Shown: positions 1 to 64,000 of the stretch, one piece after another
Layout of the letters: every line of letters starts with the position of its first letter
How positions within the stretch are numbered: the first letter of the stretch is position 1
IMG/VR virus record: IMGVR_UViG_3300031901_000001
Location: 3,303 to 67,302 of that record
Strand: one strand, 5' to 3'
Length of the DNA: 64,000 bases
From: a virus
Taxonomy: Duplodnaviria; Caudoviricetes
Made by a program: the position numbers and the translations under genes
Notes under the pieces: model-generated
Seen by the model: the letters and a program-made list of their open reading frames with translations, nothing else
What the model was told of the DNA's origin: nothing
The model's database searches: none

Positions 1-2
1 AG

Positions 3-1139
3 ACAGTCTCCATTAACTCGGTCCACTGGATTGAGTATGACATCACTATCCATAATACTAACGGTATCATCAAGATTTGGCTGGACGGGGTAATAACCTC
101 AATCAACCTTACCGGGCAGAATACTCGGGTTTCTTCGAACAACAGCTATAATCGTCTTTATAATACCTGTCGAGCAGCTTCAGGTTTCAGCCACGACTTT
201 ACCTTCGATCATCTTTATTTGTGGTGCTATACAGCCTCAGGCGGTAGCGAGACACCCGCATTGACTAACCCGATCATCGAAACTCAATGGGGAACGTCCG
301 ATGACTCGGTCGCATGGACCGTGGGCCTTCACGCTTGGCAAAACGAATACGAACTATTCACCTCAAACGCACCGGGCGCTAATCAGCTTGCTATTGTGCA
401 ATCCACCTGCGATGCTACTGGCAATCTTGATGCTATCGCCTTGATGCCCCAGGCGACGAGTGCGAGTGCGAAGTTCAAGGCAGTCGTGTATGCTGACAGC
501 TCAGGATCACCGGGTGCATTGCTCGCTACCGGTACTGAAGTCACCGGATGCACTTCCGGGACGCTTTTGAACTTGCCCTTCGGGTCATCCTTAGCGGTAA
601 CTCAAGGAACTGTGTATTGGATTGGTTATATCACGGATACTTCGGTATCGATCTCGGGGAATAGGAGATCGACCGGATACAAGAAAGCTAACACCTACGC
701 TTCGGGTCCGCCGTCTCCCGCGGGGAGCGGTTTCACCACAGGGCAAACGACCTGGGACTTCTTGGGTATCATGACGGGTATCACCACCCACTATACCCAA
801 ACGGATGCATTGTTGGCTTTGGACAACCTTGACTATAACTTCAGCGGCACGGTTAATCAGGAGGACCTGTTTGGTTTTCCGGCCTTGTCATCGACCCCGA
901 CCAATATCTACTCGATTGCGGTAAAGGGTCGAGTGGTAAAGACCGATGCCGGTATCCGAACTCTTGATATGAGAACCAAGTCAGGTGCGACTTCTAGCTC
1001 GGGTAACCTTACAGCATTGCAGCCATTGGTAACTTATAGTTATGTCTCCTCATACTTCCAGACTGATCCCAACACGGGTATAGCCTGGACGGGTGCAGGA
1101 GCGAACGCTGCGAAGCATGGCATTAAGGTAGCAAGCTGA
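3..1139 (+). CDS. Tail/virion protein, 5'-truncated; concanavalin-like beta domain with a DUF4082-like insertion; paralogue of 60524-61609
   Basis: Frame is open from nt 3 (TVSINSVHWIEYDITIH...FDHLYL). C-terminus DPNTGIAWTG..GIKVAS matches NPNTGLAWTG..GVKVQS of 60524-61609. Confidence 0.75.
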   Translation, partial: TVSINSVHWIEYDITIHNTNGIIKIWLDGVITSINLTGQNTRVSSNNSYNRLYNTCRAASGFSHDFTFDHLYLWCYTASGGSETPALTNPIIETQWGTSDDSVAWTVGLHAWQNEYELFTSNAPGANQLAIVQSTCDATGNLDAIALMPQATSASAKFKAVVYADSSGSPGALLATGTEVTGCTSGTLLNLPFGSSLAVTQGTVYWIGYITDTSVSISGNRRSTGYKKANTYASGPPSPAGSGFTTGQTTWDFLGIMTGITTHYTQTDALLALDNLDYNFSGTVNQEDLFGFPALSSTPTNIYSIAVKGRVVKTDAGIRTLDMRTKSGATSSSGNLTALQPLVTYSYVSSYFQTDPNTGIAWTGAGANAAKHGIKVAS

Positions 1140-1597
1140 TGGCCGTAGGAAACTTTACTTGGTTTAACCAAGCTCTCAAGAAGATCGCCGACGGGACGAT
1201 CAACATCAACGGCACTTCCTTCAAGGCGGTGCTGACAACGGTATCTCAGTCGATCGATAAAACCTTTGCCGGGACATCGACCAACTGTAGATACGCAGAC
1301 CTCACGGCTGAGCTAACAACAGCAAACGGCTATACCGCCGGCGGTGTTGCTTTAACGTCCGAGCTATTAACCCGTGCGGCAAATGTAGTCAAATGGACAG
1401 CTGATCCAATCTCCTGGTCTTTGAGCGGGGCTATCAACTTCAAGTATCTTATCATCTATGACGATGCTGCCACCAATAAAGACCTACTATGCTTCGTAGA
1501 CTTCGATGTTGGCGGATCTTCCAACATAACGGGTAACCCGCCATCCATAGTTATCACTCCTGACACCGCCGGTATTCTTTCCTGGAGTCAACCATGA
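1139..1597 (+). CDS. Conserved virion/tail-associated protein
   Basis: 152 aa, coupled start/stop; Y(T)AGG.AL and LIIYDD motifs typical of phage structural proteins. Confidence 0.7.
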   Translation: MAVGNFTWFNQALKKIADGTININGTSFKAVLTTVSQSIDKTFAGTSTNCRYADLTAELTTANGYTAGGVALTSELLTRAANVVKWTADPISWSLSGAINFKYLIIYDDAATNKDLLCFVDFDVGGSSNITGNPPSIVITPDTAGILSWSQP

Positions 1598-3444
1598 CCA
1601 CGTTTCTTGATCGAGTTAAGTTCACCGTATCGGGAACACCGGGAACTGGCGCTGTCACTCCCGGTTCTGCAGTATCTACTTTTCAGACGCCTTCTGGTGC
1701 GGGTGCTGTTTCGGGTGATGTACTCCCCATCACCTTTGTAGATGGTACAGCCTGGGAAGAGAGTTATTGCCTGTGGAATGGTACTACCCTTACTCGAACC
1801 TTGCTTCGATCCTCCACAGGATCACTGTTGTCTTTAACGTCCGCAGCTGTGGGTGGTGTTACCCTATTCGCTCAAGACTTACCCGTAAGATCAAGTAGCC
1901 TGGTATTTGTAGATCAGCAGGTATTAGGGTCGACCGCTGCAAGCGTAACCTTTTCTAATATCCCTCAGACTTATGAAGATCTGGTTATCGTTGTTGATGG
2001 TGGTAGTGTCCTGAATAACTCCGCTACTACTGCTGTTCTAGGTATCCAGTTTAACGGTGATACGGGAAACAACTACACTTACACCATGCTCGGGACCTAT
2101 GGTGCGGGAACGGGTTTCTCGAATAACTCGGGCGCTGCTAACTCCATGGGATTGGGTCTCAATGCAAGCGCGGGCACAGCCGGTGTTCCATTTAGCTTCA
2201 ACGAGATCGAGATAGCTAACTATCGGAGTTCGACTCGCAAGTCGGGTATCTGTCAATTCTCATCGATCCAGGGGAATGTCGGTATTTGCCAAGGAACAGC
2301 CTCTGGTAACTGGACAGGCACCGCCGCAATCACCTCTGTAACTATCGTTGACAGGAATGGAAACAACTTTGCTGTAGGCTCCAAATTCACTCTGTATGCA
2401 CGTGCCAAGTCCAATGGTGTCGGGTCGAACGATCCCACCCTTTACCTGATCCATGACCAAACGCTGGCAGCCACGGCTGCAACCTATGATGTCACTGACA
2501 TTCCACAGGGGTATGAAGACCTCATTGTGATGGTGGAGTCTCGCCAGAACACGGGTGCTGTTCAGGCGTTCAACGTCAGGCCAAACAACGATACTGGGGC
2601 GAACTACACAGCATACATTGAGAACAGGTTTGGTTCGGCGACCTTTACCGATCATTTCCGATTTGGTTGTTCGGAGGCCGCCACAGCTACGGCCAGTGTC
2701 TTTGCGCCCAATGAGGGTGTGATCTTTGGGTACTCGAAGACAAACCGCTACAAGGATTTTCAGAGTCACGGCTTCTACCCTTCCCAGTCCTTTGAGGATA
2801 GGTGCAGTGGTGTATGGCGCAGTAACTCTGCGATCACCTCTCTTCGACTGTATCCAGATGCCAACAGCTTCGACATTGGGACACGGATCCGTGTCTACGG
2901 GCGGAAGCCGAGTATTGCACTCGCCTCGTTCGGGAACATCTACACTGACAAGCAAAGCTTGAACGGCCTGGCTACCAAAACTCTCACTGTCCCGGCGGGT
3001 TACTCGACGCTGCGTCTTATCCTCAATGGCGCAACCCTCCAGGCAGCCCTACAAGACAATCCGGTAATCCGGGTCAATGGACTTTCAACCTCGATATATT
3101 CCACACAACGGCAATACGGGTTCGGTAGCACTAATACGGCGGACCAAGGATTGTCCGCCACTAGTTGGAGCGCACAACTGGCGGGGCTGCCCGGGACTAC
3201 TGCTCCTGCTAATTCGTCGGGGTTCATTGACCTGGAGATCTTCGATTATGCTAACTCTGTATTCAGGAAGACCGGCAAGTTTCACGGCCGTCAGCCCTTC
3301 AGCACTGGGTCGCCCGACTGCTACAACATGCAGGGTGCCCTTGAAGTTAACCTCACTTCCGCCATAACTTCAATATCCGTGGCTACGGGTAGCGGGGCTA
3401 ACTTCAAGGATGGTTCCACCGTTGAACTGATATTGCTGCCGTGA
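1594..3444 (+). CDS. Tail fibre/minor tail protein with three tandem ~170-aa repeats
   Basis: Gly/Ser/Thr-rich; repeats FSNIPQTYEDLVI, VTDIPQGYEDLIV, LTVPAGYSTLRL. Confidence 0.7.
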   Translation: MTTFLDRVKFTVSGTPGTGAVTPGSAVSTFQTPSGAGAVSGDVLPITFVDGTAWEESYCLWNGTTLTRTLLRSSTGSLLSLTSAAVGGVTLFAQDLPVRSSSLVFVDQQVLGSTAASVTFSNIPQTYEDLVIVVDGGSVLNNSATTAVLGIQFNGDTGNNYTYTMLGTYGAGTGFSNNSGAANSMGLGLNASAGTAGVPFSFNEIEIANYRSSTRKSGICQFSSIQGNVGICQGTASGNWTGTAAITSVTIVDRNGNNFAVGSKFTLYARAKSNGVGSNDPTLYLIHDQTLAATAATYDVTDIPQGYEDLIVMVESRQNTGAVQAFNVRPNNDTGANYTAYIENRFGSATFTDHFRFGCSEAATATASVFAPNEGVIFGYSKTNRYKDFQSHGFYPSQSFEDRCSGVWRSNSAITSLRLYPDANSFDIGTRIRVYGRKPSIALASFGNIYTDKQSLNGLATKTLTVPAGYSTLRLILNGATLQAALQDNPVIRVNGLSTSIYSTQRQYGFGSTNTADQGLSATSWSAQLAGLPGTTAPANSSGFIDLEIFDYANSVFRKTGKFHGRQPFSTGSPDCYNMQGALEVNLTSAITSISVATGSGANFKDGSTVELILLP

Positions 3445-3818
3445 TCTTTGGTGATAGCCCTTTAGGGACAACCCCCTTTGCATCTTGGGATGATGATGCG
3501 GGGTATAGGCCTGGAACGGTTACTGTAACCTTTACGGGGTTTCAGCCAGCGATCAGCGGCATCAGTCCTTTACGGGTTACTCAGCTCTTCAGAGAAACAA
3601 TGTATTCACCCAACCCCACGGTTAGGGTGACACAAGTCTTTCGTGAAGTCTTACGTGCCGCTGTCGTTCCGCCTGTTCGAGTTACCCAAGTGTTTAGGGA
3701 GAGTCACTATGGACCCGTAGCACCGCCGGTAAGAGTTACCCAAATCTTTCGTGAAGTTCTAAGAAGCTCATCCTTTACCCTTGATGTGGATGATAGCTTC
3801 ATAACCATCCTATGGTAA
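3441..3818 (+). CDS. Small repeat protein (4x RVTQxFRE), probably virion-associated
   Basis: GTG start overlapping upstream stop; four RVTQ(L/V/I)FRE repeats. Confidence 0.65.
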   Translation: MIFGDSPLGTTPFASWDDDAGYRPGTVTVTFTGFQPAISGISPLRVTQLFRETMYSPNPTVRVTQVFREVLRAAVVPPVRVTQVFRESHYGPVAPPVRVTQIFREVLRSSSFTLDVDDSFITILW

Positions 3819-3829
3819 CAGGAGGAAGT

Positions 3830-4081
3830 ATGTTTCAAAAATGGAAAGATCGATTGATCGATGAAGCAAGGAACTGGCATAAGTTCTGGTCCAATCGCCT
3901 TGCGATCCTGTGGGGCCTGATCGTCACCGCATTCTGGAATGACCCGACAGCACTGCAGGAGATCGTCAATGTTCTGCCTGAGTCGACCCGGGCGCTGCTG
4001 TCACCGATAGTGCTCGCGATTGTCGCAGGACTGCCGATCATCGTGCGCCTAGTGAAACAGAACAACCTCACGAGGGAGTAG
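3830..4081 (+). CDS. Holin (2 TM)
   Basis: SD GGAGG; two hydrophobic segments; basic C-terminus; directly upstream of endolysin. Confidence 0.75.
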   Translation: MFQKWKDRLIDEARNWHKFWSNRLAILWGLIVTAFWNDPTALQEIVNVLPESTRALLSPIVLAIVAGLPIIVRLVKQNNLTRE

Positions 4082-4084
4082 AGT

Positions 4085-4609
4085 ATGGCGATTATATGGC
4101 CAAAGCCGCTTCCCGCCTGGATTGAAGTGGCGATGAAGTATCGGGGGCTCCGGGAAATTCCGGGTAAGGCCCATGCCCCCAAGATCCAACTAATGCTCAA
4201 GAAACTCAAAGCCTGGTGGTCAGACGATGAGACACCCTGGTGCGGGGTGTTCGTTGGCTTCTGCCTCAAAGAGGTCGGGCTTGCTATCCCTAAGAACTGG
4301 ATGCGAGCTCGTGACTATGAAGGCTGGGGCATCGGTAAGTTGATTGATCCCATCCCGTTCGGTTCGGTATGCACAAAGACTCGAGTTGGTGGCGGTCACG
4401 TATTCTTTGCGGTTGCACAGACCCGTGACGGGCAAACAGTCTTCGGGTTGGGGGGTAATCAATCGAACATGGTCAACATTACGGCCTTCAAGCGGAAAGA
4501 CATCACCGCTGTTCGATGGCCGAGTGATACCTCAGCACCGGTGATGCAACTGCCTTTTGCTACGTCAGCAGAATTAGCAGCTGCATCCATCGGCGGGAGC
4601 GAGGCTTAA
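4085..4609 (+). CDS. Endolysin, TIGR02594-like NlpC/P60/CHAP peptidase
   Basis: [17 protein letters not shown] and GGHVFF..GGNQSN motifs (catalytic Cys/His). Confidence 0.85.
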
Positions 4610-5337
4610 CGAAAATAGTTCTGATCATGGATGCGGCGTAATTCGTCTTGGGTGTAATCACCCCGACGCCTACGTTCTTCATCCCCACTATAGCCTCGCA
4701 TCTCATCAGTGAAGCGAGGTCTGCCCCGTCCCGGGAGTTGTAGTGATCCCATGCGATTTTCGGGCGGGGCTTCTTGCCAATCAAATTCGGGAAGCCTTTT
4801 CAATGTCGCTTCGATCAAGTCGATAGCGACCCCCGCATTTGTAATGATGTCTTTTTGGACATCGATCTCCCTCTCAAAGAAAATTTCCAGAGGATTTTTC
4901 CCTTCACCCTTATAGATCAATCGTGATTTTAATCTTTCCTGGACGGCGATCTCTCTTTCGGCCACAGGGATGCGGTCCCTTTCCGTGTGAAGCTTCCGGT
5001 TCAAGTTCTGAGATATTAACACGAAAGGGCGAGCGTTATTGAGCACCTCGACCCCATTGGTGTTGATCATCTCTTCAAAGCAAACGACAATGAAACGATC
5101 CACCTCTTCCTTGCTTCGTTCCTCCCTCTTGATCTTGCCATTGCGATCATAGTAAGCTCGCTTGTCCTCGTCGATCAAGGTCTCATAGGCTTCATTTAGC
5201 TTAGCGATCTTTTCTTCCGCCTTGGGGTCATCCGGGTTAAGATCGGGATGACACTCCATAGCCTTTCTTCGATAGGCTGACTTAATCTGCCTAATCGTCG
5301 CTGTGGTCTTCACCCCTAACAGCTCATAGAAATTCAT
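4606..5337 (-). CDS. DnaJ (J-domain) protein
   Basis: [38 protein letters not shown]: J-domain with HPD motif. Confidence 0.9.
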
Positions 5338-5636
5338 TGTCCATTCTCCGAGTTGAGGCGCTCGACCTCAGCCTTGTTCTTGTCGATAGCATCCCATGTG
5401 GAGTTGAGCTTGCTACGACAATCATCGACCGTCTCGAACAACTGGGCCAACAAGACAGACGTTGCAGTCTCATCAGCAACCTTCCGCTTCTTCGGCGTTG
5501 TCTTGCATGATCGCAAACGTTCGTCCGGTTCGACTGATTGCAGCTTTGTTTTCGTGACGATCCTAATCCCCAGCTGGGGCCTTTCTTTCCCACAGGAGGC
5601 TAGTGTCAGGGCGATCAAGGGTAGAAAGTATCTCAT
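5334..5636 (-). CDS. Outer-membrane spanin (o-spanin, Rz1-like lipoprotein)
   Basis: Signal peptide with lipobox LASC; downstream of i-spanin. Confidence 0.7.
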
Positions 5637-6025
5637 AACTTTCCTTTCATGTATTTTACTATTCTCTTGAACTCATGAAGCGACCCATTGCTCTTGAGCC
5701 AGTTAGCTCTCCAGCTTATTACCCGAACATTACCTCTCACGTAACCAAGGTCGTTGTCTATCCTATCAACGGTCGGGTAGTTATCTTCACTATAGTGAAC
5801 TTCAAACGTCAAGGGGATACCAAGGACGGGGCACTTATCAGGTATAACCAGGTCCTCTACGGTGAGATTAAAGCCCTGGCCTCTCATCCTAGATTTATTT
5901 TTGGTATTCTTCCAAAGATAATAACGAGGATCATGGGTTTTAAGGTATTCCCTACGTTTCTTCACCTGCCTACTTCGTTGCTCACCAGTTGTTCTTCGTC
6001 TCTTGATATTCCTTGCCGTGACCAT
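5633..6025 (-). CDS. HNH-type homing endonuclease
   Basis: CPVLGIPL..PTVDRIDNDLGYVRGNVRVISWRAN; paralogue of 17147-17632. Start reassigned to ATG 6025. Confidence 0.8.
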   Translation of the reverse strand: MVTARNIKRRRTTGEQRSRQVKKRREYLKTHDPRYYLWKNTKNKSRMRGQGFNLTVEDLVIPDKCPVLGIPLTFEVHYSEDNYPTVDRIDNDLGYVRGNVRVISWRANWLKSNGSLHEFKRIVKYMKGKL

Positions 6026-6027
6026 AT

Positions 6028-6459
6028 TCAGTCCCCCGACGGTGCCTTCCTGTCCCAGAGCAAGTCTAACGTCCGCTGGACAAGAGCAAAGTCGCACTTG
6101 TCAGAAGGAGCCGAGTTCGTGATGTCATGCTGGAGTTTTTCATAGAAATCTTCCCTTGCTGTGGCGAGCAAGTTTTCAGCATCGCCTATTGCCTTGTTGG
6201 TTTTCTGGAGATTACGATATTCGTTGGCAAGTCGCTCGTTCTCCTTGTTCGCATCAACCGCTTTCTCAAGTTCACCCTTGAGCTGAGTTGTTTGACGAGT
6301 TAAGGTGATCTTGTCGTCCTCGAGAGACTTGACGTAGTTGATATGGTTATAGATCGTTATGCCGATAACAACCAAGCAGATAATCGGTATAGCCCACCAT
6401 AGGATTGCCTTGATCTTATCCTTGGTGAACCACCCGAGCAATTTCAATGCCCAAGTCAT
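6028..6459 (-). CDS. Inner-membrane spanin (i-spanin, Rz-like)
   Basis: Single N-terminal TM, coiled coil, C-terminal Cys (SDKCDF). Confidence 0.7.
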   Translation of the reverse strand: MTWALKLLGWFTKDKIKAILWWAIPIICLVVIGITIYNHINYVKSLEDDKITLTRQTTQLKGELEKAVDANKENERLANEYRNLQKTNKAIGDAENLLATAREDFYEKLQHDITNSAPSDKCDFALVQRTLDLLWDRKAPSGD

Positions 6460-6854
6460 GATACCTCCTGTTTCTCGAATACTGTCCTAGCCCACTTGAC
6501 TAGGTCGGGGTCAGCTTTGTAGCCGGCATTTACCACCGTCACTATTCGCCCCGGGATGCCGGCTCGACGCATGAGCTTCCGGATGCGAGATACATGGATG
6601 TCGAAGATCTTGGGCTCGGGACCCCCATCATCCCGTTCGCCATAGATAAGTAAATGTAGTGAGTCACGGCTAACAATCGCCGGGGCTCGTTTGATCAAGA
6701 TGCCGAGGATACTCGCCTGCCTGTGGGTTATACCATGGCCGACGGACATTAATGCCCCCACTTCAGATGAACTGCCAGTCAAAGACTTTAGCTGTTCATC
6801 CTTAAGGGCCACCGTCTCCTCGAGCTGTTGTTCGCGGGTCAATTCGGTTGCCAC
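6456..6854 (-). CDS. OmpR/PhoB-type winged-helix protein without receiver domain (CtrA C-terminus-like)
   Basis: IVSRDSLHLLIYG..GPEPKIFDIHVSRIRK..IVTVVNAGY; GTG start at 6854 after SD GGAGGG. Confidence 0.8.
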   Translation of the reverse strand: MATELTREQQLEETVALKDEQLKSLTGSSSEVGALMSVGHGITHRQASILGILIKRAPAIVSRDSLHLLIYGERDDGGPEPKIFDIHVSRIRKLMRRAGIPGRIVTVVNAGYKADPDLVKWARTVFEKQEVS

Positions 6855-7032
6855 TATAAATGCCCTCCTTCCGGGGCATGATACCGTCCAGCAATGTGCC
6901 CAGTCAATACAGAGGCACATGAGGACGATTGCGTCAGCGTTCTGGCAGTTGAATTGATCGCGCAGGAAGCGCGTCAGGTGTAGCGATCAGCTCTAGTTGA
7001 TCATGTATCGCATCGACCTAGCGCAGCTACTG

Positions 7033-7065
7033 AAAAGCGCCCGGATCGTAATGACCCGGACGCTT
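7033..7065 (-). terminator. Rho-independent terminator
   Basis: Minus strand AAGCGTCCGGGTC-ATTAC-GATCCGGGCGCTT-TT downstream of the 7113-7454 gene. Confidence 0.65.
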
Positions 7066-7112
7066 ATCAAAGTTTCATCAGGAACCTCAAGGCCCTGGTC
7101 AGGCGAGAAGGA

Positions 7113-7454
7113 TCAGTCCTTGGACTTCTTCTTCTTGTCCTTCTTCTTGTCGCCCTTGCCGCTTTCCTTGTCGGCCTTCTTGGACTTGCCCTCATCGGAC
7201 TTCAGCTTGGCGGCGACTTCGTCGAGGTCACCCTTGGTGTTCCAGCCATAGCTCTTGCCGGCCTTGTCGATACCGGCGTTCCGCAGCTTGACGCGCACCG
7301 AGGCCGCCTCGATGCCCAGCTTTTCGGCCAGGTCGCTCACGCCATACTTGAACTCCGGCGCCGCAGCCTTCTCGGTCTTTTCCTTCTTGTCGGCCTTCGC
7401 AGCCTTGCCCTTGGTATCAGCCTTGGCGGCCTTTTCCTTCTTTTCCTTCGCCAT
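7113..7454 (-). CDS. Lys-rich small DNA-binding protein with a helix-turn-helix/W domain
   Basis: YGVSDLAEKLGIEAASVRVKLR..YGW flanked by K/A-rich tails. Confidence 0.8.
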   Translation of the reverse strand: MAKEKKEKAAKADTKGKAAKADKKEKTEKAAAPEFKYGVSDLAEKLGIEAASVRVKLRNAGIDKAGKSYGWNTKGDLDEVAAKLKSDEGKSKKADKESGKGDKKKDKKKKSKD

Positions 7455-7465
7455 GATAATTCTCC

Positions 7466-9007
7466 TCAGCGGTTGGTACGTTTCTTCAGACGATCGTAGA
7501 AGATGTTCGTGATCGACTGTTTTCTTGTTACACCGGTAAACAGATCAGTGTCAATAGAATTATCAGCCAGCAGTAAATAAAAATCTGCAGCCGTCGAATA
7601 AGTCAAGAAATTCAACCTAGCTAACATCTGTGAATAATCGATATAGGAATGCCCCATCGAATACACAAAGGCTTTCCTGGCACGATAAAGGTCAACGCCG
7701 ACGCCTCCGGTTTTTTGCTGACATACCATAACGTCGTATCGACCAGCTTGGAAATCTAAAAGCATCTGCGTCCTGACAGGATCGCGCTTCATATCCTTTA
7801 CCTTACCCCACAGTCTCGCGATGCTTCGTTTCGGCCATCCCAGTTCATTGAGCAATTCAGCTATAGCATGGACTTCCCAAACAAACTTGCAGAAGATCAC
7901 AAAGGGCTCATCATCAATATGTTCTTCGAGAGCCTCAATCAATGCGGCCTGCTTACCCCTGCCGACCCTGTGGACATTACCATCCTCGTCCTTAAGGAAA
8001 CCCCCGGTGATTTGCTGGAGCTTCCCCATTTGAACTATCTTGAGGGGGGTCTTAACGACAACTCCTTTATGTTTTACAACCATGTTCCGCTCGAGCTCAT
8101 CATAGACAGCTCGTTCTTTCTTGTGAAGCTTCACAGGTAACACTGTTACATTGGCCGGGATCAATCCTGCATCTTCTTCGGAGATCCGCATAGCATAAGG
8201 CGCAATCTTTTTGATAAACCTCTTACGGCCCTTTTTCGTTAGCGGTGCTTTCTTCCTTGCAATTCGTTGCTGAAGGATAGCCTTCTGTCGAGCAACCATG
8301 CCCCTTTTCTTTTCAATGTCGATCTTGACTTCAGCAACGTAATCTCTTTCCCAGGATGGAAAGCTGTCACCGAACACACCCACCTCCACAAAACGCATGA
8401 TAGCCCACAGGTCCTTTTCATCAAGGTCCATAGGCGTGCCGGTCAAGGCTAGTCGGCGTTTCGATACACGACCAAGTTTCCAAGCATTCTTGCTGCTGAT
8501 CGAGGTTCGGTTCTTCAGACGTTGAGCTTCATCGTAGATTGTTCGATCCCATTTGATCTTCAGCAAATCTTTGATGATGCTATCTACAGCTTCGTAGTTA
8601 AGCAGGAGTATTCGGTGGGGCGGATAGTTGAACGGTATTTCTTGTTTACCCGCCTCGATAAAAGACTTCAGGTCAAGGTGCACCGAGTACCAAGGTAGCT
8701 TCTCCGCCAGGAATTTTACCCAAGTGCTTTTTAAGTTCGTTTTTGGCCCAATCAGCAGAACGTCGTGGACGTCTTGTTTTTCCACGTCCAGTACTGCGCC
8801 CGTAACCCATGTCTTCCCCGAACGCTGCGCGAAGAGTGCGGCAAATCCACTTATAGAGCTTGCGGCCCTTACGCCTTTTACCTGATGAGGATGTAGCTGC
8901 TTTAACCAAGGCGATCGCTTGTGCGCTGCTTTCCACAATACACGCCACTGATCCTTCGTCACGCCACTCTTCGAGTGTTTGAAGTTGTAGTTCCGAAGGT
9001 TTCCCAT
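7466..9007 (-). CDS. SNF2-family helicase (start uncertain)
   Basis: LHPHQ Q-motif, QRSGKT Walker A variant, DEAQ, ALTGTP, GGVGVDL, QMLAR motifs. Confidence 0.9.
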   Translation of the reverse strand: MGNLRNYNFKHSKSGVTKDQWRVLWKAAHKRSPWLKQLHPHQVKGVRAASSISGFAALFAQRSGKTWVTGAVLDVEKQDVHDVLLIGPKTNLKSTWVKFLAEKLPWYSVHLDLKSFIEAGKQEIPFNYPPHRILLLNYEAVDSIIKDLLKIKWDRTIYDEAQRLKNRTSISSKNAWKLGRVSKRRLALTGTPMDLDEKDLWAIMRFVEVGVFGDSFPSWERDYVAEVKIDIEKKRGMVARQKAILQQRIARKKAPLTKKGRKRFIKKIAPYAMRISEEDAGLIPANVTVLPVKLHKKERAVYDELERNMVVKHKGVVVKTPLKIVQMGKLQQITGGFLKDEDGNVHRVGRGKQAALIEALEEHIDDEPFVIFCKFVWEVHAIAELLNELGWPKRSIARLWGKVKDMKRDPVRTQMLLDFQAGRYDVMVCQQKTGGVGVDLYRARKAFVYSMGHSYIDYSQMLARLNFLTYSTAADFYLLLADNSIDTDLFTGVTRKQSITNIFYDRLKKRTNR

Positions 9008-9182
9008 CAAGGGGGATTTTGACTTCGAATTTGAAGCTGACTGTTTCACATACGCCGTCGATGTCGGGCATACCCGCTTCCTGGAACCCCGACCCATGAA
9101 CCTTCCACCATTTCCCGCCACACTCACGCTTCAGGTCCTTCTTGATCTTCTGTTGAAGTCGGCTCTCGGCTTTCTTCGCCAT
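8673..9182 (-). CDS. VRR-NUC nuclease/resolvase
   Basis: ESRLQQKI..GMPD..FEVK..SELQ PD-(D/E)xK motif. Confidence 0.85.
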   Translation of the reverse strand: MAKKAESRLQQKIKKDLKRECGGKWWKVHGSGFQEAGMPDIDGVCETVSFKFEVKIPLDGKPSELQLQTLEEWRDEGSVACIVESSAQAIALVKAATSSSGKRRKGRKLYKWICRTLRAAFGEDMGYGRSTGRGKTRRPRRSADWAKNELKKHLGKIPGGEATLVLGAP

Positions 9183-9421
9183 TATTCCGGGTTCTTATAA
9201 CCGGGGAGAAAACGAACCCCGTGAGTATTGACTTTAGCAGGTCTCCACACAAGGCCGCACTCCTGACAAGCATGGGTATGATGCGGAACCTTCTCGAACT
9301 CAAGTTCATCGATATGCCTGTGCCCATTTGGGCAGAAAAGGATCATGGGTATTGTCTCGTAGTCATTACCCTTCTCAGTGAACAATAAGAAAGGGGGCTC
9401 CTGGGGTAATTCAGTGCTCAT
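9182..9421 (-). CDS. Small putative Zn-binding protein
   Basis: CPNGHRH and HACQEC motifs; SD AGGAGG. Confidence 0.7.
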   Translation of the reverse strand: MSTELPQEPPFLLFTEKGNDYETIPMILFCPNGHRHIDELEFEKVPHHTHACQECGLVWRPAKVNTHGVRFLPGYKNPE

Positions 9422-9432
9422 ATAATCCTCCT

Positions 9433-9467
9433 AAAAGAAAAGGGAGACCCGATTGCTCGAGCCTCCC
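9433..9467 (-). terminator. Rho-independent terminator
   Basis: Minus strand GGGAGGCTCGA-GCAA-TCGGGTCTCCC-TTTTCTTTT. Confidence 0.8.
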
Positions 9468-9582
9468 ACCTTCGGTATGCCACGATCACCCATCAGCCTG
9501 GGCTCTCCATAACATGATGTTAGGCAGCTATCCTGGGATATCCGGTCCCGTGACATGCGACCCGAAGGATTTACCAGGGCAA

Positions 9583-10326
9583 TCAGTCTTCGATCAGGTC
9601 CTTGTCCTCAAGGGCGCTGATCACAGCAGCAGCCTTCTTCTTGTCGGACTTGAAGTCGCTGAGGTCGACATCCAGGTCATGTTCCTTGATGAGCTTCTTC
9701 AAGCCCTTCTCGTCAAGTTCCTTGACCTCATCGGCGTCGAGTTTCTTCGCCTTCTTGGACTTCTTGCCGTCGTCCTTTTCCTTCTTGCCGCCCTTTTCGG
9801 ACTTGTCCTTCTTCGAGGATTTTTCCTCCTTGTCAGACTTCTTGTCCTTCTTGGACGACTTCTCCTCGTCGGCGCCCTTGTCCTTGGACTTCTTGTCCTT
9901 CTTCGACTTCTTGTCATCCTTATCGCCTTCATAGGCAGAGGCAACATCGAAGTCGACCAGGCGAGCGTTTTTCTTGCCCTGATAGGTCTCGTGACCGACG
10001 ACACCCATGAACTCCATGTCCACGTAGTCTTCGTATTCGAGCTCCATCTCGTCGTCGGGAACATCGACGCCCAGTGCCGTCAGGAAGGCATGCAGCTTCC
10101 ACAGGCTGGTTTCGGTGTGCGGGCAATAGAGATACAGCTTGGCGCCTTTGTATTCGCCGGCTGCAATCTCGCAGATGAACACTGATTGGTCATTGCCCTT
10201 CGAGGACTCTTCCTGCTTCGCTTCGAGGACCTTGCAGAGGTAGTCACCCTCGGCCGGTGTCCGACGCGACTCGACGCCCTTGAAATTGACCTTCACGGTG
10301 CTCTTCTTGGTGGAACGACGTGCCAT
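9583..10326 (-). CDS. DUF669-like single-stranded DNA-binding protein with K/D low-complexity tail
   Basis: PAEGDY.CKV..EI..GEYKG.KL..WKLHAFL.ALG pattern; located next to the AAA_24 gene. Confidence 0.75.
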   Translation of the reverse strand: MARRSTKKSTVKVNFKGVESRRTPAEGDYLCKVLEAKQEESSKGNDQSVFICEIAAGEYKGAKLYLYCPHTETSLWKLHAFLTALGVDVPDDEMELEYEDYVDMEFMGVVGHETYQGKKNARLVDFDVASAYEGDKDDKKSKKDKKSKDKGADEEKSSKKDKKSDKEEKSSKKDKSEKGGKKEKDDGKKSKKAKKLDADEVKELDEKGLKKLIKEHDLDVDLSDFKSDKKKAAAVISALEDKDLIED

Positions 10327-11189
10327 TAATTATTTCCTTCCTTCACTATGGCCATAATATCTTCGTAGGTTGGGTCGACGATAAAATCGGGAGCCTTGAT
10401 CTTCTTCGGCTTCCGCACCTTGGTGGTGTAGATTTCGTGGGGCCCAAGATGCAGCGAAAACTGCTTCTTGATATCCCAGTAAGTCTTATTCTTCTCGTCC
10501 TTCTTCTTCGTCCTTTTGACTCGGATGAAGGTGTGACCGATGATGCTGACCGAAGCATTCAGATCATCTTTAACTGACGGTGACAGGCGGGCACCAACCT
10601 CCGGTGCAAGCGCCTCATCCTCGTCTTCCTCATCCCCCAGGTTGAAGATCCTCTCCTGGCAGATGAAAGCTTGTTCAAGCGGCAGGTTGCGAACATCCTG
10701 GATTGCCGCCTTCATGTCGCCTGCGATAGCACCCCAGTCCTGTTTGGTCATGGTGCCCCAATCGCCGGCTTGTTTGTCTTTAAGTCTGCTGTCCTTCTTT
10801 TTCTTTTCCTCGAACATCTCACGGACAAGCATACCCTGAAGCTGTGTCAGGGTATCAACCACAATGGACTTGTATTTGAGCTTGCCTTTGTTGGCCTTCT
10901 CCAACGCCCATTGAATGATCTTGTGGAAATCATCACTGGACTTGATGTCTACGACAGTGATGTCTTTCTCATCATTGATGGAGTCAGTTCCATCATCGAG
11001 AATGTTCAGATAAAGGATCGGCTTGGGGAAAGTCGCGGAGAGCGTTGTTTTCCCAGTACCGCTGCGACCGTAAATAGCAAACCCATTATGGTATTCCTTT
11101 TCGGCTACCGGACGACCACCGGGCGGCATGTCCTCCTTACGCAACACGGACACTTCTTTGTCCTTGCGTTTTGATTTGTCTTTGGGCAT
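10326..11189 (-). CDS. AAA_24 (Sak4-like) P-loop ATPase/annealase
   Basis: IYGRSGTGKTT, IVVDTLT, QDWG, FICQE motifs. Confidence 0.85.
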   Translation of the reverse strand: MPKDKSKRKDKEVSVLRKEDMPPGGRPVAEKEYHNGFAIYGRSGTGKTTLSATFPKPILYLNILDDGTDSINDEKDITVVDIKSSDDFHKIIQWALEKANKGKLKYKSIVVDTLTQLQGMLVREMFEEKKKKDSRLKDKQAGDWGTMTKQDWGAIAGDMKAAIQDVRNLPLEQAFICQERIFNLGDEEDEDEALAPEVGARLSPSVKDDLNASVSIIGHTFIRVKRTKKKDEKNKTYWDIKKQFSLHLGPHEIYTTKVRKPKKIKAPDFIVDPTYEDIMAIVKEGNN

Positions 11190-11251
11190 AAGTGGTTCCT
11201 TCGGCTCAGGCTGTCGTTATATCACCGCGAAAAACTACAAGCAACCGCTTT

Positions 11252-12325
11252 TTAGTCATCGCTGACGCGGTCCGAGGCATCCCGTTTGTGACTTTGGTCC
11301 TCAGCGGTATAGTGAGCCTTGATAACGAAGTCTACATCGTTCCCATGGACTTCCGCTTTGCAGATAGCCTGATAGTCACACATGCGGCAACCCCAACCGA
11401 TAGTCCTTGGTTGATCGCCTCTGTGGAGGTCGTGTATCTCCTTGGCGGTCTGAACAAAGTCATTCCATATGCTATCAACTACTCGAGGACGAACGGGCGC
11501 GAATACGCGGACAAAGCGTGTCGACCGATTTTCTTTTGCGTCAGTCAGCAGCTTTGTATACTGCTTCTTATCATGGCCTTCCTTTTTGATCCAGGCCTTG
11601 ATTGCTGAAGGCAGGGAGTCAATCCTAGCCTGAGATACCTTGCCTGTTTTTGTCAGCATCCCGGGAACCATTAACGGTTTACTGCTGATATAATCCCACA
11701 GGACGCCGTCCAATGAAGGACCCCCAACCATCTCCATTGCACGGATATAGGTAGCGCCTTGGACTGAACGCCAACGGTCTTCTTCGCTCGGTTGACGCTT
11801 AAATGTCTTATGCTCCTCAAGCCACTTGAGTTTATTCGCTTTGACCATCGAGTCTATTCGACCCGTAAACCAAAGCCCGTCCTCGAGCTCTATCCGGAAT
11901 TCATGCTCAGACTTACGACCCTTGAACTCGATAGGCTTGAGGCTTCCCTCGTAGTGATCGAAGTAGTCCTTCATGATAAGGCGGATGTCCTCGATGATGT
12001 CGCCATACATCTCTCGTTCCTTTCGGAACATCTTGCCTTCTTCAAGATCGATTTTCTTCAAGACCTTGAAGGCATCCTGACCCTCGAAATCTGCCTCGAG
12101 CATTTCATGAACAATGCCGCCGAAGGCAAAAGGCCTCCGACGACGCTTGGGAACAATCTGCAAGATATACTTATAGTAGAACATCTTGCGGCACTTACGC
12201 CAGGCGTTTACCTTAGATTGGCTGACATTGATATAGCCTTCGGGGCTGACTATGCTGCCATGGTCGTGACCCGGTGATGCCTTAGGCGTACTCGATTTCG
12301 ATGTCTTTTTGCTTGACTTCGCCAT
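11252..12325 (-). CDS. PD-(D/E)xK exonuclease, Cas4/AddB-like
   Basis: S.SK..AW..C, FG..VHEMLE, GRID..EHKT, C..C.Y..IC Fe-S staple. Confidence 0.85.
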   Translation of the reverse strand: MAKSSKKTSKSSTPKASPGHDHGSIVSPEGYINVSQSKVNAWRKCRKMFYYKYILQIVPKRRRRPFAFGGIVHEMLEADFEGQDAFKVLKKIDLEEGKMFRKEREMYGDIIEDIRLIMKDYFDHYEGSLKPIEFKGRKSEHEFRIELEDGLWFTGRIDSMVKANKLKWLEEHKTFKRQPSEEDRWRSVQGATYIRAMEMVGGPSLDGVLWDYISSKPLMVPGMLTKTGKVSQARIDSLPSAIKAWIKKEGHDKKQYTKLLTDAKENRSTRFVRVFAPVRPRVVDSIWNDFVQTAKEIHDLHRGDQPRTIGWGCRMCDYQAICKAEVHGNDVDFVIKAHYTAEDQSHKRDASDRVSDD

Positions 12326-14852
12326 ATTTCTCAATCCACTTCTCGTAACTGATCCCAGCACCCCAAGGACCTATCGTTCCATCAGCACAGATAGGCACCT
12401 TAAGATCGATTTCAAACTTCTGCAACAGCTCGGGTCCTGACATAATTCTCAGTCCGTGATCCCAAACAGCCTTGACATGATCGTTCCGGACCATCATCAA
12501 GATAGCGTCATGCACAGTCCCGACAATGCGGAATGCTTTCTTCGGGAAGTACTTAGCCATTTCAAGTGCCGCCATGAGGTTGAGCTCATTGGCGAACGAT
12601 TGGACCGGGCTGTTGATCGCCTGACGTTCAGCCTCTCTCCTCTGCGGAGTATCCCTGTGGGACATAGCATGAGGCAGTCGACGTTTACGACCGCTGAGTG
12701 AACGGACATAACCATTGGCGTTTGCGAACCGACGTTGGCGTTTATGCCACTTGGGGAATGCGGGGTAAAGGTCGAAGAATGCGACACGCGATGCTTCGGC
12801 TTCCTTGTCCGTAACTTCAACGCCGTAGTTATCACGTGCATATAGTTTGAACTTCTTCCACCACATGCCGTATAGATAACCGAAGTTGATAGCCTTTGCT
12901 TTCTTGCGATCCTCCTTCCAGTTAACGAAGGCTTCCTTGAGCTGCTTTGTTTCAGTCCAGTGCTTGACAGCATTGACTGCCTCATCGCCACCAATCGACA
13001 GCACATATTCTACTGCCTCATGATACTTCATCTTCTTGTACTTCTTGCCCTCCATTTTGTGGTGGGCTTTGGCAGTCTTTATCATTTCCTTTTTACGACC
13101 ACCACCGCGTTCAATCTCACGGATCGCCGTTTGCCAGTGTGGATCGCCGTCTTCAAAGAAGATCTGTAATAGGTTTTCTTCATTAGCCAACTCAGCTGCA
13201 ATACGCAACTCAATCTGACTAAGATCCATTTCCATTAGTGTCCATCCTTCCGGCGCTGTAATCAGCGTTCGGATGCGTGGGTCACGGGGGACTTGCTGGA
13301 GGTTGGGGTGCTCACAAGATAGCCGCCCAGTAACAGTCCCGTGAAGCTTGAAAACAGGATGAAGATAACCCTCAGTGTCGAGGAAAGGCTTCCACCCTTC
13401 AATGAACCCGGACAGTTGCTTAGTAGCAGCCCTAAACTTAAGAAGGTCGTTGACCATAGGATGATCGATACGAAGCAGTACAGACTCACTGGTCGACTCC
13501 TTTCCACCCTTGGTTTTTTCAACACTCTTTATCTTCAGGACATTGAAAAGAAGGTCAGCGAGTTGATCGCTTGACCCCCAGTTTATTTTCCCAGTCTTTG
13601 CATCGACCTTCTTAGCTTTTGCTGCCCATGGCTCGAGGTTTGTTTGAGCCTTTGACAATTCCTCACGCAGATAGGCTTCAGCATCGTCCATTTGCTTAAG
13701 GTTGATGTAAACGCCTTGGTACTCAGCATTCACGAAGAGTCCCACACAGGGCATCATAATATGCTTGAAGACTCGATTAACTTCGTAATCTTCACTTAGA
13801 CGCTTTGCAAAGATCGGCTTGAGCAACCGGGTGTAGTAAACGTCATGAGCCGCATACTTCGCGTTATCCGGAGACCACTCAGTCTTTTCTTTACCGTCAA
13901 TATCCCAGTCAGGAACACCGAGCTCTTTCTGTGCGAGATATTTCAGACCATGCTGGTCATTCTCATCCAATAGGTAGTGAGCAAGCATGGTGTCGAAATC
14001 GACTTTCCACTTTGCCCCGAACCTCACCTTCATCCACAGGCAGTCGAACTTGCCGTTATGGAAAACAGTGATGCACTTCTTCAGTGCCTTGCTAACTTTT
14101 TTGACTATCCAGCGTAGTCGTTGTTTCGACCATACACCGGCAGTCTCCATGGGCACGACCCATTGACGTTTCCTGCACCCGAACTGCATAGCTACCACTG
14201 CGGGAAGGTTCCCGTTGTGGGTAGCCTTGTGATCCTTGATGTCGTTGGGGGAAGCTTTCTTCGATGCGATTAACTCATCGAGCATCGTCATGAAGGGGTA
14301 GAGTCTCGAGGTTTCAAGGTCAACGGCAACAGTGCCGGTAAGGTCCTTGAGCATTTGTTGCACCTTTTTCTCGGTGTCAACAATAGTGTAGTCTAGTCCC
14401 TTTTCTTCAGGAATACCCCCAAAATCAAGGCACTCTTTCAATCTCCTAACATCACCTTCAATAACGCTTACCCACTTTTCATCGTGGAGTGCATAGTTGG
14501 GATGGTAGATAGGCAGGACAACCCGGCCTTCATGATCGATGGGCTTCCCCCGGAGGTTCCTAATACCACTACGCCCGAGCAACGCCTCACAAGGAGTGTT
14601 GCCCAGGAGTAGCATAAGTTTAGGATCAACTTTCTTGACACGCTTCTGGACCTGTGGGATACGATCCCGAAGCATTGTCTTCGTTACCCGTTTGCCGTCG
14701 GGCAATCCCTCCTCAAGAACATCGGTATATGATAGCTTCTTGGGGTTGAAGCCCGCCTTCACCAAGGCCTCGTTGAGGATCTTCTTGGCCCGGCCGTTCA
14801 TGTCGGGGTCTTGCCCGACAATCATGATGTCTTTTTGTTTTAGTTTCTTCAC
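12282..14852 (-). CDS. polA: Family A DNA polymerase with N-terminal uracil-DNA-glycosylase-like domain and 3'-5' exonuclease
   Basis: GQDP..LLLGN..PIYHPNY (UDG4-like); DLET, HNGKFD, YAAHD (exonuclease); DLSQIELR, KAINFGYLYG, VHD (polymerase motifs A/B/C). Confidence 0.95.
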   Translation of the reverse strand: MKKLKQKDIMIVGQDPDMNGRAKKILNEALVKAGFNPKKLSYTDVLEEGLPDGKRVTKTMLRDRIPQVQKRVKKVDPKLMLLLGNTPCEALLGRSGIRNLRGKPIDHEGRVVLPIYHPNYALHDEKWVSVIEGDVRRLKECLDFGGIPEEKGLDYTIVDTEKKVQQMLKDLTGTVAVDLETSRLYPFMTMLDELIASKKASPNDIKDHKATHNGNLPAVVAMQFGCRKRQWVVPMETAGVWSKQRLRWIVKKVSKALKKCITVFHNGKFDCLWMKVRFGAKWKVDFDTMLAHYLLDENDQHGLKYLAQKELGVPDWDIDGKEKTEWSPDNAKYAAHDVYYTRLLKPIFAKRLSEDYEVNRVFKHIMMPCVGLFVNAEYQGVYINLKQMDDAEAYLREELSKAQTNLEPWAAKAKKVDAKTGKINWGSSDQLADLLFNVLKIKSVEKTKGGKESTSESVLLRIDHPMVNDLLKFRAATKQLSGFIEGWKPFLDTEGYLHPVFKLHGTVTGRLSCEHPNLQQVPRDPRIRTLITAPEGWTLMEMDLSQIELRIAAELANEENLLQIFFEDGDPHWQTAIREIERGGGRKKEMIKTAKAHHKMEGKKYKKMKYHEAVEYVLSIGGDEAVNAVKHWTETKQLKEAFVNWKEDRKKAKAINFGYLYGMWWKKFKLYARDNYGVEVTDKEAEASRVAFFDLYPAFPKWHKRQRRFANANGYVRSLSGRKRRLPHAMSHRDTPQRREAERQAINSPVQSFANELNLMAALEMAKYFPKKAFRIVGTVHDAILMMVRNDHVKAVWDHGLRIMSGPELLQKFEIDLKVPICADGTIGPWGAGISYEKWIEKYGEVKQKDIEIEYA

Positions 14853-15331
14853 GGGTGCTCAACCACCTGTCGAGAAAAGTAATCCACGATGTAACCCGCC
14901 GGTGTCACCTCGAACACAGGGACTTTCTTTTCCCATAACAACTTCAAGGGTGAAGGGTCTCGATAGGCTCGTTCAAAGAATACCCTGCCGATAACCTGGC
15001 TATCGATGATAAGCCTGGCACAATCCTCACAAGGACTATCAGTGCAGTAAAGGTCAAGTCCGCCATTGGGGCAATACCCTACCAGCGACATCGGCAAATG
15101 ACTGATGGCATTACGCTCAGCGTGGGTTGTGCCGCAGCGACCCGGTACTACGCCCGGGCATTCGTTGCCGGCGCAATGCGCTGCTCCAGGTGCTGCACCG
15201 TTCCAGCCGATTGAGACCGGTCGATTGTCATGCGTAATGACGGCGCCAACATTCAACCTCATGCACGTTGATCGCTGGGATGCCAGTCTTGCGATCCCCA
15301 TAAACATCACGGCCCTCGAAATACGTCCCAT
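14849..15331 (-). CDS. dCMP deaminase
   Basis: STC.RL.VGAVI, GWNG, HAE.NA, SPCEDC zinc motifs. Confidence 0.9.
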   Translation of the reverse strand: MGRISRAVMFMGIARLASQRSTCMRLNVGAVITHDNRPVSIGWNGAAPGAAHCAGNECPGVVPGRCGTTHAERNAISHLPMSLVGYCPNGGLDLYCTDSPCEDCARLIIDSQVIGRVFFERAYRDPSPLKLLWEKKVPVFEVTPAGYIVDYFSRQVVEHP

Positions 15332-15380
15332 CTAACCGATCCTTTTCAAGATGTATGCCGCGGCTTTCTTGGAACCTGGC

Positions 15381-15419
15381 AGAGAGAAACCCCAGCGAGC
15401 CTTGAATAGCTCGCTGAGG
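15381..15419 (-). terminator. Probable terminator
   Basis: Minus strand CTCAGCGAGC-TATTCAAG-GCTCGCTGGG followed by TTTCTCTCT. Confidence 0.55.
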
Positions 15420-15441
15420 CAAACCCAACGGATCAGGAGTC

Positions 15442-16329
15442 TCACCGGCTGAGCCCCCAAAGTTGAAGGTAGTCATTCTTGAACATATGCAGGGAACCGA
15501 TCTGCATGTAGAAGTTCCCCAGCTTGAGGGGCTCATCTCGTCCCAGACTATGTAGTCTATCTGCCACCCATTGAACGAGACGGAGGGTGAGGAACAGGTC
15601 GTCACGGAAGTGTCGGACGAAGTCACAGGACCGGATATGATAATTAATGTGCATACGGCCATCGCGGACAAGGAAATGGTACCCAATAGTGCAAGGCGCG
15701 CGCTTGCTACCACCGCCCGTGTCTTCAGGGAACCATATGGGCAAATAGGCCTGTCGAGTGAGTTCATCACCTGCAAGAAGTTCGACCACGTCATTGAGGT
15801 CTCCATACTCGTACTTGATACCATGATGAGGACGAGGCATCACACCGCCGTTACTGTCACGATATTCATGGAGAGGGCCCATGATCTGCTCAGGCTCTCG
15901 GGTAGCATTGGCTATGAAGCCTGCGTATTTCGGCCAGTACCGCTCCATGTAGTTATGATTGAACTTGCCATTATCATCAAGGAAGGTTGAGGCCTTGTTA
16001 CCGTAGGGCCACTTGGACCATTGAACACCAGGATTGACGGGATACCCACAGACTCGTTCCCAAAAATGCTCCTCAGCCCAAGGCATATTAGGTTCAATAT
16101 CGCTGACTGCATTGTTCATCGCATCAGCAAGACCATGAACTCCTCGGTCATACTTCGACATCTCAACCCCAAAGGAACAGTTCGCTACTTCGAAGGTAGC
16201 CATCTCCGGCATTTTGGAGATGTCGGTCCCCTGCCATCGAGAGGTATGAACAACACTGCTGCGATACCTCAACCAGTGCGCTGCCTGGTCGATGCACTGC
16301 TTGAAATCAATATATAGCTGAGGCTTCAC
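15442..16329 (-). CDS. Thymidylate-synthase-fold enzyme 1, cytosine-type (putative dCMP C5-modifying enzyme)
   Basis: TRQA, APC, RSCDFVRHFRDD, GSLHMF; Asp at the ThyA N177 / T4 gp42 D179 position. Confidence 0.85.
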   Translation of the reverse strand: MKPQLYIDFKQCIDQAAHWLRYRSSVVHTSRWQGTDISKMPEMATFEVANCSFGVEMSKYDRGVHGLADAMNNAVSDIEPNMPWAEEHFWERVCGYPVNPGVQWSKWPYGNKASTFLDDNGKFNHNYMERYWPKYAGFIANATREPEQIMGPLHEYRDSNGGVMPRPHHGIKYEYGDLNDVVELLAGDELTRQAYLPIWFPEDTGGGSKRAPCTIGYHFLVRDGRMHINYHIRSCDFVRHFRDDLFLTLRLVQWVADRLHSLGRDEPLKLGNFYMQIGSLHMFKNDYLQLWGLSR

Positions 16330-17150
16330 TTGCTGTCCCCCTTCTTCTCAACATAGGCGTTCCGATGGCCAGGATGATTGTCCCGAAGATATTTCGTAAG
16401 CTTCTTTCGCTTCTTCCCCGTAATCATTTTGTCTGCTGTTTCCTTGACCTTCATAGCTTGAGCGAACTTCTCGATCCCGCGAAAATGCTCATCGCATAAG
16501 TATCGAGCTGTCCATTTTATCCACCAGTCAAAGAAGTGCCGGTCTTTTTCCCTGAGTTTATTTAATTTATCCTCCCACCCTTTCCAGTGAGCTATTGCGG
16601 TTGCGGCATATTGAGGATGAATAGTAACATTTGCAAAGTGACAAGTCATCCCCATAAATTCCATGCCCGAGAAGTCAAATCCGTCTAGCAGGATGTCTCG
16701 AATAAACACGAGGTCGGCGGGGAATTTCTTGAACAGCTCTGTGGTCCTATAGAATACATCGATCTTATACGCTTTCTTGCTCAGCTGAGTGATAACGACC
16801 GACTGAATGCAAGGCCCCATGACTGAGGCCCGCTTCGACTTCTTCACGATGTCATTCTTGAGGAAGTGATTGTAGGTGGTAAATCCCACAGAGCCGTAGG
16901 AGGGTTTCTTGCGACGTTCTTCCCAGAGCTTAAGAGCTGCGGCCTTCGACTCGGGATGAAGGTATCCCTTGATCAATAGGCCGAGCTTGTTGCGGGTATA
17001 TCCGCAGTCAGCTAGCGTGAGAGGGTCGTCCTCGTCCCATAAGTCGTAGAATACAAGCTTTCGGGTTTCTAGGATTTTCCTAGCCCCCGAGAATAAGTCA
17101 GCCTTCATCAAAGAAAGCCTAAAACAATGATCAAGCCATTCTTTTTTCAA
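16326..17150 (-). CDS. Highly divergent thymidylate-synthase-fold protein 2
   Basis: GPCIQSVVI..FYRTTELFKKFPAD: Cys-to-Arg spacing 21 and Asp at Arg+11, as in the TS fold. Confidence 0.65.
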   Translation of the reverse strand: MKKEWLDHCFRLSLMKADLFSGARKILETRKLVFYDLWDEDDPLTLADCGYTRNKLGLLIKGYLHPESKAAALKLWEERRKKPSYGSVGFTTYNHFLKNDIVKKSKRASVMGPCIQSVVITQLSKKAYKIDVFYRTTELFKKFPADLVFIRDILLDGFDFSGMEFMGMTCHFANVTIHPQYAATAIAHWKGWEDKLNKLREKDRHFFDWWIKWTARYLCDEHFRGIEKFAQAMKVKETADKMITGKKRKKLTKYLRDNHPGHRNAYVEKKGDSK

Positions 17151-17632
17151 GTGAGCCTCCGCTTCATGTATTTATAAATAGCCTTTATTTCTTCAAGGGA
17201 GGCGTCCGACTTAAGGCGATTAGCCCGCCAGCTTATTACTTCGACATTGCCCTTGATGTATCCTTTTGAGGTATCCACCCTGTCAAGAGTGGGTGAACCG
17301 TCTTTAACTGTTCTTGATCCCATCACTATAGGAATACCCAAAACGGGGCATACTTTCGGTATTTGAATGTCTTTCTCAGTGATGGTTACAGGCCAACCCC
17401 TTTTGTTGGCTAATCGAATTAAAGACTTTTCGGGGTTTTTTCTCCTCCAGGATTTGGCTTTCTTTTGGATTGTTATCTTATCCTTAGGTTGGCTATCCCT
17501 GTCCTTAATACATAATACACATCCGCCTTTAACTTTTCTTTTAGCGATGTGCCCCCGTTTACAGGGCTTACCGGTGAAGTAATAGTCTTCACCGTTATTG
17601 ATAGCCTTTCGTCTTAATCCCGGAGGAGGCAT
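17147..17632 (-). CDS. HNH-type homing endonuclease
   Basis: FTGKPCKRGH N-terminus; CPVLGIPI..PTLDRVD..GYIKGNVEVISWRAN. Confidence 0.8.
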   Translation of the reverse strand: MPPPGLRRKAINNGEDYYFTGKPCKRGHIAKRKVKGGCVLCIKDRDSQPKDKITIQKKAKSWRRKNPEKSLIRLANKRGWPVTITEKDIQIPKVCPVLGIPIVMGSRTVKDGSPTLDRVDTSKGYIKGNVEVISWRANRLKSDASLEEIKAIYKYMKRRLT

Positions 17633-17647
17633 TAGTATTCCCCGCTG

Positions 17648-18421
17648 TTACTGAGCTGTGTTTATATCAGTAATGTCACCCAAGTTCAACGCCGGTTTAT
17701 GAGCATGATCTCGTACCAGGTCCCGGTGATCCGGCTCAATCCAGCCTTCCGGTTTAACTACATCAAAGGTCGATCCCCGCTTTGACTCCTCGGGCTTCTC
17801 AGCACGCTTCTTTAGCATATTCGCCCTGTGGACTCGGCGCCATGCTTCTTTGAAAATACGAGGACCGAATTGAAGGTAGGCCGTACCGAGTTTGACATAA
17901 ACGCCGTCGACCAGTGCGTCGAGCTGTTTATGTAGTCCCTCGACAATGCCCTCGTCATCCTCTGTCTCGGCAGCGATGACAAGGGCCTCTCCCTCTTCTT
18001 GATATTCGTCGGTCTCCTCCCGGTCAAACAGGATGCGGAAATCCGCTAAGTCCTGACCGACATCATCAAGAACTCCGTTCAACAATCGGGGTTTGCCGTG
18101 ATAGCCCAAGTCGAATTTCTCATGGAAACCAACGATGTCGCCCATCATGTCGACCGGTAAGTCTTGGGGGTCGATGCCGAGCGCAAGTTCAACGGTGGTC
18201 GACAACGCCTCAAGGGCAATGATGGTGTTCTTGTCAACACCGACACGATAGTTGTCCCCGTGCGCGTGAGCAGCCTTACGCATGGAGACAAGCAAGGTGA
18301 TGAATTCTGTTGCTTCATCCTTATGGAACTTAATATGAAGGAACTCTGCGGGGTTTCCTTCCCGGTCAGTGAAGGCGACCAGGCGATCCCCGACTTCAAT
18401 GGTTTCAATATCCAAAATCAT
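17648..18421 (-). CDS. All-alpha NTP pyrophosphatase (MazG/DR2231-like) with extra N-terminal domain; possible dCTPase/dUTPase
   Basis: EETDEY..QLDALVDGVYV..G..W..VH.ANM.K. Confidence 0.8.
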   Translation of the reverse strand: MILDIETIEVGDRLVAFTDREGNPAEFLHIKFHKDEATEFITLLVSMRKAAHAHGDNYRVGVDKNTIIALEALSTTVELALGIDPQDLPVDMMGDIVGFHEKFDLGYHGKPRLLNGVLDDVGQDLADFRILFDREETDEYQEEGEALVIAAETEDDEGIVEGLHKQLDALVDGVYVKLGTAYLQFGPRIFKEAWRRVHRANMLKKRAEKPEESKRGSTFDVVKPEGWIEPDHRDLVRDHAHKPALNLGDITDINTAQ

Positions 18422-18912
18422 TCTCCCTTCGTGCGAGCTTCAAAGAATATAACTGTATCGATCAATGCATCCATGTCGTCTCCAATGCGATAGACGAAGT
18501 GAGCATGCTCCGCCGCCCATTGGCGATATAGGTAGAGAAGTTTGTTGTAATTGTTTTCGACATCGGAGAGATGCTTCTCCGTGTCATGATCCTTGACCAC
18601 GTGGCCACCGAGACCCCTGATGCCCGCATCGCAATAGATAATGATTGGGCGGCTCTCATAAAAGAGTCCAGTGCGTCCTGGAGTGATCGGATTTCCTTCG
18701 ACCCTAACAGCTCCATAGATAGCGTTGGAAATAACAGGGTGTCTGACAAAGACCGTGTCTTTGAGGTCATGGTAGCGATCCACTCTTTCATTAATTTCTT
18801 TGTCTGACAAGGGAGGTCCTTCACTCTCTTGCACGAGACGATTGAGCGCGTTGGCAAGATGGATACCCAAGGTACTCTTACCACTGTTGTCCATACCTTC
18901 TATCACGATCAT
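18418..18912 (-). CDS. Deoxynucleoside monophosphate kinase (P-loop)
   Basis: MIVIEGMDNSGKSTL; VRHP.IS..IYG (thymidylate-kinase-like). Confidence 0.85.
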   Translation of the reverse strand: MIVIEGMDNSGKSTLGIHLANALNRLVQESEGPPLSDKEINERVDRYHDLKDTVFVRHPVISNAIYGAVRVEGNPITPGRTGLFYESRPIIIYCDAGIRGLGGHVVKDHDTEKHLSDVENNYNKLLYLYRQWAAEHAHFVYRIGDDMDALIDTVIFFEARTKGE

Positions 18913-18942
18913 GAGCTAGGTCACCCCTTCAAGTATGCGGTG

Positions 18943-18971
18943 TTGACGCGGTCAACAAACGGTGTTAGTAA
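18943..18971 (+). promoter_or_regulatory. Sigma70-like promoter toward the primase operon
   Basis: TTGACG-N17-TAGTAA; the -35 lies inside palindrome GTTGACGCGGTCAAC. Confidence 0.5.
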
Positions 18972-18993
18972 GTCTTTTCCGGCTCAATGTCAA
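18965..18993 (-). promoter_or_regulatory. Divergent sigma70-like promoter toward the modification/replication operon
   Basis: Minus strand TTGACA-N17-TACTAA. Confidence 0.55.
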
Positions 18994-19015
18994 CCGCCGG
19001 TATCGTCGGGGTTTT

Positions 19016-19480
19016 ATGAAACTTGAAGATTACTACACCGCCAAAGAGGCGGCGGCAGTTATGTCGATTGAGTATAAAACATTCCTTATGAGAGTTTCAC
19101 GGGGGAAAATAAAAGTAGCTCGAATTGGACCGATGATCTTTGTGGAGAAAACTGTTATCCACAGTCTCCTCGATGATCAGGATAATGGGGAACCTCCCAT
19201 TCGAGACCATCCACTCTACGGTCTCTATCGGGGGATGATCAGCAGGTGTGAAAACCCCAAAGCCAACGCTTATCATCGATATGGAGGCCGAGGGATTAAG
19301 GTTTGCAAGCGTTGGAGAGACGATTTCAAGGCATTTGTTGAGGACGTGGGCAAGCGCCCCAGCAAGAAACATTCTCTAGATCGTTACCCTAATCCCGATG
19401 GTGACTATGAGCCGAGTAACACTCGGTGGGCAACTTCAAAACAACAAAGAGCAAATCTTTCTAAGGGGTTGTCCAAGTGA
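19016..19480 (+). CDS. Excisionase-type HTH fused to HNH endonuclease
   Basis: YTAKEAA.VM..; Y..M..RC.N...Y..YGGRGIKVC..W..F..F..D; SLDR..N.DGDYEPSN.RWAT. Confidence 0.85.
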   Translation: MKLEDYYTAKEAAAVMSIEYKTFLMRVSRGKIKVARIGPMIFVEKTVIHSLLDDQDNGEPPIRDHPLYGLYRGMISRCENPKANAYHRYGGRGIKVCKRWRDDFKAFVEDVGKRPSKKHSLDRYPNPDGDYEPSNTRWATSKQQRANLSKGLSK

Positions 19481-21420
19481 GCTCAGTCATCTTCAACCTT
19501 TGGAACCATTTCCCCGGAAAGTACTTTTGTATCTCCACTAAAGATGGGGATGATAGGTGGAGAGACCATTTCTTCACTCCAGAAGACTTTGCAGAAGCAA
19601 AACAAAAAATCAAGACTGAGTGGGTGGATAGGAATATTTATTTCTGTGCCCACGGGTTCAATCGGCGCAATAGGCAGAAGGGTGACGCAGTCATGCCTCC
19701 CTGCCTGTGGGCTGACCTTGACCATGTCGATCCCCGAAAAATATCCCCGAAGCCTACAATCGCCATCGAAAGCTCCCCGGGTAGGTATGTCGGTTTGTGG
19801 CTGTTCAAAAACAAGAAGCCTCCTGAGCTCGAATATGGCGAATCTCTTAATCGTCGGCTCACCTATCACTTGGGCTGTGACAAAGGCGGCTGGGACATAA
19901 CGCAAGTCTTGCGTATGCCCGGCACGAGAAACTTCAAGTATAACAGCCAACCTCGTGTCCGCCTTCTGTGGGATGACGGTCCAGTATGGCCTATCGGTAA
20001 ACTTGAACAGATGCTGCCGCCTGATCCTCATGCTCGGGGTGTAGAGTCCGAGGGTGACCTCGATCCTGCTGAGGTGTTCTCGCAGTATGCCAAGAAGCTA
20101 CCCAGCTGGGTTCGCCGTGAACTGACAGCCACTCGTCGTGTTGGCAAACATGACCGAAGCGAAATGCTTTGGAAGCTTGAGAACGAATGCATCGAAGTCG
20201 GCATGGACATGGATGAGGCATTTGCTGTCATCAAGGCCTGCGTGTGGAATAAATTTGCCGGTCGTCGTAACGAAGACCAACAACTTCGGGGAGAAATACA
20301 GAAAGCAGTTGACCTTCACTTCCGTCAAAAGTCCACAGGGAAAGATAGCCCCAAAGATAAGACCGACATCGAGAAACGACAAGAGGAAGAAGATGATGAG
20401 AACAGGGTTGGTCGCTTTTCTCTCAAGCCTTTGGGAGATGTTGAACGCGAAAAGATCAACTGGCTCTGGTATCCTTATCTTGCCCGGGGTGAAATCACGA
20501 TCTTTGAGGGTGACCCAGGCCTCGGTAAATCTTACGCAGTCCAAATTATCTCCGCCCATATCGCAAGCAAAAAACAACTCCCCGCTCAAGAAGGAAAGCC
20601 AAAAGCCAAAGGCGGAAGTGTCGTTTACTTTGACTTCGAAAACAGCATGGCATCTGTCACAAAGCCTCGGATTGAAGACAACGGATTTAAAGGACTAAAG
20701 AATTTCTTCCAACAGGAAGTACCCTTCACGATTGATGACGATGAGGCGATGGAGGAAGTTTATGAGTTACTCCGAGAAGCAAAACCTAAACTCCTCGTGT
20801 TCGATACTCTCAATACTTACATCGGACGGGCTGATACCCACAAAGCTTCCGAGACCGCGCAAGCCTTTGGTATGTTCAAACAACTTGCCCGAGACTTCAA
20901 CTGTGCCGTCGTCGTTATCCGACACCTTACAAAGTCTGGAGGATCCGCTATCAATCGAGGACAGGGATCCATCGTCTTCACGGGTACTGCCCGAATGGTT
21001 TATGTGGTGGGCGTTGACCCGGCCGACCATGAGACACGAGTGATCTGCTGTGTTAAGAACAACTTAACCAGAGCGCCTGCGGGCCTTTGCTTCACCATCG
21101 AGGAACGACCGAAGAAACGATCCGAGTTCATGTTTACAGGATGGTCAAAACTAACAGCTCAAGAGGTCCTCGACGCCTCAGCAAATGCACGTAAGGAAGG
21201 CGGTGAAGGCGAGGGCGTTCAGGAGGCAATGGAGTTCATTGAGGAACACTGCCTCAATCAAGCTATTGCCAAGGACAAGCTCATGCGTATGGCTGAAAAA
21301 CGCGGCGTCGATACATCGATGATCGAACGGGCTGCGAAACGTATGGGAGTCAAGGTCAAGAAACGCGGTAAACTCGGTACCGAAGAATGGACCTTGAAGA
21401 AAAAGGAAATCGAAGACTAA
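19477..21420 (+). CDS. Primase-helicase (RepB/AEP-like primase + AAA_25 helicase + C-terminal wHTH)
   Basis: LWADLD, IESSPGRY, DITQVLRMPGT.N; EGDPGLGKS, LVFDT, IRHLTK, QGSI. Confidence 0.9.
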   Translation: MSSVIFNLWNHFPGKYFCISTKDGDDRWRDHFFTPEDFAEAKQKIKTEWVDRNIYFCAHGFNRRNRQKGDAVMPPCLWADLDHVDPRKISPKPTIAIESSPGRYVGLWLFKNKKPPELEYGESLNRRLTYHLGCDKGGWDITQVLRMPGTRNFKYNSQPRVRLLWDDGPVWPIGKLEQMLPPDPHARGVESEGDLDPAEVFSQYAKKLPSWVRRELTATRRVGKHDRSEMLWKLENECIEVGMDMDEAFAVIKACVWNKFAGRRNEDQQLRGEIQKAVDLHFRQKSTGKDSPKDKTDIEKRQEEEDDENRVGRFSLKPLGDVEREKINWLWYPYLARGEITIFEGDPGLGKSYAVQIISAHIASKKQLPAQEGKPKAKGGSVVYFDFENSMASVTKPRIEDNGFKGLKNFFQQEVPFTIDDDEAMEEVYELLREAKPKLLVFDTLNTYIGRADTHKASETAQAFGMFKQLARDFNCAVVVIRHLTKSGGSAINRGQGSIVFTGTARMVYVVGVDPADHETRVICCVKNNLTRAPAGLCFTIEERPKKRSEFMFTGWSKLTAQEVLDASANARKEGGEGEGVQEAMEFIEEHCLNQAIAKDKLMRMAEKRGVDTSMIERAAKRMGVKVKKRGKLGTEEWTLKKKEIED

Positions 21421-21430
21421 GACTGATACT

Positions 21431-21470
21431 ATAAAGGCGTCACTTCAAATCGAGGTGACGCCTTTATTTT
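21431..21470. terminator. Bidirectional terminator
   Basis: ATAAAGGCGTCAC...GTGACGCCTTTATTTT, between convergent ORFs. Confidence 0.8.
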
Positions 21471-21473
21471 AGC

Positions 21474-21836
21474 TTAGCGCTTACGGTAAGCCTTCTTCTT
21501 TATTTCTTCCTTGGGAATGAACTTCTTCTTCCCTTTTGCGCGAAGAGCCTTCGACTCCTCATGTTCCTTTGGCGTCATGCCCGCGTCAGGGTGGTACTTC
21601 GAGAGATTTGCACGTATGGTCAATGGACTTCTCCTACCAAAATAAGAGGAGACACTATCGGGGGAGGTGATAGTGTCTCCTCGGGGGGAACAATGTTTGC
21701 GTCGCTTCGAACTGTTGGTCTTGAGCCCCGCGTCAACAGTCACAATGTTCGGGGCTACATACTGATCCAAGTCATACACATCTCCTGATGTCGGCGCGTT
21801 CGTTGTCAGACATATGCAATATGATGCGATAATCAC
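21474..21836 (-). CDS. Hypothetical basic protein (start uncertain)
   Basis: Fills the gap between terminator and early promoter; K-rich C-terminus. Confidence 0.4.
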   Translation of the reverse strand: MIIASYCICLTTNAPTSGDVYDLDQYVAPNIVTVDAGLKTNSSKRRKHCSPRGDTITSPDSVSSYFGRRSPLTIRANLSKYHPDAGMTPKEHEESKALRAKGKKKFIPKEEIKKKAYRKR

Positions 21837-21893
21837 CCTTCGTCAACCAGTTTAATCTGCATCAAAATCCGCTCAACTCTCAATCAAGAAATG

Positions 21894-21928
21894 AGCAGTT
21901 GACTACCAGACCTGGCATCGTTTATTGT
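21894..21928 (+). promoter_or_regulatory. Early promoter
   Basis: AGCAG-TTGACT-N18-TATTGT. Confidence 0.55.
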
Positions 21929-21972
21929 GTTCCTTGCGTTAATCATGACGCAGATGCACAATAGGGGTTACA

Positions 21973-22779
21973 ATGACAACAACGCTTGCCAATCTCGAGA
22001 AGCTCAACAGACTTCGGGTCAATGCGAATATGTCTGAGCTCAAATCATGGAAGGCTTCCTCCGCGAAGCTCCAAGAAAAAATCCAGGAACTTATCGACGC
22101 CGGCCACAGTGATGCGCTCCCGGGCGCCAATCTTAAGGCTGCACCTTCAGTCACTCCTGAACTTCAGGAAGAACTGAAGAAGGAGGAAGAAACTGCAAAG
22201 ACAGTTCTCGGTGAGTCAGCACTTGCCAAGTCAATCGACAACTCAACGCCCGAAGAGCCGAAGAAGGAAAAGCCTCGTGCTAAGCTTGCTCGCGGTCTTG
22301 ACACTGACAGTTATGCTCGGCAGTCTCGCGAGAAAATCCGCGATCAAGCCGAAGCTGACAAGAGGGAAGCCAAAGCGAAAAGGAAAGCTGAGAAAGCTGC
22401 TCAAAAAGTTCAAGAGGGCGGTAAGAAAAAGAAGAAAAAAGACAAGAAGAAAAAGCAGCACGTGATCGATGACGCCAAGATCGTCGGCAAGGTTGACGAG
22501 AAGGCTGATCCCGAAAAGGCCGCTCGCCAAAAGAAACACATCGAGGACAAGCAGAAAGCTCGGGCTGCCAAGAAAGATAAGCCAAAGGAAGTCGATCCTG
22601 ACAACTTCACTGTGGCCGACCTGGCACGTGAACTTGACATCGATCCGAAGACTGCGCGCAACAAGCTTCGGCGCCATGTCGACAAGATCGACAAGCTGCA
22701 CAGTAAGGGCCAGGATAAGTGGACTTTCCCGAACTCTGCGAAGAAGGAAATCGCCAAGATCCTGCGGGGTGATAAGTGA
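21973..22779 (+). CDS. Lys-rich protein with C-terminal HTH/W domain
   Basis: FTVADLARELDIDPKTARNKLR..KWTF. Confidence 0.85.
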   Translation: MTTTLANLEKLNRLRVNANMSELKSWKASSAKLQEKIQELIDAGHSDALPGANLKAAPSVTPELQEELKKEEETAKTVLGESALAKSIDNSTPEEPKKEKPRAKLARGLDTDSYARQSREKIRDQAEADKREAKAKRKAEKAAQKVQEGGKKKKKKDKKKKQHVIDDAKIVGKVDEKADPEKAARQKKHIEDKQKARAAKKDKPKEVDPDNFTVADLARELDIDPKTARNKLRRHVDKIDKLHSKGQDKWTFPNSAKKEIAKILRGDK

Positions 22780-22991
22780 AGAATAAGGCCGCTATCGCCA
22801 AGGACCATGACGCTCGGGCTAAGGCTCGGCGTCATGACGCCACCCAGGCTATTAAGAATGACGACCGCAAGGAGTATGACCGGCTTATGCTCCTTGTCGG
22901 ATACCACACAATCCAACGAGACCTGTGGTATAAATCACTGGCGAACTTTGGAGAAAACAATGCCGAATTGGATATTATGGGAGATAGGTAA
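22776..22991 (+). CDS. Hypothetical protein
   Basis: GTG start overlapping upstream stop. Confidence 0.6.
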   Translation: MKNKAAIAKDHDARAKARRHDATQAIKNDDRKEYDRLMLLVGYHTIQRDLWYKSLANFGENNAELDIMGDR

Positions 22992-23001
22992 GCGACGTTT
23001 A

Positions 23002-23154
23002 ATGGACGCCGGTTATCATGTAGAAAAAGAGACCTCGAGACTTGCTGCTCGTGTAGGGTTTATGGGGTTTCCCACGTTCTTATACCTTAAGAACGGTAAG
23101 GTGTCAGAGATAAGGGTAAATCAACTTATAAAAAAATTGAACGGATCAAAGTAG
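23002..23154 (+). CDS. Hypothetical small protein
   Basis: ATG within the 22807-23154 ORF; fills the gap before the next promoter. Confidence 0.4.
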   Translation: MDAGYHVEKETSRLAARVGFMGFPTFLYLKNGKVSEIRVNQLIKKLNGSK

Positions 23155-23183
23155 TTGATACTCATGACCCGTTGACGCATTAT
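23150..23183 (+). promoter_or_regulatory. Early promoter
   Basis: AGTAG-TTGATA-N17-CATTAT. Confidence 0.6.
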
Positions 23184-23219
23184 CGCAACATCGCAATGAC
23201 GCGATGAAGGAGGTTACAA

Positions 23220-23549
23220 ATGGAAAAGGTTGATAAGCCTTCCGAAGAGCAAATCACCGCGGTACTCGCTGCCTGCTTTGCTGTTACGAATATGGGGCAA
23301 GGCGTCTTTCAGGATCGATTGGAAAGATTGCTTGAACCGAGTCGACATCGTATCTCCGCCGGCTACGCTGTTTGCGAATACGCTAGCCACTTCATGGAGA
23401 GCGATGAACATGAGCGAATTTTTACCGAAGAGGCGGAAGGGTGGGAAAAAGACATCAAGGAGAAAGGGCTCGAGAAATTCCTTGATGAGTGGATTGCTCT
23501 TAGCCCCCACTACAGCTACTTGTCGATCTTCAAGGAAAAGCTGCCATGA
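23220..23549 (+). CDS. Hypothetical protein
   Basis: SD AAGGAGG. Confidence 0.8.
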   Translation: MEKVDKPSEEQITAVLAACFAVTNMGQGVFQDRLERLLEPSRHRISAGYAVCEYASHFMESDEHERIFTEEAEGWEKDIKEKGLEKFLDEWIALSPHYSYLSIFKEKLP

Positions 23550-24379
23550 GCGACATCGAGAAGAAAAAGGAACGCATCAAGAAGCTTCTCGCGTTCGCCG
23601 CCGGCAATCACAACAGTGAAGAGGAGGCGGCCAATGCAATGCGTATGGCTGCCGGCCTTGCAACGTCAATAGGCATCGAGCTTGACTCGCTCAGATCGAA
23701 GGATGCACCGATTCCGAAGGCCGTATTGAAGAGCAGCCTCACGAGCCTCAAGGTATATGAGTCTTATTGCGCTGAGGCGGCGGGTGTTCTCTACGGCTGC
23801 GAGTGTAGCGCACCGAACTTCGGCAAGCACGGCTACTGGTTCGTTGGGCGTGAAGAGAACATTGAGCTCGCTGAGCAAACGATGCTGTGGCTGGTGCAAC
23901 AAGTCGAGGCGCTTTACAAGATCGCTTTGCCTCGCGGCCTGTCGAAACGTGATCGTGCCGAGTTCCGAGGCTCATTCAAGGATGCCTGTGGTCAACGGTT
24001 ATACCATCGAGCTTATGACCTCATGAGGAAGATGAAGACTGACGAGCAAACTGCTCAAGCTACCACAGGCTCGAATGCCCTTGTCGTAGCTGGTCACTTC
24101 AAGCAACTTCAGTCCGAGGTTGAAGCCTATTGGGAAGAGAAGTATTACGCTCCCGCTCGCAAGCGAGCCGAAGAAGCTCAAGAAAAGCGGCAAAACATGC
24201 TTGCTGCCATGACCGAAGCCGAACGGGTTAAATTCCTTGAGAAAGAGGCGAAGGAACAGGCAAAGGAAGACGCCAAGCCTTACAGACTACGTAAAGGTAG
24301 ATCCATGAAGATCGGGTTCGGTACTCAGGCTGGGCGGGAAGCTGGTGATCGAGTTCAGCTGAGACAAGAAATTAAGTAG
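23546..24379 (+). CDS. DUF2786-family protein
   Basis: RIKKLLAFA..EEEAANAM..A N-terminus and G..AGREAG C-terminus. Confidence 0.8.
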   Translation: MSDIEKKKERIKKLLAFAAGNHNSEEEAANAMRMAAGLATSIGIELDSLRSKDAPIPKAVLKSSLTSLKVYESYCAEAAGVLYGCECSAPNFGKHGYWFVGREENIELAEQTMLWLVQQVEALYKIALPRGLSKRDRAEFRGSFKDACGQRLYHRAYDLMRKMKTDEQTAQATTGSNALVVAGHFKQLQSEVEAYWEEKYYAPARKRAEEAQEKRQNMLAAMTEAERVKFLEKEAKEQAKEDAKPYRLRKGRSMKIGFGTQAGREAGDRVQLRQEIK

Positions 24380-24384
24380 AACGA

Positions 24385-24418
24385 AGTAGTTGCAAGCATT
24401 ATGCCATAATCGTATTAT
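24385..24418 (+). promoter_or_regulatory. Early promoter (TGCCAT class)
   Basis: AGTAG-TTGCAA-N6-TGCCAT-N5-TATTAT. Confidence 0.7.
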
Positions 24419-24460
24419 GATTGCATCAAAACGCAATGACGCGCATTGATGGAGGATACA

Positions 24461-24688
24461 ATGTTAGGTTCCCTTGAGGCACAACGTCTCTTTCATGTCT
24501 CGCCGGATGACAAATGGAAAGTCTTCCGCTCTGTTCATTCCTACCCGACTTGTCTCGACGACATAACAGTCGAAGCCGATATGTCCTTCTGGTCGAAGAC
24601 TTTCGCTGTTCTTTGCAAACTCGAAGACGAAGGCTTGATCATCATCCACAGCGAAGAACACCTCGAATGGAGGTTGGCTGATGACTAA
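24461..24688 (+). CDS. Hypothetical protein
   Basis: SD GGAGG at 24451. Confidence 0.7.
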   Translation: MLGSLEAQRLFHVSPDDKWKVFRSVHSYPTCLDDITVEADMSFWSKTFAVLCKLEDEGLIIIHSEEHLEWRLADD

Positions 24689-25202
24689 CATAGTTATCTA
24701 TGCCACCGGTAAGCGTAAGGGTGATGAACACCCTCGCACTTATACGCCGATCTTTTCTTCAGCTTCACAGGCTCGAGCCTGGTTCCGTAAATTCATCAAT
24801 AACCAAGAGCACTACTGGGAAGACGATAGGACCATTGTCCTTGAAGCTGAGTTCACCATGAAGCTTCGATGCGATAATTGGCAAGCTGTCTTCACCGAGT
24901 CTGGTGATGAAGTCTTACCGATTGCCATGAACTATATGATCCTTCGGTTCAAATATGGCGTATGGGAAGACCAACCGAAACCCGCTGAGGTTATCGTCAA
25001 GCCTTCAAAGGTGACCGTTGAGGTTAAGACAAAGACCACAGTGCCGGAGGGGTATATCTCGATCTCTGAACTCTGCAAAGGAACCAACATCGCCCCGACA
25101 AACGCTCGAGCTATCCTTCGAACTGTTCGAGAGAAACCGCCGTATGGCTGGGCCTTTGATCCAAACGAAATACCCGCAATCCGTAAGCTTATAGGTGCTT
25201 GA
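24681..25202 (+). CDS. Protein with C-terminal HTH/W domain
   Basis: YISISELC..NIAPTNARAILR..YGWAF. Confidence 0.75.
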   Translation: MTNIVIYATGKRKGDEHPRTYTPIFSSASQARAWFRKFINNQEHYWEDDRTIVLEAEFTMKLRCDNWQAVFTESGDEVLPIAMNYMILRFKYGVWEDQPKPAEVIVKPSKVTVEVKTKTTVPEGYISISELCKGTNIAPTNARAILRTVREKPPYGWAFDPNEIPAIRKLIGA

Positions 25203-25494
25203 AATGACCGTCGCCCATTATCGCCGCAAGACTCTCTCCTGCTGGAGGGTGGATACTTCCCACATGGTGTCGGTTCCCAAATACTTCGAGGTTACTTCAC
25301 TTGAAGAGCTGAAGAGGAAGGTTGTCAAGATTGCTGACAGCAAGGACCGCCGGCCGATTATCGGATTGCTCGAATACTCACACATTATTCGCAACGGTCA
25401 GGAAATGCTGTTGGTCCATTTCCGCCATCACAAGACCAACAAGAAGATGCGCTTCATGCGCCTGGTTAGGGAGACTGCTCATGCAATTCACTGA
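25195..25494 (+). CDS. Hypothetical protein
   Basis: Overlapping starts/stops within the operon. Confidence 0.65.
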   Translation: MLEMTVAHYRRKTLSCWRVDTSHMVSVPKYFEVTSLEELKRKVVKIADSKDRRPIIGLLEYSHIIRNGQEMLLVHFRHHKTNKKMRFMRLVRETAHAIH

Positions 25495-25960
25495 TGAAGA
25501 ATTCGCCATGGTAACGCTGGGCTTAGCGTTGCTCGCCAACAAACCCAAGCTCTTCGATCCTGTGGCGACGATGGACCTATACAAAAGGTTGCACATCGAA
25601 CGGGTTGAAGCTTCGAAGCCGGCCCTGTGGTTATCACCCACATTCACCGATGCTGAACGGACTATCTTCCTTGAATACAAAGAGGAAGAGATCCGTGATT
25701 GCGTCAAGGAGATGGCTGAGTCTCAACTTGATCAAACTGATATGTGCGAGCTCATTGGTTACCTGGTCGATGATGTCACGGAAATGACAATGTGCTTGAT
25801 AGCTATACGTGATGGTAATGCCGACCTCTCGGACTACATGAGCGGGGAGCATAAAGAGCATGAGATTGTAGCCGGCTGGATAAATCGGTTCAAGATGACA
25901 AATCCCGATGGCTCACTCACTCAACTGGCCCATGACTTTATAGACCAGTTCCCCGAGTGA
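25481..25960 (+). CDS. Hypothetical acidic protein
   Basis: SD GGGAG before ATG 25481. Confidence 0.75.
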   Translation: MQFTDEEFAMVTLGLALLANKPKLFDPVATMDLYKRLHIERVEASKPALWLSPTFTDAERTIFLEYKEEEIRDCVKEMAESQLDQTDMCELIGYLVDDVTEMTMCLIAIRDGNADLSDYMSGEHKEHEIVAGWINRFKMTNPDGSLTQLAHDFIDQFPE

Positions 25961-26029
25961 TATAGTCCTCAAGCTTTATAGGCTAGGGTCACCTTTTGGT
26001 CGGGACATGAGAATGTCTCGGCCATTATG

Positions 26030-26265
26030 GTGATATACGATGCGCGATTGCGTCGTTTGATCGCATGAAATGGGCGTATGAACGAGGATTTGGGGCATGC
26101 TTAGCGCGTACCGGAGGCGTGTCATGCATCATTGCACGTTCAACAAACATCGATCGCCTGAAACGCCTTAAAATTCTCGTCAAGATTTAAGCAGAACTGA
26201 GTGGTTGCGTCACGGATGCCATGCGTTCATTGTGCATGTGTCGATGCAATAACGCAATGACGATG
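26030..26265. repeat. Periodic CC/CT/GG/AG-free blocks, degenerate copy of 41527-41781
   Basis: Blocks 26030-26072, 26117-26157 and 26204/26220-26265; shares GTCGTTTGATCG, TCGCATGAAA and ACGCCTTRAAATYCTCGT with the 41.6 kb locus. Confidence 0.6.
26200..26233 (+). promoter_or_regulatory. Early promoter (TGCCAT class)
   Basis: AGTGG-TTGCGT-N6-TGCCAT-N5-CATTGT. Confidence 0.6.
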
Positions 26266-26275
26266 GAGAACGATC

Positions 26276-26563
26276 ATGAATATCCGTGAGTATTACATCT
26301 CGAAGCTTGGCGATACGCCTCGTCTCAATCATGATGGCGGTGCGGGTGACGGATGCACAAGGGGTGACATTCTCACGGAAATGCCCTATGAGTCCGTCTG
26401 CGGCAATGATTGCGCGGAAGCAATATCGAATGCCGCAAATCTCAAGGCCAATGTCGTTATGGCTTTTGGCGAAGGTGAAGGGGCTCATCCTGACAGCGCC
26501 GTCCATATCGATGCAATCCATGCGCTCGTCCTTGACGTTTGCTGCTGCTATATCCGGGGGTAA
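26276..26563 (+). CDS. Hypothetical protein
   Basis: SD GGAG; follows promoter. Confidence 0.7.
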   Translation: MNIREYYISKLGDTPRLNHDGGAGDGCTRGDILTEMPYESVCGNDCAEAISNAANLKANVVMAFGEGEGAHPDSAVHIDAIHALVLDVCCCYIRG

Positions 26564-26568
26564 AGACT

Positions 26569-26775
26569 ATGACCGAAGAACAAAAGGCTAAAGTCCGTCG
26601 TGAACTCATCGCTGAGCTTCATCTCCACAGGACGATGGAACCGAAGCTTAACAAGCTCTGGGAACTCGCTGACTCTTGGCATTCCGATGTCATGGCTACT
26701 CGAACTGCCGATGTTGATCGAGAAGAATATCGGGAGATTGTTCGTCAACTCGTAGCCTTCGGAAGGATATTTTGA
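26569..26775 (+). CDS. Hypothetical protein
   Basis: ATG after GGGGG SD-like run. Confidence 0.65.
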   Translation: MTEEQKAKVRRELIAELHLHRTMEPKLNKLWELADSWHSDVMATRTADVDREEYREIVRQLVAFGRIF

Positions 26776-26781
26776 GAGTTG

Positions 26782-26815
26782 AGCAGTTGCATCGCGGTTG
26801 CCATACGCATATGAT
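26782..26815 (+). promoter_or_regulatory. Early promoter (TGCCAT class)
   Basis: AGCAG-TTGCAT-N6-TGCCAT-N5-TATGAT. Confidence 0.7.
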
Positions 26816-26846
26816 GATTGCATCAACGCAACAACGCGAGGATGAC

Positions 26847-27101
26847 ATGAACAACGAATATCTCGATCACCTTACCGCTCACCTCGAAATCGAGCTCAAG
26901 CGGTATTACCCTGACTTGACATCGCTCGAGCTTTCATTTGCCGACGATGCAATCGTGCTCACCTTCACCACCGATCCTGACCGTTCGATACCGCTCACCT
27001 TATCTCAAATCAACGCGGGTGAGTCCGATGCCGATTGGTTCGTGTTCGTGACCGACTTGGGCACTCCTTTGACTATGCCCCTCTACCTCGAGGAGGGTTG
27101 A
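26847..27101 (+). CDS. Hypothetical acidic protein
   Basis: SD GAGG before ATG 26847. Confidence 0.7.
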   Translation: MNNEYLDHLTAHLEIELKRYYPDLTSLELSFADDAIVLTFTTDPDRSIPLTLSQINAGESDADWFVFVTDLGTPLTMPLYLEEG

Positions 27102-27103
27102 CC

Positions 27104-27586
27104 ATGGCCAAGGTTTATAAGCTGCCAACAAAATCTTCTCGGAAATATCGCGGGAAATATCCTACTCGTATTCATCATGCCTCATGGGGAGGACGAGAAG
27201 AATGGCTCGTGGCCAAGTATTTCCCTGATATGAAATACACCATTCACATCGAGATGAATAACGGCGACCGTTACATCGCGGATGCCGATGAGCTGCTTCT
27301 CATCTTCCCGATGATCGGTGGTATGGGCACGACTTCTTCCCGTATCCTTTACACGGATGCAATAGCCATTGTGAATGCGGCTACGGATATGGGTGAGCTG
27401 AGATACAAGGCTTGGCTCCGAGATGTTCAGGCCGCCAGGACCCTGTGGGACAGTGATCGTATCCGAGAGCTGCAGTATCAAAAGACTCAGACATCCGGTC
27501 ATCAGGCTCGGGCAAGGATCGAGGAGCAAATGATAGCGTATGTCAAAGCCGGGGTTGAGGAGATGAACAAATGTTCCGCTTTCTAA
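27104..27586 (+). CDS. Hypothetical protein
   Basis: SD GGAGGG before ATG 27104. Confidence 0.75.
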   Translation: MAKVYKLPTKSSRKYRGKYPTRIHHASWGGREEWLVAKYFPDMKYTIHIEMNNGDRYIADADELLLIFPMIGGMGTTSSRILYTDAIAIVNAATDMGELRYKAWLRDVQAARTLWDSDRIRELQYQKTQTSGHQARARIEEQMIAYVKAGVEEMNKCSAF

Positions 27587-27717
27587 GAGTCTTCCTACCG
27601 TCAACCTACACCTGCTTGCATGAGAAGCGTATCCGCCAAGCCTCAAAGGACGGCGATAACTTCCGTTGCGTGAAATGTGAAACCCGACTGGAGAACAATA
27701 ATGGGCCGCGCCTTTGA
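27571..27717 (+). CDS. Small putative Zn-ribbon protein (48 aa)
   Basis: SD GAGGAG; C.H..CVKC; translated by hand. Confidence 0.55.
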   Translation: MFRFLRVFLPSTYTCLHEKRIRQASKDGDNFRCVKCETRLENNNGPRL

Positions 27718-27844
27718 ATATGCTATCTTGATGGTCATGGTGGGTGTGTTTTTGCTCCTAGGTTCCACCTTCTTAAATGCTGCAGCCACGTCCATCAAGC
27801 AATCCGCCGCCATGATCGAAAGGGCATCGGCGAGAACAGAGTAG
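27701..27844 (+). CDS. Flp/Tad pilin-like peptide lacking a leader (47 aa)
   Basis: MGRAFEYAILMVMVGVFLLLGSTFLNAAATSIKQSAAMIERASARTE; SD GGAG 7 nt upstream; translated by hand. Confidence 0.65.
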   Translation: MGRAFEYAILMVMVGVFLLLGSTFLNAAATSIKQSAAMIERASARTE

Positions 27845-27873
27845 TTGTATGCGGTATGCCATCATCATATGAT
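27840..27873 (+). promoter_or_regulatory. Early promoter (TGCCAT class)
   Basis: AGTAG-TTGTAT-N6-TGCCAT-N5-TATGAT. Confidence 0.7.
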
Positions 27874-27917
27874 GTTTGTGTTGATGCAATGACGCACACA
27901 ACGCGAACGGAGTTACG

Positions 27918-28364
27918 ATGATGCCGCTTTCATTCCCGCTCATGATGTCTTATGATGACATCGCAAATCTCGAAGGAGCTGCCGATGCATTCGCATGGGA
28001 TGACTCTTACGATGACACGCTGCCCGAATACATCTCCGACTATTCTTCTGCCTTCCACAGCTGCGAGAAGCTCAAGCAATACCTTGAATGCATCGGCTAT
28101 CATGTCGAGTCTGCTCCTCACGGGAAAGTCTTGATCCTCAACGAAAACGCTTTGCACATGGCTGCTGCGTTGTTCGCTACCATTCAATACGAATACGACG
28201 CCACCGATCTTCCCGATTTGCCTCACCCCACAATCGCCGGCGCTACTCAACCTGCTACCTGGCAGCTCTTCGGCCTTGGGGGTGACGATGATGTCGACTA
28301 CTGCGGGACTCAGCCGTCATGTCTCACCGACCTGCTGCTCGCTCACCTCTCGAAGGAGGCATGA
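27918..28364 (+). CDS. Hypothetical acidic protein
   Basis: SD GGAG; follows promoter. Confidence 0.75.
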   Translation: MMPLSFPLMMSYDDIANLEGAADAFAWDDSYDDTLPEYISDYSSAFHSCEKLKQYLECIGYHVESAPHGKVLILNENALHMAAALFATIQYEYDATDLPDLPHPTIAGATQPATWQLFGLGGDDDVDYCGTQPSCLTDLLLAHLSKEA

Positions 28365-28846
28365 TCATGAAGCTTGAATATACCACAGATCAACATCAGC
28401 CATACTTCATGGAGATTATTCCCCCTTGGAGTGAAGACTTGATGTATATCATCGGTGAAGCCGCTGGCGGCGGTGATATGCAAGAGTTCGAGATCTGCCT
28501 TAACCACAATCAGTGGACTCAAGCGAAGCAGCTCAAAGTTGTGCGGCGGAAGGAGGGTGAGTCTGTCTTTGAGCACTGGGAGCGCACAGTCCTCGAGGCT
28601 CATGGCATCGTCTATGACGACTGGCTCAAGCACATTACTCAGAGGCAGCGCAACAAGAAGCTGCAAGAACATATGACGCAGCTCGAGACTATCATCGAGA
28701 ACTTGGAACGCTATCACGGAACTACGCTTGACATCGCTGAAGGAACTGTGACTGACGACGACCTGCAGAAGCTGACACGCGCCTTACAATCCTTGAGCGA
28801 AGGTGAAGACCTGCTCGATGATGTCTACTCCTCACACGGCGGTTAG
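28361..28846 (+). CDS. Hypothetical protein with C-terminal coiled coil
   Basis: SD AAGGAGG, coupled to upstream stop. Confidence 0.75.
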   Translation: MIMKLEYTTDQHQPYFMEIIPPWSEDLMYIIGEAAGGGDMQEFEICLNHNQWTQAKQLKVVRRKEGESVFEHWERTVLEAHGIVYDDWLKHITQRQRNKKLQEHMTQLETIIENLERYHGTTLDIAEGTVTDDDLQKLTRALQSLSEGEDLLDDVYSSHGG

Positions 28847-29424
28847 TCTTCATAGTCTAATATACCCCAGTCTGACGGCAGGGTCCAGGTGCTTTCTTTG
28901 TCTGCACCGAAGCCCTGCTGTACTTTTATGCAGCCAAGGGCATTCGCTGCTTTCCGGAATACTTCTGAATGTATATGCTTATACTTCTTTTTAAGCTTCT
29001 TCGGCGTTGTATAGCCCTGAGGTGATTTTATTATCTCCGTGATCAAGAGCTTTTCTGCCTGCTTGTAGTCTGTGGTGATTATATGATCACCATTACGGAC
29101 AAGATACTTGAACTCGACTGAGAGCTGTTTATTCATGTCCAATAGGATGTTCTCGTAGGTCCGTGTATGCTTGCTTCGGTACTTCGAAGCTTGTGTGTGC
29201 AGCTCTCGGTTAGATAAGATAGCATAATAGATCACGTAGGGCCAATACCACTCAGTCGGCGGTGTGTGATACCATCTTTTAATTATCGGCCTGGAGACTC
29301 CTAGCAAGCGGCACATTGGACTGATCTTGCCTTTACATAGTCGGTCTAGGGCTAAGAATGTAGCCTTAAAAGCTGTGATGTCTATCTGTGGAGATAATGC
29401 TTTCGATCGAGTCTTAGCGGACAT
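28843..29424 (-). CDS. DNA-binding protein: Cro-like HTH plus wHTH resembling the primase-helicase C-terminus
   Basis: MCRLLGVSRPIIKRW; FRKAANALG.IK..G...WTL vs IERAAKRMG.KVK..G..WTL. Confidence 0.7.
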   Translation of the reverse strand: MSAKTRSKALSPQIDITAFKATFLALDRLCKGKISPMCRLLGVSRPIIKRWYHTPPTEWYWPYVIYYAILSNRELHTQASKYRSKHTRTYENILLDMNKQLSVEFKYLVRNGDHIITTDYKQAEKLLITEIIKSPQGYTTPKKLKKKYKHIHSEVFRKAANALGCIKVQQGFGADKESTWTLPSDWGILDYED

Positions 29425-30238
29425 AACAGCACCGGGAGTGGTTATTAGGAATGAGTTTGAATGTGGGATGTTGGGAGTGTGGTGGGTGTGATGGAAATAG
29501 AGTGAGAGGAGTGATTAACATGTTGACGTAATCCCGTGTTAGAAGTTGCGCGAAGTTGTCGATATTTATTGGCGTTGTCCTTTATATACAAAACTGCGTA
29601 TTTTCACCCATCTGTAGAACTTACGCTTCGTGTATTGATAGCATGGAATGGTTAAGACATGCGAAAACGGTGCAAAGTATGATGGTTATAGCGTAGAAAT
29701 GCGATGTTGTCAATACCAGAAGCGTAAGTTAATAAAAAAGATAAAAAAATGAAGAATATGGTATATTCACGCGAGCAGGATTTGGTCAATGGATATGTAG
29801 ACAAGATGGATAAGGTGTAAGATACTCCAGTAATGGCAGCCCCGGAGCCATCGAGAGACCGTTTTGGGGCTTGATGTAATTACATTCTTACATGTAGTTT
29901 ATTGATGTCTTGATGGATATGGCCGTATCCGTCATGTCAATGCATGTAAAATTATGCCGCTGTGGGCAAGACAGGCTCAAGAGAAGACATGATATATCAT
30001 GACATCTGTATAGCTGTATGGGCTGTATAGGTTGGATATGGGTAGGTGGCAGCTTGTCTATCTGTGTAGGTGGGTAGGTCTATTAGTCCAGAGCTTTTTG
30101 CGGCTTGAGCAGACGAGTCGCGGGAGGCGACGACGGACGAGATGACATGATATATCATTACATTACGTGACAAGACATCATGATATATCATCACACCTGA
30201 AAAATGCGTCCGCATGAAAATAAATGTAATTACGTGTA
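29425..30238. other. Large non-coding region between divergent transcription units; candidate genome terminus/origin
   Basis: ~800 nt without credible ORF; A-tracts; three palindromes; followed by strong promoters. Confidence 0.55.
29988..30191. repeat. Three copies of the 12-bp palindrome ATGATATATCAT
   Basis: 29989-30000 (extends to CATGATATATCATG), 30147-30158, 30180-30191. Confidence 0.9.
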
Positions 30239-30266
30239 TTGACGTTGATGCATGATCGTGTATGAT
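30239..30266 (+). promoter_or_regulatory. Strong sigma70-like promoter
   Basis: TTGACG-N16-TATGAT with extended TG; a second TTGACA at 30301. Confidence 0.7.
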
Positions 30267-30378
30267 GATTTGCATGACGAACGCAATTGCATTCGTTTCT
30301 TTGACATTGTGAATATGCGATCATGTATCAATGAATACGCGCAATCACGCGCATATTCGTTGATAAGGATTACACGAC

Positions 30379-30795
30379 ATGACAAAGGTGAACATGCAAT
30401 CGAATGCGCGTGCACGCGATAACGTTTCGTCAAACGAAATGCGTAACAAGGCGCGCACGAAAACGATTGTTGAACCACGCAACATTGCGTTGAAAACAAT
30501 TCATGATGACATCATGCGCGATAATGCAAATGCGACAATCACGACGAAAAAAATGCGCGTTTGGTTACGCGCGAATGCACGTGATTTTGCACATGCGCAC
30601 AATGCATCATGGATGTTCACGCAACGTGAATATGATGTCGTTCGTTCGCAATTCGATGTGAAATATGCATCGAAAATCGAACGTGCATCGAAGCGCAACA
30701 CGCAATCGAATGACACGCCGAAAACGACGCGCAAGCGCAAAACGAACGTGAATGAAACGCCGAACGTCGAAACGCAAACGACAATCGACGCATAA
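30379..30795 (+). CDS. Early DNA-binding-like protein (HTH/W family) encoded in CY/RG-depleted DNA
   Basis: SD AAGGA; KKMRVWLR..SWMF; no Gly; Leu only TTG/TTA. Confidence 0.8.
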   Translation: MTKVNMQSNARARDNVSSNEMRNKARTKTIVEPRNIALKTIHDDIMRDNANATITTKKMRVWLRANARDFAHAHNASWMFTQREYDVVRSQFDVKYASKIERASKRNTQSNDTPKTTRKRKTNVNETPNVETQTTIDA

Positions 30796-30862
30796 CGCAC
30801 AACGAATACATGCATGAATTAACGTGCATGTATTCATTGATACATGATGAAAGGTGAAAACG

Positions 30863-31009
30863 ATGAATAATGTTAATGTTCGTTTCGACATGTCAGACGC
30901 ACACGTTCATGCGTTTGAACGCGAAATCGATCGTCGTGTCACGTTGTTTCAACGTCGTCGCGCAATCGCAATCGTCGCATCACGTTACGCATACCAAAGG
31001 AACGCATGA
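30863..31009 (+). CDS. Small early protein (48 aa)
   Basis: SD AAAGGTG; MNNVNVRFDMSDAHVHAFEREIDRRV...; translated by hand. Confidence 0.6.
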   Translation: MNNVNVRFDMSDAHVHAFEREIDRRVTLFQRRRAIAIVASRYAYQRNA

Positions 31010-31098
31010 TGATTATTGAACATCTGGAAATCAACGAATATGTGATATGCGTCATTGCAATCGCATACGTTGCGATACGATTTATCACACGTCGATGA
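31006..31098 (+). CDS. Small early membrane peptide (30 aa)
   Basis: SD AAGGA, ATGA overlap; YVICVIAIAYVAIRF followed by RR. Confidence 0.55.
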   Translation: MMIIEHLEINEYVICVIAIAYVAIRFITRR

Positions 31099-31262
31099 AT
31101 GAAAATGCATGATCGCATATTGACGATGAAATCTTTTCCGCATATGATTTCCGTGACCCGCCCCGTCCAAAATTCCAACGTCCATGCGTATCAGCAGTAC
31201 CAGCCCTCACCCGATAGAATTTGGGAATTAGGCTATCACGTAAATACGTGTAATCACCTCGG

Positions 31263-31291
31263 TTGACAAGCGCATTCCACCGCTATATTTT
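31263..31291 (+). promoter_or_regulatory. Sigma70-like promoter
   Basis: TTGACA-N17-TATTTT. Confidence 0.55.
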
Positions 31292-31339
31292 CAGCAACAC
31301 CGACGATAAGTTCGGGAACCGTCTAATAGGAGACGTTAT

Positions 31340-31861
31340 ATGCAACCCTACTCATATGCTATTGTTGGTCAGCAGTTCTTTTGGCAAGCCCAAAATGATA
31401 TGATCTCTATCACCGCTATTCCTACGGGGTGGTTGGTTGTTATGGCTGACCATGAATATGACTCCCTTACTCCCCAGAATACCATAATGATCCCGGATAA
31501 AGACCACCACCTTAATCCACGGGCTATTATTCCGGCAGGTTGGCAAGAAATCCTTGAAGACTGCACCGGCCATAAGACTGAGCACCAGGACATGGCCAAC
31601 CTCCTGTGGGATAAGGGTGGCCAAAGGTCCTTCGAAGATACCTACAAGGGTAAGTGGGCTTCTGTGGAGTCGGATGTCAGCGGTATACCTCTACTCCAGT
31701 CGATCTATGATGCTTTGCGACAGTGTAACTTCTCAGATGTCCATATTGCTGGCCCAAGGCCGTCGGGTGACTGCAGGGGCTTTTGGGTTAACCCCGCTAA
31801 GAAGGGCAAGAGCACCGGCAAGAAGCAGTTCCGTATTGTCATCCTTGAAGACAAGAACTGA
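31340..31861 (+). CDS. Hypothetical protein
   Basis: SD AGGAG. Confidence 0.75.
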   Translation: MQPYSYAIVGQQFFWQAQNDMISITAIPTGWLVVMADHEYDSLTPQNTIMIPDKDHHLNPRAIIPAGWQEILEDCTGHKTEHQDMANLLWDKGGQRSFEDTYKGKWASVESDVSGIPLLQSIYDALRQCNFSDVHIAGPRPSGDCRGFWVNPAKKGKSTGKKQFRIVILEDKN

Positions 31862-31872
31862 GGAGGTTTACT

Positions 31873-32424
31873 GTGAGATCAGTATCAGTACCAAGAGACC
31901 ATCTTGATGAAATCATAGCCAAGCTTCTATTCGAGTATAGGACGGTTCATCATATTACCCCGCTTACTCTTAGGCCCGACTCCTCCGGTGAGTATATTGT
32001 CACTCGATATCTCATATTCTATGAGGAAGCAGGACCAAGGGTTGAGTTAAAGCTACCTGAAGGCTATGAGTTTCCAAAGGAGATACTTGACAGTCTATCC
32101 CGTCAGACTTACCGTATGGTTCCTCTGGGTGATCCAGAAATCCGCACTAGACTAAAGCTACCGACTTGGTGGCCAGACAAGCTCATGACCTTTGAGGATG
32201 GTAACCCTAAGCCGGCACTAGATGGGGTGAGGTATGCCGGACTAAGGGACGATGATCGGTTCCTCTACAACCCGGAGTGCGTACTCTGTAATAATACAGG
32301 CAAGGTCTCAGGACTACCCTGCCCTGAGATGGGCTGCGTATGGACTCAGCTTAAACCTGTATGCTCAGTGGATGGCTGTCATAGGCGCCGAGACTGTGGA
32401 CCACACTGTAGGAATAGGAACTGA
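31873..32424 (+). CDS. Hypothetical protein with Cys-rich C-terminus
   Basis: SD GAGGAGG; several CxxC/CxxxC motifs. Confidence 0.7.
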   Translation: MRSVSVPRDHLDEIIAKLLFEYRTVHHITPLTLRPDSSGEYIVTRYLIFYEEAGPRVELKLPEGYEFPKEILDSLSRQTYRMVPLGDPEIRTRLKLPTWWPDKLMTFEDGNPKPALDGVRYAGLRDDDRFLYNPECVLCNNTGKVSGLPCPEMGCVWTQLKPVCSVDGCHRRRDCGPHCRNRN

Positions 32425-32426
32425 TC

Positions 32427-32693
32427 ATGACTGATCGTAAACTTTACTGGGAAAGTGACACTCTTCTCGACAAGCAACAACACCCACCGGGAACTCGGCT
32501 GATCCTGTCGATGAAGAGCACCAATCCTATCGACCCCTATGAGGTAGTCGTTGGAGAATGGGCGCCTAGCGGTCGTAGGGTGAAGCTTCGACATGAGGAC
32601 GGCAATAGCCGTTGGGTCGAGTGCTGGGACTATACTCCTGTGGTGATCGAGGTATTACCGGAGCCGTTTCAGCCAGTAGGTATTTCGAGGTGA
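32427..32693 (+). CDS. Hypothetical small beta-barrel-like protein
   Basis: SD AGGA; EWAPSG..VKL..W pattern. Confidence 0.7.
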   Translation: MTDRKLYWESDTLLDKQQHPPGTRLILSMKSTNPIDPYEVVVGEWAPSGRRVKLRHEDGNSRWVECWDYTPVVIEVLPEPFQPVGISR

Positions 32694-33034
32694 CTGAGCT
32701 CTACATGCCGAAGACAGTCTGGGTTATGAGTGAGAAGCCTACGGGAAGGTTTAGGACTTTCCAGCATCGCTCATGGCCTATGGCTTATTATCATCACAAG
32801 GAGGGGCCGCCTGCTGCGCGGCTCATTCCTGTTTGCGTAGAGCACAAGAGCTATGACCCATCACTTAAGGAAATCGCTCAGTTGCAACTCGGCGTTGCAG
32901 ACTACAGAGTAACCACACAGAGCTTCGTATGGCGGAAGCTTACAATGGCAGTGACGGGTTACTCCGCCGCAATCGACCTGTGGGAGAATTGGCTCTATAG
33001 CCATCTTGAAGATTGGAGGATACCATGTTTATAG
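32690..33034 (+). CDS. Hypothetical protein
   Basis: GTG start overlapping upstream stop. Confidence 0.65.
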   Translation: MTELYMPKTVWVMSEKPTGRFRTFQHRSWPMAYYHHKEGPPAARLIPVCVEHKSYDPSLKEIAQLQLGVADYRVTTQSFVWRKLTMAVTGYSAAIDLWENWLYSHLEDWRIPCL

Positions 33035-33198
33035 TTACTAGAGGACCGAGTACTCCCGAAGATGAAGGTCGAGTAACCTTCTGTGGGGTATTTTATACAA
33101 GGGAAAGAGCGGAAAGCTACATGAAAGATGAAGTACTGAGTAGTAAGGGTTACTTTGTTAAGAATGACTTCACTCTATGGCTTCCTGAAAAGGAGTAG
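33025..33198 (+). CDS. Hypothetical protein
   Basis: SD GGAGG; FCGVFYTRERAE motif. Confidence 0.65.
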   Translation: MFIVTRGPSTPEDEGRVTFCGVFYTRERAESYMKDEVLSSKGYFVKNDFTLWLPEKE

Positions 33199-33201
33199 AT
33201 C

Positions 33202-33327
33202 ATGAAGGATTTTGTGACAGGATGCGTTTGCTTTCTTCCTGGATTGCTTATTGTAGACCATTTTCCACACTTCGGAGCACTCGTTTGTTTTGCGGGTGGT
33301 TTAGTAGCAGCACATTTGAAGAAATAA
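33202..33327 (+). CDS. Small 2-TM membrane peptide
   Basis: SD AAGGAG; translated by hand, hydrophobic. Confidence 0.55.
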   Translation: MKDFVTGCVCFLPGLLIVDHFPHFGALVCFAGGLVAAHLKK

Positions 33328-33331
33328 AGAG

Positions 33332-33360
33332 TTGATTAACAGGCGATACTAGCGTAATAT
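33332..33360 (+). promoter_or_regulatory. Early promoter
   Basis: AGAG-TTGATT-N17-TAATAT. Confidence 0.55.
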
Positions 33361-33392
33361 GATCGTGTCATCACTGTAAAGGAACACATGAC

Positions 33393-33707
33393 ATGAAGGT
33401 TAAATTACTCGACACGGGCGAGAATGCTGTGGTACAAGCTCTCGTCGTCACGAACAACGACCCTGAGTTCATCTCACCCACCGCTATGGACATAGACCCT
33501 GATGGGTATGTCACGCTATTGCTCCAGGTCTGGGGTGAAGACAAGCCTCGAGAGTATAGCTTCCACCTCGATGAGATGAGCTTCAGCGTTCAACGCGGTG
33601 ACACGGTCCACGCTGACCATTACTTGCCCTCTAGTGGCAACTGGCCCCTACTCCCGCAAATCTATGAGAAGCTCGAAAAACAAAGGAACATGAAGAATGG
33701 CAAATGA
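33393..33707 (+). CDS. Hypothetical protein
   Basis: SD AAGGA. Confidence 0.7.
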   Translation: MKVKLLDTGENAVVQALVVTNNDPEFISPTAMDIDPDGYVTLLLQVWGEDKPREYSFHLDEMSFSVQRGDTVHADHYLPSSGNWPLLPQIYEKLEKQRNMKNGK

Positions 33708-33996
33708 AGAGACATGGCCCGATTGGGTGAGACGTCTAGGACAGGAGCGACAACAACTTCAGCACAAGATCGATGCACTCGAGGCCTGTGTGGTGGAGAG
33801 TCGCCTTCCTGACAGCACAGATATTGGGCGCATTCTGCTCACGCAGCAGCTGGTGTTCATGAAGTCCTACAAGACTATCCTGGACTTGCGTTGGGAACGG
33901 GCGATCATCAAGCGGGCTGAAGACGACTTGAATGAAGTCGAGCCCGGTATGGCAATACCGCCTGACAGCTCGGGCATGAGGGATAGCCATACATGA
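33697..33996 (+). CDS. Hypothetical coiled-coil protein (crAss001_48-like pattern)
   Basis: ERQQLQHKIDALEA..LLTQQLVFMKSY..IL..R. Confidence 0.7.
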   Translation: MANEETWPDWVRRLGQERQQLQHKIDALEACVVESRLPDSTDIGRILLTQQLVFMKSYKTILDLRWERAIIKRAEDDLNEVEPGMAIPPDSSGMRDSHT

Positions 33997-34202
33997 GGAT
34001 CAGGCTTCACAACAAGATGGGATACTTGGACTTTAATATCCCTGAGGATCGACAAGATGCCGTATCTCAAGCCGGTACCCTTCACTACATGGCTCGAGCC
34101 TACACCTTTCGAGGTTTAGCGGGAGGCAAGCTTCTCTATGACGAGGCCGGCCCTGCTGTGGTATTGAATGATGGATGGCTGGATCGGGAGGTGATACGAT
34201 GA
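33993..34202 (+). CDS. Hypothetical protein
   Basis: Coupled ATGA overlap. Confidence 0.6.
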   Translation: MRIRLHNKMGYLDFNIPEDRQDAVSQAGTLHYMARAYTFRGLAGGKLLYDEAGPAVVLNDGWLDREVIR

Positions 34203-34378
34203 AGTCAGCAATTATTCTTGGGGTCTTGTTCTTTGTTGCTTCATTGACATTGGATAGCGGTATCCTTAGCCCGAAACTTGTCCTAGCCATTATGACCCTT
34301 GTCTCATACTTTGTTGGGGATCAACGGTTATGACTGTCAAGATACTCAGGGCTATGCCAAAGAGTGGCAGCAATGCTA
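34199..34378 (+). CDS. Small 2-TM membrane protein
   Basis: SD GGAGG, ATGA overlap; translated by hand. Confidence 0.5.
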
Positions 34379-34599
34379 ATCCTGAAGATTGGCGTCCAAC
34401 GCCGCGGTGTGAGTCAACGGTGCAGATTGTTGGCGATCATGCTAAGTCTTGGCGTCAAGGCAGGTATGGCGAAAGCTGGAAACAATGTAGTCGTCCGTCG
34501 ACTGTGGAACTCAACGGCGTGAAGCTATGTCGTCGTCATGCCGGCGAGCGTTTGTTGGATGACATGATCGAAGGAAAACTCAACTACAAGGAGGGGTAA
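34330..34599 (+). CDS. Small C3H zinc-finger-like protein
   Basis: RC..QCSR..LCRRHA. Confidence 0.65.
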   Translation: MTVKILRAMPKSGSNANPEDWRPTPRCESTVQIVGDHAKSWRQGRYGESWKQCSRPSTVELNGVKLCRRHAGERLLDDMIEGKLNYKEG

Positions 34600-34881
34600 A
34601 TGGAATTGGGGGTTGTAATGATAGTGATTGGAGTCTTGCTTATGTGCTTGACTCTTTTCATATCGAACAGGGACTTGAAAGCCCGTGTCCATAAATTGGA
34701 TAGAAAGGTAAGTGAGCATTTCAACTGTCACCACAGGCAAGTCTATGATCGGTTACCCGACTATGAGGATCAAGGACCAGCCATGTGGATTGACAAGTAT
34801 CAACCATGGCCTACAAGGAGTATCCGCAATGATGATACCGCCCGTGATAAGGCGGGGACATCCTACAGAGCCTCAGCCTAA
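34600..34881 (+). CDS. Single-TM membrane protein
   Basis: SD GGAGG; N-terminal hydrophobic helix. Confidence 0.65.
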   Translation: MELGVVMIVIGVLLMCLTLFISNRDLKARVHKLDRKVSEHFNCHHRQVYDRLPDYEDQGPAMWIDKYQPWPTRSIRNDDTARDKAGTSYRASA

Positions 34882-35058
34882 CTGTATCGGATATGTCTGT
34901 CTCGTTCGAGGATGGGGCTGGATGATCCTTAATTGGACCCAAGTTCACGGCTTCCACGTAGAGACGATCCTTTATCCCGGCAGCAATGGCCTCGTGGACC
35001 AAACCTTTATCAAAACTGAAGACATCCTGTGCTGGATGCCGCAAGACGGGAGCTGACT

Positions 35059-35226
35059 ATGATTTACCTTATTGTTACCCTACTGACATATCACGGCGCA
35101 GCGATCACCTCTGTGCCTATGACCGACATGAGCGCCTGTATCAAAGCCGGCGAGATTATTAAGCGACAGCATAGTCGACAAGACCTAGTAAACATCAGCA
35201 TCGCTTATTCCTGCGTGAGGAGCTGA
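35059..35226 (+). CDS. Small secreted/membrane protein
   Basis: SD GGGAG; signal-like N-terminus; C..AG..C pair. Confidence 0.6.
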   Translation: MIYLIVTLLTYHGAAITSVPMTDMSACIKAGEIIKRQHSRQDLVNISIAYSCVRS

Positions 35227-35228
35227 CC

Positions 35229-35420
35229 ATGATTGACTTTAGTAAGTTACTTGAAGAAGACGCCAAGGGCATGTCGAGCAGCATTATCCAGCCGAGTGAG
35301 GAGCTCGCGTGTCTTTTGAGCATCGCTATCAGCACCAAACGGATTGCTGATACCTTGGGTCAACTTGTAGTCCACAGTCCTTACGGCAGGCCTCAACTAA
35401 ACACGGGTAACATTGACTGA
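35229..35420 (+). CDS. Hypothetical protein
   Basis: SD GAGGAG. Confidence 0.6.
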   Translation: MIDFSKLLEEDAKGMSSSIIQPSEELACLLSIAISTKRIADTLGQLVVHSPYGRPQLNTGNID

Positions 35421-35426
35421 GAAATA

Positions 35427-35460
35427 AGTAGTTGACGCTTATTTCCTTGTTGCATATGAT
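35427..35460 (+). promoter_or_regulatory. Early promoter
   Basis: AGTAG-TTGACG-N17-TATGAT. Confidence 0.75.
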
Positions 35461-35501
35461 GCACAGGTCAATCATGACATATTGAACAGGAGGTAAATCA
35501 A

Positions 35502-35681
35502 ATGGCGAAGGACAAGGGTGTTACCGTCAAGCTGACGAAGGACCGCGATACCAAGGGGACCTACGTCTACAAGACGGATGACCGCGAAGCAGCGATCCGT
35601 TCGCTCTACATCACGAAGTCGGCGGTCGATGATGCTCCCGAGGAAATCACCGTGACCATCGCCGGCATGTCGCCCGCCTGA
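35502..35681 (+). CDS. Small conserved-looking beta-rich protein (59 aa)
   Basis: SD AGGAGG; MAKDKGVTVKLTKDRDTKGTYVY...; strong codon bias; translated by hand. Confidence 0.75.
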   Translation: MAKDKGVTVKLTKDRDTKGTYVYKTDDREAAIRSLYITKSAVDDAPEEITVTIAGMSPA

Positions 35682-35815
35682 TGAAACCTAATTTTAAGGC
35701 ATACCCGGTCGAATGTCCCGTCTGTTCGGCTCAGCCGGGTATGCGTTGTCGTGAACTTGACGGGGACCATCAACACATTATGCGTAAGGGCCATAGGGCC
35801 CGTAAGGGGGACTGA
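35681..35815 (+). CDS. Small zinc-finger protein
   Basis: CPVCSAQPGMRC..H; paralogue of 36101-36328. Confidence 0.55.
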   Translation: MKPNFKAYPVECPVCSAQPGMRCRELDGDHQHIMRKGHRARKGD

Positions 35816-35816
35816 C

Positions 35817-36053
35817 ATGGCGAAGAAGCAAAGCCAGGCACCGACGCCCACACCGGGCAAGAAGGCCTACATTCTGCAGATCGAAAAGCTGCGGAAGCTG
35901 TATCGGAAATATGCCGAAGGCGAAGCGGAGGACGATGACTTCCCGACGCCGGCCAAACAGAAGAAGGTCGCCAAGCAACTGGCGAATGCTCACAACCGTT
36001 TGCTGAAGAAGGTGCCTGAGTTCAACTTCGAAGAACTCGACGCCGACATCTGA
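35817..36053 (+). CDS. Hypothetical protein
   Basis: SD AAGGGGG; host-like codon bias. Confidence 0.75.
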   Translation: MAKKQSQAPTPTPGKKAYILQIEKLRKLYRKYAEGEAEDDDFPTPAKQKKVAKQLANAHNRLLKKVPEFNFEELDADI

Positions 36054-36056
36054 TCT

Positions 36057-36084
36057 TAAAGGCGGGGATAAACTCCTCGCCTTT
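36057..36084 (+). terminator. Terminator hairpin
   Basis: TAAAGGCGGGGA-TAAAC-TCCTCGCCTTTA. Confidence 0.65.
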
Positions 36085-36100
36085 ATAGTAGGTATTGAAG

Positions 36101-36328
36101 ATGGAAAAGCTGACACACCGAGACTACCTCCGCATCCGTTGCCCAAAGTGTAGCGCTGCGCCTGGTCGTCCCTGTATTCAACCTCGAGTTAAGAAACCGA
36201 CGCCGCATCTTGCTCGTCGACTAGAAGCAAGGAGATTGCACCGTGATGGGCTACTTCGACTTAACCCTCCTGACTCCCTACCTAAATCTGTGTCACCTGA
36301 TACAGGAGGAGTCGAGGAAGATATATGA
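36101..36328 (+). CDS. Small zinc-finger protein
   Basis: CPKCSAAPGRPC..PHLAR. Confidence 0.65.
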   Translation: MEKLTHRDYLRIRCPKCSAAPGRPCIQPRVKKPTPHLARRLEARRLHRDGLLRLNPPDSLPKSVSPDTGGVEEDI

Positions 36329-36545
36329 CGACATACCCGTAGCGAACGCACAGGCTGCTGTGGCTGTATCAGGCGCTGAAGTCGTAGGCCTTGCGCGTTT
36401 GATGATCGACAAAGGCCTGATCACACCTGAGGAGTATACTCTGGCGATTATTGATGGACTTCAGGTAAAACTTGAAGCGTTACAGAAACTTTCTCAAGAA
36501 CAATCCAAGAGAAAACGATGGTATCTTGGGTTTTTTAATGATTGA
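36243..36545 (+). CDS. Hypothetical protein
   Basis: SD AAGGAG before GTG; LMIDKGLITPEEY motif. Confidence 0.6.
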   Translation: MMGYFDLTLLTPYLNLCHLIQEESRKIYDDIPVANAQAAVAVSGAEVVGLARLMIDKGLITPEEYTLAIIDGLQVKLEALQKLSQEQSKRKRWYLGFFND

Positions 36546-36570
36546 CTCCGTCATGCGATTACATTAAAAC
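36542..36570 (+). promoter_or_regulatory. Probable promoter
   Basis: TTGACT-N17-TAAAAC. Confidence 0.45.
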
Positions 36571-36593
36571 AATTGCATGAAAGGAGATAAATC

Positions 36594-36965
36594 ATGATCA
36601 CGACGCCGATGAAAATACCGAAGTCCGCCATCACGGAGCGTAAGCTGCGTAAGCTTCTCCAGGAAGCGATTAACAAGAACGGCACCTCGACGGGGTGGGC
36701 GATCGAAAACGAGATTACGCCCCAGGCTGTCAGCGCATTTGAGCGACAGATCCAATCGGCGGGATTGCAAATCCCTGCGGCCCTCGGCTACAAGCCGGCT
36801 CTGGTGTTCATCCCTGTGGATGAAGAAGACTTGGCGGTCAAGCCCCCGAGTCGACTGAAGGAAACGCCTCCAACCAAGGATGAGGTCCTGGCGAAGAAAG
36901 CGAAGGACAAAAAGAAAGCTGCCAAGTCGAAGGACAAGGATAAGAAAAAGAAGAAGACCAAATGA
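36594..36965 (+). CDS. HTH-like protein with poly-Lys tail
   Basis: SD AAGGAG; WAIENEITPQAVSAF; K-rich C-terminus. Confidence 0.75.
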   Translation: MITTPMKIPKSAITERKLRKLLQEAINKNGTSTGWAIENEITPQAVSAFERQIQSAGLQIPAALGYKPALVFIPVDEEDLAVKPPSRLKETPPTKDEVLAKKAKDKKKAAKSKDKDKKKKKTK

Positions 36966-37297
36966 CCTGGGAAAGCTTGAAAACCGACTTTTTCTTTGAT
37001 GAGATATTGGGGGTGATTGAAAGAGATTGGCCCGATCATGACTACGTAGTTCAACGGGTAGCTCGTGACAGGGCTAATATGTGCGGGAAACACCGTAGGC
37101 AAGATGGTGATGACTATTATGCCGCGATCTTTCCTCCCGAGTTTGTTGACAGTCGAGGAAAAGACGGTGACAGGTTCGTTGGGTTCGGGCCCACAAGGCT
37201 GGAGGCTATCAAGGCTGCATACTCCAATTTCATCAACCTTGTCCCCGATGAGCACTGGCGAAATGCCCGAGTAAGAAGAAGGGGGAGAAAGAAATGA
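36962..37297 (+). CDS. Hypothetical protein
   Basis: Coupled start; GFGPTRLEAI.AA motif. Confidence 0.7.
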   Translation: MTWESLKTDFFFDEILGVIERDWPDHDYVVQRVARDRANMCGKHRRQDGDDYYAAIFPPEFVDSRGKDGDRFVGFGPTRLEAIKAAYSNFINLVPDEHWRNARVRRRGRKK

Positions 37298-37551
37298 TCG
37301 AGTATTTAATGGTAGCGGCGCTCTGGGGTTGGTGCGGCATGGGAATTGTCCGTCCTCATTGGAAGAGCATCGTTCAAAAGATGAAGGCCCAGGACATCTC
37401 AGCTTATAGCCTAAGGCTAAAGCCTCACAACTCAGATATGGATTATGCCATAGTTCGGATAGTCTGCATTCTCTTCGTGATCGTATGGCCGGTCTTTCTG
37501 TTTATCTTCGCTTTTGCGGTATATAGGAAGTATCGAGAACGTGGGAGTTGA
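37294..37551 (+). CDS. 2-TM membrane protein
   Basis: Two hydrophobic segments. Confidence 0.7.
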   Translation: MIEYLMVAALWGWCGMGIVRPHWKSIVQKMKAQDISAYSLRLKPHNSDMDYAIVRIVCILFVIVWPVFLFIFAFAVYRKYRERGS

Positions 37552-37576
37552 CCGCGGTCAACATCGATTGTAAATT
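37547..37576 (+). promoter_or_regulatory. Promoter overlapping a perfect 16-bp palindrome GTTGACCGCGGTCAAC
   Basis: TTGACC-N17-TAAATT; palindrome at 37547-37562. Confidence 0.55.
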
Positions 37577-37600
37577 ATGATTGTTGAAAGGAGAATGCTA

Positions 37601-37831
37601 ATGTCTGTTGTCCCCATGCGTCGCCCCAAGATCAAAAAGGGATACATGCCTACCGAGCAGGACTTGCTCGCTATGCCTCTCGCTGCAACCAACGAGTATG
37701 AGCTGAGCGACCTCGAGACGAAGAAGCTTCGTCAACGAGTTTACGCTCTCAACAAAGAAAACGCCTCCTTCAAGTGGCGAACGATGCGAGAAGCTCCTTA
37801 CACCATCCTGTGGAAATTGAGGAGGCGGTGA
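37601..37831 (+). CDS. Small basic protein
   Basis: SD AAGGAG. Confidence 0.7.
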   Translation: MSVVPMRRPKIKKGYMPTEQDLLAMPLAATNEYELSDLETKKLRQRVYALNKENASFKWRTMREAPYTILWKLRRR

Positions 37832-37832
37832 C

Positions 37833-38174
37833 ATGCCGCATTTCCTTTATGGGACTTATATCCCGTATACCGAACCTCATCTATATGGTGAAAGCCTCGG
37901 GATCGTAACTGATCCCGAATGGTTGTATAAATACACTACTCTCGGTGAACTTACTCCCCGTAAGAAACTTCACCATGTTGCTCGCCTTTGGCATATCCTC
38001 GATCTTGAGTGTAGTGCATTATCTTGGATAGAGCATGGCAAGGAGCAAACGGTATTTGTTCCTGGTTTTCATAACCAACAAGAAACTCTTCTTATAGCGA
38101 GGAGTGTATGGGGCCCCTACATACCATCGCCAACCACTTTCAGGATCAAGGAGCAGGTATGGCAAATTACATAA
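37833..38174 (+). CDS. Hypothetical protein
   Basis: SD GGAGG. Confidence 0.65.
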   Translation: MPHFLYGTYIPYTEPHLYGESLGIVTDPEWLYKYTTLGELTPRKKLHHVARLWHILDLECSALSWIEHGKEQTVFVPGFHNQQETLLIARSVWGPYIPSPTTFRIKEQVWQIT

Positions 38175-38413
38175 ACGGTAAGCCTGACTTCGATTTGTAC
38201 TCAGGCGTAGGAGTTAGCCCGACGATACGCGATCAGGCCTTGCAGGACGATCATTACCAAGGATCATTCAGCGACTATGGTGACGCTCATGCTGAGGCGT
38301 CCAGGTTGCGCTCGGGCGGCGACATCGACTGGTTTGTCATCATGCACGGGCAAACGAACTACGCCGGGTGGCAGAGTGGCCTCACCGGACCTCGTCAACG
38401 TCAAGGGGCTTAA
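38159..38413 (+). CDS. Hypothetical protein
   Basis: SD AAGGAG. Confidence 0.6.
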   Translation: MANYINGKPDFDLYSGVGVSPTIRDQALQDDHYQGSFSDYGDAHAEASRLRSGGDIDWFVIMHGQTNYAGWQSGLTGPRQRQGA

Positions 38414-38414
38414 G

Positions 38415-39317
38415 ATGAAGATAACGCGGGTTATGAAGGGGGAACTGATCGAGGATTATACCAAGATCAAATTTCCCGTGCTTGCTTCACCAAAGATTGA
38501 TGGCTTCCGTTGCGTCGTAGGATCACAGGCCTACACTAGTCGGATGGGACGATTTCCCAACAAGAAAGTCCATAAAGCTCTCAAAGACTTGTTGACTGAT
38601 GAGACGCCTATTGACGGCGAAATCGTGGTGGGTAAGCGTAGGGGCCCCGGAGTTCTACAACGAACCTCATCGGGGGTTACCTCAGAGAGCGGTGATCCGG
38701 ACTGGCGCCTGTGGGTATTCGATGCTCCTCGTGAGGGTGTCAGCAAGCTTAATCGACTAAAGCTAGCCGCTAAGTCTGTAAAGGCTTTAGGCGATAAGCG
38801 CATCCGTTTTCTCAAGCATGAAGTTATCCACAATATCGAGGAATTGAAGGAGTACATTGAAGCTTGCTTGAAATCGGGATTTGAGGGGGTCATGATCAGT
38901 GATCCCGAGGGTCCCTATAAACAGGGCAAGTCTACGCTTCGCCAAGGTTGGTTACTCAAGATTAAACCCTTTGAGACCAGCGAAGCCAAGATTACCGGTT
39001 ACTTCGAGGAGATGGAGAATACCAATGAGCAAACGAGGGACGCGACAGGCAAGGCGAAACGCTCTTCGAAAAAGGAAGGTAAAAAACCAAAAGGCACTCT
39101 TGGTGGCTTCATCGGAACCGACATCCACACTGGCCAACCTGTTCGGTGTGGAGGTGGATTTTCTGCGGCACAGCGTAAAGCCTTTTGGCGAGTAAAGGAT
39201 AGGCTTGTTCGGGACGGTGAAATCTTCACCTACTCGAAACAATCGACAGGAGAAAAGGATGCACCGCGTCATCCTAACTTCTGTCACCTTCGTCCCGGCT
39301 GGGATATTGACAAGTGA
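38415..39317 (+). CDS. ATP-dependent DNA ligase
   Basis: SPKIDGFR (motif I), IDGEI, WVFD, GFEGVM, LLKIK, PRHP. Confidence 0.92.
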   Translation: MKITRVMKGELIEDYTKIKFPVLASPKIDGFRCVVGSQAYTSRMGRFPNKKVHKALKDLLTDETPIDGEIVVGKRRGPGVLQRTSSGVTSESGDPDWRLWVFDAPREGVSKLNRLKLAAKSVKALGDKRIRFLKHEVIHNIEELKEYIEACLKSGFEGVMISDPEGPYKQGKSTLRQGWLLKIKPFETSEAKITGYFEEMENTNEQTRDATGKAKRSSKKEGKKPKGTLGGFIGTDIHTGQPVRCGGGFSAAQRKAFWRVKDRLVRDGEIFTYSKQSTGEKDAPRHPNFCHLRPGWDIDK

Positions 39318-39550
39318 GCGCCAAGCGTAAGGCGGCGATGTTTCGACAGAAAGCACAAGAAGATAAGAAACGATTTAAGAAAGGTCCCTGTTGTGCTATC
39401 TGCATCGAGACGCCATTTACCTCCGCGGACCTGCCCTTGCCTGGCCAGTTCAATAGGCCATCGAGCATGGACCACTTCTGTAGCCGTAGGAATGGTTTAC
39501 TCGTGAGCCCTGACTCTGGTCGGCACTGCTCCGTGTTCCAACGAAAGTGA
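39314..39550 (+). CDS. Small Cys-rich protein
   Basis: CAIC..DHFC..C. Confidence 0.6.
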   Translation: MSAKRKAAMFRQKAQEDKKRFKKGPCCAICIETPFTSADLPLPGQFNRPSSMDHFCSRRNGLLVSPDSGRHCSVFQRK

Positions 39551-39578
39551 CGGAGAGTTTTTTCGAGAATTTAGAGAG

Positions 39579-39607
39579 TTGTGACCATATTACTTAAATT
39601 GTAATAT
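39579..39607 (+). promoter_or_regulatory. Probable promoter
   Basis: AGAG-TTGTGA-N17-TAATAT in AT-rich intergenic DNA. Confidence 0.5.
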
Positions 39608-39655
39608 ATGTTTATCTGATGACATATAGTCATCGATAGAATGGGGCAATAAAAT

Positions 39656-39865
39656 ATGTATCTCGATAAGATTGAATTGGGTATCGCAGTATCGATCCTT
39701 CGCACACATGCAGGCATGTCCGACCTGAGTATCCATAAAGCAATGTCGGAACATATGCCTGACCTTGAAACAATCAATGACCTTGAGGAAGATCGTGATG
39801 TCTTGTCTGAAATTGCAGACAAGATGGAACGCATGATCCCCTCAGCTCCCGCCTGCGTTGACTAA
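39656..39865 (+). CDS. Hypothetical protein
   Basis: Follows promoter. Confidence 0.65.
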   Translation: MYLDKIELGIAVSILRTHAGMSDLSIHKAMSEHMPDLETINDLEEDRDVLSEIADKMERMIPSAPACVD

Positions 39866-40404
39866 TGTCGATGCTACCTTTCAAGATCGTTCAATCTGAC
39901 GGCGGGGACTTAAAGGTCCTCGCCACAGTGGCAGACGCATCCACCGCCCATGCCTTGTTCAGCTTCTTCGTTGAAGACTTGCATGAAGAACAAGGTAGCT
40001 ATCCAACCATCTGGCTTGAGGAGTGGAAGGAAGATCGTTGGGTTATATCCCACAAGGAAGACATCGAAGAAAACAAGCGCCTGATATTGGCTATGACTGA
40101 AGGTCAACCAAAAAGCCGTCGCCTCCTGTGGCGTCATATTGGCAAGGCCGAGCAGCGATTTATTATTCGAGCTATGGAAGAATATATCCAGACCAACGAG
40201 CTTTCACTTCACGCTAGGACTCGAGGTGTCTTCAAGAAAATGCATGAAGACTGTTCCTACGGTCATAGTGAATTTATAAGCAAGGTTGAAGAACATCTGT
40301 TCAAGCCCTATGAAGAGCTTGATCGCATGAAGAACCTTGTCGCGTTTTTGCGTGATCGTCCGATCATCGTAGAAACCTACGTCTTAATTCCCGAACAGCT
40401 TTAA
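39865..40404 (+). CDS. Hypothetical protein
   Basis: TAATG coupling. Confidence 0.7.
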   Translation: MSMLPFKIVQSDGGDLKVLATVADASTAHALFSFFVEDLHEEQGSYPTIWLEEWKEDRWVISHKEDIEENKRLILAMTEGQPKSRRLLWRHIGKAEQRFIIRAMEEYIQTNELSLHARTRGVFKKMHEDCSYGHSEFISKVEEHLFKPYEELDRMKNLVAFLRDRPIIVETYVLIPEQL

Positions 40405-40415
40405 GGAGAATACCC

Positions 40416-40859
40416 ATGAACGGTGCAGAAGCGCTTACCCGACTTATAACCTCCGCGGATGAGAGGATCGGGAAAGACCCCGCGCCCCTGACGCCGGCGG
40501 AAAGCGATGAACTGCAGGTTGCCGCTGCTGTTTGTCAGGCGATGCTTAACACGATGTTGCCGATTGCCCGTTTCCGTGCTCATGTTGAGATCGACGCAGA
40601 TCAGGCGAAGCGTACTCCTGGGAAGGCGAAGCTTGCAGCAACGTCTGAGTTCACGGCTTGCTCGGTTTCGATGGATGGTATCCGATCTTCGCTGACCGCG
40701 TTATCCTCTGTGGAAACCAATGTCCGTATCTCGATTTGGGAACAACGGGCAAATGGCGCTGACATGCTCAGTGGTTTTCAGGGTAAAACGAAAACCCAAC
40801 AGTTCCGCATTTTCATGGAGGGGCTTTCGGCACTCGAAGCTCTACCGACGATCCAATGA
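40416..40859 (+). CDS. Hypothetical protein
   Basis: SD AAGGAG. Confidence 0.75.
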   Translation: MNGAEALTRLITSADERIGKDPAPLTPAESDELQVAAAVCQAMLNTMLPIARFRAHVEIDADQAKRTPGKAKLAATSEFTACSVSMDGIRSSLTALSSVETNVRISIWEQRANGADMLSGFQGKTKTQQFRIFMEGLSALEALPTIQ

Positions 40860-41158
40860 GTTGCGATCATCCTCAGTTCCTTGCGGATATCAATGTTGGC
40901 CGGATCACTCAAGAGGAGGGTGGTCCGGTTGTTGCGTTTATTGCCGATGCCTCTGTCGAGTGTGCAGTATGCGGCCAGCAATTTGAAGTCTGCTGGGATG
41001 AGCCCGCTGACCCGACTATTATACCCCTGAGCATAGAATTGCAGCAACGCAGGCCCTGGGTTTCTGGTTTGGGTAGGATTATGGGGTGGTGCCTTAGGCC
41101 TGTTTCTGAGCGGGAACCCTGGCAAGGAGGCAATGTCGACTACAGCGGGAGCGCCTGA
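40856..41158 (+). CDS. Small Zn-binding-like protein
   Basis: CDH..ECAVCG. Confidence 0.65.
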   Translation: MSCDHPQFLADINVGRITQEEGGPVVAFIADASVECAVCGQQFEVCWDEPADPTIIPLSIELQQRRPWVSGLGRIMGWCLRPVSEREPWQGGNVDYSGSA

Positions 41159-41517
41159 TGGCACGTGAGAAAAGGGTTAAAGTCAAACGGGGAAGGTCGG
41201 GCCGCATTCGCTCTAGCCGAAAGGAGAACCCGACACCCAGTGATAGCGAGGACAGGTCATGGATCTTAAGGTCGAAGAACCGATCCGTAGCTGTGGCAGT
41301 ATTGAACGGCAAGTCTACCTTTAGCTTTTGGGCTTCCATAGAGAAGGACGGTCCCGCCCTAGTCAGCCATTACTTCCCGGCTTGTCACTTCATCTCGGGG
41401 GGTCGTGTCTATCACGGCTTTGCATTCCGCCATCACCGGGAAGACTTTCTCGAGCAGCATGTAGATGCCCGTCGAGAATACACTGACGTTGCCTTGATGA
41501 AAAGACGAGAAATTTAA
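41158..41517 (+). CDS. Hypothetical basic protein
   Basis: TGATG coupling. Confidence 0.65.
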   Translation: MAREKRVKVKRGRSGRIRSSRKENPTPSDSEDRSWILRSKNRSVAVAVLNGKSTFSFWASIEKDGPALVSHYFPACHFISGGRVYHGFAFRHHREDFLEQHVDARREYTDVALMKRREI

Positions 41518-41526
41518 CGCGCTTAG

Positions 41527-41781
41527 GTCGCGTTTGTGCATCGATCACGCATCATCGATCAATGAAACATCGATTAACGTCCTGAGGCGTCCCAGAATTG
41601 ATCTGAGGACGCCTTTATTGTGTCGTTTGATCGTGCGTTATGTGTTGCGTGTCGAATATCGCATGAAACTGGCACAAAAATAGCGCCTCGGGCGTTACCA
41701 AGGCGCGTCATATGCGTTCGATATGTGCAATCATGCGTCGATTGACGCGATAACGTCCTAAGACGCCTTGAAATCCTCGTT
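41527..41781. repeat. Three 55-56-nt blocks free of CC/CT/GG/AG, spaced 87-89 nt
   Basis: 41527-41581, 41614-41669, 41703-41757; blocks 1 and 3 end in TAACGTCCTRAGRCG. Confidence 0.75.
41585..41619 (+). terminator. Terminator at the convergence of transcription
   Basis: AGGCGTCC-CAGA-ATTGA-TCTG-A-GGACGCCT-TTATT. Confidence 0.7.
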
Positions 41782-42097
41782 ATTTCTTACGTTTAGGTGT
41801 CTTGCGCTTGATCAATGCCCTGACGGCATCGTTCTCTCCCCACCACTTCGAGAACTTACGAACCTTCGATAGACGACGTTTCTCAATACGCTTCCTATCC
41901 AAGGCATTGCGCTCTATAAAGTAATCGACAGCGGCAAGAACATCCGCCACCTCATCTTCTGTGGAAAGGATAAGGCTACGTTTACGACCGGGATGTTTTC
42001 CTGAAGGGAACTCTTCCAGCTTCATTAGCTCAACTACAAGCTCGCCGCATTCCTCAGCAGTCTTGCGAAGACCCATCCACCTTTTAACCCCCATATG
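41780..42097 (-). CDS. MazG-like NTP pyrophosphatase
   Basis: KTAEECGELV..K..DEVADV. Confidence 0.8.
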   Translation of the reverse strand, partial: HMGVKRWMGLRKTAEECGELVVELMKLEEFPSGKHPGRKRSLILSTEDEVADVLAAVDYFIERNALDRKRIEKRRLSKVRKFSKWWGENDAVRALIKRKTPKRKK

Positions 42098-42214
42098 ATC
42101 CTCCGAGATATAAACACAGGTTAACATATTGATGCAGCATTATAATGTCAACATCTCTTCAAGAAGTATAGCATAATATGGGATGCAGTATTCAACACGG
42201 ACTAGAGCTTTGAT

Positions 42215-42691
42215 ATGACTGCATTTCTTCGTTTGCCGCCGCTACACCCGGAACGGGCGATAGAATGGCTAATCGGGATGATCGGGTTATCATGGGGAGG
42301 TGTAGTCCTTTCCTTTACCCGAATGTTTGAGTCTCAGCCAGCTCTTTATTCTGGCATGTTGTCGATCCTTCCTCAACCTTTATGGGGTATGGCTGCCTTC
42401 GCTAACGGTCTTCTTCGACTGGGGGCATTGTATATCAATGGCAATCACTTCCGAACACCCTCGATAAGAATGGTCACGAGCTTCTTATCTATGTTGATAT
42501 GGTTTTCTGTCTTAGTCGGTCTTCTTAAAACAGGCATTCCTCAACCGGGATGGGCTATCTACCCCTGCCTACTCCTCGGCGACCTGTGGTCTGTTTACCG
42601 TGCATCGCAAGATGCCTACGTCAGTAATACCCTACACAAGAAACTCAGGACAGTCGTTGGGGGTACTGCAGGTGTCCACAGAGGTCGTTAA
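42215..42691 (+). CDS. 4-TM membrane protein (possible accessory holin-like)
   Basis: Four hydrophobic helices. Confidence 0.75.
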   Translation: MTAFLRLPPLHPERAIEWLIGMIGLSWGGVVLSFTRMFESQPALYSGMLSILPQPLWGMAAFANGLLRLGALYINGNHFRTPSIRMVTSFLSMLIWFSVLVGLLKTGIPQPGWAIYPCLLLGDLWSVYRASQDAYVSNTLHKKLRTVVGGTAGVHRGR

Positions 42692-42998
42692 TCAAGCTGC
42701 AAGTGTAGATTGGAATATAGTCGCAGGTGCAGTAGCAACTTTTTTTGTTACGGCATGGGTGGCATGGTCCGGCAGGCAGAAAGCTAAAAAGGAAGACGAG
42801 AAGACTACTCGGGAAATACCCGCGATCTTAACGGGTGCAACGTTACAAGATAACTACACAATGATCCAGCTTGCTGATGCACACAAGCAATTAGCTGCCG
42901 AGATAAAATTGCTCACGTATGTTGCTACTCAGATCAACGAACACCTGATTGAAGCTCAAGTTGAAATGCGACGGTTGACAGACGCTCTACGGCCCTGA
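42672..42998 (+). CDS. Single-TM protein with coiled-coil C-terminus
   Basis: GTG start; IVAGAVATFFVTAWVAW followed by basic stretch. Confidence 0.7.
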   Translation: MSTEVVNQAASVDWNIVAGAVATFFVTAWVAWSGRQKAKKEDEKTTREIPAILTGATLQDNYTMIQLADAHKQLAAEIKLLTYVATQINEHLIEAQVEMRRLTDALRP

Positions 42999-43123
42999 TA
43001 TAACACCGTCGTCGGATTGTTCACCAGGTTCTTGACTTTCGGGCGTTGAGATTACTCCGCCCTCTAGGTCCTGATCGCTCTTGTTCCCGACATCTCCCTA
43101 CATCGTTAAAGAAAGGAAGAGTT

Positions 43124-43372
43124 ATGGCTACTCGTGCCAAATTCGTTTGTCGGTCGATTGAAGACTTTGGAATGACCAAGCAAGTCAAGCTATCGGTTGT
43201 TTATGCACCTGACGCCAACGGCGAAGACGCCGGCTTCACGAAGGCCACGCCTTGGGGTGAAGTGGTCATGGCAATTGATAATCCGGCTGCAGCTTGTCAG
43301 TTCGTGATCGGCAAGCATTACTACGCCGATTTTCATGAGGTGCCGGAGAAGCGAGTTGACAAGTCGGCATGA
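43124..43372 (+). CDS. Conserved hypothetical protein
   Basis: SD AAGGAAG; RAKF.C..F.KATP.G...M.IDNP.A..F..GK.YY.DF pattern. Confidence 0.8.
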   Translation: MATRAKFVCRSIEDFGMTKQVKLSVVYAPDANGEDAGFTKATPWGEVVMAIDNPAAACQFVIGKHYYADFHEVPEKRVDKSA

Positions 43373-43385
43373 CGGTTGATATAAA
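43356..43385 (+). promoter_or_regulatory. Sigma70-like promoter pointing at the thyX 3' end
   Basis: GAG-TTGACA-N18-TATAAA. Confidence 0.45.
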
Positions 43386-43510
43386 CATCATCGTTGACTT
43401 GTAGGAAAGTTGATGGGTGGACGTGGGAGTCCGTTCCTTATATTTTAACCCTGGCGGTTATGAACCCGCAGCAGGAATGAAACCAAGGCACTATCCCACG
43501 TCCATTCTAC

Positions 43511-44455
43511 TTACAACTTGCGGATGTCCAATGCCCGCTCGCCCGGTATCAGCTTACGATGCTGAACCCACCCGTAAAGGTTCCCGTGAAGCAGAGGCTG
43601 TTCCCAATGGCCTTCATCCTCGTCTTCGATCCAACGATCAGGAGTGCACTGATGCTCGGACGGGGTTGCATGAGGAGGAGTGTCAGTGATCAGTCGATCA
43701 TACCGAGCGAACTCATCTGATAGCTTATCGCTCCCGTCGAAAGGCTTGTAGGAAAGTCGAGCACAACGAGCAGTCGATAGCTTGAGCGCTTCTTCAAGGG
43801 TCAGGCTATATCGTTTGCCTTCAGCATCGCTTGTCCAGAACAGCTGCTTGTCACGAACCCGAGTCCAATGGACATAAGGCATATGCCACTCACCCGGACG
43901 CAAAAGCTGAGGAGTCGAGTCCGCCAAAGCCTTGTTCATCATTGCAGCCATTGTCTGCAACTCAGGCTGAGCGGCACTGTGGATACGAAGGTTCCAGAAG
44001 TTCTGCAGGTTTGTTGAGGTGATCAGTACATCGATCCAGCCAAACCACTCGAGAGGACGATTTGCCCACTGTTTGTGAACACCCAGTTCATGAAGTTTCT
44101 CGACTTCAGCCTGAGTATGACGAGCAAGATCATACCAGATCTTTTCAGCAAGCTTTCTTGCGGGCTCGGGCATTTCTTGTAAGGCTTGCATCCCGGGCTG
44201 GTTCTGCATGAAGTGAGGCATGAAAGGGTCTTCAGCCAATAGCTTCACGGTGGGGACTGCACGACTGCTCCTCGCATTTCGGCTGAAGTCCCTGTGGGTC
44301 ATCACTTCGGCATGGATCGGCCGCCAATAACGAGCATGCCAAGTCGGGAGCCTTATCCCATCGGGACTGATGCTATCAGCGATAATCTTAACCTCAGCCG
44401 GTACTTCATTGTAGAGCATACCGGCGGGGATCGTATCAAAACCTCCAAAGGTCAT
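43511..44455 (-). CDS. thyX: Flavin-dependent thymidylate synthase
   Basis: HAEVMTHRDFSRNARSSRA (RHRx7S-type), HKQWANR.LE, HSAAQPE, CARLSY. Confidence 0.88.
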   Translation of the reverse strand: MTFGGFDTIPAGMLYNEVPAEVKIIADSISPDGIRLPTWHARYWRPIHAEVMTHRDFSRNARSSRAVPTVKLLAEDPFMPHFMQNQPGMQALQEMPEPARKLAEKIWYDLARHTQAEVEKLHELGVHKQWANRPLEWFGWIDVLITSTNLQNFWNLRIHSAAQPELQTMAAMMNKALADSTPQLLRPGEWHMPYVHWTRVRDKQLFWTSDAEGKRYSLTLEEALKLSTARCARLSYKPFDGSDKLSDEFARYDRLITDTPPHATPSEHQCTPDRWIEDEDEGHWEQPLLHGNLYGWVQHRKLIPGERALDIRKL

Positions 44456-44615
44456 TTTTATCTGCCTCCTTTAATTGCTTGAAAAACTTAGTGCGCTTCT
44501 TCTCTTGTTTTGGCGTTAATGACTGTTTGACCATTTTCCCCTTTTTGTTCATAACTGCTTCGGCCGGAACACCCCCCGTTGAGGGAGGACCAAGCCACTC
44601 TTTACTTTTTGCCAT
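44436..44615 (-). CDS. Small basic protein (59 aa)
   Basis: SD AAGGAGG before ATG 44615. Confidence 0.65.
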   Translation of the reverse strand: MAKSKEWLGPPSTGGVPAEAVMNKKGKMVKQSLTPKQEKKRTKFFKQLKEADKNDLWRF

Positions 44616-44625
44616 AGGACCTCCT

Positions 44626-44654
44626 TTGACGACAGCGTTTATATTCGATATAGT
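44626..44654 (+). promoter_or_regulatory. Sigma70-like promoter
   Basis: TTGACG-N17-TATAGT. Confidence 0.6.
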
Positions 44655-44706
44655 CGATGATCCAAACGCCGTAATTCTTAGCGTTTGATTGCAAGGAGAA
44701 GTGATT

Positions 44707-45003
44707 ATGGGTAAGTCCACGTTCACGCAGGAAAGTGTCACCGGCCAGGAACAGGCGAAGCCGGAAACGGAAGAGCAGGAGAAGGTCGAAGTCGTCGAGG
44801 GCGAGAAGCCCGAAGAAGAAAAGACTGATCCTGAAGCAACCGAAGCGGAAAAGCCCGTCGAGGATGTCGCTGAAGTCGATGAGCTGTTGGCCGATGCTGA
44901 CACGCCTGTCGAAGTCGAACTGCCGGCGCCGCATGGGACGCAGGAAGCGGCCAACCTCGGTCTGCAGTCCGACGCCTCGGGTTCCTACACGACCAATCGC
45001 TGA
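44707..45003 (+). CDS. Very acidic disordered protein
   Basis: SD AAGGAG; E-rich. Confidence 0.75.
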   Translation: MGKSTFTQESVTGQEQAKPETEEQEKVEVVEGEKPEEEKTDPEATEAEKPVEDVAEVDELLADADTPVEVELPAPHGTQEAANLGLQSDASGSYTTNR

Positions 45004-45036
45004 TAACATCGAGGCTCCGGCAATCATGTCGGGGCC

Positions 45037-45486
45037 TCACTCTATAGCGTTATGTCGAAGACGCTTGCCTCGACATTCAGGACCGAAACCTTCTTGCACA
45101 CTGATAGGATCGGTCAATTTCCTTCCACACATGCCACACTTGCCTGTATGATACAGCTCAGCGTCCTGTGGAAGTCTTCCTTTATCAACGATGTCCTTTA
45201 GCCACACGAATGCAGCGAAGGCGTCATGTCGGTATAGGTAGGCAGGAACTTTCTTGTCTTTGTCGAACTTCCCTTGACGATTGATATGGCCGATGTAGTG
45301 CCAATTGCTTTGACCGCCGAGGAAGACGACATAGTAGATGTCTTCCTTTTTCTTAATCTTGTAGGTGAAGTGCTTCCCGGTCTTCTGGGACTTCAAGGAG
45401 AACACGGCCTTTCCGGCAAGCATGAACTCCTTGAAAGTTTTGGCTGACAGGAACGGCATGCTGAACGTCGAGGCCGGGAACATCAC
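45037..45486 (-). CDS. DUF6011-like protein with C-terminal Zn motif
   Basis: CGMCGRKLTDPISV..GFGPEC. Confidence 0.8.
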   Translation of the reverse strand: MMFPASTFSMPFLSAKTFKEFMLAGKAVFSLKSQKTGKHFTYKIKKKEDIYYVVFLGGQSNWHYIGHINRQGKFDKDKKVPAYLYRHDAFAAFVWLKDIVDKGRLPQDAELYHTGKCGMCGRKLTDPISVQEGFGPECRGKRLRHNAIE

Positions 45487-46229
45487 TTCAAGGCACCTTT
45501 CACTTGCTTCTTGATTTTCTCCGCTTCGTCAGTGGGCCAATGCCAACCACCCTCGGGCTTGACCAGCTTTAGCTTTCGTAGCGCACCCCGGAAATCACGT
45601 GCAAGGATACCCATCTGATCAGCAAGCTCACCCGCGGTCACCATGCCGGCCATGTCTTTCTTCGGCTTTTTGACCTTCTCGGGATTTGCCTCTCGCTTGC
45701 GGTTTTTCTCTTCGCGTCTCATTGCGCGCTCAGCTTTCTTGATTTCACGACGGGTGAGCTTCACCTCCTGTGGGCCATCCTCGGTTTCGATGATGTTGAC
45801 ATTGGCTGGGCGATGTTCCCATTTACCCCACTTGAGGTGTGCTACCGATCGAGCAAGGCTATCATCTTTCCAGTCCTCCTCTTCATGGGATTTGAACTCA
45901 TAGGAAAGGACTTCCTCAAGAAGATTGCCGCACATCCTGACCTGGATACCCTTGGAAGTCGTGAGTATCACATCCGTTTCATGGAATTTCCAGTGACCCA
46001 TTTCATAATCGTCATCGCCAATAATACGGTTGATAAACCACTTGGCGGCATAGGTGGCAAGGAAGGAATAAACAATCACTCGAGGATGTTCTTCGCCCTC
46101 GGGGTGATAATCAACATAGACAACATATTTGTTGCCACCGACTTTTGAAGAGTAAGGAGCAGCCGATAACCCGATGGGTATCTTTGCTGTCTCTTTATCG
46201 ATTTCGGGTGATTTTTTCCTTCGTGCCAT
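45483..46229 (-). CDS. Protein with C-terminal HTH/W domain
   Basis: VTAGELADQMGILARDFRGALRK..GGWHW. Confidence 0.8.
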   Translation of the reverse strand: MARRKKSPEIDKETAKIPIGLSAAPYSSKVGGNKYVVYVDYHPEGEEHPRVIVYSFLATYAAKWFINRIIGDDDYEMGHWKFHETDVILTTSKGIQVRMCGNLLEEVLSYEFKSHEEEDWKDDSLARSVAHLKWGKWEHRPANVNIIETEDGPQEVKLTRREIKKAERAMRREEKNRKREANPEKVKKPKKDMAGMVTAGELADQMGILARDFRGALRKLKLVKPEGGWHWPTDEAEKIKKQVKGALK

Positions 46230-46296
46230 GTTGTGCTCCAATCATTCAGGAATGCAACATCAATATAAACCTTGTTCATATGAGTGACAACCGCTT

Positions 46297-46836
46297 ATGT
46301 CCGTTTTCGTCCGAACGCACAAACGCAGATCAAGATTTCTTGAGGCGTTGGAAGTAGGTGACTCCGAGTCAGCTGCTGCTCGATATGCTAACGGTACCGT
46401 CAAACAATTCCGAAAGTGGCGAGCGGAAGATGAGAACTTCGACAAGGATGTCCAAGAAGCTATCGAGATAGGAACTGACTTCATCGAGGATGTAGCTACC
46501 AAGCGAGCCCTCGATAAGTCGGATACCCTGATGGTGGCAATCTTGAAAGCCCGTCGTCCGGATAAATTTGATCGTGGTGCTGGCAAAGCTGGTGTAGAGG
46601 TAAATATCAATGTCGAAGGCAGCAAAGCGAAACTCCTCAACCGACTCGCGAGACTCCGCGATCAAGGAAAAGAAAGGGAAGAAATCGAAGAGCTCGAAGC
46701 GGAAAAAAGACAAGAAGAAGAACAAAGGAGGCTCCCGGCCCCAGACTCCGTGGGTGCAGCCAAGGCCGAGCGAGGATCTCGAGGAGTTAAACGTCGGCAA
46801 AAGGTTGGTGGCGGACGGGAGCAGCCTTCGGTCTGA
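46297..46836 (+). CDS. terS: Terminase small subunit
   Basis: FLEAL..G..AA..W..D..F..A..SDTLM..LKARRP.KF; directly upstream of terL. Confidence 0.8.
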   Translation: MSVFVRTHKRRSRFLEALEVGDSESAAARYANGTVKQFRKWRAEDENFDKDVQEAIEIGTDFIEDVATKRALDKSDTLMVAILKARRPDKFDRGAGKAGVEVNINVEGSKAKLLNRLARLRDQGKEREEIEELEAEKRQEEEQRRLPAPDSVGAAKAERGSRGVKRRQKVGGGREQPSV

Positions 46837-48373
46837 AGACCTCAAATATATCGACCCAGATGAACTCACCGACTTAACTGATGAGGAAGCAGATGACCTA
46901 CTCCACAGATGGGAAATCTGGGCTCGAGCAAATCAGCTTGAACCTGAAGGAGCTTGGTGGACAACTTGGCTCATCCTCGCGGGACGTGGTTTCGGCAAAA
47001 CTCGCTGCGGCAGTGAGACGGTTATTAAGTGGGTTCGGACAGGTCAGTGCAAGCGAGTTGCGTTGGTTGCAGAAGATAGCGCTGACGCGAGAGACGTTAT
47101 GGTTGAAGGCGAGTCTGGAATACTTGCATGCTCACCCCGCGACTTTATGCCAAAGTACGAACCTTCGAAAAGAAGACTCACCTGGCCGAACGGTGCACGA
47201 GCTACACTATTTTCTGCTGAGGACTACGACTCTCTCCGCGGTCCTCAGTTTGATGGCGCATGGTGTGACGAGCTCTGCAAGTGGCGGTACGCTCAAGAAG
47301 CGTGGGACAACCTACAGTTCGGCCTCCGCCTCGGTGAACACCCGAAGCAAATTGTTACCACGACGCCTAGGCCTATTGCCCTCCTCAAAGACATAATCAA
47401 GAGAAACGATACAGTCATCACCAAGGGCTCCACAATGGAGAACCTTGCTAATCTTGCTCGCCCCTTCCGTAAAGCGGTGGTCGACAAATATATGGGGACA
47501 AGGATCGGTCGTCAGGAACTCGAAGCAGAATTGCTCGATGATACGCCCGGCGCCCTGTGGAGTCGGACGATGCTGGACAATCTCCGGTTCAAGGGTGATA
47601 TTCTTCCCGACTTCAAACGAGTTCTTATCTCGGTCGACCCGCCTGCGACTTCCGAAGGTGAAGCCGGTATTATCGTTACGGGCCTTGCGCCGAACGGTCA
47701 TGCTTACGTTCTCGAGGATCGTTCACTTCAAGGGTCGCCTGACGAATGGGCTCGTGAAGCTGTCAAGGCTTACGATGAGTGGGAAGCTGACAACATCGTC
47801 TATGAGGCTAACCATGGTGGTGAGATGGTAGCGGCTGTTCTCCGGAGTGCGGCAAAGGCGTTGAAGGAAGAGGGGTGGAGAACCGCTGATTTCGTCCCGC
47901 TCAAGGATGTCCATGCAACTCGCGGTAAGTATAAAAGGGCTGAACCGATCAGTCAGCTTTACGAGCAGAACAAAGTACACCATGTGGGAACCTTCTCGAC
48001 CCTTGAGGATCAGATGGTTGAGTATACCCCTGAAGCTGAAGTCAAGGCGATACATTCACCGGACCGGATGGATGCCCTCGTCTGGGGTCTGACCCAGCTC
48101 ATGATTGGCTCGGTTCGTCATGAGGGCTTGCTTGATTTCTATGCGGAGGAAGCTCGTATGGTTCAGGATAGACTATCGGGTAAGACGCAGGCAGAACCTG
48201 GTACTATGATTTCTCTATACTCCCCAACCGGTACAAATACCGCATACGGGAGGTCTGGCATCAAGTATTTGCCCGACGCCGACGGCATTTTCGAGGTCGA
48301 GGAGGTAGATGTGTCCGCATTGATTGCCGCCGGTTTTGTCCGAAAGGCACTGGAGGATCAGTCGAATGGCTAA
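46808..48373 (+). CDS. terL: Terminase large subunit with C-terminal extra domain (start uncertain: 46610 or 46808)
   Basis: LAGRGFGKT, RGPQF..AW.DE, TTTP, SVDP, SPDRMDALVW. Confidence 0.95.
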   Translation: MADGSSLRSEDLKYIDPDELTDLTDEEADDLLHRWEIWARANQLEPEGAWWTTWLILAGRGFGKTRCGSETVIKWVRTGQCKRVALVAEDSADARDVMVEGESGILACSPRDFMPKYEPSKRRLTWPNGARATLFSAEDYDSLRGPQFDGAWCDELCKWRYAQEAWDNLQFGLRLGEHPKQIVTTTPRPIALLKDIIKRNDTVITKGSTMENLANLARPFRKAVVDKYMGTRIGRQELEAELLDDTPGALWSRTMLDNLRFKGDILPDFKRVLISVDPPATSEGEAGIIVTGLAPNGHAYVLEDRSLQGSPDEWAREAVKAYDEWEADNIVYEANHGGEMVAAVLRSAAKALKEEGWRTADFVPLKDVHATRGKYKRAEPISQLYEQNKVHHVGTFSTLEDQMVEYTPEAEVKAIHSPDRMDALVWGLTQLMIGSVRHEGLLDFYAEEARMVQDRLSGKTQAEPGTMISLYSPTGTNTAYGRSGIKYLPDADGIFEVEEVDVSALIAAGFVRKALEDQSNG

Positions 48374-49988
48374 GGCCAGGTCGCAACGTGCCAGGGCTGG
48401 TGGTGGCAAGGAAATTGCCCTCAATGCCAACTCTCGTCCTTACTCAAACGGTTATTCCTTGAGCACCAGCATCCGTCTCGACAGTGGGGCGGGTGCTTCT
48501 TGGTTTGGGCCCGGTCAGCCGATGTCGCCACAGGCGCCAAAGGAAGTTGCGGGTCGGGCATGGGATTTCCCCCAAGCTATTAACACTATGTATAGGCCCC
48601 GCGCTTACGAGGCTGTTGGGTTCGAGATACTTCGTGCGTTTGCTGATAACTATGACTTGCTGCGCCTGATCATTGAGACACGCAAGGACCAGATGGAGCG
48701 CTTGCGTTGGGTGATCCAGCTCAAGGACAGCAAGGAAAAGCTGACCTCTCAGAAAAAGAATAAGATCAAGGAACTAACCAAGTTCTTCCGCAAGCCGGAT
48801 GGGGAGAACGGTTGGAATGCTTGGCTTCGGATGGTCTTGGAAGATTTGTTTGTGATCGACGCGGTGACCTTGCATCGTCGTCGGACACGAGGCGGGCGTC
48901 TCGTAGCGCTGGATCAGATCGACGGGGCAACGATCAAGCGCATAGTGGACGACTGGGGTCGCACCCCTGAGGACCCTGCGGATACGGCTTATCAGCAGTA
49001 TCTGAAAGGGATGCCCGCCGTTAACTATCGCGGTGACGAGATTTATTATAGCCCGCGTAATAAGCGAGTCCATAAGGCATATGGCTACAGCCCTGTGGAA
49101 CAGCTAATGATGACGATTAACATTGGTCTTCGTCGTCAAGTCTTCCAGCTTCAGTTCTTCACTGAAGGCAATATGCCTCCCGCACTTATCGGTGTTCCCG
49201 AGGATTGGACGCCAGATCAGATCAGGACATTCCAAACCTGGTTTGATAACATGCTGTCCGGCAACACAGCTGAACGGAGCAAGGCCCGCTTCGTACCGGC
49301 AGCTGTGGGTAAGACCTACATCCCGACTCAGGAAACTGAGCTTTTTGGTAAGGCGGAAGAATGGCTCGCACGAGTCACCTGTTTTGCTTTCAGCATCAGT
49401 CCTCAGCCTTTCTTGCAGATGATGAACCGCGCTACCGCGGAGACTGCTAACGAACAGGCTGCAGTCGAAGGACTGACTCCGATCCAGAATTGGGTCAAGG
49501 ACATGATCGACTCCATCCTCGAGGAAGACCTCGATGCGGATGAGTATGAGTTTGTCTGGAAGGGTGATGACGAGCTTGACCCCTTCAAGCGTCAACAGAT
49601 CACCTCCGGCTACCTGAAGGATGGTTTGCTCACGATCAATGAAGGACGAGTCGATGCAGGCAAAGAGCCCTACGATGATCCCATCTTTGATCAGCCTATG
49701 TTCATGACTTCCAATGGTCTTGCACCTTTGGCCTTGACCGCATCGGCTCAAGGACGAGGTCCCGGACTCGGTAATGAGAACCCGGATAATCAACAGGTCG
49801 ATGAGAATGGTCAACCCGTTAAGCCCGCTCAAGGCAAAGACGGTACCGGCATTTCCAGTAAGGATGGCGGTGCAGGATCATCGACCAAGAACCCCAGTCA
49901 GGTGATGGACAAGGTGAGTCAGCTGATTGCAGAGGGCGATGAGGACGCCTTGACTAAGTTCCTTGCCACCTTGAAGGAGACTGAATAA
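48366..49988 (+). CDS. Portal protein
   Basis: Position after terL; YGYSP, F..G..P..., FSISPQ, T.NE.R motifs. Confidence 0.9.
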   Translation: MAKARSQRARAGGGKEIALNANSRPYSNGYSLSTSIRLDSGAGASWFGPGQPMSPQAPKEVAGRAWDFPQAINTMYRPRAYEAVGFEILRAFADNYDLLRLIIETRKDQMERLRWVIQLKDSKEKLTSQKKNKIKELTKFFRKPDGENGWNAWLRMVLEDLFVIDAVTLHRRRTRGGRLVALDQIDGATIKRIVDDWGRTPEDPADTAYQQYLKGMPAVNYRGDEIYYSPRNKRVHKAYGYSPVEQLMMTINIGLRRQVFQLQFFTEGNMPPALIGVPEDWTPDQIRTFQTWFDNMLSGNTAERSKARFVPAAVGKTYIPTQETELFGKAEEWLARVTCFAFSISPQPFLQMMNRATAETANEQAAVEGLTPIQNWVKDMIDSILEEDLDADEYEFVWKGDDELDPFKRQQITSGYLKDGLLTINEGRVDAGKEPYDDPIFDQPMFMTSNGLAPLALTASAQGRGPGLGNENPDNQQVDENGQPVKPAQGKDGTGISSKDGGAGSSTKNPSQVMDKVSQLIAEGDEDALTKFLATLKETE

Positions 49989-51886
49989 TGAGTAAGGCGA
50001 AAGCGCGGGTTTTCGTCCCGCTGACGAAGGTGGACGAGGAACAGCGCCTCGTCTACGGCGTTATCACCGAAGAGGTCCAGGACAAGGCCGGTGAAACGAT
50101 GGACTATGAAACCTCGAAGGCGAACTTCGAGAAGTGGTCCGGGGACATCGAAAAAGCATCGAACGGCCTGAGCAAGGGCAATGTCCGTGTCATGCATCAG
50201 CTGAAGGTCGGCGGTAAGCTGACCGACATCAGCTTCAATGACGAAGACAAGTCGATCGAGGTTTGTGCCAAAGTCACTGACGATGCCGAGTGGAACAACG
50301 TCTTGGAAGGCTGCTACACCGGCTTCTCTGTGGGTGGTAGTTACGGGAAGAAATGGACCGAGAAGACCACAGGGTTGAAGAAGTATACGGCTGTGCCGAA
50401 TGAAGTCAGCCTGGTGGACAACCCTTGCGTTCATGGCGCAACCTTCACGATGGTCAAGGCTGACGGCGCCGAGGAAGTCATGAAGTGGGACGATGAACCC
50501 ACAGACGGTAAGCTGAAGTTCTCCAAGGCCGAGAGCGGTGAGGCTGAAGAAGTCAAGACCGAGGAAGAGCCTTCGGCTTTGGAGAAGCAGGCAGCTCAGG
50601 CAGCTGCGATCACCGCGCCGGCATACACCAATGATCAGCTTGCGGCTAAGTGCAAGGAATTGCAGAAGGCAGCGGCTGATGGTCGTGACTGGATGAGCTT
50701 CCTCGATGAGGCTCGCGGTCTTCTCGATGCGGAACTCAACAAGGCAGCGGCTGACGATGGGGACGGGAAGAAGAAAGAAGAGGACAAGGGAGCCGACAAA
50801 GGCAAAGCCGCAGACGATGATGCGAAGACCGGTGAGGGAGACGACAAGGACGACGATGACAAGTCTGTCGCTAAGTCCACCCCCGCAGGAGTGAAGCAAG
50901 TCTGGACTGCTTCGGACGGTGCAACCTTTGAGAAGAAGTCGGATGCGGTTGCTCATGAGGAGGAACTCGCCAAGACTGTGACCGCCGAGGACGACGAGGC
51001 AACCAAGGTCATCAAGACTGTTGGTCGCATCAAGGACTTGCTCTCGAAGGGCGAAGGTGCGGTGGTTGTCGAGGAGGAAGAAGTCGTCAGCATCTTGTCG
51101 CTCGACCGTGTCGATGACTTGCACAAGGCGCTGCTCGAACTCGAGCTTCCCCGCGGTGAGGATGGTGCACCCCTGCTTGAGAAGGGCATGTATACTGTCA
51201 GCCGCTTCGCCAACATGCTCGGGGATGTCGCCGGACTTGCCCGAACGATCAAGGCGGAAGGCTCGCTCGAGTCGGACAAGAATGACGAGAACATCGCCAA
51301 GACCCTGACCGGCCAGCTCGGCACGTTTGGTGACAGCTTCATGACCTACGCCAAGCAGCAGATCGCTGAACTTGTCGCCGGCCTGGACACCGACCTGTCA
51401 CCGCGTTGCGCCTACGACTACTATTATCGTTGCGCTGAAGCCGATCCAGAAGACGCCCTCGCCAAGAACGTCTGCGAACTCATCGAGGCAGTCGAAGATG
51501 AACGGGAAGCTGCCATGGAGAAGTTGGCGAAGTTCGCCACCGACCCTGTGGATACTCCCGAGACCCTTCAGAAGGTCGCACAGCTTGAGGCTGATAACGA
51601 CAAGCTGACCAAGGCCTTCGCTGAGATTGCTCCCACGGTGGAGGCTCTCGAGAAGCGCCTGAAGGTTGTGGAAGATACGCCACTTCCCCGGGCACCTCGC
51701 GGTAGCATCCTTGAGAAGGCTGCTGACGGAAATCTCGGTGGCAACAAGAGCAAGGAAGATCAACAGGCTGCCGCACTCACCCAGTTGGATGAGATGCTGA
51801 AGACCATGACACCGGAACAGGTATCGCTGGCGCTTATCAAGGCGTCCCAGCGTAGCCCCCAGAAATTGGGCGTAGTGAACCGGTAA
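49988..51886 (+). CDS. Prohead protease with long acidic scaffold region
   Basis: RVMHQ, YTGFSVGG, EVSLVDNP. Confidence 0.85.
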   Translation: MSKAKARVFVPLTKVDEEQRLVYGVITEEVQDKAGETMDYETSKANFEKWSGDIEKASNGLSKGNVRVMHQLKVGGKLTDISFNDEDKSIEVCAKVTDDAEWNNVLEGCYTGFSVGGSYGKKWTEKTTGLKKYTAVPNEVSLVDNPCVHGATFTMVKADGAEEVMKWDDEPTDGKLKFSKAESGEAEEVKTEEEPSALEKQAAQAAAITAPAYTNDQLAAKCKELQKAAADGRDWMSFLDEARGLLDAELNKAAADDGDGKKKEEDKGADKGKAADDDAKTGEGDDKDDDDKSVAKSTPAGVKQVWTASDGATFEKKSDAVAHEEELAKTVTAEDDEATKVIKTVGRIKDLLSKGEGAVVVEEEEVVSILSLDRVDDLHKALLELELPRGEDGAPLLEKGMYTVSRFANMLGDVAGLARTIKAEGSLESDKNDENIAKTLTGQLGTFGDSFMTYAKQQIAELVAGLDTDLSPRCAYDYYYRCAEADPEDALAKNVCELIEAVEDEREAAMEKLAKFATDPVDTPETLQKVAQLEADNDKLTKAFAEIAPTVEALEKRLKVVEDTPLPRAPRGSILEKAADGNLGGNKSKEDQQAAALTQLDEMLKTMTPEQVSLALIKASQRSPQKLGVVNR

Positions 51887-51903
51887 ACGAAGCAACGAGG
51901 CGA

Positions 51904-51946
51904 CCGGGGACGGGAGCTTCAATCCGCACCCATCGGGGACGATGGG
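51904..51946 (+). promoter_or_regulatory. Two GGGA-loop hairpins in the capsid-gene leader
   Basis: CCG-GGGA-CGG (51904-51913) and CCCATCG-GGGA-CGATGGG (51929-51946). Confidence 0.5.
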
Positions 51947-51994
51947 ATCAACGTCCACTCTAACCAAACCTGTCCATTGAAAGTGAAGGACGAT

Positions 51995-53521
51995 ATGAAC
52001 GCAACACAGCTCATGCAGAACTCCAACGGTCTCGTTGCGGGAGCCAGCATGGATGCTCTGATGAAGGCACTTGCGAGTGCTGATCAGATCACCATGCCCG
52101 GTATGCCCGAAGCGTTGGCCAAGTCCACCTTCGCGCAATCGGTATCCGCGACTTCGGGTCTGACGTTTTATGACCTCGAAGCCGGCGCCAAGATGCTCTA
52201 CCCGGTGCTCACACCGCTGCGGAATGAAATTCCTCGCGTCTCGGGCAAAGGCGGCATTCAGGCGAACTGGCGCGCAGTCACCGGCATCAATACCTCGGGT
52301 ATCCGCATCGGCGTTTCGGGCGGTAACCGTGGCGGTGTCATGGCTGTCACGACCGCTGACTATGCTGCTTCCTACAAGGGGATCGGCATCGAAGACTCGG
52401 TCGACTTCGAAGCGCAGTATGCTGGTGAAAACTTCGAGGACATCCGCGCCCTTGCAGGCAAGGTCGGTCTCGAAGCCTTGATGCTTGGTGAAGAGCTGCT
52501 CCTCCTGGGCGGCAACGGCACTCTCGCATTGGGCACGACGCCCACTCCTTCGACTTCCGCATCCACCACGGGCGGCACGATGACTGCGACCACCAAGGTC
52601 GTTGTCGCTGTGGCTCTGACACTGGAAGGTTACGTCAACGCCTCGTTGGCCAACGGTATCCCGACTTCGGTGACCCGTACCAACGCAGACGGCTCGTCGG
52701 ATACCTTCGGTGGCGGTTCTGCGCAGAAGTCGGCGGGTGCATCGCAGGCAACGACCGGCACGACGGGCTCGATCACCGCAACGGTGACTGCAGTTCCCGG
52801 CGCTGTCGCCTACGCCTGGTATGTGGGTGCATCGGCGGGCGCCGCAACGCTTGCACAGATCACCACTGTCAACAAGGCGGTCCTGACGACCGACGCCGGC
52901 GCTTACACGCAGACTGCGGGTTCGTTGCCTTCGGCGGACAACTCGACCAATAACCTTGTCTTCGACGGTCTGATCACTCAGGCGGCCAAGTCGGGTTCCA
53001 ACAGCTACTACAAGTCGCTCGACGGTGCGGCACTGACCACGGATAATGCGGGTGGTGTTGTCGAAATCGATGCGGCTCTGAAGAGCTTCTGGGACAACTA
53101 TCGTCTCTCGCCCGATACCATCTGGGTGTCGTCGCAGGAGGCGCTGACCATTTCGCAGAAGATCCTGTCCGGCGGTACTGCCAACGGCGCCTTCCGCATT
53201 GTGGTCAACATGGAGCAGGGAATGATTGCAGGCGGCGTCATGGTCGCCACCTACCTGAACCGGTTCTCCATGTCGGGTGCGAACGTTCTCAAAGTCCGCA
53301 TCCATCCCAACATGCCGGCAGGCACGATCCTGTTCACCTCGAACCGCATCCCTTACCCTGTGTCGGGTGTCGGCAACGTGTTCCAGGTTCGTTACCGCCA
53401 GGAGTACTACCAGATCGAATGGCCGCTGCGCTCGCGTAAGTACGAGTACGGCGTCTATGCAGACGAGGTGCTCCAGCACTACTTCCCGCCGAGCATGGGT
53501 GTCATCACCAACATCGGCTGA
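51995..53521 (+). CDS. Major capsid protein with Thr/Ala-rich internal beta insertion
   Basis: Position, strong codon bias; YDLE..AK.LYP..TPLRN.IPR. Confidence 0.9.
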   Translation: MNATQLMQNSNGLVAGASMDALMKALASADQITMPGMPEALAKSTFAQSVSATSGLTFYDLEAGAKMLYPVLTPLRNEIPRVSGKGGIQANWRAVTGINTSGIRIGVSGGNRGGVMAVTTADYAASYKGIGIEDSVDFEAQYAGENFEDIRALAGKVGLEALMLGEELLLLGGNGTLALGTTPTPSTSASTTGGTMTATTKVVVAVALTLEGYVNASLANGIPTSVTRTNADGSSDTFGGGSAQKSAGASQATTGTTGSITATVTAVPGAVAYAWYVGASAGAATLAQITTVNKAVLTTDAGAYTQTAGSLPSADNSTNNLVFDGLITQAAKSGSNSYYKSLDGAALTTDNAGGVVEIDAALKSFWDNYRLSPDTIWVSSQEALTISQKILSGGTANGAFRIVVNMEQGMIAGGVMVATYLNRFSMSGANVLKVRIHPNMPAGTILFTSNRIPYPVSGVGNVFQVRYRQEYYQIEWPLRSRKYEYGVYADEVLQHYFPPSMGVITNIG

Positions 53522-53529
53522 CAAGGAGT

Positions 53530-53549
53530 GGAGGGGCTTCGGCTCCTCC
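53530..53549 (+). terminator. Stable UUCG hairpin after the capsid gene
   Basis: GGAGGGGC-TTCG-GCTCCTCC; no U-tract. Confidence 0.6.
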
Positions 53550-53599
53550 CTCTACATGAAGCATGATGCGGTGTCATGCTTCTGTTAGAGGAAACTACA

Positions 53600-53893
53600 A
53601 TGGAAACTGAAGTCAAGAAGATGAAGGCCCCCCGCGGGACCAACTCGGCAACGATCCAGGGCCATCCCTATTCAGTCGACAAGAACGGCCTGATCGATGT
53701 CGCTGTCCAGGCGCATGTCGGTGACCTTCGCCGGCACGGCTTTGTGGAGTTCATCCCTGAAATCTCGGCCGATGATGTCCGCGATATGGACAAGGCTCGC
53801 CTGATCGAGTTCATCGAGTCGCACGGTGAAGACGTCGATTATGACGACAAGGAAAAGGCACTGCGGAAGCAGGCCCTGGCGCTGGTCAAGTAA
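53600..53893 (+). CDS. Small head-associated protein (terL-like N-domain + HeH/LEM-like C-helix)
   Basis: SD GAGG; APRGTNSA..YSVDKNG..GFV. Confidence 0.75.
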   Translation: METEVKKMKAPRGTNSATIQGHPYSVDKNGLIDVAVQAHVGDLRRHGFVEFIPEISADDVRDMDKARLIEFIESHGEDVDYDDKEKALRKQALALVK

Positions 53894-53903
53894 GGCATAA
53901 GCA

Positions 53904-54725
53904 ATGGCGGATCGTCTCACCTCTCTTGCCGCGGTCAAGGATTGGCTGGGTCTCGAAACCGATAGTTCGGATACCGAGCTAACGCGGCTGATCGAGGCCG
54001 GGTCCGCTTACGCTTATGGCTTTATGAACCGAGGACCCTTCGGGGCTCACGAGGTGATCGAGACTTCACGAGGCAACGGCAAGGACACCATGCTCCTTCG
54101 CGAATGGCCCGTTATCTCGATCACCTCGCTCGGTATCCAGGGCAGCGAAGTGAAGGCCGCATCTGTGGGCAACTTCGGTCTGGCGTCAAACGGCTATCAG
54201 ATTTCTGACTTCAGTCAGCCTAACTCGCCTCAGAGTCTTAATCTGTTTGGTACTTGTTTTTTTTACAAGTCTCAAGTTCAGGTGATATACCGGGCGGGGT
54301 ATGAAGCAACCGAAGAGTATGTCATTGAGACAAAGACAGTTGACTCCACAGAAAGCGTTGTCGGGATCACCCCCGGCTCTTCTGGTTTTTGGCTGGTCGA
54401 CTTTGGTGTCTTGATCGACGGTGTTGCAGCTACGAAGGTTGCGAGTGATCCTGCAACGGGTGAGTACTCAGTTGACGGCTGGGGGGAATATACCTTCTCA
54501 ATTGACGACAAGGATAAGACCGCCTCGATTTCTTATGGCTATGTGCCTTGGGACATCTCGCAGGCGGTCTGCGAATTGGTCGGTGAAACCTTCCGTTACA
54601 AGCAACGCATCGGTGTGAAGTCGAAATCGCTTGCGGGACAGGAAACTGTATCTTACTTCGATAGCGTTATGACTCCCACAGTGTCGGGGACTCTTAATCT
54701 CTATCAAAACGTGGTACCGATGTAA
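53904..54725 (+). CDS. Head-tail connector/adaptor with inserted beta domain
   Basis: LTSLAAVKDWLG..D..L..LI..S; Y.AGY; VP.DI..AV.ELV. Confidence 0.85.
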   Translation: MADRLTSLAAVKDWLGLETDSSDTELTRLIEAGSAYAYGFMNRGPFGAHEVIETSRGNGKDTMLLREWPVISITSLGIQGSEVKAASVGNFGLASNGYQISDFSQPNSPQSLNLFGTCFFYKSQVQVIYRAGYEATEEYVIETKTVDSTESVVGITPGSSGFWLVDFGVLIDGVAATKVASDPATGEYSVDGWGEYTFSIDDKDKTASISYGYVPWDISQAVCELVGETFRYKQRIGVKSKSLAGQETVSYFDSVMTPTVSGTLNLYQNVVPM

Positions 54726-55240
54726 TGGCCGCGATTGACCTCTATGTCTCTGTCAGCGGGGATCGCAATATCCTCAGGAACTTGGACCGGATGCCGGTTC
54801 AAATTCAAGAGATAGTGGCCAAGAAAATGGACAAGCTCGCCTATGATTTGGCAGATCAGGTCCATGCGAATATCGCTGCTCGCCTTCAGCGGAAAACAGG
54901 TCAGCTGGAAAATGCCGTAGGCTATGAAGTTATCAACAGCGATGGTAGGGTTATGGCTCGAGTTTTTGTTGACGGTACCAAAGCTCCCTACGCTGCGGCT
55001 CAGGAAGGAGGTGCTACGATACCTCCCCATATGATTTACCCGAAGAACGCACGGGTGTTGAGCTGGATGACTCCGATGGGAGAACGTGCATTCGCTATGA
55101 GAGTGTCACACCCCGGCGCTGTGCTCGCGCCTCAGCACTTTCTTCGTGACGCTTATCGTCAACGAGGACCGAAGATCAGTCGTGAAATCAAGAAGGCTAT
55201 CGTTGATAGCATTCGTCAGAGAATGAGGAACGGGTCATGA
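54725..55240 (+). CDS. Tail completion protein (HK97 gp10-like)
   Basis: YA..QE.G..IPPH..V.HPG..FLRDA. Confidence 0.8.
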   Translation: MAAIDLYVSVSGDRNILRNLDRMPVQIQEIVAKKMDKLAYDLADQVHANIAARLQRKTGQLENAVGYEVINSDGRVMARVFVDGTKAPYAAAQEGGATIPPHMIYPKNARVLSWMTPMGERAFAMRVSHPGAVLAPQHFLRDAYRQRGPKISREIKKAIVDSIRQRMRNGS

Positions 55241-55701
55241 GCGAGGCCATCTACGCCGCTCTCCGCCAGCGCATGGACCTTGTCGAGTGGACTCGTGCTG
55301 ACAATAGCACTCACACCTTCAAGACCAAGACTCGTCGGATTGTCATGTTCGACCAGGTGCCTAGCGAACAACAAGCATGGTGCGGACAAGCTGAGTATGG
55401 TGAACAGGAAGAACAGACTTCCGGTCTACCCTACAAGACTGTGCTAGAAGCCCATTGGTTGGTCTATCAATGCATCGCAAAAGACCCTAAGGCTGAAGCG
55501 ACCATTGAAAACAACTTGATTATCGCTGGTGTCAAGAAAGCCTTAGCTGCTATCCCTTCAGACGTAGGTTTCTTCGAGAAACGTAATACTCTCGGAAACC
55601 TTGTCCATAAGTGCTTCATCAATGGTCGTATATTCAAGGACCCGGGCGACATTGATGGTCAGGGATTGATCCTGATACCAATCCGTATCCTGGTTCCGTA
55701 G
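55237..55701 (+). CDS. Tail terminator protein
   Basis: Position before major tail gene; size 154 aa. Confidence 0.7.
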   Translation: MSEAIYAALRQRMDLVEWTRADNSTHTFKTKTRRIVMFDQVPSEQQAWCGQAEYGEQEEQTSGLPYKTVLEAHWLVYQCIAKDPKAEATIENNLIIAGVKKALAAIPSDVGFFEKRNTLGNLVHKCFINGRIFKDPGDIDGQGLILIPIRILVP

Positions 55702-55710
55702 GAGGTCATG

Positions 55711-55926
55711 ATGGAAAAGGAAGAAGAACAAGATTTGCCGATCACCTCAGCAGATGATGCTGCGGCAGATGTCGAGCTTGAAGCCAAGATCGACAAGGTG
55801 TTGGAGGATTGGGTTGCTTCCACTTATCGGAACAGTCCAATCGGCCGAGATACGCCAGCTTACAACCATCTTCGGTCGAAGCTGCCGGATCTGAAGAGTG
55901 CAATCTTGAAGGAGTTGAAGGAATGA
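55711..55926 (+). CDS. Small acidic structural-region protein
   Basis: SD AGGAGG. Confidence 0.65.
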   Translation: MEKEEEQDLPITSADDAAADVELEAKIDKVLEDWVASTYRNSPIGRDTPAYNHLRSKLPDLKSAILKELKE

Positions 55927-56672
55927 CACAGTACGTCTTCGGCACCGGGCAGCTTTTCTCGATGCCCGTCGGCGGTGGCGCTCCTCTGAAGTTCGGCGCG
56001 TTGCAAGACGTGTCTGTGGACTTCTCGGGCGACATCAAACAGCTGCATGGCCAATACCAGTACGCACTGGACGTGGCTCGCGGCAAAGCAAAGGTGGAAT
56101 GGAAGGCCTCGACCGGCAACATCGATGTCGAAGCTTTCAACTCCATCTTCTTCAACGGCACTGTGGATGAAGGTACCGAGCTCGTCCAGGTCTTTAACGA
56201 GTCGGGGACTATCCCGACGACCCCGTTTCAGATCACGGTCGCAAACGGTGCGGACTTCGCTTTCGACCTCGGCGTTATTCTTGCTTCGGACGGTTCGGCG
56301 TTCAAGCAGGTTGCTTCGTCGCCGGCCGCGGGTGAATATACAGTCAGCGCTGCGGGTGTTTACACCTTCAACACGGCTGACGCGACCAAGGCAGTCCTCA
56401 TCACCTACATGTATGAGGAAGCGTCGGGCGGTTCGCTGACCATCACCAATAACCTCATGGGCTCGGCGCCTCGTTTTCAGCTGGTCCTTTCGCAGGTCTA
56501 TGACGGCAAAACGTTCACGCTGATCCTCTACAGCAACGTTGCCGACAAGCTGAGCCTTCCGCTCAAGCAGGACGACTACTTGATCGGGGAGCTTTCGGGT
56601 CAGGCGTTCGCCAACTCAGCGGGCAACGTAGCGCGGGTGACCACCACGTCGGTATCCGGCGGCGGCGGTTAA
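55923..56672 (+). CDS. Major tail protein with inserted beta domain
   Basis: FGTG..FG.LQDVSVDF..K.L.GQ..Y. Confidence 0.85.
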   Translation: MTQYVFGTGQLFSMPVGGGAPLKFGALQDVSVDFSGDIKQLHGQYQYALDVARGKAKVEWKASTGNIDVEAFNSIFFNGTVDEGTELVQVFNESGTIPTTPFQITVANGADFAFDLGVILASDGSAFKQVASSPAAGEYTVSAAGVYTFNTADATKAVLITYMYEEASGGSLTITNNLMGSAPRFQLVLSQVYDGKTFTLILYSNVADKLSLPLKQDDYLIGELSGQAFANSAGNVARVTTTSVSGGGG

Positions 56673-56682
56673 TCCGTGACCA

Positions 56683-56725
56683 GGGTTGGGTGGGTCAACG
56701 CCGCTGGCTCACCCAACTTCTTTCT
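56683..56725 (+). terminator. Terminator after the major tail gene
   Basis: GGGTTGGGTGGGTCA..TGGCTCACCCAACTT-CTTT. Confidence 0.6.
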
Positions 56726-56752
56726 ATGCGGTAACATGATGAGGGATCAATC

Positions 56753-57241
56753 ATGAAGAACCTGACCACAGTAACTATCGGCGGAGTCGAATACGATTGC
56801 CCCGAACTGAATTTGGCCGGCCTGGAAATGGCTTGGCCTTTTATCGAAGAAGCGATCTTTGCATCCAATCCCGTTCAGGGACCGGTCGCCGGCATCAACA
56901 TCCTCCTCTGCCTGTGGATGGAGTCGGAAAACTGGGACATCAATCACCCCCGTTGGGACGACGCTCGTGAGAAGATGAAGATCACGGCTGAGTCTTCCTA
57001 CAAGTTCACCTTTGACTCCCTTGCCCTTTACCTGAAACGTAAGGTTGCAGCCAAAGAAGTGAACCAACTTCGCGCTGCTATTCAGCTGATCCTTGAAGAT
57101 GCTGAAGTTGTGGCAAAGGTGGGTGAGGACGCACCCAAGCCGGGGGAGGAAGCGGGGGCCGCCCCTTTGACGGAAACTGTGACGACATCATTGCCGAGCT
57201 CGTCGCCGCTGGCTGCGAGGGAGGTAGCTGGGACAGCATAA
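56753..57241 (+). CDS. Tail assembly chaperone (gpG-like)
   Basis: Between major tail and tape measure genes. Confidence 0.8.
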   Translation: MKNLTTVTIGGVEYDCPELNLAGLEMAWPFIEEAIFASNPVQGPVAGINILLCLWMESENWDINHPRWDDAREKMKITAESSYKFTFDSLALYLKRKVAAKEVNQLRAAIQLILEDAEVVAKVGEDAPKPGEEAGAAPLTETVTTSLPSSSPLAAREVAGTA

Positions 57242-57417
57242 GGAAAAGATGGGGATTGAAGCATTATCACAAGATGCTTCATCATTGGAAACACAATGGT
57301 CCCCCGGTGTATGTCTCTGTCGCGGGATATTTGGGGCTTATCAAGGAAGAGAAAGATAATAAGCCCGGTGATTTAAATGAGCTATTGAAGATGTCCAGAG
57401 GCGGGATGATACAGTAA
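57163..57417 (+). CDS. -1 frameshift extension (gpT-like) of the tail chaperone
   Basis: Slippery heptamer C CCT TTG at 57163-57169 in frame; -1 frame open 84 codons to the tape-measure start (PFDGNCDD..W..GPPVYV.VAGYLG). Confidence 0.8.
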   Translation, partial: PFDGNCDDIIAELVAAGCEGGSWDSIRKRWGLKHYHKMLHHWKHNGPPVYVSVAGYLGLIKEEKDNKPGDLNELLKMSRGGMIQ

Positions 57418-60400
57418 TGGCTACTGAGAACGACGATCTTAATATCCATATCAATGTCGACCCGAGTGGCGCCGAGCAAGGTTCCAACCGGGCGAAGTCG
57501 GCTATTGGGGGTATCGGGAATGAGGCGAAGCAACTCGAGTCTTCGTTCCGTCGTCTCATGTCAGCCATTGACCCGACATTTGCTGCACAGGAGAAATATA
57601 ACCAATCTCTCTCTGAAGCCCGCCAACTGTGGTCAGCTGGTCGTATTTCAGTGGAGGAGTATCGTCAGGGTGTAGCAGCAGCGCGCACTGAGTTGCAGGC
57701 GTCAATCGAGGCAATCAACAATAACAGCGCTGCTGCACGTGCTGCTGCCGCCCAAATCAAACAGGCCGCTGCTGATGAGGCTGCCGCTGCGCGTCAAGCG
57801 GCACGGGAGAAAATACAGGCTGCCGCACAGGCAGCTGCCGCAAGACGCCAAGCCTTGAAAGAGGAGACTGCCGCTGCACGTGAAGCCGCGGAGGTGACTC
57901 GCCGTCAGGGTATCGAGACCAGGGCATTGGCAAATACCGAGCGAGAATTGCGTTCGGCAATAGATCCGCTCTACGCCGCACAGGTTCGCTACAATGCGAC
58001 GATGCAGCAAGCGACTCAGTTGTTGATGGCAAACAAACTTCGGGCGGGTGAGTTCACCGCGATCCAGAAGAACGCCGCACAGCAGATGGAGATTAACGCT
58101 CGTAGCCTCGGGCGAATGAATACAGGTTACGTCCAGTTGGGCTATCAGGCTCAGGACGTTGTAGCATCACTTGCCTCGGGTATTAGTCCTCTTGTCATTC
58201 TTGCACAGCAGGGTGGTCAGACCGCCGCTGCCATGTCTCAGATGGGCGGCAAGATGTCCGGCGTTGCAACCTTCATGGCTGGTCCATGGGGGGCTGCAAT
58301 CCTCGGTGCTGTCATGGTCTTGGGGATGCTTATCCCAAAGCTGTTTGACACTGAGTCCGCGTCGGACGCCGCTGCTGCCGGACAAAAGCGTTTTGCAGAC
58401 ATGGTCGACTCGGCAACGGGATCGATCAAGACACAGATCACTTGGCTGGAAAGACTAGCGGAAGCTAATCGTCAAGCTAAAGACGCGGAGAAACAAAGGA
58501 CTCAAGCTTCGGAAGATAGCCGAAAGCTTATGTTCAATGTAGCTCAGGCCATTTCTCCCCAGACAATAAGTGGTGGGTATGGTCAAACTATTGAAATGCC
58601 TGCCGAAGTTCAAGGCAAGTCACAGCAATGGATTAAGGCTTGGGTTGCTGCGGTTAAAGCTGGCCGTATGGAAACGACTGAGCTTGCTGCCCGTATTGCT
58701 CGACTTGGAAACCTCGACCCGTCTGTGGCCGGGTTGTCAAAGCGAGTAGTTGAACTCGGCGGCGGGATCAATAAGATCAATCGTGAGGCTGAGACCGCGG
58801 ATGCCCGTCGTGCTCAGTTGCTCGGTAAACAGCTTACCGATAGGCAGAAGCTACTCCTTGACATCAAGGATACCACTTCCAAGACGACGGAAGCTGAGCT
58901 TCGTGCGAATGTTGACCTTGCTGTATCCACAGATATGGTGGAGAAGGCTCGTGCGAAGCTGACGATTGCTGAAGCTCAGGCTACTCGTACTCGTGCGACT
59001 ATGATCGCTCAGGGTAAGACCCAGAAAGAAGCCGACCAGGCTTACATGGATGGGATCAAGGGTGCGACTGCTGAACTTCAAAAGGCTGAAGCTGCAAAGG
59101 AAGCTGCGAACAAAGCGGCAGCCGCGGGTCGTCGTCAAGATAGGGCTGATGCGGCAGCTGCAAAACGAGAACTTAAAGAACAGCAGCAATTTGTTCTTGA
59201 GGACCTAGACTACAGGCGTGACCTTGCTCAGGATGACTTCGCTGAGCAGATGAGACTCCAAGATGAGAAGGTCGCTAAACTCAAAGAATTCTATGGCGAG
59301 GACAGTCGGAACTACGTTCAGGGACTACGCGAAAAGGAGCGCATGACCCGACAGCACAATCAGGTGCTGTTGCAGATCGAGCGCGATCGAGTCCGGACAC
59401 AGAACGATATTGCTCAGGCCCGTGAAGAGTCTGACTTCAATATCTCTCAGACTGGTTTTGCTGCAGGTCAAGATCAGACTAAAGCAATGGCCTCGATGGG
59501 TCAGCTTAATCCCCGTCAGGAAATTGAGGCTCGTAGGACTCAGCTCAATGAGATGTATCAGATGCAGATTGCTCATGAAGAGCGGATGTATCAACTCAAG
59601 CTGAGTGGCCTTCAGCAACAGCTTGCCCTATTGCCTCGTGAGAGCGCTGAGCATGCTTCGGTCAACAACCAGATCTTGATGCTGGAAGCTCAACATCAAA
59701 TGACCGAACGCGAGCGGGCTGCCTCACATTTCCGCGATATGGCTCAGCTTAACCTTGAAGCTGCACAGCTGAGTTATAACAAGTGGAAAGAAGTTACCGA
59801 TAGCGTTGCGCAATCCTTTGGGCAGATGTTCCAGGGGATTTGGATGAGGTCGGGTAACTTCAAGCAGAACCTGTTGAATATCGCTGACCAGCTTGTCTTT
59901 AAGTTCGTCAACTCGGCACTGCAGATGGCGTCAAGTTGGATTGCGGGTGAAGCGACGAAGACCAATGCGACAGTTGCCGGGAATGCGATCCGCACATCGG
60001 CTGCTGTGGCCGGTGCTTCAACTCAGACCGCAGTATCTTCCGCTGCTGCCTCGACGGAAATTGCGAACAGTGCGGCAACTGCTGCGGCGGGGGCATACAA
60101 GTCGACTGTGGTCATCCCGTTCATCGGTCCCGTTTCCGCGCCGGCAGCTGCTGCTCTTGCATTGGCGACTGTGATGGGCTTTTCCGCGCTGCTGTCTGCA
60201 CGTGGCGGTCTTGGTGAAGTCGAGGCCGATGGTCAGCCCGCATTGCTACACAAGAAAGAAATGGTGCTGCCGGCATGGATCGCAGAGCCTTTCCGTCAAT
60301 CCTTGAAATCGCCTCAATCCAGTGCTGGGCTGTTCGGCGGAGCAGCTGCTGCTGGATCGTCCCTTCGTTCATCGACCACTAATAATGGTGACAGCTACGC

Positions 60401-60527
60401 ATTCCACTATCAGCCCAAACATACGAATATGGGCGCCAGTATGGATACGTTGCTGAGGAATGATGGTCGAGCACTTCGTAAGTGGATCAGAAATGAAGTC
60501 AAGAACGGGAGCTTGAAGTTAAAATGA
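57417..60527 (+). CDS. Tape measure protein
   Basis: 1036 aa helical A/Q/E-rich; LGYQAQDVVASLASG.SPL..LAQQGGQ motif. Confidence 0.92.
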   Translation: MATENDDLNIHINVDPSGAEQGSNRAKSAIGGIGNEAKQLESSFRRLMSAIDPTFAAQEKYNQSLSEARQLWSAGRISVEEYRQGVAAARTELQASIEAINNNSAAARAAAAQIKQAAADEAAAARQAAREKIQAAAQAAAARRQALKEETAAAREAAEVTRRQGIETRALANTERELRSAIDPLYAAQVRYNATMQQATQLLMANKLRAGEFTAIQKNAAQQMEINARSLGRMNTGYVQLGYQAQDVVASLASGISPLVILAQQGGQTAAAMSQMGGKMSGVATFMAGPWGAAILGAVMVLGMLIPKLFDTESASDAAAAGQKRFADMVDSATGSIKTQITWLERLAEANRQAKDAEKQRTQASEDSRKLMFNVAQAISPQTISGGYGQTIEMPAEVQGKSQQWIKAWVAAVKAGRMETTELAARIARLGNLDPSVAGLSKRVVELGGGINKINREAETADARRAQLLGKQLTDRQKLLLDIKDTTSKTTEAELRANVDLAVSTDMVEKARAKLTIAEAQATRTRATMIAQGKTQKEADQAYMDGIKGATAELQKAEAAKEAANKAAAAGRRQDRADAAAAKRELKEQQQFVLEDLDYRRDLAQDDFAEQMRLQDEKVAKLKEFYGEDSRNYVQGLREKERMTRQHNQVLLQIERDRVRTQNDIAQAREESDFNISQTGFAAGQDQTKAMASMGQLNPRQEIEARRTQLNEMYQMQIAHEERMYQLKLSGLQQQLALLPRESAEHASVNNQILMLEAQHQMTERERAASHFRDMAQLNLEAAQLSYNKWKEVTDSVAQSFGQMFQGIWMRSGNFKQNLLNIADQLVFKFVNSALQMASSWIAGEATKTNATVAGNAIRTSAAVAGASTQTAVSSAAASTEIANSAATAAAGAYKSTVVIPFIGPVSAPAAAALALATVMGFSALLSARGGLGEVEADGQPALLHKKEMVLPAWIAEPFRQSLKSPQSSAGLFGGAAAAGSSLRSSTTNNGDSYAFHYQPKHTNMGASMDTLLRNDGRALRKWIRNEVKNGSLKLK

Positions 60528-61609
60528 CACTCCGAGTCATAGAGGGTTTTGAGTGGTTCCCGTCCGGGGGTAACGCTACCCAGTTGTTCGCAGCAGCTGG
60601 GTATTATAGCACCTTCAACAACGGCATCTACTCAGCGCCGACCACAGGGAGGTTTGATTACGGCAAGACATTTCAATATGCTCTTGCTCCTGGTAACCTT
60701 GATCCCAACCAGGTGATCGCACTGACCGACTCGTCGGATGATTTGAATACTTCGGGCATGGCGGTCTACGTTGATCAAGCCAACAGCGCCTACGTGTGGT
60801 ATACCCTATTCGACGCGGTGACCGGTGCACCCCAGCTTTCTTTCTACTTCACCGAGTACGGCGTTATCCGTATCTATCGAGGTTATCCTTGGACCGGGAC
60901 GCTGATCGGTACAACAAGTGCGGGTGCTTATCGGGATAATGAGTGGTTCTATTTCGAGGTTCAGTCTGTTACCCATGCAACAGCAGGGACGGTCAAGCTT
61001 CGTATTAATACCAAGGTGGTGTTCGATGGGATAGATTTGAATACCAAGAACACAGCCAATTCCTTTGTAGACTCCTACGGCTTCGGCTGTTTCCGTAATG
61101 GCGGCGGTAACTCCGCCTTCATCAAGTTCGATGACTTCTACTTCTGCGACGGTCAGGGATCGATCAATAATGACTTCCTTGGGAATGTCAGAGTGAAGCA
61201 ACAACTTGCGATTGCCAATGGCCCCAACATCGACTTTGCTATCGGGGGTACTGCTCCTGCTGCGACCAACTGGCAGTCCGTGTTAAATGCTGCACTTGAC
61301 GATACCAAGTATGTCTACTCGGGAACACCCGGAGACTATGATCTTTATGATCTTGATCCCAACCTTAATACACCTTTGGTCTTGGGGGTTCAAGTCCGCG
61401 CAGGCCTGAGACAGGATGATGCTACTCAGCGGATTGCCCGACTGATGTTGAACACCGGCGGTACCGACTACGTCGGTTCGGTCGATCACTACCTCAACCA
61501 GTCCTATACCCACTACCGAGACCTATGGGAACTCAATCCTAATACGGGTCTTGCTTGGACGGGGACTGAAGTCAACGGGATGTATGCGGGGGTTAAGGTT
61601 CAGTCGTGA
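60524..61609 (+). CDS. Minor tail/virion protein (paralogue of 3-1139)
   Basis: Shared W.YFEV..FDDFY and NPNTG.AWT motifs. Confidence 0.75.
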   Translation: MTLRVIEGFEWFPSGGNATQLFAAAGYYSTFNNGIYSAPTTGRFDYGKTFQYALAPGNLDPNQVIALTDSSDDLNTSGMAVYVDQANSAYVWYTLFDAVTGAPQLSFYFTEYGVIRIYRGYPWTGTLIGTTSAGAYRDNEWFYFEVQSVTHATAGTVKLRINTKVVFDGIDLNTKNTANSFVDSYGFGCFRNGGGNSAFIKFDDFYFCDGQGSINNDFLGNVRVKQQLAIANGPNIDFAIGGTAPAATNWQSVLNAALDDTKYVYSGTPGDYDLYDLDPNLNTPLVLGVQVRAGLRQDDATQRIARLMLNTGGTDYVGSVDHYLNQSYTHYRDLWELNPNTGLAWTGTEVNGMYAGVKVQS

Positions 61610-62751
61610 GCGAGATAAGATCACCGCTTGTTGAAGTTGATAGCCTCGGGGAAGGTGTATCCTATCTCCGGGGTAGTTTGGTGGAAACAAACCCCCTTAT
61701 TGGCGGTTACTCCAACATCCGGACGACTTTCTTCAATGTCGAGCCCCTGACAGGCGGCTTCTCTCAAGTCCGAGTAACCTTCTTCGAGTCTACCCCCCTT
61801 ATGGGTGGTTACTCGCATATTAGAAATACCCTGATTTCCGTGGAGTCCCTTCATCCCGTATTGCCGGAGTTACCCATGAGCACGATACCTTTCCCGGGGT
61901 TTGGAAACAGTCCGACTGATCCCTCTGTCCCTGCGGGGGCTAACCCCGTAAATACTGCATTGCCCGGCCTGGAGTTCTCGATCCACAAGGTGCCGATGTT
62001 CAAGACAAATATCAAGGAAGCGGCATCAGGTGCAGAAACTCGAAACTCCCTGTCGGAGTATCCTCGCTGGCGGTTCGAGATGTCTTATGAGTTTCTCGAA
62101 GACAGTACCGGCGCTGAGTCCTCCCTGAAGACTATCCTCGGTTTCTTTCTTCAACGCCATGGTGCCTATGACAGCTGGCTGTTCAAAGACCCCGATGATT
62201 ATCTCGCGGTTAACAGCTATTGCATGACCACAGATGGTGTTACGACGCAGTTCCCCTTCCGTAGGGACATGGGAGGATACGCGGAAAAGGTTGGTCAGGT
62301 AGATACGGTAAACGACATCGACGTCTTCCTGTCTGTGGGGGAGAACGGGACAATCCCCGCTATTCCAGGCCCATACGCGATTACTGTTGCTCACGCCGCC
62401 TCACTTGTTGAAGACCTCGGTGTTACCAAAGGTGGCGTTGCCATGACCAGGGTAACGGGTGCACCGGGGGCGGGTCAGTATGCTGAAGCTTCAGGTGTCT
62501 ATACCTTCAATTCGGTGGATCATGATGATGCAGTGGTTATTAGCTATCGCTATACGGTTGATCCTTCGGATTACACCGTCACGCTTCCTAATCTTATGGT
62601 CTTCGACTCTGCTCCGCCGGAAGGAACACTGTCCTCCTCATTCCAGTACTACTTTGCCTGCCGGTTCGAGGAAGACGAGCTAGACTTTGAGAAGTTTGCT
62701 GATAAACTCTGGAACTTGCAAGAGTGTAACTTCAGGAGCATTATCCAATGA
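61606..62751 (+). CDS. DUF2460 (TIGR02217)-like distal tail protein with N-terminal repeats and inserted beta domain
   Basis: P.F.TNI..AASG.E.RN..YP.W.F...Y; FF..R.G..SWLFKDP.D; RF..D.L. Confidence 0.85.
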   Translation: MSEIRSPLVEVDSLGEGVSYLRGSLVETNPLIGGYSNIRTTFFNVEPLTGGFSQVRVTFFESTPLMGGYSHIRNTLISVESLHPVLPELPMSTIPFPGFGNSPTDPSVPAGANPVNTALPGLEFSIHKVPMFKTNIKEAASGAETRNSLSEYPRWRFEMSYEFLEDSTGAESSLKTILGFFLQRHGAYDSWLFKDPDDYLAVNSYCMTTDGVTTQFPFRRDMGGYAEKVGQVDTVNDIDVFLSVGENGTIPAIPGPYAITVAHAASLVEDLGVTKGGVAMTRVTGAPGAGQYAEASGVYTFNSVDHDDAVVISYRYTVDPSDYTVTLPNLMVFDSAPPEGTLSSSFQYYFACRFEEDELDFEKFADKLWNLQECNFRSIIQ

Positions 62752-63659
62752 GGCCTGTTACCCCACAGCCCGGTTACACTGAGGCAGATGTGGTCGCTGT
62801 CATGGACAGTGGCCAATTCGTGTATATGGATTGCTATACGATCATCCCGATCAGGGGTGATCCCTTGAGATATACGACTGCTCAGTTCGATGAGACAGTA
62901 GTCTCACTCGGCGGTATTGTTCGTCATACTTATATAGGTGGTCGTCAGGTGATCATCACAGGCCTCAGGGTCAAGAATAATCTCGGCGTTGAGGTTGACG
63001 AACAAGAAGTCAATATGAGCTATCCAGAGGGCCCGATCTATCAGGCATCTTTGACTTGGGCCCAGGCATTCTTGCAAGGAAGACTCGATGGCGCTTCTAT
63101 TCGTCGGGATCGGTATATCGCTGCTGATTGGGGGACTCCTTGGCTTGGTGGGATGCCCATGTTCTCGGGACTCGTCTCGACGCTGAATAAAGTCGGTCGA
63201 ATGTCCGCAACAGTCAATGTCAAGTCTGACTTGGTTAATCTTAGCAAGCAGGCACCACCCTACTTGTGGGTGGCAAGCTGTAAGAACAACTGGGGTGATG
63301 ACGCCTGCGGGGTTATTCAGTCTGACTGGGCAGTGGTTGGGGCAATGGGGGCTTCTCCCACCCGATCAGTTATTCCCTGGTCAAGTTCAAGCACGGATTA
63401 TAACCGCGGGAAGATCCATGTGTCCAACGGTGACGACGTAACCCGAGTAAGAACAGTTGCTCGAGCTACGGCTACTGAACTATTCCTTGCCTACCCGCTT
63501 GACTTCGACCCTGTGGCTGGCATGGAGTTCACCGCCTATCCTGGCTGCACCCGTGATGACAATGCAACGACTGGTTGCCCGAAGTTCCATGGCGTAGACT
63601 GGCGCAGCAAATTCAAGGGCTTCCCGTTTATCCCAGTATCGGAGACAGCACTTGGATAA
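62748..63659 (+). CDS. DUF2163/BR0599-like baseplate hub protein
   Basis: C...GD..CG; YPGC..C.KF..FKGFPFIP. Confidence 0.85.
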   Translation: MRPVTPQPGYTEADVVAVMDSGQFVYMDCYTIIPIRGDPLRYTTAQFDETVVSLGGIVRHTYIGGRQVIITGLRVKNNLGVEVDEQEVNMSYPEGPIYQASLTWAQAFLQGRLDGASIRRDRYIAADWGTPWLGGMPMFSGLVSTLNKVGRMSATVNVKSDLVNLSKQAPPYLWVASCKNNWGDDACGVIQSDWAVVGAMGASPTRSVIPWSSSSTDYNRGKIHVSNGDDVTRVRTVARATATELFLAYPLDFDPVAGMEFTAYPGCTRDDNATTGCPKFHGVDWRSKFKGFPFIPVSETALG

Positions 63660-64000
63660 CATCGAAGAGCGGCAACGACTGGTCGATGAGGCTAGGCGTT
63701 GGCTGGGGACTCCCTATCATCATCGCGGTACACGACTAGGAGTAGGCGTTGATTGCGTCCAGCTGCTCATCCAGTCGTCGCTCGCTGCCGGTTTGATCGA
63801 TGATCCTGAGGCAGCCGGCAAGTATACATGTGACTGGCACCTCCATCGAAGCGAGGAGCGATATTTGGCTGGCCTCGAGAGGTTTGCGGCAAGGATAGAT
63901 GACAGTGAGCTTAAGCTAATTGATAGACCCAAAGACTTCACTGCCAATAAGGGCGACATCTTGATGTGGCGTGTTGGTAGAACCTTCAGCCATAGTGCTA
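63652..64000 (+). CDS. Tail-associated NlpC/P60 peptidase (3'-truncated)
   Basis: TTG start; EARRWLGTPYHH.G..GVDC..GDIL..SH.A; translated by hand. Confidence 0.85.
   Translation, partial: MDNIEERQRLVDEARRWLGTPYHHRGTRLGVGVDCVQLLIQSSLAAGLIDDPEAAGKYTCDWHLHRSEERYLAGLERFAARIDDSELKLIDRPKDFTANKGDILMWRVGRTFSHSA

Follow-up and report, generated by a model that had tools for sequence, protein, structure and literature searches.

What could lead a phage to expel two complementary pairs of dinucleotides, CC/GG and CT/AG (5'-CY-3' on one strand, 5'-RG-3' on the other), from about one kilobase of its genome, even at the expense of the proteins encoded there? The question is raised by a window of 64,000 nt (the whole stretch of DNA analysed) that forms part of a 67,302-nt contig of an uncultured tailed phage (G000), the ends of which share 127 nt and thus indicate a circular assembly of the phage genome. 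Gene content is siphovirus-like (PolA, helicase, primase-helicase, terminase, portal and tape-measure genes), the source metagenome and two further metagenomes with the sequence are all from the rhizosphere, no RNA data set being listed among those that contain it, and the nearest isolate is Brevundimonas phage vB_BpoS-Polewnik, whose PolA is 56% identical (PMC10070969).

Mapping of every occurrence places an island at 30141-31132, sharp-edged on both sides, with 26 CC, CT, GG and AG steps among 991 (AG 9, GG 8, CC 6 and CT 3 on the + strand), compared with 211 ± 10, and never fewer than 179, in mononucleotide shuffles of the island (binomial p = 5e-85 against the genome frequency of 0.249). 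An earlier sequence-only reading had set the limits at 30241-31130, which captured the depletion and fell slightly short of its extent; within those limits its count of about 22 banned steps is exactly 22 (AG 8, GG 8, CC 4, CT 2), and its expectation of about 190 compares with 195.6 from base composition. TT, TC, AA and GA are, as had been claimed, common there (odds 1.04-1.20, normal levels), CG is enriched (2.41), and CA/TG and AT steps are also enriched in the island. What does not hold is the description of the genome outside the island as rich in CT/AG: over the contig the four banned dinucleotides sit simply at expectation (odds 0.93-1.04), genome-wide site under-representation is not seen, and the depletion is local. 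The sliding-window check proposed with that reading, run in 900-nt windows on the whole 67,302-nt contig, returned a single minimum, at the island, for AG/CT (10; mean 112, sd 15.7) and in the same place for CC/GG (13; mean 112, sd 18.5), and no other stretch of the 67.3-kb contig is depleted to this degree. Restriction-site or palindrome avoidance likewise removes short words from phage DNA by selection, whereas the island is local, defined at the level of dinucleotides and, in some relatives, strand-specific; eleven of the twelve 4-bp palindromes that lack banned steps occur in it (CATG 20, ACGT 16, GCGC 13 and GATC 4 times, among others), GTAC alone being missing. The features in and around the island, together with those considered further below, are collected in Table 1.

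Table 1. Coordinates, in the window, of the island and of associated features.
Feature	Position	Strand	Basis
Nucleotide module: dCMP deaminase, TS1, TS2, HNH, MazG-like hydrolase, P-loop kinase	14849-18912	-	Pfam/PHROG, alignment
Early promoter/leader free of the four dinucleotides	23170-23208	+	promoter spacer to Shine-Dalgarno site
Early promoter/leader free of the four dinucleotides	24405-24451	+	promoter spacer to Shine-Dalgarno site
Two further CY/RG-free blocks	26030-26157		
Early promoter/leader free of the four dinucleotides	26220-26265	+	promoter spacer to Shine-Dalgarno site
Early promoter/leader free of the four dinucleotides	26802-26839	+	promoter spacer to Shine-Dalgarno site
Early promoter/leader free of the four dinucleotides	27860-27909	+	promoter spacer to Shine-Dalgarno site
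Divergent 193-aa gene flanking the island, transcribed away from it	28843-29424	-	homologues 23-29% identical
ATGATATATCAT palindrome, three copies, the last two in the island's left end	29981-30005, 30139-30163, 30172-30196		
CY/RG-free island	30141-31132		dinucleotide counts, shuffles, 900-nt windows
Promoter-like TTGACG-16-TATGAT, 10/12 matches, upstream of first gene	30239-30266	+	consensus match only
Conserved first gene, basic 138-aa protein without Gly	30379-30795	+	ORF, family comparison
48-aa ORF with AAGG Shine-Dalgarno site	30863-31009	+	ORF; no family found
30-aa hydrophobic ORF	31006-31098	+	ORF
Promoter-like TTGACG-17-TATGAT, 10/12 matches, straddling the island's right edge	31120-31148	+	consensus match only
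C-rich, G-poor tract from the island's end	31133-31215	+	sequence
Three 55-56-nt CY/RG-free blocks, hairpin linkers between	41527-41757		

The island has the layout of a small promoter-and-gene cassette. No sigma-70-like match in the 12-kb early region of the window scores better than its two promoter-like sites, in line with the earlier idea of a region readable by host RNA polymerase; the palindromes at its left end and just outside it may be operators, and the C-rich, G-poor tract at its right edge resembles a boundary element or a site for Rho loading. In four relatives (L158, L165, L162 and G003) the right island edge is likewise marked by a burst of CY steps without RG. In relatives the first gene is likewise followed by small hydrophobic ORFs, and the 193-aa neighbour borders the island in most of them, while as a query against viral contigs this neighbour gave no match. 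Pfam and PHROGs returned no assignment for the island proteins, and an Rfam search of 29300-31400 found no family.

The product of the first gene belongs to a family of 108 clusters in a large metagenomic protein collection, all of them unnamed and devoid of any Pfam or PHROG domain, whose members are 39-87% identical to the query and nearly Gly-free; among isolate phages, neither the 28-34 kb segment (megablast) nor the 138-aa protein (tblastn) gave a match. Residues 35-110 form a compact core in the predicted structure (pLDDT 71), for which fold matches are weak (Foldseek best match RacA, E 0.47, TM 0.62 to the target; VIA, Z at most 4.9 with several MerR-type rows) and fall mostly on winged-helix DNA-binding domains of the MerR/RacA/GlnR type, so that the product is plausibly a small basic DNA-binding protein.

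The reach of the purge into coding sequence is best seen by comparing the three island ORFs (216 codons) with 14 other genes of the same phage. Codons with an internal banned step fall from 46% in the other genes to 5%, codon junctions with a banned step from 25.7% to 2.3%, Leu from 8.2% to 1.9%, Pro from 4.2% to 1.4% and Gly from 7.0% to none at all in the 216 codons. Ala (24/24), Thr (19/19) and all Ser codons end in A or G only, 26 of 27 Arg codons are CGA, CGC or CGT, Leu is TTG or TTA bar one CTG, Glu is GAA in 11/11 and Gln CAA in 7/7 cases, and the 138-aa ORF holds no CT, so that the codon claims of the sequence-only reading stand, including the absence of Gly from all three ORFs. Its account of the exceptions is borne out as well, many of them being AAGG at Shine-Dalgarno sites, TGG, CCN and AAG. 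When the 138-aa gene was redrawn synonymously from genome codon usage (1000 draws), 34 RG and 35 CY steps were predicted and the lowest draws held 19 and 23, against 8 and 3 observed. The purge, which had been suspected to cost protein sequence, thus strikes codons, codon junctions and amino-acid content alike, and it is maintained by selection.

These codon data also dispose of a mutational origin through deaminase-type hypermutation or biased repair, an explanation to which we assign almost no probability. The phage does carry a gene of the dCMP-deaminase family, and hypermutation of the APOBEC/AID type likewise depletes C and G according to the neighbouring base. However, four-fold degenerate codons whose last base is A or G and not C or T (every Ala and Thr codon in the island) call for Y-to-R transversions, which excludes a deaminase origin; moreover, the products of deamination are not enriched (TT, TC, AA and GA are not raised), the edges of the island are sharp, the genes are intact and the protein conserved, and Shine-Dalgarno sites as well as Trp and Pro codons have been kept.

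Conservation of the island was assessed in 20 whole contigs assembled out of 80 loci that a PolA query retrieved from viral contigs, and in further loci fetched through members of the 138-aa family (L159 repeats L158 and L161 repeats L160, while L163 overlaps L162). Besides this one, 18 loci encode the 138-aa protein; 16 of them carry an island, and the remaining two (G005 and G007) have a weak version only; lengths range from 250 to about 1360 nt, and the seven further independent loci reached through family members all possess one (556-1362 nt). Every island-bearing contig encodes a homologue of the 138-aa protein within its island, although in Polewnik the likeness is weak. Since the island is kept while the protein varies from 39 to 87% identity across loci, it is conserved as a property and not as a sequence. 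Island-less relatives have no island of any other dinucleotide either, and 12 more distant contigs, which share replication and nucleotide genes only, lack both the 138-aa family and the island.

Strand symmetry varies among these loci. The purge of both strands is complete in 11 (this window counted), partial in one and absent in four; G001, G002 and G004 each hold one island purged on both strands, whereas G003, G006 and G008 are purged of RG only, and altogether four to five loci are RG-free on the coding strand alone. When all relatives are oriented alike, the coding strand of the 138-aa protein is RG-free, that is, the template strand is CY-free, and freedom of the other strand from CY is confined to some of them. 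One locus, L166, holds 12 exceptions in 1022 nt against about 240 expected, and its first gene starts without a Shine-Dalgarno site. In Polewnik (L001), 2.8 kb at 4000-6800 contain 0-1 AG per 100 nt and little GG on the + strand, with CT and CC at normal levels, over six rightward genes, an apparent terminator hairpin near 6040-6075 and a leftward gene at 6288-6752; a second element, a 250-nt two-strand island, follows at 6880-7120. StAshley, a phage of Polewnik's host, proved unrelated and carries 7-deazaguanine genes.

The level at which the ban operates follows from its position. Purged DNA extends upstream of any promoter-like site for about 100 nt in G000 and, with zero exceptions, for ~165 nt in L158, so that the cause acts on DNA and not on mRNA alone; no wider sequence context surrounds the exceptions that islands tolerate, which makes the dinucleotide step itself the target. 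The ban, which acts on DNA, is real and strong, and it is both conserved and under selection. It also has counterparts elsewhere in the genome, namely in the five early promoters or leaders listed in Table 1 and in 25 CY/RG-free runs of at least 28 nt in G000, compared with 7.5 in Markov simulations; such runs are frequent only in genomes with symmetric islands.

An RNA-level cause, in which AG/GG, and often CC/CU too, are kept out of the early mRNAs, either as an escape from a dinucleotide-specific RNA enzyme or in order to leave the true Shine-Dalgarno site unpaired and as the sole ribosome-binding-like sequence, deserves mention on account of the RG-free coding strand, the one feature common to all relatives, and of the leaders of the other early genes, which are purged exactly as far as the Shine-Dalgarno site. 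RNA ADP-ribosyltransferases with dinucleotide specificity do exist, CmdT acting at GA. We nevertheless consider such a cause improbable, given that the purged promoter-upstream DNA is probably untranscribed, that the CY purge of the same strand, in a pattern that is symmetric at most loci, has no simple RNA rationale, that even Shine-Dalgarno sites are lost in L166, and that the purge in Polewnik keeps to one DNA strand beyond an apparent terminator and through a gene of opposite orientation.

If a reader of DNA is at work, one place to look for it is the phage's own nucleotide metabolism. Adjoining PolA and transcribed leftward is a module (Table 1) in which TS1, when aligned to the Lactobacillus casei thymidylate synthase, has Asp at the uracil-specifying Asn position (Asn177/Asn229); TS1 is hence of the cytosine type, a signature of dCMP-modifying relatives, and the module is a candidate source of substituted cytosine. 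Beside TS1 lies a TS-like ORF, TS2 (16326-17150, -), with no Pfam match and a weak PHROG match, which is kept in 19 of 20 related contigs, including island-less ones. An HNH/endonuclease VII-like gene (17147-17632, -) is inserted in the module and is shared by few relatives only (G001 and G007), and it is therefore probably a homing endonuclease.

Having lost the step, this putative immediate-early cassette would, in the most general terms, escape a DNA-level reader of 5'-CY-3' or 5'-RG-3', and the most likely such reader would be the phage's own chemistry. TS1, the kinase and the MazG-like hydrolase probably swap C for a 5-substituted C, a secondary, context-dependent mark would then sit on C before a pyrimidine, and a cassette lacking CY sites would form a built-in unmarked stretch of the injected chromosome, which host RNA polymerase, sigma factor and regulators could recognise and whose template strand they could read at once. 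That the island is a zone free of such a mark is the reading we put first, though tentatively and at less than an even chance. It presupposes a modified DNA, a mark that depends on CY and interferes with recognition or transcription, and a cassette that is the first to be transcribed. It accommodates an extreme purge that is the only one in the genome, acts below the level of protein (codons, junctions and synonymous redraw) and recurs in 16 of the 18 other loci, with eleven loci, this window counted, purged on both strands; it further accommodates the purging of promoter-upstream DNA and of other early promoters, a target no larger than the dinucleotide step, and the coexistence of a cytosine-type TS1 with kinase, MazG-like hydrolase and dCMP deaminase. 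The strand that is CY-free in all relatives is moreover the template of the first gene, as would be expected of a C mark kept off the template.

Several observations weigh against a phage-made mark as the whole explanation. The nucleotide module is found in 20/20 contigs (complete in 19, partial in G020), and its kinase-MazG-TS2-TS1-deaminase-PolA arrangement recurs in 11 of the 12 more distant contigs without an island, so that the link to the TS cluster proposed earlier is upheld as to the cytosine type of TS1 and weakened as to the module's company. Close relatives with the same module span the range from strict two-strand to weak purge (G005 and G007), and no gene of G000 tracks the symmetric, one-strand or weak form across relatives. 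The genome has no TGT/DpdA, C5 methylase or N6/N4 methylase, and Pfam and PHROG scans of about 45 ORFs yielded no candidate for a context-specific DNA-modifying writer; the CY-context modification claimed in the sequence-only reading thus agrees with the CY-free template strand and lacks a recognised enzyme. The template rule also fails to explain Polewnik, in which the RG-free + strand crosses the opposite gene at 6288-6752, and T4, whose fully substituted DNA is transcribed by host polymerase, is not known to have any such window. Taken together, the presence of the module in island-less contigs and the variable purge among relatives suggest that it may be necessary and is not sufficient, and that an accessory factor, of phage or host, must set the purge pressure.

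A host defence that targets CY/RG was the alternative named in the sequence-only reading, and the island may have arisen to evade such an enzyme, whether it reads the step in duplex DNA, in single-stranded DNA exposed during transcription, or on a substituted cytosine in CY context, with base ADP-ribosyltransferases, glycosylases and modification-dependent nucleases as candidate types; the cassette alone would then be purged because it must work before the counter-defence protein exists. We judge this possible, though doubtful, and nearly as likely as the phage's own modification. A near-absolute ban resembles the avoidance of lethal sites, and the points that trouble a phage-made mark turn here to advantage, since close relatives that share one nucleotide module differ in purge strength, which no phage gene tracks. 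Most genes specific to the island clade are structural, and the island accompanies the structural module of G000 rather than its replication module; the weakly purged G005 and G007 also lack the distal tail proteins of G000, a weak hint of different hosts. A NADAR gene is present in the early region of L160, a relevant find in that NADARs remove ADP-ribose from guanine and cytosine bases (PMC11543638, PMC12945103).

The NADAR-domain gene of L160 lies at L160:6221-6745, downstream of the L160 island. Against a host enzyme, there is no known defence specific for CY/RG, and DarT1 is without a consensus motif; cuts by a nuclease outside the island would remain lethal in the absence of stepwise entry, and a lesion model needs no purge of promoter-upstream DNA. 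As separate observations, a DnaJ-domain protein (4606-5337, -) and a stand-alone OmpR-type winged-helix (Trans_reg_C) protein (6456-6920, -) are specific to the island-bearing clade.

Two further explanations have lower odds. The first invokes, with neither a chemical mark nor a defence enzyme, a physical or recognition property of step-free DNA, such as promoter melting, polymerase-driven entry, or the exclusion or recruitment of nucleoid proteins, and could appeal to the coincidence of the purge with promoters and regulatory palindromes and to the enrichment of CG, CA/TG and AT steps. It is nonetheless distinctly unlikely: no known protein or structural transition relies on the lack of AG/CT and GG/CC, promoter function would hardly justify clearing an entire coding region and sacrificing Gly, Leu and Pro for it, and one-strand purges speak against a feature of the duplex. 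The second, avoidance of CRISPR PAMs, starts from the fact that the PAMs CC, NGG/NAG and AAG/AGG/GAG all contain banned steps. Shielding 1 kb of a 67-kb genome would, however, bring little benefit, and where the purge is one-stranded (Polewnik, G003, G006 and G008) PAMs persist on the opposite strand, which makes this very unlikely indeed.

Among described systems, the closest precedent, by analogy, is the absence of target sites from the first-step-transfer region of T5-like phages, which resist restriction, CRISPR and Ssp only if the region transferred first lacks recognition sites (PMC10644984). That pre-early region is a short, strongly promoted, first-expressed block in need of freedom from target sites, as the island would be, and T5-like traits are present here in the form of two 10/12 sigma-70-like promoters and three small ORFs without known family. 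T5, however, avoids specific sites of 5-13 bp, whereas the island bans two complementary dinucleotide pairs and has its proteins rewritten; in addition, the T5 region has been mapped to a terminal repeat, the first part to enter the cell, whereas the island is known from a circular assembly.

On the side of chemistry, phage CAjan places preQ0 at two motifs, a context-specific hypermodification (PMC7544227). Like the secondary marks of T-even and thymidine-hypermodifying phages, it exemplifies a phage pathway that marks a base in short contexts only; the present phage encodes a cytosine-type TS module and differs in that no CY-specific writer was recognised for its putative modification.

A limited full-text search of the literature returned no description of such islands or of a modification-free early window. 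We consider it somewhat better than an even bet that dinucleotide-purged early cassettes are a general negative imprint, one that reveals the specificity of an otherwise invisible DNA-level reader. For this clade, the same imprint would predict either a new CY-context mark on a substituted cytosine or a new host enzyme that reads CY, in each case with a hard-wired clean window where infection starts. If a DNA-level reader does drive the ban, the sequence already displays the specificity (C before a pyrimidine) of a phage mark or of a bacterial defence, and a two-letter DNA step under selection can deprive an entire protein family of Gly, Leu and Pro, which would be relevant to gene finding, to codon-usage models and to the design of early cassettes in engineered phages. 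Brevundimonas phage Polewnik on B. pondensis LVF1 offers a cultured test system.

As regards the ends of the genome, the assembled contigs of the source and of the relatives give no support for a terminus at the island. In the source run, one Logan contig breaks off at the left edge of the island (30133-30162), and the Logan contigs of four relatives are uncut at their islands. In one JGI assembly, the first 795 nt of L162 (L162:1-795) are identical to the last 795 nt of L163 (contigs of 20.3 kb and 50.0 kb) and contain the island; the overlap surrounds the island without matching its edges, and this shared end may reflect terminal redundancy, a repeat node or a segment common to different strains.

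Smaller purged arrays lie elsewhere in the genome. The blocks at 41527-41757 and 26030-26157 measure 41-56 nt, recur ~88 nt apart and are separated by linkers rich in banned steps, and paired blocks of similar spacing are seen in G002, G003, G004 and G008, as well as in the island-less G009, G014 and G018.
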